A stretch of 64,000 nucleotides of DNA from Octopus bimaculoides (taxonomy: Eukaryota), in NCBI RefSeq assembly GCF_001194135.2, contig NC_068982.1:29532356-29596355 (forward strand). The letters are read 5' to 3'. The notes beneath the pieces are model-generated. The model had not been told where the DNA came from. It ran no database searches and saw only the letters and a program-made list of their open reading frames with translations. Position numbers and translations under genes: made by a program. Below, in pieces: positions 1 through 64,000 of the stretch. Each line of letters opens with the position of its first letter. The stretch's first letter is position 1.

Positions 1-550
1 TTATTATTAGTTCTGAAGGAATTAAAAGGACAAAACCTCATAAAGTGTCGAATGATAAATCAACAAGAGGGGACTGCAAGTATGTCAAAGCAAGAATTAG
101 ATGAGATTTGATGACTGGCATTCCATGAAATTCTGAAATCCAATCCTAACATAACTGCTTTTGGTCTCTGATTTTCTTCCGAGCTCAAGAAAATATTCAC
201 TGGTAATATAAGGAGGCAAATGGCATAAAGGAAGGGAAAATAACAATACCATTATATAAGGTTTTATTTGGGTACAAAGGCTACTTTTGGAGATTAATGT
301 TTGTGTTCCAAATTGAAAATTTTGATATAAGCATTTGAATAACATATAGGTAGCTATATTCTTTTACAACTCACTACAGATGGCTGTCAAATAGATGAAG
401 CCATTATATTTTCTACAATTTTTCAGAAACTTCCAGATTTAATTTCTTTTTCAAGAACAGAAAATACTGAACAATTTCTGATCCTCTACAAGACACAACC
501 ATGACCTACACTAGATTATTGTCGATATTTAATTATTATAATAGTAACAA

Positions 551-1105
551 TGCCTGATGCAGTACCAGGCAGTGGCTCTCATGGCTTCTGATCTTAATTG
601 ATTGGAAGTGTTATCATGTACGTTGTTTTGTCTTTGTATAAAAGATGGGCTACAGCAAATATTCTGCTCAATACCACAGATTTGCTTGTCAGTTGTTTGA
701 CCTTAACCAGTTGAGCATGTCCCTTGGTGGCTGACGATATGTGCATTTCTGATCACAAGCAGAAGTAGTGGGGGAGCATCATAGCCATGTGTTGAGAGGA
801 GTTCTTTGGGGTTTGAATAATTCACCTTTGGAAACATAGGTGTTTTGCTCAGCATCCTTAAACAAACCTTATTCAGGGACTTTTTGAGCAGGATGGGCTA
901 CTCGACCTGAAAAAAATTCTAACTGGGTCCCACCTTCAAGGTCATGCACTGTTTATCTTGATATGAGATCACCATGTCGCGCACATATGGTTGTGATGCA
1001 TGTGCCTGGTGTACCCTTATCAGACGGGTAGTCATGATGGGTATATTGGGCTTTGTATATTTTACCCCAGTGTCATTTTGATGGCATGCACTGCACTCTC
1101 ACTCA
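551..1105 (+). mobile_element. Unclassified non-LTR-type 3' fragment ending in an (AAT)n tail
   Basis: More GC-rich than its flanks, non-coding, begins after an AT/TAA-like run and ends in CACTC followed by (AAT)n at about 1106-1130. I recognise it as an octopus interspersed repeat; clade not determined. Confidence 0.4.
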
Positions 1106-1132
1106 ATAATAATAATAATAATAATGATAACA

Positions 1133-1482
1133 TATCATCATGAAAGAAAGAGAAAAAGTTGATGAATATGGAGACCTGAGAACTGAGATAGCTAAGATGT
1201 GGCAGCTACGAAAGTCGAACATGAAGGTTATCCCTATTGCCATCGGAGCATTGGATTCAATACCATCCAATCTGAAAAAAAAAACATCTGAAAACCTTAG
1301 AAATACCCTACAATCTAGGTGTATTGCAAAAGTCGGCATCACTTGGAACTACATGCATACTGCGTAAAGTTCTGTCTGTCAGAGGTCTTTGTTGTGACTT
1401 GACAAACAGTACAAACCCCACAGTAGATACAATATATTCAATCAACAACCTCACCATATTGTATACTGTGCAACATCTACAA
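1133..1482 (+). mobile_element. 5'-truncated R4/Dong-like non-LTR retrotransposon 3' end (restriction-like endonuclease C-terminus plus 3' UTR)
   Basis: ORF 1140-1367 reads KEREKVDEYGDLRTEIAKMWQLRKSNMKVIPIAIGALDSIPSNLKK. After a frameshift in the A-run it continues LQKSASLGTTCILRKVLSV, matching the EK..Y.DL..EI..W...V.PI.IGALG.IP and LQK...LGT..ILRKVL pattern of RLE-clade elements. Flanked on both sides by (TAA)n. Confidence 0.75.
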
Positions 1483-1487
1483 TAATG

Positions 1488-1520
<33 letters not shown>

Positions 1521-1543
1521 TTAATAATAATAATAATAATAAT

Positions 1544-1599
<56 letters not shown>

Positions 1600-1635
1600 T
1601 GATAATAATAATAAAAATTATTAATAATTATAATA
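1483..1635. repeat. (TAA)n microsatellite
   Basis: About 150 bp of near-pure AAT units lying between the Dong-like tail and the tail of a SINE A copy. Confidence 0.95.
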
Positions 1636-1830
1636 ATGTTTTGCAATTTTAGCAGAAAGCTCAGGGGAGAGAGTAAGTTGATTACTTAACCCCCAGTACT
1701 CAACTGGTACTTATTTTATTGACTCTGAAAGGATGAAAGGCAAAGTTGATCTCAGCAGTGTTTGAACTCAGGACATATAGAGCTGAAAGAAACGTTACTG
1801 GGTATTTGACCTTATGTGCTAATGATAAAA
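1636..1830 (-). mobile_element. tRNA-derived SINE family A, degenerate copy
   Basis: Contains ACTGGTACTTATTTTATTGAC..GAAAGGATGAAAGGCAAAGTTGA and TTTGAACTCAG (B-box reverse complement), shared with the copies at 11506 and 37654. Confidence 0.8.
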
Positions 1831-2044
1831 AAAGGAGATGTTAGTGTATACAGTGCTCGAGAGTACAACTCAATAGAAAAGAGTAAAAGAAGGGATAAAA
1901 AGCAGCAATAAGTCAGGCAAAGAAAGATAACAATGGTAACTAACAGTACATGCACAGTACACAAGATAAAACAACAGCAACAAGAAAAAAAGACTGATAA
2001 ATGAACAGTAAAGGAATCATAGAGAGGAAAGGGTGCATTAGGAT

Positions 2045-2450
2045 GTCACGGGTAATGTTGAAAAATTTGGGGAAATTTGGAATTTTTTAAGTGGGCAGAG
2101 TTTTGTTGGATAATAACCACTGTGAATAATTTATTCTAAGTTTCAACAATTGTGAGCATGAGAAAATGCTTCCAAATTCATGTTAGAAAGTGAACCAATC
2201 AGAGTCGTTCATATTGAAGATCACAACCCTATAAAAGACTTTCCTTTTATTTGGCAAACTTTCATTCATCAATACTGTTCATCATGGAATTTGTATGTAT
2301 TCTTTCTTTTGTCATTACTACAATGCTCTCTACTCCTTGGTGCTGTCTTAAGTTATAATCTCACTGGGTAGTTGCTTGAGGATTTCCTCGAGTGTAAGAG
2401 CTCAATGCCAATCCATATATGCTGTGGTTGTGTATGTAAGGCCCCCACCA
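2045..2450 (-). mobile_element. Old CR1-like LINE 3' end relic
   Basis: Minus-strand translation with stops gives ..KHFLMLTIVET*NKLFTVV..NSKFPQIFQHY, resembling the CR1 ORF2 terminus (HFF..R....WN.LP..VV). Heavily decayed and boundaries approximate. Confidence 0.45.
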
Positions 2451-3625
2451 TTCATAGCTTTGTCCAGGGACTACTGATGCTGTGAAGACAACCCTGCTGC
2501 TATTCTAAGCATACTTGTCTAACTTGATTCCACTGCATCAATTTTCCCTCTTCTTTTCACTTCTAGAAAGACTTACTTCCTAGACATTATACTTAACACT
2601 TCATCTAATCCCATTTCTCTAAAGAAGCAACTAGAATTATTAATTTCAAACAGGATGTTTTGAGCTATTTGTTCTGGTTCTTGACTTTCTACATTCAAGT
2701 ACGACCATGATCTACGTGGGTGATAAACCTGCCTACTTTAATACCACCACCCAACTCTACTTTAATTCCACTACCCACTTTAGGTAGTGTTCACAATGCT
2801 GCAAGCATTCACACCTAAACTCCAGTTAGAGAATATCGTCGCTCCTTTCCATCGATTTTAATGGCCCTTAAAAAGAATATAGGCACCGCCCTTTCCTGTC
2901 TAAGCAATAAAAAAAAAGTTTCCCTATTCAAGTTTTTCTTCTAATCATCAATTTGAATATGATAAAAATTTAACCCACAAATTTGGAAAATATATCTCAA
3001 AATTTTTATGGGGCATGTTTGTTCAAGTTTAGAAAGCATTTTGCTACATTTCAATGAAATATGCACTCACAGTTCTTCTGGTTTGCACTGTATGTAATAG
3101 TAACCTTATTACTAAATAGATAGAAAATATGAGGATATATTGGGCTACAGATATTTGTTCAATATAAGAATAAATGCTATTCAGTTAAAACTAGCAGTTA
3201 TAGCTGGACTTTTACTCATAAATGTACAAATGTATGAAAGTTATTTAGAAAGAAATCTAAGAGGAAAAAGAAATAAAATATATAGAGAACAAGAGGATGA
3301 TTGAAAGGAAGCAAGGAGTCATAAACAAGAAAAAGACAAGAGATGAATCTAGTAGAGGAAAAAGAGAAAAGAACTGAAGATAATAAAAATAAAGAAAGCA
3401 TGAGTAAGACAAAGAAAGAATAATAGATAAAGTGGAGGAAAAAATACAAATTTAAGAATAGAATATGAGAAGAAAATATCTGAGAGACTGAGACAAAAGG
3501 AAAAGTAAAAGATAAGGAGAATAAAAGAGGGAAAAAATAGAAGAAAGATGGCAGGTGATGGCTTGAGAAAGGAAATGGAAAATGAAAACAAAAAATAAAG
3601 ATTAAAAGAAAGTGCTATGACTTAC

Positions 3626-3735
3626 CTAGCTTGTCGAATGGCTTCAATCCAGGCAATGCAGTCAGCCTCGGTGTCAGCCTTAAGATCATATTGTCGTTGT
3701 CCGGCACTTTGGTGATAGGTGATACTAAAACAAAA
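3626..3735 (-). CDS. RASGRF: Internal coding exon of a Ras guanine-nucleotide releasing factor (Ras-GRF), end of the N-terminal PH domain
   Basis: 110 nt; acceptor ttatcacttttccag, donor GTAAG; phase 0 in, phase 2 out. Encodes FCFSITYHQSAGQRQYDLKADTEADCIAWIEAIRQA(S), which aligns from memory with RASGRF1 exon 2 HYFTVNFSHENQKALELRTEDAKDCDEWVAAIAHAS, including the PH-domain C-terminal Trp helix. PH domain is secure; family assignment rests on recalled similarity and intron phases. Confidence 0.82.
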
Positions 3736-4550
3736 CTGGAAAAGTGATAAAAACAGAATTAATAACAGCTTAGATAGAATTTTTGCAAAGACAATACACA
3801 TACACACACATCGATATATATAGGGAAAAATATGCACATACATGTATATGCAGAGAGATAGATGTTCATGTATATATGTGTGTGTGTGTGTGCGTGTGTG
3901 TGGGTGTGTGTGTGTATATATACATACAGATATGTATCTATAACATATATGAATATATATGTATATTTAAGCATATTCACACACACACACACACATATAT
4001 ATGTATATATACATACACACACATACATATTTTATGGTTTATGCTAAGGCATAGTGATACGAATAACCAATTGTTAGATCTCAACATACAGGAATACATA
4101 CATATGTATGTGTGTCTAATATATAAGTGGGATACATTGGTGTAATGGTAGCACAATTGTCACAATGACTATGTCGATGATGATGATGATATATATATAT
4201 ANNNNNNNNNNNNNNNNNNNNNNNNNNNNNNNNNNNNNNNNNNNNNNNNNNNNNNNNNNNNNNNNNNNNNNNNNNNNNNNNNNNNNNNNNNNNNNNNNNN
4301 NNNNNNNNNNNNNNNNNNNNNNNNNNNNNNNNNNNNNNNNNNNNNNNNNNNNNNNNNNNNNNNNNNNNNNNNNNNNNNNNNNNNNNNNNNNNNNNNNNNN
4401 NNNNNNNNNNNNNNNNNNNNNNNNNNNNNNNNNNNNNNNNNNNNNNNNNNNNNNNNNNNNNNNNNNNNNNNNNNNNNNNNNTCCTTGATATTTTGGGTAT
4501 TTGAGTATATATAAAAATTTAGGGAATGTAGTGAACGCATGTTATAACTG

Positions 4551-4649
4551 CATACTTTATTCCGACATATGTTTCGAAGAATTACAATTTATGCGATACA
4601 TAGGAATCGTCGATGTTAAAAATGTAAACTTCTCCTCAGGGAATGTATG
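4551..4649 (-). ncRNA. Type I hammerhead ribozyme with intact catalytic core
   Basis: Minus strand reads CAUAC-AUUCC [CUGAGGA] GAAG..CUUC [GAAA] CAUAUG [UC] GGAAU-AAA-GUAUG. Stem I is 5 bp + AAA bulge + 5 bp; stem II is GAAG/CUUC extended by UUACA/UGUAA; stem III is the palindrome ACAUAUGU. GUC cleavage is predicted between plus coordinates 4564 and 4563. Confidence 0.85.
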
Positions 4650-4726
4650 GGAACCATCTTAAACGTAAGACATTATGACCGAGTATCATAATCTCGGTCA
4701 TAATGTCTTACGTTTAAGATGGTTCC

Positions 4727-4825
4727 CATACATTCCCTGAGGAGAAGTTTACATTTTTAACATCGACGATTCCTATGTATCGCATAAATTGTAATTCTTC
4801 GAAGCATATGTCGGAATAAAGTATG
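4727..4825 (+). ncRNA. Type I hammerhead ribozyme copy with core substitution (GAAA to GAAG at A15.1)
   Basis: CATAC ATTCC CTGAGGA (4737-4743) GAAG..CTTC GAAG (4801-4804) CATATG TC GGAAT AAA GTATG. Same as the left-arm ribozyme except G at 4804. Confidence 0.8.
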
Positions 4826-5173
4826 CAGTTGTAACATGCGTTTACTCCATTCCTTAAATTTTTATATATATATATATACACACATAAAATATATATTGAT
4901 TTCATTCCTTTTAAGACATCCAGTCACTGTCTTCCCACTTCATTTTTTACCATTTTCATATTTTACTACACACACACATGTACACACAAACGCGCACATG
5001 TGAATACACACATATCTATTACAGGAAGCCAAAGAACAAATATATGTTTTATATGTTGAAGTGTGTGTGTATTGTCTTTATCTATGATGTCTATGTACAT
5101 ATATATATATATATATGTGTGTATATATGTATATATACATATATATGTATGTGTATATATGTATATATATATA

Positions 5174-5212
<39 letters not shown>

Positions 5213-5229
5213 ATGCATATATATATATT

Positions 5230-5271
<42 letters not shown>

Positions 5272-5350
5272 CATATTATATACGTACAATTACATAATTT
5301 ACACATGAATATATGTATGTATATATATGTATATACATGAATGAGCAGAT

Positions 5351-5389
<39 letters not shown>

Positions 5390-8300
5390 CACACACACAA
5401 GCTCATACGCTTACAAGCCCCACTGAATTCCATACCTAGATGCACTGTTGCCACCAATTTCCAGTCCAACTACGTAACTAAATAAACTCCTTCCCAGTTG
5501 CTTACTAAACAACACTATCAACCATGACATCATGTGACCTTCCCAGACCAATTGCAGCCCATCTCCCAATAACTATCTTCTGCTTCCTGTACCTCTCCGG
5601 TCATTTGGATTCTTGCCAGTATGAGAAGAAAGGCTCTGTTAAACTTGAAGTAGCATGGGATTCGAATCAAACTGTTTTGAATAATATGTGTATATTAAAA
5701 GGTAACAACAAGAGAATGAGACCTCGATGTTAGAGAAATAGAGGATTATTCATATATGTTATAATTTTGAACAAACAGTAAAAAGATCTTATTGGTNNNN
5801 NNNNNNNNNNNNNNNNNNNNNNNNNNNNNNNNNNNNNNNNNNNNNNNNNNNNNNNNNNNNNNNNNNNNNNNNNNNNNNNNNNNNNNNNNNNNNNNNNNNN
5901 NNNNNNNNNNNNNNNNNNNNNNNNNNNNNNNNNNNNNNNNNNNNNNNNNNNNNNNNNNNNNNNNNNNNNNNNNNNNNNNNNNNNNNNNNNNNNNNNNNNN
6001 NNNNNNNNNNNNNNNNNNNNNNNNNNNNNNNNNNNNNNNNNNNNNNNNNNNNNNNNNNNNNNNNNNNNNNNNNNNNNNNNNNNNNNNNNNNNNNNNNNNN
6101 NNNNNNNNNNNNNNNNNNNNNNNNNNNNNNNNNNNNNNNNNNNNNNNNNNNNNNNNNNNNNNNNNNNNNNNNNNNNNNNNNNNNNNNNNNNNNNNNNNNN
6201 NNNNNNNNNNNNNNNNNNNNNNNNNNNNNNNNNNNNNNNNNNNNNNNNNNNNNNNNNNNNNNNNNNNNNNNNNNNNNNNNNNNNNNNNNNNNNNNNNNNN
6301 NNNNNNNNNNNNNNNNNNNNNNNNNNNNNNNNNNNNNNNNNNNNNNNNNNNNNNNNNNNNNNNNNNNNNNNNNNNNNNNNNNNNNNNNNNNNNNNNNNNN
6401 NNNNNNNNNNNNNNNNNNNNNNNNNNNNNNNNNNNNNNNNNNNNNNNNNNNNNNNNNNNNNNNNNNNNNNNNNNNNNNNNNNNNNNNNNNNNNNNNNNNN
6501 NNNNNNNNNNNNNNNNNNNNNNNNNNNNNNNNNNNNNNNNNNNNNNNNNNNNNNNNNNNNNNNNNNNNNNNNNNNNNNNNNNNNNNNNNNNNNNNNNNNN
6601 NNNNNNNNNNNNNNNNNNNNNNNNNNNNNNNNNNNNNNNNNNNNNNNNNNNNNNNNNNNNNNNNNNNNNNNNNNNNNNNNNNNNNNNNNNNNNNNNNNNN
6701 NNNNNNNNNNNNNNNNCATTTATTTTATACATATATTAGTGCTTTCGTTCGTCTTTCTAACTTGTCAAATATAATTCTGTGAAAATACAGAGATCTAGCT
6801 TATTTATATAAAAACAGGTGTTTTGGGGGATTTTGTTTATAACAGAACATTGTTTTGTTTTTTTGTTTTTTGGGTTGAGGCTTTGGAGACAATGGAAGAT
6901 GTATAAGCAGATAGATAGATATATAGGCAGATAGAGAGATAGATAGATAGACTGATAGTCAGACAGATAGAGAGATGGATGTGTGTGTGTGTATGTACAT
7001 AAGTATGTATGTATGTGTATGCGTGAGAGTGTGTGTGTGTGCACATAAGCAAGGTCACCTGGAAGCCACAAGTACCCTGTATGAGTGAAGAGGAATGGGT
7101 CAACCAGGAATGAAACCTGCACCACAGATCCCACTTGCCAAGAGTTTAACAGCATTTGTGCACTTATTAACATGCATACATATGTGCATAATTGCAACGA
7201 ACTTCAGAAAGCTTTTCCACTGAGTATGAATAGTTATAGCGTGACATATGCACCATGTTGATAATGCAATATTTATTCCCAATTTTATAAGCTGGAGTTT
7301 ATTGAATTATATTTAGAAAAGAAAAATACACATCAATCGTTCTTTGTGATGTTAAATGTTTGTAAAATTTTGAAAGCAAAAAATAAGAAAGCTCATTTTT
7401 TTATCTAGACTTTTGCCAAAATATTAAAACATTGCCTTAATTATAGTTTATACTGTGTTTAGTGTTGGCAAAATATTTCAAGACCATTGAGATAACCAAT
7501 TATTTTTGTTTGTGCCATCTTCTCTTCTCTTATGTGTATTTAATAGCTATAATAATTCAGATAATGTTATTCCAGTGGTATCTGCTGGAAAAGATCAATG
7601 TGTCTTCTCTCTTCATGTACAAATGGATGGCTCAAAAATCTAATTAAAATATGCATTCCTGTTAAATTACCTTGGTTTTTGTTGTTGTTATTGGTGTTTT
7701 TGCTGTTCAACCCCAAGTCAGCCCTGAATGAGCATACCTATGATCAAAAGTGCTCAAGCTGTGATCACCATGTTTTTATTTATAATGTGGTGTATCCCAG
7801 AACTACCATACCTTCTTCCTCCTGGAACACATTCTATACAGATACTAATGTCCTAAAATATGTGTCTTCCATATCAAAGAAGGTTCAGATTTTGTTGGAA
7901 TTTTCGCTGCTACTTTGTGCAAGACATGTGACTACAGAAACTCTATGGTGGTTTAGTTTTCTGAGAAGGTCAAAAGCAATGGACGAGAAAAAGTACGTAT
8001 AAATTGTGCTATCAGCTAATACTTAAAAATAGACAAAACAAATTGAACATAAAGTAAGACACTGAGTTCTGATCTTATAAATGGGTCAATAAACAATGCA
8101 CATATGCTTTAAATTCATTTTTGCTTTTAATTTTGTGATAATATAATATTATAAAATGGACATTTTGTAGTATCTAAGTATATATATTATATATCATAGT
8201 ATTTAAGATATCAAAGAATAAAAACGAAAAGGAACATAATAGCATGTGTGCATGTGCATGTGTGTGTTTTAAATGGCCATCAAGTAAATGTTTTAGTTTC

Positions 8301-9448
8301 AAAACACAATCTCAACTTTAGTCACTTTCCAAGCAAATACATCACCAAAATTTGTCAGTTCTTTTCAAAACCTAAGAACTATTAGAAAGAATTTGTTCTG
8401 TACAGCAAACGAACAGAATTAAACATGGAATAATAGCTATAAGCCATTTACTATGATCATAATTGCAAAGATTCTTCTAAAGAAAGAATTAAATTGTGAT
8501 GTAGCAGGGTAAGGAAATATTTTCAAGAAAACTAGGTAATTGATCTGATTTCTTTTATATAGCTGTGCCAAAGAAGTATGACTGCATACTATCACTTACA
8601 ATATCAAATTCTCTTAAGGTGACTTGGATACAAAATATATGAAAAGTGCTATAGAGCTGAGTTTATTCTAAAAGCTGAACAGGAAGAGAACAAGATGAAA
8701 AGCAAATAATTTCAGTAGAAGTAAAGAAAATAAGGAAAGTAAAGAAAGTGTTAGTCAGAATGTTAAGAAAAGATAAAATATAATGAAAAAATAATAACAA
8801 AAACAAAAAAAATGGTGTACTGGTGACCTAATTTGATGAAAGTTAAATATCAGAAATGTGAAAAAACTTGTATGTATGTTATAGAGACATTTATATCAAT
8901 GAAACTATGAAACTTACCTCCAAAACATGAATTAACTGAATGAAGTAGTTAAAGAATAAATAATGAAAACGATTTTTTATTGTATATATATATATATATA
9001 TNNNNNNNNNNNNNNNNNNNNNNNNNNNNNNNNNNNNNNNNNNNNNNNNNNNNNNNNNNNNNNNNNNNNNNNNNNNNNNNNNNNNNNNNNNNNNGATCTA
9101 CTCGTACACTGTTGTTCCCATATATCCATACATGTATGTATGTATGTATGTATGTATGTGTCTATATATGTATATGTATGTGTGTGTATATATATACATA
9201 TATATACACACAAGTATATATTTAAATGAATTGATTCAATAATGTGTGTTAGTGTTACTTATTATTTCATTGATCTCCAGTATTCAAAAAATAAATCTCA
9301 CTTGAATTGGAACAGGCACACAGGAAGGAACTAAATATTGCAATGGATTTAGGGTAAGCTCATGAATCTGAAGAGATTGGTAAGGGTCCTTCACTAGGTT
9401 TTACTGTTACCATCAACATTAATATGATATAAATCAAGAATAATTTAA

Positions 9449-9663
9449 CCCTTCAATATTCAGGTTTACTCTGTCAGCTATAATGCTTATTTATTCACAT
9501 GGTTTTCAATTAATCTGTTTTGTGATTGAGATTTTTTAATGATGAGACTGTTTATTTTCAAAATGATATTGTAGAGTAGGTGTGAGAAGTCAGATCTAGC
9601 TGATTTGAGCATAAAACAAGTAGACTGTTGTGGCCTGATATGGCTGATTTAAATGCTAATGGG
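9449..9663 (+). mobile_element. piggyBac-type MITE (family E)
   Basis: TTAA (9445-9448) CCCTT..AATGGG TTAA (9664-9667): intact TTAA duplications and CCCT/GGG termini. Internal sequence shared with 33234 and 53717. Confidence 0.8.
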
Positions 9664-10610
9664 TTAAGGGAGTGAAAAAGTATAAAATGAAGTTTTAGTA
9701 CTGCATCATTTCTCATAGCTTTTACCTCAACAACATGAAAAATATAAAAAAAATTACCCTTTTTATTATCAAAAATACTAATTTGAAATAAGTTTACAAG
9801 CTACTAAGTTGTTTGTGAAGACTTTCTATTCAAGATTGATTACTTTCCAGTGACTGATAAAGAAAATTCTTTTGGAATTGAACAAGAAAATTGATATATT
9901 NNNNNNNNNNGAAATAACCAGGAACTGATTTATACGGAATTTTTGTACACTCTTTTTAGAAAAATCAAATGTTTCTGTATTATGGAGGAGGGGGTGGAGA
10001 AGTTACTTTTTTTTTTTCCTGAACAAAATAGTTTATGATGATGAAAAGAATAAAGAGCAGCCGAGCGGATTTTGACTGAATATAAAGATACGTGATCTAA
10101 AAATGTGTTAAAAAAAAGAAGAAAAATACCACCCAATAAAAGTAGACCTTTAATACTTTGAAATCAATAAATTAATCAGCTATTAAATATTGATGAACAA
10201 AATACATTAGAGATAGAGTTTATATAGTTAACATGTGTATTTCTTTAAACTATAAAATCATTGAAAGTCAAAACAGTAACTATGTTGATTCCAATGAATG
10301 GTGGTGGTATTATTTGATTTCTATTCCATTCTCATGTGCAAGGTTAGTGAGGACAGGTTAGGAAGTTCAGATATCTCTTTGAATGACCATTCTTGAAATG
10401 AAGTGGAAATTATATCCATTTTCTTGCTTGATAAAAGGAGATGGAAGTTATCTTTACCCTAAGACTGCCTTTTGCTTCATAATTCCTTTATCTAACACTT
10501 TTTCAAATTAAATATATAGAATACTCTATATTATGTTAGATATTGATAGCTAGATCTCTTCCTAACTGACTTGTGATAATGATGATGATGATGACAGCAA
10601 CAACAGCAGC

Positions 10611-10662
<52 letters not shown>

Positions 10663-10670
10663 TTAATATT

Positions 10671-10890
10671 AATAATGGTTTCAAATTTTCACATAGTGCC
10701 AGAAATTTCGGGGGAAGGGGTAGTTTGATTACATGGACCCCAGTGCTCAACTGGTAGTTATTTTATCAACCCAAAAGGATGAAAGACAAAGTCAATCATA
10801 GCAGAATTTGAACTCAGAACATAAAAACAGATGAACTGCTGTTAAGCATTTTACCTGGTATACTAATGGTTCTGCTAACTCACTACCATA
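10671..10890 (-). mobile_element. SINE family A copy with (ATT)n tail
   Basis: Near full length, from the tail GGTTTCAAATTTT to the head CTGCTAACTCACTACC; (AAT)n tail tract at 10610-10670 on the plus strand. Confidence 0.85.
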
Positions 10891-10902
10891 ATAATGTTGA
10901 TA

Positions 10903-11070
10903 ATGGTTTCAAATCTTGCCACAAGGGCAGCAATTTTGGGGGAGGGGATGAAAGGCAAAGGATGAAAGGCAAAGTCAACCTTGGTAGAATTTGAACTCAG
11001 AAAGGAGTGACAGGCAAAATATCGCTAAGCATTTCATCCAGCTGGCTAATGACTCTGCCAGCTCACTACC
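10903..11070 (-). mobile_element. SINE family A copy with internal deletion
   Basis: GGTTTCAAATCTTGCCACAAGGGCAGCAATTTTGGGGG..GGATGAAAGGCAAAGTCAACC..TTTGAACTCAG..CTGCCAGCTCACTACC. Confidence 0.85.
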
Positions 11071-11154
11071 TCAATAATAATGATGGTAATAATAATAATA
11101 ATAGTAATAATAATAGTAATAGTAATAGTAATAATAATAATGATAATAATAATG

Positions 11155-11200
<46 letters not shown>

Positions 11201-11210
11201 TAATAATAAT

Positions 11211-11500
11211 TCTTCCTACTATAGGCACAAGGAGTGAAATTTTGGGGGAGAGGGCTAGTCAATTACATTGGCCCCATTTCTCAGCTGGTACTTATTTCAT
11301 TGATCCTTGGAAGATAAAAAGCAAAGTTGACCATGGTTAAATTTTGAGCTCAATGCACAAGGCCTCAAATTTTTATGAGGGGCCAGTCAATTACATTGAC
11401 CTTAGTATTCAGTTGGTATATATTTTATCATCCCAGTAGAATGTGAACTCAGAATGTGAAGCTGGACAAAAGGCTGCTTACTGTTTCATCATGTGTGCTA
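11211..11500 (-). mobile_element. Two adjacent partial SINE family A copies (about 11211-11345 and 11350-11500)
   Basis: Two successive GCACAAGG..GTCAATTACATTG..GGTA(C/T) segments in the same orientation. Confidence 0.7.
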
Positions 11501-11505
11501 ACTCA

Positions 11506-11679
11506 TTTCTTTATTGCCCACAAGGGGCTAAACATAGAGGGGACAAACAAGGGCAGACAAAGAGATTAAGTCGATTACATCGACCCCAGTGCGTAACTGG
11601 TACTTAATTTATCGACCCCGAAAGGATGAAAGGCAAAGTTGACCTCGGCGGAATTTGAACTCAGAATGTAACGGCAGAG
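11506..11679 (-). mobile_element. SINE family A, young subfamily copy lacking the 5' head
   Basis: Nearly identical to 37654-37830 (TATTGCCCACAAGGGGCTAAACATAGAGGGGACAAACAAGG..GTCGATTACATCGACCCCAGTGCGTAACTG); CpGs retained. Confidence 0.9.
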
Positions 11680-23054: not shown

Positions 23055-24759
23055 ATAAGTGGGTAAATTGATTGCATCAACCCCAGTACTCAACCGGCAT
23101 TTACTTCATTGACACCAAAAGGATGAAAGTCAAAATCAATTTCGGTGGTATTTGAACTCAGAAAGTAAAGATGGATGAAATGCTATAAAGCATTTTGCTT
23201 GGCATATAAATGATTCTGCTAGGTTACCACCTATCATGTCTTCACAGAATACTGGAAATGAATAACGTTGCTTGTATGGACAGTGACATTCAATTACAAC
23301 TGTCACATGATATCAAAACAAAGAGACATAACATACACACACACACACACATACATATATATATGTATAATGGGCTTTTCTCAGTACACATCTATCTGTT
23401 TCTGTCAATCAACACCACAAGGGTTTTTGTTGGTCAGGGCTATTGTAGAAGACATTTATCCAAGATGTCATGAAGCGGGTCTGAACCCAGAACCTCCTTA
23501 ATTCCCTGACCACATAGTCACACCTGCTTCTACTGTAAAACATGAAGCACATGCCAACTCAAAAATGAGCCTACCGTCACCAAGACTAGTGAGAAATTCA
23601 GGGATAATTTGTATGCTCAATATCAACCTATTCCAATCAAAATCAATGGGGAGCCAAGGAACAACCTGAATTTTCAAAATAAATCTAAAACACTTGCAAC
23701 ATAAACAATACAACATACATAAGCCAAAAGCCAAAATGAAGGCCTCTATGTGGTCACATGGACTGCTGGAAATAACAACTAAATATTTGACAACCACTGT
23801 ACCAACTTTAAATAAAACATTGCATTTGACTAAGTATTTTAGGATATATTTAAAAAAAGACAGGTGGGCATAGTTGGAGTGTCTTTCATCACTGGTCTGC
23901 TCAATCAAGGCTGATCTGGGGTTTAAAACAGCTGTATCATAAATCCATTTTGTTGGACTCTGATACTAACATTCCCATAACAGGAATTTCTTTAAACATG
24001 AAAAGAAGCAACGATTTTCAATTATGAGTATGAGGGATGAGTGGAGCAATAGGGAAGGGAAAATCAGAAATGAGTTAATTATTTGGAGATTTAATATAAT
24101 GGGAAAACGAATAAACAAATATACAAAAAAAAAATGTAAGGAAAGAAGAAAAGGATATAAAAAGATAAGGATGATGGTAACGATAGCGATGATGACTGTG
24201 ATGATGATCATAGTTATAATTATGATGGCGATGAAACAGAGAACCACTGTGATCACAACAATAAAGAAAATTCTACTAATGATGATGATGATGGGATGAT
24301 GGGAAAGTGTGCAGAGTATTTTAAAGTACCACAACTGTAGCAATATCAGCAAAATATTGAAGATAAAACACAACTTAAATTCCTGCTACCAATTGCGAGA
24401 TATGGAAAATAGAAGAGAAACATCTAGAAAAATATTTAAAAGCATAAAAAAAAGAAAAACAAAAAAGAAAGAGACATAAACATTATAGTTTGATTGATTT
24501 TTAACTCAGAAAATATCTAATTTGAAGGAAAAGATTTTGCATGTTTTAAATTAAATTTGTAAAATTAGAATTAATTTAAAATGAACAGCATTGCCACATA
24601 CACACGCATTATATACTCATATACATGTATGTATATGTTTATTTGTGAGAATATATGTGTGTGTGTGTGTGTGAAACATAATTATCGACCAAATGAAATT
24701 ATTACATATATATACATATACATTTCTGATTATGTATAAACACTTTTATCTGTAAACCC

Positions 24760-24790
<31 letters not shown>

Positions 24791-24809
24791 CATATGCATT
24801 TACATACAT

Positions 24810-24844
<35 letters not shown>

Positions 24845-25288
24845 CACAACACATAAACACACATACACACGCATACACATACATACACACACATAAACAC
24901 GCACAGATATATACATGATATTTTGTATTATATATATTATATTAAAGCAATTTATACAGTTCGGATAATTTCTTTTTCTGAAAACATCAAACATCAAATG
25001 TAGTATATATTGTGAAATGATAATTGGAAACTATTTTCTCAGTGGAAATAATTTTAATGGTGTCATTCATGTAGCAAGTGTTTGTTGGTGAAATGGAAGG
25101 TTACACTCGGAAATGTGATTAAAAGTTAATATTTTTGTTTAGCAATTTTTCTACTTTTAAATGGGTACATGTCTGTGAGTGTATGTGCACGCACACGCAT
25201 GCACACACACACACACACACACACACATAAATATGTGTGCATGTTTGTGTGTGTATAGATATATATGTATATATATGTATATGTATAG

Positions 25289-25332
<44 letters not shown>

Positions 25333-25403
25333 GAATTTATGTAGAAAAATACATATTTATNNNNNNNNNNNNNNNNNNNNNNNNNNNNNNNTATATATAG
25401 CAT

Positions 25404-25632
25404 CCTCATCATCGTTTAACGTCTGCTTTACATGCTAGCATGGGTTGGACGATTTGACTGAGGACTGGCGAACCAGATGGTTGTGCCAGGCTCCAATCTG
25501 ATCTGGTAGAGTTTCTACAGCTGGATGCCCTTCCTAACGCCAACCACTCCGAGAGTGTAGTGGGTGCTTTTACTTGCCGCCGGCATGAGGGCCAGTCAGG
25601 CTGTACTGCCAACAGCCACGCTCAAATGGTGT
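25404..25632 (-). mobile_element. Family C RTE-type 3' UTR copy, followed by an older related copy at about 25640-25900
   Basis: CATCATCGTTTAACGTCTGCTTTACATGCTAGCATGGGTTGGACG..GGATGCCCTTCCTAACGCCAACCACTCCGAGAG. Confidence 0.85.
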
Positions 25633-26617
25633 ATTTTACGTGCCATCATCATTGTTTCACGTCTGCCTTCCATGCTGGCATGACAGGAGCTGGCCTGGTA
25701 GGAGCCTGCACCAGACTTCTGTGTCTGTTTTGGCAAGGTTTTTTTTATGTATGGACGATGCCATTCTTGACACCAACTACTGAACAGAGTGGACTGGGTA
25801 CTTTTTACATGGCACAAATACAGGTGAGGTTAGTTTTTCTATCGTTTTTACAGCTGAATGCCCTTCCAAATGCCCACCACTTTACAGAGTGAACTGGATG
25901 CCGTTTATGCATTTATGTATGTGTGGATTTATGTTTGCATTTGTCACTGTCCCACTGCTTAACAACTGGTGTTGGTTCGCTTACATTATTGGAATGTAGC
26001 AGTTCAGCTAAAACGATCAATAGAATAAGTACCACACTTAAAAACAAGTCCTTTAAGGTGGAGCCCCAGGATTGTCACAGTCTAATGACTGAAACAAGTA
26101 CCAGATAAAAGACTATTTTGTTGAAAGTGTAGGTTAGAAATAGATGGCCATCCTTGACTACATAGTAGAGTTAGAAAACTCCTGGCTTTTGTCCTTTTCT
26201 TCAGCCAGTTCTGTATCACTGAATAATATAAGCTTAGCATGTCAGATATCCGCACAAGATACAAGCAGCTTACTCATTTTAATGTGTGGAGACGTGGGGT
26301 AAAGGACAATCTTTGATATTGGTGAGGCTTTCATCAACAGGATTTCTGACATAAATTTTGGAAAATAGAAAACTATCTTATGAAGCAACAACAATTACTG
26401 AGGGAGATTAGAGAGTCTGAGACCCAAGTGCTTTTAGTGGTTTTTGAAAGGTTTTCATTAAGGATTGTTCACATGTATGGCAAGAGAACGGTTATCTTAA
26501 CAATAGCCGTTTCTTTGCATTGTTTAAAGAAACTAGGTTACTGAAGGATATTTTGAATGACCACTTATACCGATGTTAGTTTTATTGTTACCCACATCAG
26601 CTTCTCCTACCTTCACA

Positions 26618-26651
<34 letters not shown>

Positions 26652-26903
26652 TAATTGTAAGTGAATGAATATATATATATATATAACTATCATAGTCATT
26701 ATCATTTAATATTCATGTTCCATGCTGGCATGGGTTGAACAGTTTGATAGGAACTGATGCATCCTAGAACTTTATTGAGTTTCAATGTCTGCTTTGGCAT
26801 TGTTTTTATGACTGGATGCCCTTCCTAAAGCCAAGCACTTTACAGTATGGACTGAATGCTTTTTTCATGCCATCCACACTATTGAAGTCACCATGCAGTT
26901 TGC

Positions 26904-26952
<49 letters not shown>

Positions 26953-27130
26953 TTGCGTTCAGATTTATTTGTCAAAAGCAATCCTTATTTATTCACATAA
27001 AAAAAAAATTTATCTGATATTATTTTGTAGCTTANNNNNNNNNNNNNNNNNNNNNNNNNNNNNNNNNNNNNNNNNNNNNNNNNNNNNNNNNNNNNNNNNN
27101 NNNNNNNNNNNNNNNNNNNNATATTATATA

Positions 27131-27165
<35 letters not shown>

Positions 27166-27345
27166 CGTGGCCAATGCTCAATGGCCAATGGCAAAGGGAG
27201 ATAATCACCTAGTGAGGCATTTCCCACTCTACATTTTGAAGAGGTCTTAGGCCACCAGTGTTTGGGGTCTGAAGACATGTCATAAGGCTAAACCCCTTAT
27301 GAGTAAGAGACCCAGGGTAACCCCATAAACCAGTCTCCCCCATTA

Positions 27346-27382
<37 letters not shown>

Positions 27383-28485
27383 TGTGTGTGTGTGTGTAAT
27401 ATATATATATGTGTGCAATTTCATAAAATCAATTCATTCATGTACAGCATTGTGCATTATTTGATTTTTCCAAATATGTTTTTAATAGACCAGAGTTATA
27501 CAACCAGATTATTGATATATATATCTATATGTAGGGGTGGACAAGCACACATGTAGACTTATGTGTGTGTGTGTGTATATTACTATACTTATATTCAGGT
27601 AAATATCATGCACGTATAATTATATGTCTTCTCTCTTTCTCTCGCACACATGCATACACAACATATACACAATATACAGATGCATATCTGTAATTATAGG
27701 AAATGGCTATTTAACACTAATTTTTTTAAATGACTGACGATAATTTATTTAATTCAAGTAGATTAAAGTTAGAGAATATTTGCTCAAATCACATCTGTTA
27801 ATTAAACATAGCAATATGCTGCAAGTTCTTCTCAAAAACCTGTCTTTTTATAATCTTACTTGAATTTCAACAACCCATATGAAGAATAATATCTCTACTT
27901 TAAACTGTCATTTTTACTTGTTTTGTCTTTCTAATTCAGCTTCTAAGATCTACAGATTCTTTGTACTCATTCCTTGATTTTTCAAATTTAATTTCGATAT
28001 CAATAATTTAATAATCCACCTACCTCTACCCAGTATTTCCTCAATAAACTTTAAAACTTTATTAAGTTTTAGAATAAATAGTTACTGACACAAGAAGAAT
28101 ATGGTGTAAGGCATAATTTATTCTTGATGTTTGCTTGAAATTGGTTATGTAAGTTATGCAATGAGTAACCAGAATACATGGCAGTTGCTTGTTTTGCCAT
28201 TGCAAAATCATTTCTTTTTTATTGTTTATTTCCATGTCTTAACTGTGACAGATTAAGTAGGACCTGTCCAATGAATAAATAGAATTTGAGAGAGAGACTA
28301 ATGGATGTTAATGGTAATTAATCATTGTATGCAAGAGTGATAATTACAATTCTTGAATAATTTAAACGGACAATATGTATATATGTGTGTACATGTTTGC
28401 ATATGTGTACACACACACACACACACGGGCTTTCATTCTTCTGTGCTATATTTTACAGTACAAACATATACATATATATACATAC

Positions 28486-28535
<50 letters not shown>

Positions 28536-28784
28536 ATATATATATGTNNNNNNNNNNNNNNNNNNNNNNNNNNNNNNNNNNNNNNNNNNNNNNNNNNNNN
28601 NNNNNNNNNNNNNNNNNNNNNNNNNNNNNNNNNNNNNNNNNNNNNNNNNNNNNNNNNNNNNNNNNNNNNNNNNNNNNNNNNNNNNNNNNNNNNNNNNNNN
28701 NNNNNNNNNNNNNNNNNNNNNNNNNNNNNNNNNNNNNNNNNNNNNNNNNNNNNNNNNNNNNNNNNNNNNNNNNNNNNNNNNNNN

Positions 28785-28819
<35 letters not shown>

Positions 28820-29294
28820 ATGATAAAAGATTTCTTGAGCATTAGCATAACATATAGGAGAACACTGTTTTGCAAAATTAAACATTATTTTGAAAGCTAA
28901 AATTATAGATAAATGGTAGATAAAAATTTTACTGGGTTGAGAAACATGGAAGCATGCTTTTAACTAATTTGTTCCAACTAATTCTAACATGGAAAATCCT
29001 GTATCAAATCAATAATGATGATTATGAGGACATTATGGAAAAATATTATAATTTGACATCTTTACTAATCCAGCATTAGTTAGTCTTTTCTAACTTATGA
29101 TTTTATTTATTTATACAGTCATAAGGCAGCAAGCTGGCAAAATCATTAGTATACTGGACAAAATGCTTAACAGTATTTTGCCTGCTGCTACATTCTGAGT
29201 TCAAATTCTGCTGAGGCTGACTTTGCCTTTCATGCTTTCAGGGCCAATAAAATAAGTACCAGTTTAGCACTGTGATGTTGGGTGGACAAACACA

Positions 29295-29335
<41 letters not shown>

Positions 29336-29374
29336 GATGGGCTTTTTCAGTTTCCGTCTACCAAATTCAAGTGT

Positions 29375-29730
29375 GGGTTGATGCCAGTTCCGCCTGACTG
29401 GCAGTCGTGCTGGTGGCACATACTAAGCATCATTCAAGCATTGGTTGATGCCAGTGCCGCTTGACTGGCTCCCCATGCTGATGGCATGTAAAAAGCACCA
29501 TCTGAAAGTGGTCGATGCCAGTGCCGCCTGACTGGCTCCCATGCTGGTGGCACGTAAAATGCACCTACTACAATCTCAGAATGGTTGGCATTAGGAAGGG
29601 TATCCAACTGTATAAACCTTGCCAGATCAGATTGGAGCCTGGTGCAGCCTACTGGCTTGCCAGTCCCCAGTCAAACCGTCCAACCTATGCTAGCATAGAA
29701 AATGGACGTTAAATGATGATGATGATGATG
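29375..29730 (+). mobile_element. Family C RTE-type 3' UTR copy with three internal subrepeats
   Basis: GATGCCAGT(T/G)CCGC(C/T)TGACTGGC unit at about 29380, 29447 and 29514; ends GCTAGCATAGAAAATGGACGTTAAATGATGATGATG. Confidence 0.85.
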
Positions 29731-31139
29731 TACTTATGTATGTATGTGTTTATATCAGCATCTCTTTGGTTTGACATTGCTTGATGGTTGTAAATGAGTG
29801 TCTCTGTCATGCAAGTGGTGTCCTTTATTTTCAAGTAATGTGTAATATAGTAACTGTAATTTTTAAATTAAAGTACTTTAAAGAAAATATCTAAGTTCTG
29901 TGTTAGCATTGTATCATAGTATATTACTATACTGTGATGTAGAAATTCATAATCAATTTTCGTTTTTTGTAGGTTATCAGTCATTGTTTTTACTTTTAAT
30001 GAATTATCAGTTCAATTTAATTTGATTAATTATGCAACAAGAGAGTGAAAAGAGACCTAGTTTAGCTTGTTATTGGATTTGCTTTTGTACCTGATTAATG
30101 AGCAGGTCATATAACTTATTATTAGTATAAATTAACCGCAATAAAATAACCAATTAGAATTCTTTTGTTTTCTCGAATTCTTTCAAGTATAAAATGTGAG
30201 TAACAACTGAAGGAGAGGGAGAGAGATTTATTCAAAATTACTTAATTGTTCAGTATTTTGGTATCTAGAAATAGTTTGCACACCTATACAATGTGTTAGG
30301 TGTTATTAAAATGCAAACAGTCTATATTTTCATGCAACCAAACTAAACTTGCTATTTTAAAATCAATTCTGATACTCTCTCTTGATATTTGAACCAGATA
30401 TTGATTTATTTGGTGTCTAGATACAGCTGGTGCAGTACAAACAGAGCTTAGAGAATTAGCATTAAATTCTATACAAGAAGAATAAATAAGAATTCAGTTG
30501 ATGAAAAAAAAATAATTGAAACAAAAAATAAAAACCGAAACATGATTAAAAAAAAAATCATGAAAAACTCCATCTTGGTAATGCTTACTAAATATTTGAC
30601 TCTCCTTTCTTTTAAATTACCACTAAAGTAGAAAATGATATTAATTAAATTTATTGTTGATTGTCAGCATATAAATATATTTAAAAAATAATACTCTCAA
30701 TTAGAATGTTGATGTTTTCTCAACACTGATAGAATTATCATGAGGGGAAAAGATATTTCACCTTTTCTATGTAACACTTATATATGAATTAAACATTTCC
30801 TTAAATTACAGATCAAATTAATAATGCAAACTAGAAAATTAACTCTATGTTGCTCTATTTTAGTCATGAATTGTTATTCCATATAGGAATAAATAAATTC
30901 ATTGCCTAAAGTGGATCTTGAAAAATAAGTGAAAAATTGCAAAACAAAAATCATTATTGATATTTGTTGATATTGTTTTATATTTTATTCAGGTTTTATA
31001 ATAGGGAAAAATTAAGTATGCTTTCATAATGGGTTAAAAGGTCATACAATGCTATGGAAACAATCAGCCATAGTTTTTAAACAGAATACAGCATATGAGT
31101 ATCATTACAATTATAAATAAATTGAAATTGGTACTTTTA

Positions 31140-31329
31140 TTCATTAGCCTATGGCAATGCTGGAGCACTGCCTTGAAAAGTTTTAGTTGAGCCAATTGAT
31201 CCCAGTAGTTATATTTTTAAAGCCTGGTAGTTATTCTATCAGTCTCTTTTGCCAAAATGCTAAGTTATGGGGATTTAAAAACACCAACACTGGTTGTTAA
31301 GTTGTGGTGAAGGACAAACACAGACACAA

Positions 31330-31369
<40 letters not shown>

Positions 31370-31550
31370 ACACACACACACACATGTGCATGCACATATG
31401 ACAGGCTTCTTTCAGTTTTCATAAACCAAATCTGCTCACAAGGTTTTGATCAGCTCAAGGTTATAGTAAAAGACACTTGCCTAATGTGTCATGCAGTGGG
31501 ACTGAACCTGGAATCATGTGACTGGGAAGCAAAACACCTATGCTTGTGCC
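31140..31550 (-). mobile_element. SINE family B, diverged full-length copy
   Basis: GCTGGAGCACTGCC..GATCCCAG..AACACCAACACTGGTTGT..(CA)n..GACAGGCTTCTTTCAGTTT..GACACTTGCC..GGGACTGAACC. Confidence 0.8.
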
Positions 31551-31589
31551 TTTTAAAAAAAAAAAACCTTTTATTCAATAAAACTTCAG

Positions 31590-31995
31590 CAATGGCTGTG
31601 TCCAAATATAGCTATAAGTGTGTGGTTAAGAAACTCACTTTGCAACCATATGATTTCAGGTTCAATTCCACTATGCAATATCTTGGGCAAATATCTTCCA
31701 CTATGGCTCTGAGCCAACCAATGCTTTGTGAGTGAATTTAGGAGGCAGAAATTCATGGAAGTTCATCACGAGTATGTATGTATAAATAACCATTTGTGTT
31801 TGTAACTCATCCCTCCACCCAGTGCTTGACAACTGGTACTAGTTTGTTTATGTCTCTGTAACTTCACAGTTCAGCAAAGGAGACCGATAGACTAAGTACC
31901 GGGCTTAAAAAATAAATACTGGAGTTGATGTCATCAACTGAATTCTTCAAGATGGTGCCCCAGTATGACCACAGCCAAATGGCTGAAACAAGTAA
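31590..31995 (+). mobile_element. SINE family B, diverged full-length copy
   Basis: GTGTGTGGTTAAGAAACT..GGTTCAATTCC..TCTTGGGCAAAT..GCTTGACAACTGG..GACCGATAGACTAAGTAC..ATGGCTGAAACAAGTAAAA. Confidence 0.8.
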
Positions 31996-33178
31996 AAAAA
32001 ATTCAAGTTTGACATATAGCTTAGGAATTTTATTAAGTTGCAGTCAGGTTCATTTTTATTTTATTTGTTTCAACACTTGAAATACTTCAGCTCTGATTAC
32101 TTATGTTGGATGGGATTCAAACTGTATGATGTCCATATGAATTATGTGTAACGCGTTCAGCCATAATCCTTACTACAAACAAACCTTAACTTGTTAATAA
32201 ATCTTTATACCCTAATAACTTCTATCTTACATTTAATATTTGTTTACATTCACAATTATGCCAAACATGCCAGAATTTATTTTATATGTGATCTGACAAC
32301 ATATTTTATAACCATGTTGAGCACTGTAATGATTTCTAAATGTTTGTTTTATTGCTTCTTGATCTAGTGCATTAGGAAACTAGATGCCTATCCATTTAGT
32401 GGAGCCATATTGGAATAAATTCTTTTTACATATTAATACACTTGTTTTTTTGTAAAAGCTGCATATAATAACACTCACATGTATGCTTTTATTGTAATTA
32501 CTGAGCACATGGTTGTCCATATAAATGTGTTTAGCTTTCTTCAGCAGAATATTGATTTATTTCCTGAAAATAATAAATAATTTAAAAAGCTATTTATTAT
32601 TTATCCGCTATTATAACTTATTTGAGAATCACACATGCTCCTTCTAGGTCTTCAATAAATAAATCTGTCTCCAAGTATTAACCCTAACTTACAAGTTCTT
32701 CTTTTCTCCCTTTTTCTATTTCATGACTTATTTTCTTTTATTTGTTCACTGAGTCTCTATATTCCTTTCAATGCTCCAGTTACAAATCTATGAAGATTCA
32801 CAAAAGGTCGAATGTTTGGTGTAGGCCTGGCTGTATGGTTAAGAAGCTCTCTTTGCAACGATGTGGTGACAGGTTCAGTTCCATTGAGTGGTACCTCATG
32901 TGTGTTCTATGATAACACTGAGCTGACCAGTGACGTCTGAGTGAATTTGGTTGAGAAAGACTATGTGAAAGCCTGTCACATATACATACATACATATCAT
33001 GATGATGGGATGAAAGAAGCACAGGCATCACAATCTTAGCAGTGAATATTCAGGAAGAAAATTTGTCATACATTAAGCATATAATGTAGACTCAACTTTG
33101 AATCTAGGACCCAAGCTGATTTTCTGAGACAATGTTTTGAAAGAAAGGTCTTATATGCCATCAAATATTGCAATATCT

Positions 33179-33500
33179 GGCACTCCATCGGTTCCAGTTG
33201 ATCTGAGTAGTCCACAGACATGCATATCCTTAACCCTTTAGCATTCAGATTACTTCGTCAAATGTAATGCTTATTTATTCACATTATTTTGAATTTATCC
33301 TCCATAATTTTGTAACCTTTAAATTTCAGTGATGTGATAATTTATGTTTAAACTGACATTCTAGGGTGGGTGTAAGAGATCTGGGTAGATTTGGCATAAA
33401 GCATGTAGAATATTTATGCTGGACATGGCCAGTTTAAATGCTAAAGGGCTTATGTAGTTCTTAGGGAGATTCAGTATGACACAGAATGTGAAAAAAGGCT
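33179..33500 (-). mobile_element. SINE family D copy interrupted by a piggyBac-type MITE
   Basis: Left part GGCACTCCATCGG..TCCACAGACATGCATATCCTTAA and right part TGTAGTTCTTAGGGAGATTCAG..GGCTGGCCCTTTGAATTACAG are colinear with 62045-62225. Confidence 0.75.
33234..33448 (+). mobile_element. piggyBac-type MITE (family E)
   Basis: TTAA CCCTTTAGCATT..AATGCTAAAGGG then CTTA (decayed TTAA); 12-bp perfect TIR. Confidence 0.85.
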
Positions 33501-33634
33501 GGCCCTTTGAATTACAGATTCTTTTACTTGATTCAGTCATTTGACTGCAGCCATGCTGGAGCACCACCTTTAGTCGAACAAATTGTCATATCTATATATC
33601 TATTTATCTCTCTCTCTCTCTCTCTTTCTCTATG

Positions 33635-33679
<45 letters not shown>

Positions 33680-34990
33680 CAGGCTTCTTTCAGTTTCCAT
33701 CTACCAAATTCACTCAGAAGGCTTTGGTCAGTCCAAGCAGAACCATGTCATTAGAAAGCAAGTTTCTTATGCCTGCACTTGTGTACCATGCTTTTGCTAA
33801 TTATTTTAGTTGCCTGCCAAGTTAGAAGCAGACATATAAACCCACTTGGACCCCCTCCCCATCCCTAATCCATTGGAATACTCAGGGTATGTCAATTAGA
33901 GGAAGTGATGGCTGATGTAGATGTCTCTTTCTCCAGCTGTCATATTCTGGAGGTTCCACCCAGTTATTTCTTATTGAACTTCATTAGATTGAAGCAACAT
34001 GAAAAGAACATCAAAGACCCAATGCAGAAACTAGTGCAGGAACTGAACCCATGACCATAAGATCATGAGTTGAACACTTTAACCACTAGGTCACATGACC
34101 TCACTATCTATTATTATAGTATAGCAGTTTCTGATAGCTAAGCTGTATAAGAAATCATCTTATAATGTACGAGATGACATAGTTCTTGACACATAGTCAA
34201 CAGTAAGATAATATTGCCTGACAATATAATGGTTTTAAGTCAAACTTGATTAAAAGACAACTGTCAGTTTGTGAGCTAATTCACATATTACGTGTTTGTA
34301 GTGTTATAACCATCACCCTTATGAAATCTCAAATTTTATTGCCATCATAGCGAGATTTCTGTGGAGTTTCGTGCACTAATAAATTAGAAAGAACAGTGAT
34401 TAATAAATCTATTCTTCAGTAATTAATAAGCTTATTGTTTATCATCATATGAAGATCTTATCTAAATGATGATAAGTAAAAGTTCAAATAATATTAAGTC
34501 TAAAACTCAATTTTCATAACTGGTTGTTCATAATGAAATTCGAACCACGAAGTATAAGTGGGATTAATGAAGTCGTGATAAAGTGTTTTCCTCAAAACAT
34601 CAGTAAACTTATTCTGACTGGAAATCAAGAGAAAGCTTGATTATTAAAAAAGGGCTTTAACCACCACCCTGCCAAACAAACAGTAATAATAGATCACAAA
34701 GAAGTGAAAGCCTTTGGAAATGTTCAATGCAAAATGAATCTAATGAAATTCTTGAACACTTGAGAACAACTCAAATATGCTTGAATCTTTCAGTCTTTCA
34801 CATAAGTATACATAAACACATGCATCTCTTTCTATATATATGTGTGTGTGTGTGTGTGTGAGTGTGTGTGTGTGTGTGTGCGTGTGCGTGCGTGCGTGTG
34901 TGTGTGTATATATATATATGATTATGCACATATATATATGGATATCTATCTGTCTGTCTGTCAATATGTAGACGGAAACCAAAAGCCTGT

Positions 34991-35036
<46 letters not shown>

Positions 35037-35899
35037 NNNNNNNNNNNNNNNNNNNNNNNNNNNNNNNNNNNNNNNNNNNNNNNNNNNNNNNNNNNNNNNN
35101 NNNNNNNNNNNNNNNNNNNNNNNNNNNNNNNNNNNNNNNNNNNNNNNNNNNNNNNNNNNNNNNNNNNNNNNNNNNNNNNNNNNNNNNNNNNNNNNNNNNN
35201 NNNNNNNNNNNNNNNNNNNNNNNNNNNNNNNNNNNNNNNNNNNNNNNNNNNNNNNNNNNNNNNNNNNNNNNNNNNNNNNNNNNNNNNNNNNNNNNNNNNN
35301 NNNNNNNNNNNNNNNNNNNNNNNNNNNNNNNNNNNNNNNNNNNNNNNNNNNNNNNNNNNNNNNNNNNNNNNNNNNNNNNNNNNNNNNNNNNNNNNNNNNN
35401 NNNNNNNNNNNNNNNNNNNNNNNNNNNNNNNNNNNNNNNNNNNNNNNNNNNNNNNNNNNNNNNNNNNNNNNNNNNNNNNNNNNNNNNNNNNNNNNNNNNN
35501 NNNNNNNNNNNNNNNNNNNNNNNNNNNCTTAATTCTTTCTAGCTCTTCCTTGTACTCTTTCGTTTTGTTTCGAAATGTTTGTTTTATCTGTTTATTTATA
35601 TTTATCAATGTTTTCTAAGCTAACACACAAAATGTTATAATTTCCTAGTTTTATTTCTTTCTTTGATTTTCTTTTTTTCCTCATGTTTCTCTTCTCTTTG
35701 TTTCTGCTATAACAAGGTAACCAGCCACTGGGTGAATGAAAACTGTAACTTTAGAGTCGATGAGGAACATTAAATTAATATCTCTACACATCTACACACA
35801 CACACACACACGCACGCACATTCAAATATACGTATATGGATACATGAGACAGATATGTAAATAATGTGTGTTAGTGTGCGTGTTTAAATAAATAAATAA

Positions 35900-36220
35900 A
35901 TAAATAAATGTTATTGAACACACATAATCAGTGTATGTGCTCTGCTTGTTCGCCAGAAGGCAGTGATTTGATGCAGTAGCAATAACTGCCACAAAATGTC
36001 AGGTGTTAAAAACCCTGAAAAACATAGACAAGGAAGATAACCCATCCCAGATCCCATCCAGGAGCAATGGACTTCGATGTTTTGCCATTTTTGTGGCTTA
36101 TCAACATCATGTACCAAAACTGAATTGGATGTAAACTGAATAGCCTCTTCCACGACTATATACAAGATAGTGTCAAAACCAACTGGGCTATGTCCTAATG
36201 ATGCATATAGAGGGATAAAT
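35900..36220 (-). mobile_element. RTE-like LINE 3' end relic
   Basis: Minus-strand ..DIAQL..(W)EEAIQFTSNSVLVHDV resembles the RTE terminus W.EA..LA.DR..W; frameshifted. Confidence 0.4.
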
Positions 36221-36513
36221 TCAAATATGAATTAGAAGCAGTGGTAGTGTTGTAAACTTGCTAGTTCACTGGTAGGCTATCACTTGATGCAGCAGAGACA
36301 ACTCTTTCAAAGTGCATATATACACGTGAGTATATACACACATGTGTATACACACACATAAACATACATATATATGCACACACACACACACATGCATATA
36401 TATATTTTGCTGAACAAAGCCTTGTGAGCAGCTTTGGTTGATGGAGACTGATATATAATATATATATATATGTATATATATATATATGTATACTTATATT
36501 TATGTATATATGT

Positions 36514-36555
<42 letters not shown>

Positions 36556-37653
36556 NNNNNNNNNNNNNNNNNNNNNNNNNNNNNNNNNNNNNNNNNNNNN
36601 NNNNNNNNNNNNNNNNNNNNNNNNNNNNNNNNNNNNNNNNNNNNNNNNNNNNNNNNNNNNNNNNNNNNNNNNNNNNNNNNNNNNNNNNNNNNNNNNNNNN
36701 NNNNNNNNNNNNNNNNNNNNNNNNNNNNNNNNNNNNNNNNNNNNNNNNNNNNNNNNNNNNNNNNNNNNNNNNNNNNNNNNNNNNNNNNNNNNNNNNNNNN
36801 NNNNNNNNNNNNNNNNNNNNNNNNNNNNNNNNNNNNNNNNNNNNNNNNNNNNNNNNNNATCTTTGCCTTGATTTCATGTGATGGTTGTAAACAGATGTCA
36901 GTGTTGTGCAAGCAGTGTCCTTCATTTTCAATCTTCCATATAAGCATATCTGATTATGAGGATTATTACCTTACTCCTGAACAAGCATTTGTAAAAATAT
37001 GTCTGGCCGTGGGACAATATTACCTTGCTTGAAAACGGGACGGGCATCCGACCAATAAAAACATCTACCTCAATAATCTCTGTGCAACCCATGGAAGCAT
37101 GGAAAAATGGATGTTAAGATGATGATGATAATGATGATGATGATGATGATGATGATAGTTATGATGATGATAATAATGATGATTTATTTTCCCATGTCAT
37201 AAATAATTGATGGAGTTTTGAAAATGTTGAAATTAGTGAGTAAAATGTCAAACTGATATTTTTAATGCTAGAAGCTCTTCTCTCTGTTTACCATGTAGCT
37301 TATCATCATCAACATCATTGTTTAATGTTTGTTTTCCAGGCTGGCATGGGCTGGATGGTTTGGTTTGACAGAAACTGGTTAGCCGGAGAAATGCATTAGG
37401 GTCCAATTGTCTGTTTTGGCATGATTTTTATGACTTGATGCCCTTCCTAATGTCAACCACTCTACAAAGTGTGATTTTTACGTGCCACTGGCACAAAACC
37501 ATTTCTGTGACACTGGCATGAGTGCATTTTATGTGGTACCAGCATCTGCAAGACAAAAATCTCTCTGCTAGGAGAAGAAGTTGAGGCATGACCATAAAGT
37601 ATATGCCTGTACATAAGGATGGCCACAGTTTTAGTTATGAGACAGAAATGCAT

Positions 37654-37884
37654 ATTTCTTTATTGCCCACAAGGGGCTAAACATAGAGGGGACAAACAAG
37701 GACAGACAAATGGATTAAGTCGATTACATCGACCCCAGTGCGTAACTGATACTTAATTTATCGACCTCAAAAGGATGAAAGGCAAAGTCGACCTCGGTGG
37801 AATTTGAACTCAGAATGTAACGGCAGATAAAATACCGCTAAGCATTTTGCCTGGCATGCTAATGATTCTGGCAGCTTGCCGCCC
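37654..37884 (-). mobile_element. SINE family A, full-length young copy (best reference copy)
   Basis: Minus strand starts GGGCGGCAAGCTGCCAGAATC (A-box-like), then GAGTTCAAATTCC (B box), central GCCTTTCATCCTTTTGAGGTCGATAAATTAAGT, and 3' end GCCCCTTGTGGGCAATAAAGAAAT. Confidence 0.9.
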
Positions 37885-39670
37885 TACAGAAATATAATTG
37901 AAACCGATGTCAGATGATAGGGCAATTCTTTGGAAGGCATGCTTTGCTACCTTAGTTGAACTCAAATGAAACTTCAGGTAAAGTTGCTGAAGAAATATAA
38001 AACTCCAGAATAAATGTTACTCAGAGAAGAAGCGGAATGATAAAATGGCAAAAAGAGACTAACGAAGATCAACAGCAGTGTCTTCAGCTGAAACAATATC
38101 AGTAAAGTCAGAAGTAACTGTAGAATTGACATTCAGTAACAACAGCAACAACGACAATGACGACAACGACAACAACGATGGCGACAATGAAGACAAGGAA
38201 TCATAACAACAATAACATTAGCAACATTACGATGAGCATAAGTAAATGTTGAAGCAAGAGCCATTCAAAATCACGTTGAGATGACTATCAAAAAAAGAAA
38301 AACACAGAAAGTTCCAAAAACAAACAAAAAAAAATAGAATATGTGCAACAGTATGGAGAATGTGTTCACAGTTGTGTAGATAAGGAAACATCTGTATCTA
38401 TAGTTGATCAATCACCTTGAAATCACACTTTACTATCTAAAAATAAGGTAAGATACTTTGGATAATGCTGAGTCAGATACTCTATACTGGGGGGGGGGGG
38501 AATAAAAGAGGAAAATAAGATGGTCGCAAGGAAAAGATCTTTATAGATTTGATAGGGTCCGTCTGATCTGGAACTAAACAACATGAACTACATGCTACAT
38601 GCATGGGTTTGTGGTTAAGAAGTTTGCTCCACAAGCATATCGTTCGAGGTTCAGTCCCATTGTATGGCATATTAGGTAAGTGTTTTCCTATGATAGTCCT
38701 GGAACAACCGATGCCTTCTGAGTGAGCCCCATAAACAGAAGTTGCAGGAAGACCATTGTACATATAATGTGTGTGTGTGTGCGTGAGTGTGTGTGTGTTT
38801 GTGTGTTTGTGTGTGTGTGTGTATGTGTGTGTTTGTGTGTATGTGCGTGTGTGTGTGTGTGTGTGTGTGTGCGTGTGCGTGTATGCATGTGTGTATATAT
38901 ACATATATTGATGCTGGATTTTATGCTAAAATAAAAACAATTTTACATGAAGCTAAAAGATTACTCTATACTTTTGGCAGAGTACAAATTTATTATTCTC
39001 TAACAAGAATTGATAGTGACTTCGAAGTTCCAGCCAGCTAAGCCATCGTTGGATCTGTGCGTACATATGTATGTATATGAGTTTGGAGGGATATATTATT
39101 TGGGTGGATAGATCTCGTTTGGGTTCCCTTACTTGTCTCTGAACATTAACTAACACCAACTTACTTCAATGAGTTCACTTTGAAGAAGACTTAATGGACA
39201 GACCCTGATGAAACTGCACTGACGATTTCGCAAGGTTGCATCTACAACAATGAGTAGCTACTGCAGTGGAAGCACATGTAGGTCATTGTAATATACTGTA
39301 TATAAATATGAAATAAATTTTATGGATGTACGAGTCTCCATACTCCTTGTTATTGTTAATACTTATATATATGTGTGTGTGTGTGTATATANNNNNNNNN
39401 NNNNNNNNNNNNNNNNNNNNNNNNNNNNNNNNNNNNNNNNNNNNNNNNNNNNNNNNNNNNNNNNNNNNNNNNNNNNNNNNNNNNNNNNNNNNNNNNNNNN
39501 NNNNNNNNNNNNNNNNNNNNNNNNNNNNNNNNNNNNNNNNNNNNNNNNNNNNNNNNNNNNNNNNNNNNNNNNNNNNNNNNNNNNNNNNNNNNNNNNNNNN
39601 NNNNNNNNNNAAATGAGTCATGCAACATAAAAAATATTTCCCTTCTTCAGTTGTCCCTGTTCCATCAATT

Positions 39671-39712
<42 letters not shown>

Positions 39713-39714
39713 CC

Positions 39715-40110
39715 TTTGAATGAAGAGCACATGGAATCTACATCTGAACACTTTCCATTTGTAACGACAAAATATGAACTCTTATTGGAACTTTCATGCT
39801 ACAGACAAGAAGCATTTTTACCATTTCTACACACCACATTTCTTGGATAATGGAACTGCAACTATAACATCTTTATATATTTTTATTTTTACATTCATTC
39901 TCCTATTTCGCTATATACTCCCTATTTCCTTCCTTTTCCAAAATAACTCCTTATATTGAACTCTAGTACTTCCCTCTATTCAACCATCTCACATCATCTC
40001 TGATGAAGGGATATCCCTAATATCCCAGAAACAACTGTAAGACTAACTTTCTCTTTATAAATGTCCTGAAAATTCCACACAGCCTTGGCTTTGTTGTCTC
40101 ATTTTATTTA
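39715..40110 (+). mobile_element. Penelope-like element 3' end (possible GIY-YIG C-terminal relic plus terminal repeat)
   Basis: Translation ..TSEHF..LLE..RQEAFLPFLHTTFLG*WN loosely fits the PLE endonuclease tail (EHF..E.F.I..L.T..P.G.N). A pyrimidine-rich UTR and a hammerhead-like motif follow. Confidence 0.55.
39997..40042 (+). ncRNA. Minimal type I hammerhead-like motif (variant)
   Basis: TCT CTGATGA A GGGATAT-CCCTA-ATATCCC A GAAA C AACT G TA AGA: 3-bp stem I, perfect 7-bp stem II, intact CUGAUGA and GAAA, GUA triplet. Non-canonical A/A at the base of stem II; stem III is one change from the palindrome ACAGCTGT. Confidence 0.65.
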
Positions 40111-40114
40111 ACAT

Positions 40115-40156
<42 letters not shown>

Positions 40157-42179
40157 TCACATTTGTATGTCTGTACATGTGTGTATATGCATGTGTTTAT
40201 GTGAGTAAGTGTGCATGGATGTTCATATTGAATGTTTATTGGTACTTGAGAAAGATGGTAATGATTTTGAGATTTTTAGTTGATATTATGACTGGTTGCT
40301 CAGCATTTTTAATGGACAGGGCAATAAAAAAAAATTTTTCACTTTGGAAAGAAATAACGGTTGGCAACAAGAAGCGCATCCAGCTGTAAACTCATATTTC
40401 AAACAACTTCCTGTCTTATTCATTCAATAACAAATGAACCCTATACTTTTTAAGATGAAGACAGAATGTACAGATGTAGCCAAAAGTTTGGAACATTTGT
40501 TATGCTGAAGTTCAATCGAATTCAAATATATACAGTATAGAGATGTACTTACCTAGTATCTGATCCAATGGTTCAATTAGAAAATATTGAATCAGTTATT
40601 AGGTAAGTATATCTCTGTTGCATATATTTGAATCGGATAGTACTCAGGCATAACAATTCTAATTTTTTAAAAAATGTTCCCAGCTTTTGGCCACAACTGT
40701 ATTAAATCCAAAAATGTTGAAGCTACATACTTATAAGACAGATAGGATTTGCAGCAACTAGAAACACTGAGTGCTTTGTTAATTTTGATGGTTTTGTTTC
40801 TGCCATGAGTCTGCTCAAGCAGAACTAACATGGCTTACTAAATAACAACAACAACAACTGCAGCTAAAACAACTATAAAAACAACTAGTAGTAATAACTG
40901 AGGTAGTAGTTTTGTATCAAAGCAATAACTGCTAAAACAGCAACGACATCAGCAAGTACAACAGGAACGACAATGTTATTAGAAGCAAAATCAACAGCAA
41001 CATAACAAGATTCAATAATACTCTAGAAACGGAAAAAAAAACAAGAAATGAAAATAAACAAAAGCCACAACCATGATTAGTCTGTTTCCTACTTTAAATG
41101 TTGACTAATTCCCTATATCTCACGAGAAACAAATCTTTATGTTTTATTATCCAAAAATCCAGCAAAATATCTTGGCTTTCCTTATGAATAGCAATTTTTT
41201 CCCTTTTTTTTTTCTTTAATTTTTATGAAATTTTATATTATTTCATCTTTTATTTGCTTGTTTATTTATTCCATTTTTTTTTCAGGATTTACACTTATCA
41301 CTTTTACATATTCTATTACTCTTCTTTACCATTCTCATCCCTATCATCGTCATCATCATCCTCATCATCATAACCACCACCACCACCAACATCATCACCA
41401 TCAGCATTATCATGATTATGATCATGATCATCATCATCGTCATGATCATCATCATCATCATCATCATGGTCATCATCGTTAACACCACCACCACCACCAT
41501 CATCTTTATTATCATCATCATCTTTGTTGCTCTAGAATTTTCTTTCTTTTTAAAAGAGAAACGGTGAAATGAAGAAGATTTTGCACAGGGAGGTGTTGGA
41601 GCAGCATAGAATATTTCTTTTAATTTTCGCATGCTGATGAGTTGTTCATTCATCTAATGCTCTTCATCATAATATGTGTTTATAAATATTTTAGGAAAGA
41701 AAACTTATGTCAAGAGAAAGAAAATTCAGAACAGAAAGTAAAAAAAATAAATAAATAAATAAATAAATAAGAAGCTGCATAATATAAAGGGATCGAAAAA
41801 ATTCTTATAAACTACAAATGGTTTGATGATGATGCTGATGAAGATGATGGTGATGATGATGATAATGATGGTGATAACGATGATGATGACGGTAAAGATG
41901 ACAATAATAATATTAATAAAACCATAATATTTCTAACATCTTTATAATAATTGTTTCTAAACTACTAGTAGTAGTAGTAGTAGTAGTAGTAGTAGAGAAT
42001 AACAACTATGATAACAACATACATAATGAAATAATAACAATAACAATAATAAGCAAACGAGGAAGAATATAAAGAAAAACAGAAAATATTTTAAAATAAT
42101 ACCAACACCACGCTGGTGTTTTAATGATAATGCTAACAGTAATAATAAAAAAAAAATATTTTTTTTAAATGATGATGAA

Positions 42180-42215
<36 letters not shown>

Positions 42216-43667
42216 GATCATGATCATGATAAACAAAATCAATAATTGAAATTAAGAACTCAATAAATATATCTTGCAAAATAAATCTNNNNNNNNNNNN
42301 NNNNNNNNNNNNNNNNNNNNNNNNNNNNNNNNNNNNNNNNNNNNNNNNNNNNNNNNNNNNNNNNNNNNNNNNNNNNNNNNNNNNNNNNNNNNNNNNNNNN
42401 NNNNNNNNNNNNNNNNNNNNNNNNNNNNNNNNNNNNNNNNNNNNNNNNNNNNNNNNNNNNNNNNNNNNNNNNNNNNNNNNNNNNNNNNNNNNNNNNNNNN
42501 NNNNNNNNNNNNNNNNNNNNNNNNNNNNNNNNNNNNNNNNNNNNNNNNNNNNNNNNNNNNNNNNNNNNNNNNNNNNNNNNNNNNNNNNNNNNNNNNNNNN
42601 NNNNNNNNNNNNNNNNNNNNNNNNNNNNNNNNNNNNNNNNNNNNNNNNNNNNNNNNNNNNNNNNNNNNNNNNNNNNNNNNNNTATATATATATATATATT
42701 TTTTCAGTAGCAGTTTGAGGCAAAAATGCAATTTATTTATGAGTAGGTGTACATGAAAGTGAAGAAAACGAGAAATGAAACAAGAAGTTGTGACAATGTT
42801 TTTGCACATATTTGCAAGTATGTAATTGTGTTTTTCTTTCTTTTTCAATAGATTAATTATTTTTATTTATTTTATTTTTTTAATCAACAAGTGCCTCCTT
42901 CGGGATTGGAAATATGATAAAATTAGAACTTTGTCGATCTTTGCAAGCATAAACAAAGAATCATATGAGTGAAAGTAATAACATCATGCAGTAGATTAGA
43001 AATAGGAAATTTCAGAAATAAGACAGAAAAAAATAAAGAAATAGAAATACATGCACACATTCTGAGAGTGTGTCTGTCTGTCTGTCTGCCTGTATGTCTC
43101 TTTCTCTCTCTCTCTCTCTCTCACACATGCATACACACACAGCTAGACAGATAGATACATAAATAAGAACACAAAACCAATAAGAGAGCCTTATGTTCAA
43201 GTAGTCACTAGAACAATCAAAAATAGCAGTCAAATTTCTCAAACCTGACCACTACACACACACAGGCTCATATATATATATATATATATATANNNNNNNN
43301 NNNNNNNNNNNNNNNNNNNNNNNNNNNNNNNNNNNNNNNNNNNNNNNNNNNNNNNNNNNNNNNNNNNNNNNNNNNNNNNNNNNNNNNNNNNNNNNNNNNN
43401 NNNNNNNNNNNNNNNNNNNNNNNNNNNNNNNNNNNNNNNNNNNNNNNNNNNNNNNNNNNNNNNNNNNNNNNNNNNNNNNNNNNNNNNNNNNNNNNNNNNN
43501 NNNNNNNNNNNNNNNNNNNNNNNNNNNNNNNNNNNNNNNNNNNNNNNNNNNNNNNNNNNNNNNNNNNNNNNNNNNNNNNNNNNNNNNNNNNNNNNNNNNN
43601 NNNNNNNNNNNNNNNNNNNNNNNNNNNNNNNNNNNNNNNNNNNNNNNNNNNNNNNNNNNNNNNNNNN

Positions 43668-43706
<39 letters not shown>

Positions 43707-43855
43707 TGTGTATGTATGTATCAAACCAATGGTGTTCTGGGGGCTAATTCTTCTTTCACTTTCTGGAGTTAGACTTGGAGAAGGATAAGCCATGCCAGAA
43801 TTTACAAAAATGCCCAAGATATGCTTATATATCAAGGAGGTATTCCTTACAGTGA

Positions 43856-44177
43856 AGGTGTGAGGCTTGATGGCTAAGGTATTTGGCTCATGATCATAAG
43901 GTTGTGAGTTCAATTCCCAGTGATGCACTGTATGCCTGAGCAAGACACTTTATTTCATGTTGCTCCACTCCACTCAGCTGGCAGAAATGAGTAGTACCTG
44001 TGTTTAAAAGGGTCAGTCTTTGTCACTCTCTGTGTCACGCTGAATCTCCTTGAAAACTATGTTAAGGGTATACGTGTCTGTGAAGTGCTCAGCCACATGC
44101 ATGTTAATTTCTCAAGCTGACTGTTCCATTGACCAGATCAACTGGAACCCTTGTCGTCATAGGTGATGGAGTGCCAG
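43856..44177 (+). mobile_element. SINE family D, full length
   Basis: Head GGTGTGAGGCTTGATGGCTAAGG..GAGTTCAATTCCC, body CCTGAGCAAGACACTTTATTTCA, 3' end GATCAACTGGAACCCTTGTCGTCATAGGTGATGGAGTGCCA. Confidence 0.85.
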
Positions 44178-44599
44178 TTTTTTATTCTTTACAAGTGGAC
44201 TGGGAGGGCTTAAAGCAAGACACAGTTGGAAATATGATAGTAAATTCTGTGATTCAGAGTATCAACTAGTATTTGTACTGATTTTCTACTCCCTGAGTTC
44301 AAATCCCACTAAGGTACACACAATAAAAAATAGTTTTAGAAATCAAGAAAATCTCAAACACAGAAGAATAACTAATGAACACGGCTTTAGAAAATTGGGT
44401 AAAAATACTCCTATAAAAGGGAAAAAAGGGGCCAGTGGCTGCTACAGGGAATCAAATTCTGTACCATTCAAATTCCAACTGAGCACTCTGTACCATTGAG
44501 CTAAAGAACCCTATCAAATACAATTTGACTAATTTGTCACCCTTGAAATGTGGGTTGTCCTGGGTTGAGATGTGTTGCTGTACAAATCAGTTTTGAAAG

Positions 44600-45030
44600 A
44601 AAAACAATGAAACCAAATTATTTTTACCCGGTCATCAAATGTGTAACTGAATTCTTCAGAAACTTCAATATCTGTTGACTTCTTTTCGCTAGACAGATTA
44701 AGTTTACAAATACCATATCTAAATCACCGAACTGTAAACACACAAGTGTCTGTGATACCTGTATCCTTGTGTGATTGCTTGGCATTTGCAATGATTACTA
44801 TCTCTAAAACTGGCTTACTCACAGATTGCTTTGCACAAAAACCACTTAAATAACACAATATCTACTTCTGAAAGACTTCCTTCATTTTTGTTTTTTCCCA
44901 CACATCACCCATTTCTTGTCTCTGGATCAGCTGCAAATTGGATTAACTTCTCTTTTTGTTTCATAATGTCATAAATTCTTTGAGAACATTCGTTATATCC
45001 TCACACAACAATTGCATTTCAGTTTTTACT
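44600..45030 (-). pseudogene. Tigger/pogo-family (Jerky/TIGD-like) transposase relic, CENP-B-type HTH region
   Basis: Minus strand with stops and frameshifts: IYDIMKQKEKLIQFAA..LSEVDIVLFKWF..KPVLEIVIIANAKQSHKDTGITDTCVFT..RYGICKLNLSSEKKSTD, matching the pogo pattern YDI.KQKEKL..D.VL..WF..PVSG..KAK..C.FS.GW..RHGI..L..GEK.SAD. Confidence 0.75.
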
Positions 45031-45889
45031 GTTGATTACAAATGCTGTAATATTTCAATTTCAAGGTGTGATATGAGAGTTAGATGCTTTCTTTGTACAA
45101 CTTTCCCATATTGGTTAATTTTATGAACACTGGAATTCAGATTTACAAATGGATGAACAATATAAATAGATAAAGGCAGATACAGAACACCTAAGTACTA
45201 GCCACTTATTTTCTACTCAAAAGTAAAGGTATTGAGGAAAAAAAAAAGTGAAGCACAAGAAAGTGTTAAGCAATCAAATCTGCTTGGACTATTGGATACA
45301 AGATCAGTAAAATTTTAGTGTACACTCTGTTAAGTGGCTGGCATTAGGAAGGGCATCTAGCTGTGGAAACCTTGCCAAAGCTGATACTGGAGCCCAATGC
45401 AGTTCTCTGGCTAGTCAGATCTTATCGAGCCATCTGACTCATACCAACATAATAAAGTCCTCTGCTGTAACCTTGGGGTATAGTAGAGGACATTTGCCAA
45501 CTGACTATATGGTTTAAAAGCGGACTGCTTAACATCACAGCTATGACTGCACTTATAAAATATTTTGACTAGAAAAAATAAATAAAAAAAGGGAAATCAA
45601 AATGAAGAATTGGATGCTTAGAATTTAAAGAGAATAATTTTTGAACCTGAAATTTATGGAAGTGTACAGAGACAAAGAGAGAAACTCAGTTTCATAATTA
45701 CATCTCATACTCTGAGTAAATACAACAAAAACAGCCAGCCAATCACTTGCAAGGGAGTATGGCTTAGTAGCATGTATCATATTTTCATTCTTTTAGGCGC
45801 TTATGTAGTTGCAAACAGACATAGACACTTGCTTGGCCCCTTCACCTTTCTTTAAGCAAGCCATCTAGGATGTAACAATAGCAGGAAGA

Positions 45890-46038
45890 GAGAGGGGGGA
45901 GGGAGAGAAAGAGAGGAAGAGGGAGGGGAGAGAGAAAGATAGATAGATTGATTGATAGAGGGAGAAAGAGAGGGAGGGAGAAATAAAGAGAAGGAGAGAG
46001 AGAAAGAAAGAGAGGCAGAGAGAGAGAGAGAAAAAGAA

Positions 46039-46070
<32 letters not shown>

Positions 46071-46110
46071 GAGGTAGAGAGAAAGATAGATAGATTGATT
46101 GATAGAAGAC
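45890..46110. repeat. Polypurine (GA)n/(GATA)n tract
   Basis: About 220 bp almost exclusively A and G. Confidence 0.9.
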
Positions 46111-46148
46111 TATATAAATTCCATTTATTTTATTAATACTATATATAT

Positions 46149-46503
46149 CATCATCATCATCATCGTTTAACGTCCGCTTTCCATGCTAGCATGGGTTGGA
46201 CGATTTGACCGAGGATTGGTGGACCAGGAGGCGACACCAGGCTCCAATCTGATTTGGCAGAGTTTCTACAGCTGGATGCCCTTCCTAACGCCAACCACTC
46301 CGAGAGTGTAGTGGGTGCTTTTACGTGCCACCGGCATGAAGGCCAGTCAGGCGGTACTGGCAATGACCACGCTTAAAATGGTGTATTTTATGTGCCACCC
46401 GCACAAGAGCCAGTCCAGGGGCACTGGCAACGATCTCGCTCGAAAGTCCTTACACATGCCACGGGCATAAGTGGCAGAAAGGCAACGCTGGGCACAGGTG
46501 CCA
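46149..46503 (-). mobile_element. Family C RTE-type 3' UTR copy, long and young
   Basis: Longest C copy, CpG-rich, with internal GTGCCACC..GCAC..CCAGTC..GGCA(A/C) subrepeats; tail abuts ATATATAT. Confidence 0.9.
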
Positions 46504-46523
46504 TGTTTACCTTTCTGAATATA

Positions 46524-46575
<52 letters not shown>

Positions 46576-48812
46576 TGTCAAGTCTAATTGTATTTATCTG
46601 CATCACTACATCCATGCATATGCACACATATATGATGGATTTCTTTTAGTTTCCGTCAATCAGATCCACTCAAAAGGCTTGACATTGTTTGGTCTGCCCA
46701 AGGCTACAGGGGAAGACACTTGCCAAAAGTGCCATGTAGCGAGTCTGAACTTGGACCCATATGACTGGGAAGCAAACTTTTTACCACACAGCCACAATAA
46801 AATGTAATAATTAACCACCAGAGCAAAGTTTAAGAGTTATCAGTAGCAACTGGTAGTACCATAAATCATTCATATTGGATACCATTTATTCCTTAAATAA
46901 ATAATAATAGTGCTCCAGAATGGCCACAAGAACTAGCTAAAATCAGAAAAATAATAAAAGGAGGAAGTAATAAAGATAAAACGACAAGGCACTCAAACTG
47001 TTTTCCACTTGACTAATGTTACATTTTCTAACATGACCAATGTTTCATTGACAACCAGTAAAAACTTATTGTCAGTGATATGACAAATTTGAAATGTTAA
47101 ATCTACTACTGAGAGAGAAAAAGGGAAATCAGTAAATATTTTGCCAGAAGTAATGTTTTATTTCATTCTGTGGTAGTTTTATGATACAAACATTATGTAT
47201 AAACTTGTGTGGAGGTAGGGGTCAAATTATTTTTCAGCATATACTTAAGTATGAATGTTATGTATGTGCATATATATATATATATATACTGTTTCACACA
47301 CACACACACACACATCTTTTATTGTTTATGTGTTTCAGTCATTAGACTGCAGCCATGCTGGGGCACCCCGTTAAGAAATTTTTAGTTGAATGAACCAATC
47401 CCAGTACTTATTTTTTTCAACCTTGTACTTATTTTATTTGTCTCTTTTGCTGAAGCCACTTACCATAAAGTGGTAAAAAGAAAGCACCAATCTTGAATGA
47501 ATTTCATTTAAGAATCAAGAGAACCAAAAGTAAACACTGTAAAGGATGTAAGACAATGTTGGCCTTGACCTTTCATCCCTCCAGAGCATCATAGAGTAAA
47601 GTACCAGTCATGTACTTGGGTTGATGTAATCAACTATTCTCCTCCCCCCAAAATTTTGCCAAAATTTGAAACAGTAAAGGTGGAAAGCAGGCAGAACCAT
47701 TGGTGCATTGAAGAAAATGCATTGAGTCATTTCCTATGTTGTGTCCTGCTCCTGCTGAGGTCCACTTTGCCATTCATCTTTTCGATGTTTGATAACATAA
47801 AGTACCAGTCTATTCTTGGAGTTCATATAATTGGAAACCTCCTCCCTTTAAAATTACTGGCCCTTGGACCAAAATTTTAAATAATTCTTCTTCTTATAAT
47901 TTTTGAAAAGAAAGAATACTGCAAGAGTAACAACAAGTGATGTTCTTAGGAAGGACAATGTATTTGATACAGTTCTTTTGATAAATTTCTTGGTTATAAG
48001 CAGAGGGTTAAAAAAAGTTATGATGGAATTGAAATATAAAGGAAAAACCTAGTCAAATGGGAATGATTTAACAAAAGTATAGAGAAACCTAGAATAGTTT
48101 CAGTTACAAAGTGTGTAATGACTGTAGTTTGATTTAGCAAAGTACATATAGAGATGCTTGACAGAATAATTTTCTGAATCTCAAGAGAAAATATTCATGC
48201 AAGAGATGAAAGGTTATTTCCCGAGGAAAAAAAAATAAAAATGCTGTTAGAAACGTTGAATATGGTTGAGTATGAAAGATATATTTACTAGAAAACAAAA
48301 GTGAATGTGGTATGATTTATAGTGATGAAAAAGTAAATGGATGAAGAACTACAAAGGAAAGAAAAATGAAAAATGAATAATATTCCGTTAAAATAAAAGT
48401 AAAAATATTTGCTAAAAAGAACAAACTTAGTTGATGTAGAGAAGAGAGAATTTGGTTGAGAGGTCTGATTGAGTTGGTAAAGGATGATTGGAAGGAAATC
48501 TGGTAAAATTTGAAAACTGTAAAAGCTGGTGAGATATGAAAAAAATATATAACCAACAAAATGGCAAAAGATATTAAGAAGTAAGACTTTAGCAGTATTA
48601 AGATAAATCTCCAGAAAGGGAAATATTTAAGAGCTTAGGTCACAAAAGCTGTGGACAGCTAAGCCGTAACATGAATTTGGGGAAAAATTTGTCATATCAC
48701 CAATTTACAATATCATAAGTTGTTATATGAACACTGAAGAAACTGAAAAAGATATAGGTTATATCAGATTTATACATGATATGCAAAAGAAGCAGAAAAA
48801 CTGTTCAAATTT

Positions 48813-49580
48813 GCATTTTGGATCTAAAATACTGATGCTGAAGGCCATAATAATTTATTGGTGTTTCTGTGAGTGGCTTTGGCAAAGAATAAGGATTGAT
48901 TAAAAGAAACTGGTATGACAGATAAGCCAAACTGGAGAAACAAGGAAAGAAACTGTACTGGGAATTAAGCATATCATACGTGTACATCCAGATTAACCAT
49001 TAGAAAATACATGCAAGTGCTTAGAACATAATGGGAAATGGAAACTACAAAGTTTTTCCAGAGCTGGATTTACCTTGCTACAAATGGTAAATTATGACAG
49101 ATTTTTAATAAATATAAATCTTGAAATTTTCATTTTTCCTGTTTTCCTACAAATAAGTAAATAATTTGTTTAGATTGTTTAGTACTAATTACTGTTAAAA
49201 ATAGGAAATTTTAAAAATAGGTTTATATAGTTGTGAGGTCTAAATTAGGGGATGCCTGGAAGGAAGTGGAATTTTTAATCTGAAATTATGCATGTGACCA
49301 TTTCTCATACTTTATTGCAGTGCCATTTAAGTAATAGAAAAGTCAGTTGGGTAGGCATTGTTGGGTTGTGCCTCGAGCTTCAGCTGGCTTTAATTTGGTT
49401 CTGTTTGTGGAAAACTACAACTATTACAATTCTAGATTTAATTTTGCAAAGAATTTGTCAAAAATGCTCATGGATTATTAATAGAGTCAGTACCAGGGAG
49501 AAACAAATGAAAAATAGTAGAAGAATAGCAGAAAAGGAGCAAACAGCAAAAACTGATCTTTGAAGCATTTGAAATGAAAG

Positions 49581-49619
<39 letters not shown>

Positions 49620-50283
49620 TTAGTGTCTGCTTTCCGTGCTGGCATGGGTTAGACAGTTTGACTGAAACTGGTAACCAACAAGTTTCAGTCTGATTAGATA
49701 TAGTTTCAACGGCTGAATGCCCTTCCTAACACCAACCACTCTGAGAGAGTAATGGGTGGTTTTCACATGTCACCAGCATGGGTGCCAGCTACATGACACC
49801 GGCATTAGCCACAATTATGGTCTCACTTGGCTTGACAAGTCTTCTCAAACACAGCATATTTTACCAAAGATCTCAGTTGCTTGTCATCACCTTCATGATG
49901 CCCACCATTTGAAGATCAAGCTTCACCACCTTGTCCCATGTCTTCTTGGATCTATCTCTTCCATAGCTTCTCTCACACAGAGTATGTCTGTGTGAAAGTG
50001 TGTCACAATGTTTAGTAGGGTAGTTTGAAGAAGAGCCAACGCTGAAACCTGGATGAAGTACAAAAGAAGATGCAGAAGCTGACTCCATGGTAGTAATATA
50101 CTGGAAGTCAAACAAGACAATGATAGTTTATATTCTGCCGTCAGTACAATGCCGTGCCTGTGTCCAAGACACTTAGCATTTTGAATCTAAAATACTGATA
50201 TTGAAGGCCATAATAATTTATTGGTGTTTCTGACTGTGGCTTTGGCAAAGAATAAGGATTGAATAAAAGAAACTGGTGTGACA
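48813..50283 (+). repeat. 108-bp direct repeat pair (48813-48920 and 50176-50283)
   Basis: GCATTTTG(G/A)ATCTAAAATACTGAT..GAAGGCCATAATAATTTATTGGTGTTTCTG..GTGGCTTTGGCAAAGAATAAGGATTGA.TAAAAGAAACTGGT.TGACA; about 8 differences; 1363 bp apart. Confidence 0.9.
49583..50000 (-). mobile_element. RTE LINE 3' end: ORF2 C-terminus joined to a family-C-type UTR and (GAT)n tail
   Basis: Minus strand SYGRDRSKKTWDKVVKLDLQMVGIMKVMTSN*DLW..YAVFEKTCQAK* (RTE pattern GR.R.TW...V..DL......DR..W) runs directly into GTGGTTGGTGTTAGGAAGGGCATTCAGC..CCATGCCAGCACGGAAAGCAGACACTAAATGATGATG. Confidence 0.8.
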
Positions 50284-50515
50284 TGGTTTAGTGGTTAGGG
50301 TGTTTGACTCATGATCATAAGATTGTAGTTTCGATTCCTCAACCAGGTGATGCATTGTTCTTGAGCAAAACACTTCGTATCACGTTGCTCCAGTCCACTA
50401 AGCTGACAAAAATGAGTAATCCTGTGACAGATCAGTATCCCATCCAGGTGGGGAATATATATGCCATGAATCTGGGAAACATATCCCTTATGAGTCAGCA
50501 TGACTTGAGAAGGTA
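50277..50515 (+). mobile_element. SINE with a family-D-like tRNA head and a different 3' half
   Basis: GTGTGACATGGTTTAGTGGTTAGGG..AGTTTCGATTCC..CTTGAGCAAAACACTT..CTCCAGTCCACTAAGCTGACAAAAATGAGTA, then diverges from 43856. Confidence 0.7.
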
Positions 50516-50684
50516 ATCTTACTTTTACTTAGTTATCCAATGACACACTCCACCTGGCTGTAAAATATGTAACACAAGATATAAAGAACCAGGGTCATCT
50601 TAGCCATATTATAGGTCCCTGGGCAAATCAATGCATAGGTGCTATAGTATCCATTATGTGTAGATCAGAATTGAGCCCCTAGAC

Positions 50685-51343
50685 CAGTGATTCTCAACCA
50701 AGGTCTATATGACCCTTGGGTGGGAGTCCAATTAAGATTTTATTAAAATGTATGTACAATAAGTTGGTTATACTTCTATAATGCACAAAATATTTTAACA
50801 ATTTGGTAAGTAGCTTGCTTACCAACCACATGGTTCCGGGTTCATTCTCTCTGTGTGGCACCTTGGGCAAGTGTCTTCTACTATAGCCTTGGGCTGACCA
50901 AAGCCTTGTGAGTGGATTTGGTAGACAGAAACTGAAAGAAGCCCATCGTATATATGTATATATGTGTGTATGTGTGTGTATATGTTTGTGTGTCTGTGTT
51001 TGTCCCCCCAACATCGCTTGACAACCGATGGTGGTGTGTTTATGTCCCCGTAACTTAGCGGTTCGGCAAAAGTGATCGATAGAATAAGTACTAGGCTTCC
51101 AAAGAATAAGTCCTGGGGTCGATTTGCTCGACTAAAGGCGGTGCTCCAGCATGGCCACAGTCAAATGACTGAAACAAGTAAAAGAGTAAAAGAGTAAAGA
51201 GCAATTTTTTTAATGCAGTTCCTAATATTTAATTATAAAAATGTAGGATTCTTATTTTACACATCAAATAGCTATAAGGACCCACTCTAATAAAGTAGGA
51301 ATCAAAGGAGTTCCATAGATAAAAATATGGTTGAGAACTACAA
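50685..51343. mobile_element. Inner Charlie-like hAT MITE
   Basis: TIRs CAGTGATTCTCAACCA and TGGTTGAGAACTACAA; 8-bp flanks CCCTAGAC and CCCTACAT. Confidence 0.7.
50805..51201 (+). mobile_element. SINE family B, young and slightly 5'-truncated, with target-site duplication
   Basis: CAATTT flanks both ends (50799-50804 and 51202-51207); tail AAAGAGTAAAAGAGTAAAGAG; CpGs retained. Confidence 0.92.
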
Positions 51344-51760
51344 CCCTACATACATGAGGCCCCTGGGCAACTGCCTACTGAGCCCATGTCTTAAGACAGC
51401 ACTATAAAGAATTCAAACTTATAAAAAACAGCAGTAGAAAATTGGCTGGCATTTTATTAGCGTGCTGTGCTGAGTTGATCTTGAGAAGTCACTTCTGTAG
51501 TTACACTCAGAACAAACTTTTACTGATAATTACAGATGAATCTGTGCTTGGATTTTGAATCTTAGCTTTCATTATAGGCTGTGTGCAATGACTGATGAGG
51601 CACAGACCAATGCAAAGTTGATGATTCATTTAATAAATATTCATTGTTTCATGAGATGCAATCAGTCAAGCTATGCCGAAGTAAGTGTAGCCTCACTAAT
51701 TGCCTTGCTTGAAATTATGAGTGAGTATGGAACAAAATCTTTGATTTTAAGAGGCTAATT

Positions 51761-51793
<33 letters not shown>

Positions 51794-53280
51794 CTTGGTT
51801 GTCACTATGCAAAATTCTTATGTCCTGCGAACAGACCACAGTGGTGAGTGGAAGATGTGTATTTGTGTAGCATTTAATATTCAGCTAGTACATGTATCAT
51901 ATAATCCGCTCTACTTAAAAGCACTGAATCTTTGTATATATAGTTTGTTCCCTGCCTTTTTCTTAGAACAAACATAAACAAAGCTATACTCTAATATATG
52001 TATTGAATACTATTATTCTTGTTTACATCTTGAATGTAAACGTGTATATGTATATATATATGTTTGATTTATGTATGTGCATATACCCCCCCCCACACAC
52101 ATATATATATTTATGCCCACACATATACAATCACAGGCTTGTCATATATGCACAAGCATTACATTATAAATGCAGTTATTGAATGTAAGCAAGGTACAGG
52201 TATGGCAGATAGGTGCAAATGTAGCTGTATGGTTAAGAAGTTTGGTTTGTAACCACGTTTCCAGGTTCAATCTTACTGTGTGGTTATTTGGACAAGCATC
52301 TACTGCAAAAGTCTTGGTTTGACTGATGCTATGTGAGTGAAATTTGGTACACAGAAACTGTGCAGGAGCTTGCGTATGTGTGTGTGTGTATGCGCACGTA
52401 AGTGTGCTCATTTCTGAGTAATTTTTGCCTTGAGTCTGCTTAAGCAGTGGTAGCCTTGTTTATATTCCACATAAATAAAGAAAACGTCCAGCAACTTAGT
52501 GGCTCAATATGTGAAGATGTGGAATAAAGTAACTTACTTGTAAACAATGTTTTGGCATCAGGATGGGCATACAGCTATAAAATGCCCAGTGGTATAAAGT
52601 AGAAGACACTAACCCAAGGTACCATGCAGTTGGATTGAACCCAGAACCACATGCTTGGGAAGCGAACATTTTACCACACACCCATGTCTGCACCTATGTA
52701 ATTTTTTTTTTTTAAAGATTCTCTTTGTTTTTGAAGCAAATACTTGCTATAAATAGCAAGTTTTCAATTGATACAAAAGACCATTAGGATAAAATAGATA
52801 AATGTCATAGGCAACATCATCAACATATCAGTTTTTTTTTTCCTATTCCTAATGGATCTTTCCAGAAGGAAACATTTGATTTCTCCTAATTATCTCAACT
52901 GAAACTTAACAACATGAAAGAATATCACAGGAAATGGAACAGCGTGTTTCTCATGTTTAAGTTCAACACTCTAGTCCATTATCTTGTCCATCATAATACA
53001 TAGACTTACTACTGTTATCTATACTCAAGACAGATTAGAGTATTTCTAGCTACCATCTCTGCTGTTCTATAGATTTTTGAATTGCTAAATTAAACAGAAT
53101 ACTTCCAACTTCTATGACTTCAACAACATTTATGATTTAAGAGGAGCAAGCATAACAATCTCCAAATAATTTTCATCTGCAAATTAGCAATGTGGAATAT
53201 TTTCATTTTATTACTTTATATCAATCCAATTTTATTTTATAGCATGGAGTTGGGGCATCTTTATATACATACATACATAC

Positions 53281-53327
<47 letters not shown>

Positions 53328-53367
53328 NNNNNNNNNNAAAAAACCTTTATCGGTAAAACCATTTATC

Positions 53368-53559
53368 ATCATAAATATACAGGGATTATCATTGAGTTGC
53401 TTCTCCAACATACTGAAAATTTAGAAATAGCAGTCAAAGAACTCGCCATCCGTTTAGAGAAAAATTTGTAGTTTAGAATCAGTAGTTCTTTGACTGCTAT
53501 TTCTAAATTTTCAGTATGTTGGAGAAGCAACTCAATGCTAATCCCTGTATATTTATGAT
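53368..53559. repeat. Inverted repeat (76-bp arms, 40-bp spacer), foldback/MITE-like
   Basis: 53368-53443 and 53484-53559 are reverse complements with 1 mismatch; TA-CAGGG..CCCTG-TA lies inside the ends. Confidence 0.95.
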
Positions 53560-53716
53560 TATATATATATATATGTATATGTATATATGTATATGTATAT
53601 ATGTATGTATCGGAGTTTATGTTATATATTCTGTTCCTCTAAATCATATGATCTCAAGTTAACGTTACTCTCTTATTTGAGACTGGTGAGAGAGCCATAA
53701 GAAACGTAAGCATTAA

Positions 53717-53943
53717 CCTTTTAGCATTCAGATTGCTCTGTCAAATGTTGAGATAATTTATTGACATTGTTTTGAATTAATCGCACACTATCTCATAGCT
53801 TTGAAATTTTGATGATGTGGTTGTATATTTTTAGAACAACATCGTAAGATAGATATGTGAGGTTAGATCTGGCTGGTTGTTTGAACATAAAACAAGTTGA
53901 ATATTTATTTTGGCCAGATATAACCGATTTAAATGCTAAAGAG
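53717..53943 (+). mobile_element. piggyBac-type MITE (family E)
   Basis: TTAA (53713-53716) CCTTTTTAGCATT..AATGCTAAAGAG TTAA (53944-53947). Confidence 0.8.
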
Positions 53944-54201
53944 TTAAAAAATTGTCTACAAATATATATTTTGAAATCTAGAGTTCCCTAACCGTGCCAG
54001 TAGACTACATAGATGATAACATTCAGCTCTGTTGACAATATAGTGTTCTTCTTTCATTTCTAATTTTCTGTAGAAACTTTTGATCCTAACTATATATATA
54101 TATATGTATAAAAAATTTAGATTCAAGGTGAATATGGTACTTAAGTTTAGGTACCAGAATTAAGTATGGTATTATCCAAACAATTCCAAAATAAGGTGAT
54201 T

Positions 54202-54239
<38 letters not shown>

Positions 54240-54321
54240 TGTGTGTGTGTTCGCGTGTGTGTCTGTGAGTATGTATATACACCATAAGTTCAAACATATA
54301 CACGTTTTTCTTTCTTTCGGA

Positions 54322-54355
<34 letters not shown>

Positions 54356-54419
54356 ACACACACGCAACATGATTGTGTGATTAAGAAGGCTGCTTTCCAT
54401 CAATCTGATTTCAACTTTA

Positions 54420-54819
54420 TATAATATCCTGTGTCAGCCTTTAAGTTTTGAGATCAAATTATGTCAAAGTCAATTCTGTATTCATCCTTTTGGGGTTGAT
54501 TAAAAAAATTACCAGTCAAGTACTGGGACAGATCTAATCGACCTGCTCCCCACCCCAAATACCAAGCCTTGTACACTATTAGAAACAGTCATTATTATTA
54601 GGGCAGTGAGCTGGCAGAATCATTAGCACTCTGGGTGAAAGGCTTAGCAGCATTTTGTCCATCTTTATGTTCTGAGTTCAAATTCCGCTGAGGTCGACTT
54701 GGCCTTACCTACTTTCAGGGTTGATAAATTAAATACCTGTGGAACACTGGGGGCTAATGTCAATGTAATTGACACATTTCCTCCCCCAAAATGGCTGCCC
54801 TTAAGACACGATTTGAAAC

Positions 54820-54873
<54 letters not shown>

Positions 54874-54892
54874 CATTATTATTATTATTATT
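54420..54892 (+). mobile_element. Two tandem SINE family A copies (about 54420-54600 and 54599-54820) with (ATT)n tails
   Basis: Second copy has head GGGCAGTGAGCTGGCAGAATCATTAGC, B box GAGTTCAAATTCC, and ends GATTTGAAACC(ATT)n. Confidence 0.85.
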
Positions 54893-54987
54893 CAAGTGGT
54901 GGATTGTCTGAATCGGTAGAGGTTTGTCCAAAATACACTAGTTTACTGCATGAGAATATATATTTAACACACATAGGNNNNNNNNNN

Positions 54988-55030
<43 letters not shown>

Positions 55031-55589
55031 ACATTTGCGTGTTAAGTCTTATGATGAATATCACTTCAAATGTGATAATAACCAAATTAGTTTAATATTT
55101 TAAGGTTTCAAACAGACTTATGTCCAGAGGCCAGCTGCAAACCGACAACATGTTTCAATACAGCAATCATTTGAATTTATGCAACACTCTCTGGTTTCTT
55201 CTACTTCAGTTTGTATAAATTGTTGATATATTTCTACTGTGATGTTATTTATTATTTCTTCAGATTTTTTGTTGTTTATAATAGTCTTCTCTTTTTCCTT
55301 TTTTCTTTTTTTCTTAATTTATAAATTCAAAGAAGATTCCTGTCATTCTTTTAGACAACACAGATGTGAAATAAGTATTGATATGAATATTTCAAATTTT
55401 ATCAAATAACAACCGAAATGTCATGTAAAACTTGAATAAGACAACCCTTTCTGCCTTGATAAATTTTCAATACAAAATTATATATATCTATGTGTGTGTG
55501 TGTGTGCGTGTGTGCACGCATGTATGTTTTCATACACACACATACATTTATATGTATGTTTCCTTTCGATGTAAATTGGATTAACAAAT

Positions 55590-55800
<211 letters not shown>

Positions 55801-56009
55801 TTGTTTCATATTTGAATTTTGTTTGCTAATACTTATTTGATTCACTCCAGTAGCATCTAAATTCAAATATTCTATTCCATGTCTTTAGAAGCTGAAAATT
55901 ACAAATTGTTATTTCATTTAGAGAAAAATTTTTAAAAAATGAAGTAACAGTTTTAGTTTCTTTCTGATTCTATTATCCTTATAATCGTTCCTAACTTTTC
56001 CCCCTTTAT

Positions 56010-56400
56010 TTTCCTGAATTCTTTTACTTGATTCAGTCATTTGACTGTGGCCATGCTGGAGCATCACTTTTAGTTGAACAAATCGATCCCAGGACTTATT
56101 CTCTGTAAGAGTGGTACTTATTCCATCGATCTCTTTTGCTGAACTGCTAAGTTATGGGGACATGAACACATTAACATCGGTTGTCAAGTGATGGTGGGGT
56201 TTACAAACATGTACACATATATTGCTAAATCCCCAAGTATTTTTATTTTATTCTCTCTCTCATTATTTTCTCTTATTCCTTTCTCTTGAAGAGTGTAGGC
56301 TTGAAACGTAAAAGAATTTCTCACTTCTCTGAGCATCAAGCCAATACACCTGCTTGTTGTTCATACACTTGTCTTCGTCTTTTGTTTTTCTGTAAATTTC

Positions 56401-56447
<47 letters not shown>

Positions 56448-56805
56448 ACCAAATTCGATGACTGGCACCTGTACCAGTGAAGCGCTAACAACACCATCTG
56501 AGCATGATCATTGCCAGAGCAGCTGTCTGGCTTCCATGCCTGGTGCAGCCATCTGGTTCGCCAGTCCTCAGTCAAATCGTCCAACCCATGCTAGCATGGA
56601 AAGCAGATATTAAACGATGATGATGATGACATATATATCCAACAGGCTTCTTTCAGTTTCCGTCTACCAAATCTACTCAGAAGGCTTTAGTGAGCCTGAG
56701 GCCTTAATAGAAGATACTTGCCCAAGGTGCCATGCAGTGAGGCTGAACCCAGAACCATGAGTTTGAGAAGTAAGCTTCTCACCATACAGCCACTCCTGCA
56801 CCTAT
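56010..56805 (-). mobile_element. SINE family B split (3' half about 56010-56215, 5' half about 56640-56805) by two insertions in its central microsatellite
   Basis: The two halves are colinear with 22658-23054. Between them lie a TA-tailed Penelope-like repeat (about 56270-56445) and a family C copy (56446-56630, plus strand). Confidence 0.75.
56279..56314 (+). ncRNA. Hammerhead-like architecture with altered core (variant or relic)
   Basis: CTTT CTCTTGA A GAGT-GTAG-GCTT GAAA CG TA AAAG: 4-bp stem I, stem II with two G-T pairs, palindromic ACGT, GUA triplet; core has 2 mismatches to CUGAUGA. Confidence 0.4.
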
Positions 56806-57159
56806 ATCTAAGTTTGTATGTAGCATATGGTTAGATAATTTTTTGACAATTTCAACTCGTGGCCTTGTGGAAAAGGTATTAAGTTCACTATCAAAAAGGT
56901 TATGGGTTTATTTCTTAGACTCGGCAACAAATTGTGTCCTTAGTCAAGGCACTTTATTTCATGTCATTTCAGTCTGCCCAGTTGAAATGAATACCAGTTC
57001 ATTGCTAGGACAGCCCTTTTTCCTTGCAGCTGTCAAATTCTGTTAGTTGGGTTATATGTGCAGTAAAAACCAAGAAGGTGACCACATAGGCACTGAAAAT
57101 AATTTGTGAAAACATAGTATATGCTTTCAAGTCCTCTATTCCTAGAGACAGCCATAGCA

Positions 57160-57221
57160 GAGCAGCAGTGGCAGCAGCAGCAGCAGAAGCAGCAGCAGCA
57201 GTAGTAGTAATAGTGGTAGTG

Positions 57222-57263
<42 letters not shown>

Positions 57264-57269
57264 ATAGTG

Positions 57270-57308
<39 letters not shown>

Positions 57309-57320
57309 ACAACAGCAGCA
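57160..57320. repeat. (GCA)n/(GTA)n trinucleotide tract
   Basis: Direct inspection. Confidence 0.9.
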
Positions 57321-57599
57321 TAGGTGTGCTTTACCTCTTAGCTTTAAACTTACATCTATATCTCATCTAAACATTTCAAAGCAAGTACATTAAAATACAC
57401 ATTTATGAATCAGCAATCGCTGTCATTTACACCAGCAATTTAGCCATGAACCACAGAGTACCACTTTTCAGCCTGTGAACATTGCATTATCTAATTCCTT
57501 TCGATGACATAAATCCCTCCTGCTCTGGCTCTAGCTCTGGTTCTAGCTTTGGCAAACCTCAGTTTTAACTAACATGACATATACTCCAAATACTTGACT

Positions 57600-59150
57600 T
57601 CTCGCTATGAGTAACGACAAGTAGTGGTTTGGAATTTCCCCTTTCCACCACTCATCTCATTCATTTGTAGTTCAGCTACAAAGATACCACTCTGATTTAT
57701 ATTTTCACTTTCTAAGACTTAGCAAATCCTCAACTCATTCTGTGAGTCAAATAAAGCTATCATCACTACTGATTAAAGGCTTTGCCTGTATTTTTTAATA
57801 TTTTTTCAGTTTGGGGTTTCTGCTCCTCATTCTTCTGAAGCTTATCTCATTCATTCCTTTATTTTGTTTGTTGTCATTCTGTTTCATTTTTGGTCTATCA
57901 AGACTGAATCTGTTAACCTTTCTGTCTACTTGTCATTGATTCTCTCAACATGTCCCGTCCAAATCCATTTCAATGATTTTGTAAATTTGACAGGATCTTT
58001 TACTTTCATTTGTTTTGATATCTTTTCCGTTGTTCTGTGATTCTTCTAAATTATTTTAAGCATAATGTTGTCATTGAATGTGTTAAGCTTTTCTTAGCTT
58101 GTTAGTTACTTTCTTTTGAGTTTTTTGTGTCATGTTCTCTGTCTCTGAATCATTTTTGTGATGAAGCATCACTTATATACCTGTTTTTTAATGCTAAAAG
58201 CAATTTTCTTAAAAATGGAATTTTCTTCCTCAAAAGTTTGTCAGCTTAATGTTAATTTGTCATTTGATTTCTTTATTTTCACTCAGTTGTGTTCTTATAA
58301 GTTGGCCAAGATAGGTATAACTGTTCACTATCTGTAAAATATTTCTTCAATTTCCAATACTAGAACTTCACTTTATCAGTTTGTTGAAAATAATTTTTGT
58401 TTTTCTCTGAATATCATTTTTCTTTCTACTGCCTTGGTTTAAGTAATCAGTTATTCTAACATAGAATGAAGTTTGGTTAAATCTTCTGATACAAGTAGTA
58501 TGTCAACTGTAAATTGAAAGCATATGAGAAACTTGCTGTCAGTTTTAATTTTAACTTCGTCTTCATCGTAATGCACTTTTCAAAACACTTCTTTATGAGC
58601 AGGCTGTGAAAAAAATTAAGGGAAATACAATTTCCATGTCTTGCACACATTTGGAATAAAAATTGGCTCTAATATTTGTGTAGCTTGTTCAAAGATTTAG
58701 CATGATGGTAGATGCATTTAAGATATTGACGTATGTTGGTTCTGCACCTTGGTTTGCTATGGCTGTCATCACTCCTGATAGTTCCGCAGGAGTGAATGAT
58801 TTTATATAATATGCACAGGCTATGTAGAACATGATGCTATTTCCATTGATTTTCAATTAATTCATTCAAGTCATTTAGGGGATTGACTTTCTAAATCTAA
58901 CCAATCACAGTTTGCTTTGGGTTGAGGACATCAACTTCAACAATGTAGTCTTCAAAATCCTAAATGACTTCCATGGCTTTAACCCATTTCCTTCGTCTGA
59001 TCCACATAGTCCACTAGCTTAAATATTTACAGTTCTGAACGACTTACAATAATTAATCTCATCAATCACTAGAGTTTCTGATTTACATAATACTTTTAAG
59101 CTATATCTCACCTGCAGACTTGGTGTTCACTCTGATGTTACAACAGCCAT
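57600..59150 (-). mobile_element. Large degenerate RTE-clade LINE ORF2 (reverse transcriptase) relic
   Basis: Minus strand at about 58830-58430 gives YIKSF..SGVMTAIANQGAEPTYVNIL..KCVQD..FFTAC..EVF..IKTDSKFLICFQFTVDILLVSEDL, the RTE RT run from DY.KAFD through QGD, FTACLEEVF and RFADDI; many stops and frameshifts; outer limits approximate. Confidence 0.7.
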
Positions 59151-61139
59151 AATTCTAGGATACCTGAGTTGTTGGTTTATTACTGCAAGTCACTGTAGAC
59201 CAAAATGTTACTTTAGTTTTACATGTAGATTAATCAGTTGAAATCCACCAAATCTCAGTTAAGTAATACTAACAGTAAGAAATCTTTCATAGTTGACCAA
59301 ATATGAAGTAACGAAACACCTAACAGAACCGAACACTCAAGGAATATTTGCCCAAATATATATATATACTAAGAAACCATGTAATTCAATAATTGTTAAG
59401 TAATTTACAAAATGTGTTTTTCTGTAATGCTACATGCTATTGACATACTCTAAAATAGTTCAAATAAATCACTTCCTATCACTCATTTTTGTCAGTTAGT
59501 CTTCAATTAGGATAACTTTGCCTTCTTATCTTTTTGTTATATTGGTATTTCTGGTGTCTAAGGAGTCCAGTCTTTGCATAAAACGTGACTACACACAAGT
59601 TACACTTGATAGAAAGAGCTAGAAATGTTTGGAGTCGGTGATTTTTCATGTTTATTGAGTGTACAAATTACAGTGTACTGATTTTCTTGTGCAAAGTGTA
59701 CCAATTGCAATGTCTGTTATTGCACTGAACACCTTATTCCCTTCTAAAAATCTAAGCCATTAAACTTCTTTCAGAAATTCTTATTCCTAATTGAAAAGTA
59801 GGAAAGATAGCAGAAACAATGATGACTGGTGTAGGTAGTTTGCAACATTTCACTTAATATTCTACTATTTAGAGTTCAGTTTAAGTTAGGATCAGCTTTA
59901 TACTTCTTAAGTCTGGTGGAGATAAATAAATATCAGTCAAGTTGATTTAATCTTTTTTTTCTTTATTTCCTCCTCTATGAAATTGATATTATGATGAGGC
60001 AATAAAAATTATGTTCATTAATTTATCTAATTTATGTATTTATTCAAAATAAAAATTTGTGATTATATTTGAGCAGAAAAAAAAAAAGAAATCTCTATTA
60101 AAGTCAGTAAAGGATCTTTGTAATCATGTAGTAAAAATAGAAGACAGCAGAGAAAGAAAAGTGAACTTGATTTAATTAAATGAAAGCATAAATTGTATTC
60201 TGTACTCTCATGGCATGGAACAGACTTCTTGGAGTCCTTAACTCAAAGTCAATCTAACGGTGAAACCTAACCCTAACTAATTTTGACTTGAAACTGCTAA
60301 AATTTGTAACAGAATTAATTTAGGATGAATTATCGGGGAAAAAAATTGTTGTGAAATTAAGATGGCTGATTGAGGTGAATGAAAGAATGTTGATTTGAAA
60401 TGATGAAAGGAGCAAGATGAAATAGAGATATGGAAGTGATATTCACATGAAAGGATATTTTTCTTACTGATAAACAAAATATCACCACCATCATCACCAC
60501 CATCAATACATTTGGCACTATTAACCCTGTCTTTAGAATAAAATATGCACCAACATGGAAGAAGATACAGTTCACTGCTGTCGGCATCAGAATAATTGAC
60601 AAGGATTTTTTTTTTTTTGTATGCATGTGTATGTACTGTGATGAGCTAAAAGCCTCCAGAGGCAAAAGCTTCTACAACAGTATCTACAACAACAACAACA
60701 ACAGCAACAGCAACAAAAATACAGGAATGAAATAAACTCGTGCTCTGAACAAGAGCGTGAACAAGAATGAAACAAGCTTCTTCCTCTGTAGAATAATAAA
60801 ATATCTTGTTTGTGTTCACAGTATTTTCAGATATAAAATAATTAGAACTTTTGCCATGCTTTGTAGCACTCTAATTGAATGATTTTATTGATTAATAGTA
60901 ATATGTGTAGCATGGAAAATAATTAAGAACTGATTGAGAGACAGAGAAAACAGCAAAACATGGCATTGTTAATAGTTTTACTATTTTCATTTCAATGATT
61001 ATTTGCTTTGTACCTGTTGGAATGCATAGGAAGTTTCCACATAAGAAAGGACAATTAATCTGACAAGTCTAAAGATTAAACCAATATGAACCATATCAAT
61101 AAGGTCAATGTATAAGGCTGTTATATTCTAATTTTATCG

Positions 61140-61344
61140 TTTTATCTTTTACTTGTTTCAATCAATGGATTCTGGTCATGCTGGTACACCACCTTGAATG
61201 GTTTAAGTCAAACAAATCAACCCCAGTACATTGGTCTTTTTGGGTGAACTGCTAAATTACAAGGACATAAACAAAGCAACACTGGTTTTCAAGCAGTGGG
61301 GCAGCATCACAAAGACACATTTACTCACATAGATATATACACTC

Positions 61345-61375
<31 letters not shown>

Positions 61376-61391
61376 CGTGTGCGCGTGTGTG

Positions 61392-61449
<58 letters not shown>

Positions 61450-61610
61450 GGGCTTCTTTCAGTTTCTGTCAACTAAATCCACTCACAGGGCTTTGGTCAG
61501 CCCATGGCAAAATAAGAAGACACTTGCCCAATATGCCAAGCAGTGGGATTGAACCGAAAGTGACGTGGTAGAGAAATGAACTTCTTAGCACACAGCCATG
61601 TCTGTGCCAT
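61140..61610 (-). mobile_element. SINE family B with an expanded internal (TG)n
   Basis: 3' half CTGGTACACCACCTTGAA..AACCCCAGTAC, about 110 bp TG tract, 5' half GGCTTCTTTCAGTTTCTGTCAACTAAATCCACTCAC..CACACAGCCATG. Confidence 0.8.
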
Positions 61611-62044
61611 ATAGCCACACTTGTATGCTTATAAGTGTTTACACACACACACACACACACATACACACACACTCACACATATGTATCTGTGTGTGTGTGT
61701 GTGTATGCATCTAGTTTGATACTAAGACTGGTTAACTTGTGCCCCTGAACAACACATGTCACTACAGGATGCTCCCATTTATTCAACTGAAAGTGAGTAC
61801 CAGTTGAGCGCTGGTACAACAATCCTTCCTTCTGGCTGTCACACTTCAGTACTCTGCTGTTTTGATCAAGGGTTGAAGGTCCAAGAGCGTATTTGTATCT
61901 GCTAATAACTACACAGACACCTAAAGCATTTAGTGAAAACATGGAACAAGCTACCAGACCATACTAGTGAACAACAGCTAAGCTGCTTTTTGTACTGTAT
62001 ATTTAAACAAACTAACTAGAAGTCACTTTAGTCAACTAGAAGTG

Positions 62045-62380
62045 TTGTTGGTACTCCGTCGCTTATGACGTCGAGGGTTCCAGTTGATCCGATCAACGGA
62101 ACAGCTTGCTAGTGAAATTAGCGTGCAAGTGGCTGAGCACTCCACAGACATGTGTACCCTTAATGTAGTTCTCGGAGATATTCAGCGTGATACAGTGTGA
62201 CAAGGCTGACCCTTTGAATTACAGGCACAAAAGAAACAGGAAGAAAGAGTGAGAGAAAGTTGTGGTGAAAGAGTACAGCAAGGTTCGCCACTATCCCCTG
62301 CCGGAGCCTCATGGAGCTTTTAGGTGTTTTCGTTCAATAAACACTCACAATGCCCGGTCTGGGAATCAAAACCGCGATCC
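62045..62380 (-). mobile_element. SINE sharing the family D 3' half, longer young subfamily; head runs into a gap
   Basis: GGTACTCCGTCGCTTATGACGTCGAGGGTTCCAGTTGATCCGATC..CCCTTTGAATTACAG is colinear with 43856-44177; the 5' part differs; (CAA)-type tail. Confidence 0.8.
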
Positions 62381-62989
62381 NNNNNNNNNNNNNNNNNNNN
62401 NNNNNNNNNNNNNNNNNNNNNNNNNNNNNNNNNNNNNNNNNNNNNNNNNNNNNNNNNNNNNNNNNNNNNNNNNNNNNNNNNNNNNNNNNNNNNNNNNNNN
62501 NNNNNNNNNNNNNNNNNNNNNNNNNNNNNNNNNNNNNNNNNNNNNNNNNNNNNNNNNNNNNNNNNNNNNNNNNNNNNNNNNNNNNNNNNNNNNNNNNNNN
62601 NNNNNNNNNNNNNNNNNNNNNNNNNNNNNNNNNNNNNNNNNNNNNNNNNNNNNNNNNNNNNNNNNNNNNNNNNNNNNNNNNNNNNNNNNNNNNNNNNNNN
62701 NNNNNNNNNNNNNNNNNNNNNNNNNNNNNNNNNNNNNNNNNNNNNNNNNNNNNNNNNNNNNNNNNNNNNNNNNNNNNNNNNNNNNNAAAAAAAAAAAAAA
62801 AAAAATAAATAAATAAATAAATAAATAAATAAAATAAAATAAACTAAAAAAATTGTCATGTAATTTTGACTTTGTTTCAAATTTTATTTCTCAAACATTG
62901 CAGAAATAATAAAATGAAGATTAGAGGAACAAATGGTTTTATAATCTTTAAGGAGATGACAAAAATTAAGATTTCGTAAGAAATCAGAA

Positions 62990-63142
62990 GATGACTACTA
63001 CTACTACAACTACTACTACAACCTCTACTACAACTACTACTACTACTACTGCTGCCGCCACCGCTGCTGCTGCCGCTGCTGCCGCTGCTGCCGCTGCTGC
63101 CGCTGCTGCCGCTGCTGCCGCTGCTGCTGCTGCTACTACTAT

Positions 63143-63187
<45 letters not shown>

Positions 63188-63391
63188 AGCTGTTGATGAT
63201 GACGATGACGACAACAATGATGATGATTATTATTATGATGATTTTGATGCTTTGCACTCCAGATTATGTTACTGTTGATTTGATGATGATGATGATGATG
63301 ATGATGATTGCATGGTAGTCGTGGTGGTGGCGATGGTGGTGGTGGTAGTGATAGTGGTGGTGATAATAGTAGTAGTAGTAGTAGTAATAGC

Positions 63392-63440
<49 letters not shown>
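62990..63440. repeat. Mosaic trinucleotide array: (ACT)n-(GCT/GCC)n-(ACT)n-(GAT)n-(GGT)n-(AGT)n
   Basis: Direct inspection; includes a 9-bp higher-order unit GCCGCTGCT repeated about six times around 63060-63125. Confidence 0.9.
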
Positions 63441-63441
<1 letters not shown>

Positions 63442-64000
63442 GTTCTGCTATTCCTCTCTTGCAACGTTTCAATTTGAAATATCTTTATGGATTTCAAAAA
63501 AATACAAGCAAGAAACAAAAAAAAAAAATGAAACCATTAGCTTACATCTTACATAGAGTAGGTGGGGGTGGGGTGGTTAGAAGGGAAAAAAATTGTTTAA
63601 TATTATTTCAGAAAACATTGCTTTTAACATAAATTCCTCATCATCATTAAAGCTAACCGTTCCCCCACCTGCATACACTACCATATACACACTATATATT
63701 AGCTACAAACACACACACACGCATGCGCGTGCATGCGTGCACACACAACAACACACTATGCACCAACATCTGGATTATCACGCTTGTAATCTCTGCTTCT
63801 TTTTCATTTCTTCGTTATCATTTTTACTATGTTATGTAGTATGTTTTTAATGTTTGCTTTGCTATGTTATGCTGTGCAAGCAACACAAATGAAGGCCTCT
63901 GGGAACAGTAGAAATAGGGCTTTGAATTCCCTCAAAAAAAAAAGCAAAAAAAAGCATGTAAAATACTTGAAGGAAACAATATACCAGGTGAAGTGTGAGA

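What the first reader, a model, noticed from the sequence alone, without database searches (positions are those of the whole stretch)
4506..4870. Self-masked double hammerhead ribozyme hairpin just upstream of the RasGRF PH exon
Seen in sequence: each arm of a 178-bp inverted repeat contains a complete type I hammerhead, with bulged stem I, CUGAGGA, a long stem II and a palindromic stem III (ACAUAUGU). The minus-strand copy (4551-4649) has every core residue and a GUC site; the plus-strand copy (4727-4825) has GAAG for GAAA. On either strand the ribozyme's full antisense is transcribed first. Established knowledge: Penelope-like retroelements carry type I hammerheads with palindromic stem III in their terminal repeats and can leave inverted terminal-repeat pairs. 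Inference: a ribozyme in host-sense orientation about 0.8 kb (assembly distance, across a gap) before a splice acceptor could cut the pre-mRNA but is locked off by its own duplex. It would act as a neutralised or conditionally releasable cleavage switch.
Basis: partly seen in the sequence, partly recalled or inferred. Interest (0 to 1): 0.9.

Follow-up and report, generated by a model that had tools for sequence, protein, structure and literature searches.

The report
Inverted pair of retroelement hammerhead ribozymes
Two mirror-image copies of a short mobile-element fragment, each carrying a hammerhead self-cleaving RNA motif, sit in an intron; this looks like an ordinary transposon relic whose ribozyme is buried in a long hairpin, with no evidence that it is a gene switch.

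Summary
Arms 4506-4683 and 4693-4870 are a 178-nt inverted repeat with 5 mismatches and a 9-nt loop. Each arm carries a 99-nt type I hammerhead. The minus-strand copy (4649..4551) has every core residue, G10.1-C11.1, a bulged helix I, a 57-nt helix II, the palindromic helix III ACAUAUGU and a GUC site (C17 = 4564). The plus-strand copy differs only by A15.1G (4804). It is the only such motif in the 64 kb, where about 0.007 equally good matches are expected by chance. Rfam Hammerhead_1 scores 18.4 bits, below its gathering score of 34.

New here: each arm is about 1.25 units of a roughly 117-nt head-to-tail repeat and ends in (TA)n. That matches non-LTR retrozyme or Penelope pLTR fragments. Inverted 5'-truncated copies, (TA)n targets and opposite-strand hammerhead pairs are all published for these elements.

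The gene is on the minus strand, so the intact copy is host-sense, about 0.83 kb upstream of a PH-domain exon. 'RasGRF' could not be verified.

Masking is thermodynamically overwhelming: -285 kcal/mol for the hairpin against about -11 for the ribozyme fold. Nothing supports a releasable switch. No other family copies could be retrieved, and the 1.3-kb contig lies between assembly gaps. Verdict: a new member of a known kind, low interest.

The parts
4506..4683 (-). Left arm. This element copy reads on the minus strand: 5'-truncated end at the centre, 3' end at 4506 running into (TA)n.
   Evidence: 178-nt arm, 5 mismatches to the right arm
4684..4692 (.). 9-nt loop (TATCATAAT) between the arms
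4693..4870 (+). Right arm. The same element copy reads on the plus strand, with its 3' end at 4870 running into (TA)n.
4551..4649 (-). Type I hammerhead with an intact core. Helix I is 4649-4640 paired with 4563-4551, with an AAA bulge at 4558-4556. CUGAGGA is 4639-4633. Helix II is 4632-4576. G12-A14 is 4575-4573. Helix III ACAUAUGU is 4572-4565. C17 is 4564, and the predicted cut is 4564|4563.
   Evidence: (Rfam RF00163, 18.4 bits, full model)
4727..4825 (+). Second hammerhead copy, identical except for A15.1 to G at 4804. C17 is 4812.
   Evidence: one difference; no Rfam hit at E <= 10
4638..4664 (-). Direct-repeat block A (GTTTAAGATGGTTCCCATACATTCCCT). It includes the 5' strand of helix I and C3-U4. 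Its mirror in the right arm is 4712-4738(+).
4521..4548 (-). Direct-repeat block B (GTTATAACATGCGTTCACTACATTCCCT), the start of a second unit about 117 nt downstream. The element ends right after CCCT. Its mirror is 4828-4855(+).
   Evidence: local alignment score 27, reached by 0 of 2000 shuffles
3626..3735 (-). Exon encoding the C-terminal part of a PH domain (...YHQSAGQRQYDLKADTEADCIAWIEAIRQA). Acceptor AG lies at 3737-3736 or 3726-3725. The donor is AG|GTAAG at 3626|3625.
   Evidence: (Pfam PH E = 3.7e-5)
4202..4481 (.). Assembly gap (280 N) directly left of the hairpin. Together with gap 5797-6716 it isolates the 1.3-kb contig 4482-5796 that carries the hairpin.

Best explanation
This is a relic of a hammerhead-bearing retroelement of the non-LTR retrozyme / Penelope-like pLTR kind. 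About 1.5 units of a roughly 117-nt head-to-tail repeat, each unit built around a type I hammerhead, are present as a head-to-head inverted duplication. It sits in a (TA)n microsatellite inside an intron of a PH-domain gene.

In its parent element the ribozyme cuts multimeric element transcripts after GUC. It probably acts through dimers that join their palindromic helix III segments, releasing unit-length RNA for circularisation and retrotransposition.

At this locus that function is idle. Both arms stop at the same nucleotide and are joined by 9 nt, which points to one fold-back event rather than two insertions. That event was either PLE-type inverted-copy formation or snap-back self-priming.

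Any transcript, including the host pre-mRNA, makes the antisense arm first. It then zips into a roughly 180-bp hairpin that buries the ribozyme. The expected effect on the host gene is none from the ribozyme. At most there is a generic long-dsRNA effect, such as editing or dicing.

Shown: the sequence anatomy, the chance estimates, the energies, the gene strand and the internal direct repeat. Inferred: the parent family, how the palindrome formed, and the lack of function.
For: - There is a complete type I core with three helices, and it is the only such site in 64 kb. About 0.007 equally good sites are expected per window.
- Rfam Hammerhead_1 aligns over its full model with every core position.
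- It has features that Cervera & de la Pena use to argue against random motifs: G10.1-C11.1 and a palindromic 15.2-16.2 plus loop 3.
- Helix I of 5 bp then a bulge, helix II of 4 bp then an internal loop, and helix III of 2 bp plus a palindromic tetraloop are close to the published canonical metazoan type I layout (helix I 6 bp, helix II 4 bp; helix III matches).
- The arm holds a significant direct repeat with a period of about 117 nt that starts at helix I, so it is a head-to-tail unit structure. Published retrozyme units span 51-972 bp.
- PLE-type elements are documented to form adjacent inverted 5'-truncated copies, to prefer (TA)n targets and to break short-read assemblies. Here both outer ends run into (TA)n, and a gap abuts the element.
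- Hammerhead pairs on opposite strands 100-700 bp apart are reported in Schistosoma.
- Energies: hairpin -285 kcal/mol; antisense duplex over the ribozyme segment -164; ribozyme fold -10.9; homodimer -36.0, using an intermolecular ACAUAUGU helix.
- Five arm differences and a unique 24-nt left flank argue against a trivial fold-back artefact.
Against: - No other copy of the family could be retrieved. There is none in the window. Translated-ORF searches, exact look-ups and DNA pattern scans found nothing related. Family membership, covariation and any link to a PLE reverse transcriptase are therefore untested.
- The Rfam score is below gathering (18.4 against 34). At genome scale, scores like this occur by chance.
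- The 57-nt helix II is unusual.
- Only 1.25 units are visible, so 'tandem repeat' rests on one 27-28-nt repeat.
- All 5 mismatches lie in the outer 67 nt of the arm (P about 0.008 if uniform), which is unexplained.
- The contig is bounded by gaps, so its placement and orientation depend on scaffolding.
Confidence: 0.7

Rival explanations
1. The inverted pair is a selected, neutralised or conditionally releasable ribozyme switch. When the duplex is opened, for example by a helicase or by hyper-editing, the host-sense hammerhead cuts the pre-mRNA about 0.83 kb before the PH exon.
For: - The intact-core copy is in host sense, in an intron, upstream of an exon.
- Masking by the antisense arm is real in thermodynamic terms.
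- Domesticated intronic type I hammerheads exist in amniotes (RECK, CTCL).
- Retrozymes are somewhat depleted from introns in Xenopus, which suggests that unmasked copies can be harmful.
Against: - There is no evidence of conservation, expression or release.
- A 178-bp near-perfect duplex with a 9-nt loop forms by zippering as the second arm emerges, much faster than hammerhead folding and cleavage. Published rates for relatives are about 0.1 min-1 or lower.
- Helix III is only 2 bp plus a tetraloop, and no second sense copy is present in the transcript to form the active dimer.
- The arms are diverging (5 differences, one of them in the core of the other copy), as expected for neutral decay.
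- The arrangement is a known by-product of PLE-type insertion.
- There is no HH9 or HH10 match.
Confidence: 0.03
2. Assembly artefact. Only one arm, or a different arrangement, exists in the genome. The palindrome or its placement in this intron was created by short-read assembly, gap filling or scaffolding.
For: - The hairpin starts 24 nt from a contig edge, in a 1.3-kb contig island between N gaps of 280 and 920.
- The inner 111 bp of the arms are perfectly complementary, and all 5 mismatches are in the outer 67 nt.
- PLE-type structures are known to disturb short-read assemblies.
Against: - The left arm has its own non-palindromic 24-nt flank and 5 differences from the right arm, which a simple fold-back of one copy would not give.
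- Inverted copies are a genuine, common outcome for these elements.
Confidence: 0.12
3. A fold-back or MITE-type DNA element, or another palindromic repeat, whose hammerhead-like sequence is a chance match.
For: - The Rfam score is below gathering, with no hit at window scale.
- The monomer fold is no better than shuffles (z = 0.24).
- TA-rich ends are compatible with TA target duplications.
- At genome scale, hundreds of base-level descriptor matches are expected. This extrapolates from 0.007 per 60 kb.
Against: - Several extra features were not required by the descriptor: a 5-bp closing stem beyond the helix I bulge, G10.1-C11.1, a fully palindromic 8-nt helix III, and a 4-bp extension of helix II. 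My analytical estimate brings the chance expectation to below about one per genome of a few Gb.
- The roughly 117-nt head-to-tail repeat begins at helix I, which is typical of hammerhead satellite or retrozyme units and not of MITEs.
Confidence: 0.08
4. The relevant activity is the hairpin itself. A roughly 180-bp intronic dsRNA would serve as a substrate for ADAR editing or Dicer (endo-siRNA or miRNA-like), and the hammerhead would be incidental.
For: The predicted hairpin is near-perfect at -285 kcal/mol (z = -46). Rfam's only hits on the whole region are generic long-hairpin miRNA models, all far below gathering.
Against: The miRNA hits reflect hairpin shape only. There are no small-RNA or editing data. 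Any inverted repeat would behave this way.
Confidence: 0.07

Closest known systems
Non-LTR retrozymes: tandem type I hammerhead repeats of metazoans (Cervera & de la Pena 2020, PMC7229834; Li et al. 2026 bioRxiv 10.64898/2026.07.22.740005)
   Same: - A canonical-style type I hammerhead: helix I of 5 bp then an internal bulge, helix II of 4 bp, and helix III of 2 bp with a palindromic tetraloop.
- A/T-rich sequence.
- A head-to-tail unit structure, with a period of about 117 nt that falls within the published 51-972 bp range.
- Frequent monomeric or degenerate copies, many of them in introns.
   Different: - Only about 1.25 units are visible.
- The copy is duplicated in inverted rather than tandem orientation.
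- Helix II carries a 49-nt extension, so the ribozyme fills nearly the whole unit.
- Multi-copy status and circRNA expression are untested.
Penelope-like element pLTRs and their hammerheads (Cervera & de la Pena 2014, PMC4209133; Craig et al. 2021, PMC8557442)
   Same: - The hammerhead lies near the element's 3' end.
- 5'-truncated copies are arranged as adjacent inverted repeats.
- The flanks are (TA)n.
- Hammerhead pairs on opposite strands within 100-700 bp are reported.
- There is assembly trouble around the element.
   Different: - There is no RT or GIY-YIG ORF; the arms are 9 nt apart.
[quoted passage not shown]
Domesticated intronic hammerheads HH9 and HH10 of amniotes (de la Pena & Garcia-Robles 2010; review PMC6155905)
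   Same: A type I hammerhead in host-sense orientation inside an intron, thought to derive from retroelement hammerheads.
   Different: - Those are single, unmasked, ultraconserved motifs with a stable monomer fold.
- Here there is no Rfam HH9 or HH10 match, no conservation data, and a full antisense partner.
Newt satellite 2 and Schistosoma Sm-alpha hammerheads (Rfam RF00163)
   Same: The same core. Helix I is open with an internal loop. Helix III is weak and palindromic, implying dimer-dependent cleavage.
   Different: The score is below the Rfam gathering threshold because of a 53-nt insertion in helix II. The sequence is otherwise unrelated.

Membership tests
Type I hammerhead ribozyme (Rfam RF00163, clan CL00010) | Conserved core C3-U4-G5-A6-N7-G8-A9 ... 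G12-A13-A14 ... A15.1-U16.1, H17 | tested here: met
   The minus copy 4649..4551 has every position. The plus copy fails at A15.1 (G at 4804).
Type I hammerhead ribozyme (Rfam RF00163, clan CL00010) | Three helices around the core, with helix I open-ended and a G10.1-C11.1 pair | tested here: met
   Helix I is 5 + 5 bp with an AAA bulge. Helix II is 4 bp (G-C first), an internal loop, then 4 bp. Helix III is 2 bp plus AUAU. The ribozyme-constrained fold is -10.9 kcal/mol against an MFE of -12.9.
Type I hammerhead ribozyme (Rfam RF00163, clan CL00010) | Score at or above the curated Rfam gathering threshold | tested here: not met
   18.4 bits against 34. There is no hit in the whole-window gathering search. 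The loss comes mainly from the 53-nt helix II insertion.
Type I hammerhead ribozyme (Rfam RF00163, clan CL00010) | Self-cleavage after H17 | not testable with these tools
   Needs in vitro transcription and cleavage assays.
Type I hammerhead ribozyme (Rfam RF00163, clan CL00010) | Covariation in the helices across homologues | not testable with these tools
   No homologues were retrievable. The two arms are identical in all helices.
Non-LTR retrozyme | Head-to-tail repeats, each unit carrying a type I hammerhead | tested here: inconclusive
   A 27-28-nt direct repeat with a period of about 117 nt starts a second unit (0 of 2000 shuffles reach its score). Only one complete hammerhead is present per arm.
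Non-LTR retrozyme | Multi-copy dispersed or tandem family in the genome, expressed as small circRNAs | not testable with these tools
   There is no other copy in the 64-kb window.
Penelope-like element (autonomous copy) | ORF with a TERT-like RT and a GIY-YIG endonuclease between pLTRs | tested here: not met
   The arms are separated by 9 nt. There is no long ORF. Pfam finds nothing in neighbouring minus-strand segments.
Penelope-like element (truncated insertion) | Inverted or partial-tandem 5'-truncated copies with a microsatellite ((TA)n) target | tested here: met
   The copies are head-to-head with their 3' ends outward, and both run into (TA)n. This matches the description in PMC8557442.
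PLE min-HHR (Cervera & de la Pena 2014) | [quoted passage not shown] | tested here: not met
   There is no extra nucleotide. Helix II is 4 bp before an internal loop. Helix III is 2 bp plus a tetraloop. The palindromic 15.2-16.2/loop 3 and G10.1-C11.1 are met.
Domesticated intronic hammerhead (HH9/HH10) | Match to RF02275 or RF02277 and deep conservation in orthologous introns | tested here: not met
   There is no HH9 or HH10 hit at E <= 10. Conservation is not testable.
MITE / fold-back DNA transposon | Terminal inverted repeats with a target-site duplication, and a multi-copy family | tested here: inconclusive
   The whole element is a palindrome. Its ends lie in (TA)n, so no TSD can be defined. 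Copy number is unknown.

The most novel reading that the evidence does not exclude
Fold-back duplication is a recurrent, selected way for hammerhead-bearing retroelement insertions to be tolerated in sense orientation inside genes, because the antisense arm disarms the ribozyme. Alternatively, the duplex is opened under some condition, for example by ADAR hyper-editing or a helicase, so that the host-sense ribozyme cuts the pre-mRNA.
Probability: 0.04. Interest if true: 0.7.

Novelty: new member of a known kind. Interest (0 to 1): 0.22.

Why it matters
It matters little as it stands. The locus adds one more hammerhead-bearing retroelement relic to the thousands known in metazoan genomes.

Two details are mildly useful. 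First, the compact roughly 117-nt unit, in which a 57-nt helix II makes the ribozyme nearly the whole repeat, is a variant that the Rfam gathering threshold misses. Second, it is a clean example of a sense-strand intronic hammerhead that is fully masked by its own inverted copy.

A genome-wide survey could test whether intronic sense-strand copies are preferentially of this masked form. If they were, that would explain how such elements persist in genes and would tie in with the reported depletion of retrozymes from introns.

Tried and rejected
- Rfam at gathering threshold on the whole window gave no hits.
- Rfam by E-value on the whole hairpin returned only generic long-hairpin miRNA and sRNA models far below gathering. 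I rejected these as shape artefacts.
- I looked for other copies of the arm in several ways:
  - blastn in the window gave only (TA)n noise.
  - A translated arm ORF used as a proxy query in the protein word search found nothing.
  - An exact look-up of the arm ORF and of another window ORF found nothing on record.
  - Exact 22-mer scans of the metagenome and viral collections found nothing.
  - A core pattern with a 40-65-nt gap gave 3 metagenome hits. They are G+C-rich, lack a proper helix I and are chance matches. The viral collection gave none.
- I tried to identify the host gene and organism:
  - A protein search with the PH exon failed once for length and once with no hits.
  - A search with a TE-like ORF found nothing.
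  - PDB gave only generic PH domains.
  - A regex for the N-terminal PH motif gave only one match, at 21837-21860(-), which I did not judge to be a PH N-terminal exon.
  - Pfam on neighbouring minus-strand segments found nothing.
  - So 'RasGRF' and the organism remain unverified.
- A literature search for the helix III string found only unrelated hits. No supplementary text is held for PMC4209133.
- I tested whether the 24 nt nearest the centre match the preceding repeat unit. They do not, at a significant level.
- A relaxed dimer-type and min-HHR scan of the window found no further motif.
Full report

Yes. The repeat finder reports arms 4494-4683 and 4693-4882 (190 nt, 95% complementary, 9 nt apart). 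blastn of the region on itself gives 96.2% over 366 nt for 4506-4870. The additional outer matches are (TA)-rich flank.

The minus-strand RNA 4649..4551 reads as follows:
- helix I 5' strand: CAUAC-AUUCC
- core: CUGAGGA
- helix II: GAAG, an internal loop, UACA, 35 nt, UGUA, an internal loop, CUUC
- G12-A14: GAA
- helix III: ACAUAUGU
- C17 at 4564
- helix I 3' strand: GGAAU-AAA-GUAUG

Every conserved hammerhead position is present, including G10.1-C11.1. The plus-strand copy (4727..4825) has G at 4804. In standard numbering this is A15.1 to G, not a change in G12-A14.

**2. Is it more than chance?**

My own type I descriptor requires helix I of at least 4 bp, CUGANGA, helix II of at least 3 bp with up to about 70 nt inside, GAAA, helix III and UH. 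It finds exactly one site on both strands of the 64 kb, and it is this one. A second descriptor aimed at dimer-type and minimal motifs also finds only this site.

In 300 first-order Markov simulations of the window, the loose descriptor hits 0.087 times per window. Hits as good as the observed one occur about 0.007 times per window.

Four further features were not demanded by the descriptor:
- a 5-bp closing stem beyond the helix I bulge;
- G-C at 10.1/11.1;
- a fully palindromic 8-nt helix III;
- a 4-bp continuation of helix II.

By a rough analytical estimate, these lower the chance expectation to less than one per genome of a few Gb.

Rfam is less generous. There is nothing at gathering threshold in the window. 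When the minus arm is searched alone, Hammerhead_1 aligns over its full 45-position model with all core positions. It reaches only 18.4 bits against a gathering score of 34 (E = 0.027 for that small search), because of a 53-nt insertion in helix II. The plus arm gives no hit at E <= 10, consistent with the A15.1G change. HH9 and HH10 do not match. Searching the whole hairpin returns only generic long-hairpin miRNA models far below their thresholds. I discount these.

**3. What surrounds it?**

The window is a short-read scaffold with 17 N gaps, most of them next to (TA)n or (CA)n. The hairpin sits in a 1.3-kb contig (4482-5796) between gaps of 280 and 920 N. It begins 24 nt from the contig edge.

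The nearby exon is on the minus strand, at about 3626-3735. It has a polypyrimidine-AG acceptor and an AG|GTAAG donor. It encodes ...YHQSAGQRQYDLKADTEADCIAWIEAIRQA. That sequence is the C-terminal strand and helix of a PH domain (Pfam PH E = 3.7e-5; the best PDB matches are PLEKHA7 PH domains).

The exon encodes only the end of a PH domain and has an acceptor site. Upstream exons must therefore exist, and the hairpin is intronic if the scaffold is right. The host-sense ribozyme is thus the intact minus-strand copy, 829-840 nt (including the 280-N gap) upstream of the acceptor.

'RasGRF' could not be verified. Protein searches with the exon found nothing, and no other domain-bearing exon was found within about 8 kb on that strand.

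**4. A new anatomical point.**

Within each arm, the 27-28 nt that lead into the ribozyme recur about 117 nt downstream, just after the ribozyme:
- block A, 4664..4638(-): GTTTAAGATGGTTCCCATACATTCCCT
- block B, 4548..4521(-): GTTATAACATGCGTTCACTACATTCCCT

The local alignment score is 27, and none of 2000 shuffles reaches it.

The arm is therefore about 1.25 units of a head-to-tail repeat in which the hammerhead occupies 99 of roughly 117 nt. The element ends immediately after the second unit's CCCU, in AAATTTTTATATATA followed by (TA)n. The 24 nt nearest the centre do not significantly match the previous unit.

The two copies are head-to-head. Their 5'-truncated ends meet at the 9-nt loop and their 3' ends point outward into (TA)n.

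**5. What is it?**

The anatomy matches published hammerhead-bearing retroelements.

- Cervera & de la Pena (PMC4209133) describe metazoan type I hammerheads. Helix I is about 6 bp, helix II about 4 bp, and helix III is 1-2 bp with a palindromic 2-4-nt loop that works through dimers. They note G10.1-C11.1 and the palindromic 15.2-16.2/loop 3 as non-random hallmarks. They also report hammerhead pairs 100-700 bp apart on opposite strands, and many single motifs from truncated PLEs.
- Craig et al. (PMC8557442) describe PLE insertions as heavily 5'-truncated. These often have an inverted 5'-truncated copy directly adjacent, (TA)n target bias, and resulting short-read assembly problems.
- Non-LTR retrozymes are tandem repeats that each carry a type I hammerhead (PMC7229834). 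Family consensus lengths run from 51 to 972 bp. Many copies are monomeric, and 42-44% of copies overlap introns in Xenopus despite a modest depletion (bioRxiv 10.64898/2026.07.22.740005).

The motif here is closer to the canonical retrozyme-type hammerhead than to the PLE 'min-HHR'. [quoted passage not shown]

There is no RT or GIY-YIG ORF. The arms are 9 nt apart.

I could not retrieve any further family member from the collections on hand. Family membership therefore rests on anatomy, not on homology.

**6. How it most likely works, or fails to.**

In the parent element, the ribozyme would cut multimeric transcripts after GUC. The isolated 99-nt RNA can adopt the hammerhead fold at -10.9 kcal/mol against an MFE of -12.9. 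Two copies gain about 10 kcal/mol by forming an intermolecular ACAUAUGU helix III (-36.0 against 2 x -12.9). That agrees with dimer-dependent cleavage.

At this locus, every transcript of either strand makes the antisense arm first. The duplex over the ribozyme segment is -164 kcal/mol, and the whole hairpin is -285 kcal/mol (z = -46). With a 9-nt loop, the second arm zips up as it emerges. Published relatives cleave at about 0.1 min-1 or far less. No second sense copy is present in the transcript to form a dimer.

The 'self-masked' description is therefore sound. The simplest reading is an inert relic.

Both arms stop at the same nucleotide. This points to a single fold-back event, either PLE-type inverted-copy formation or snap-back priming, followed by about 2.8% divergence. 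One of the substitutions has already hit the core of the plus copy.

**7. Rivals.**

- **Releasable switch (about 3%).** It has no positive evidence, and the kinetics, the helix III weakness and the neutral-looking divergence all count against it.
- **Assembly artefact (about 12%).** This cannot be excluded. The contig is gap-bounded, and all five mismatches fall in the outer 67 of 178 nt (P about 0.008 if uniform). However, the left arm has its own unique flank and its own substitutions.
- **Chance hammerhead in a fold-back or MITE element (about 8%).** The extra canonical features and the head-to-tail unit argue against it.
- **A generic dsRNA role, through editing or dicing (about 7%).** This is possible for any such hairpin, but it is untested.

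**8. Novelty and verdict.**

The finding is real as sequence and correctly described. It is a new member of a known kind. Hammerhead-bearing retroelement fragments, inverted pairs and intronic copies are all already documented. The regulatory interpretation is unsupported.

Two points are mildly interesting: the compact unit with a 57-nt helix II, which falls below the Rfam gathering score, and the survey question of whether masked pairs are the tolerated form of sense-strand intronic insertions.

Interest is 0.22.

Noticed in passing
window 13900-14250; copies at 46140-46370, 25406-25619, 29508-29755(-), 56538-56638(-), 37313-37497: An interspersed repeat family of about 230 bp, 71-92% identical among copies, present at least six times in the window. 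It carries a spurious open frame (…DWPSCRWHVKAPT…LALGRASSCRNSA…). It looks SINE-like, but ARAGORN finds no tRNA-like head.
   Followed up: partly
window 22780-23100; copies at 50804-51063(-), 17117-17430(-), 56634-56806, 31357-31532, 17860-18058, 61451-61598 and others: A second, more abundant interspersed repeat of about 260 bp, with at least 12 copies at 68-90% identity, usually adjacent to (CA)n. The hammerhead arm, by contrast, has no further copy in the 64 kb.
   Followed up: partly
window 4506-4683 versus 4693-4870: All five differences between the arms lie in the outer 67 nt, and the inner 111 bp on each side of the loop are perfectly complementary (P about 0.008 if uniform). This could be gene conversion near the hairpin tip, or the assembler collapsing the inner palindrome.
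   Followed up: partly
window 4202-4481, 5797-6716 and 15 further N runs: There are seventeen assembly gaps, most of them abutting (TA)n or (CA)n microsatellites. The contig that carries the hairpin (4482-5796) is only 1.3 kb long, so its position and orientation within the intron depend on scaffolding.
   Followed up: no
window 1140-1367 (+): A 75-aa ORF (…DLRTEIAKMWQLRKSNMKVIPIAIGALDSIP…) that resembles the C-terminal tail of invertebrate retrotransposon ORFs from memory. It has no Pfam hit, and the protein word search found no homologue.
   Followed up: partly
window 4684-4692 and 4693-4705: The 9-nt loop TATCATAAT resembles the adjacent arm sequence GGTCATAAT. This microhomology could mark the template switch or snap-back point that created the palindrome.
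   Followed up: no
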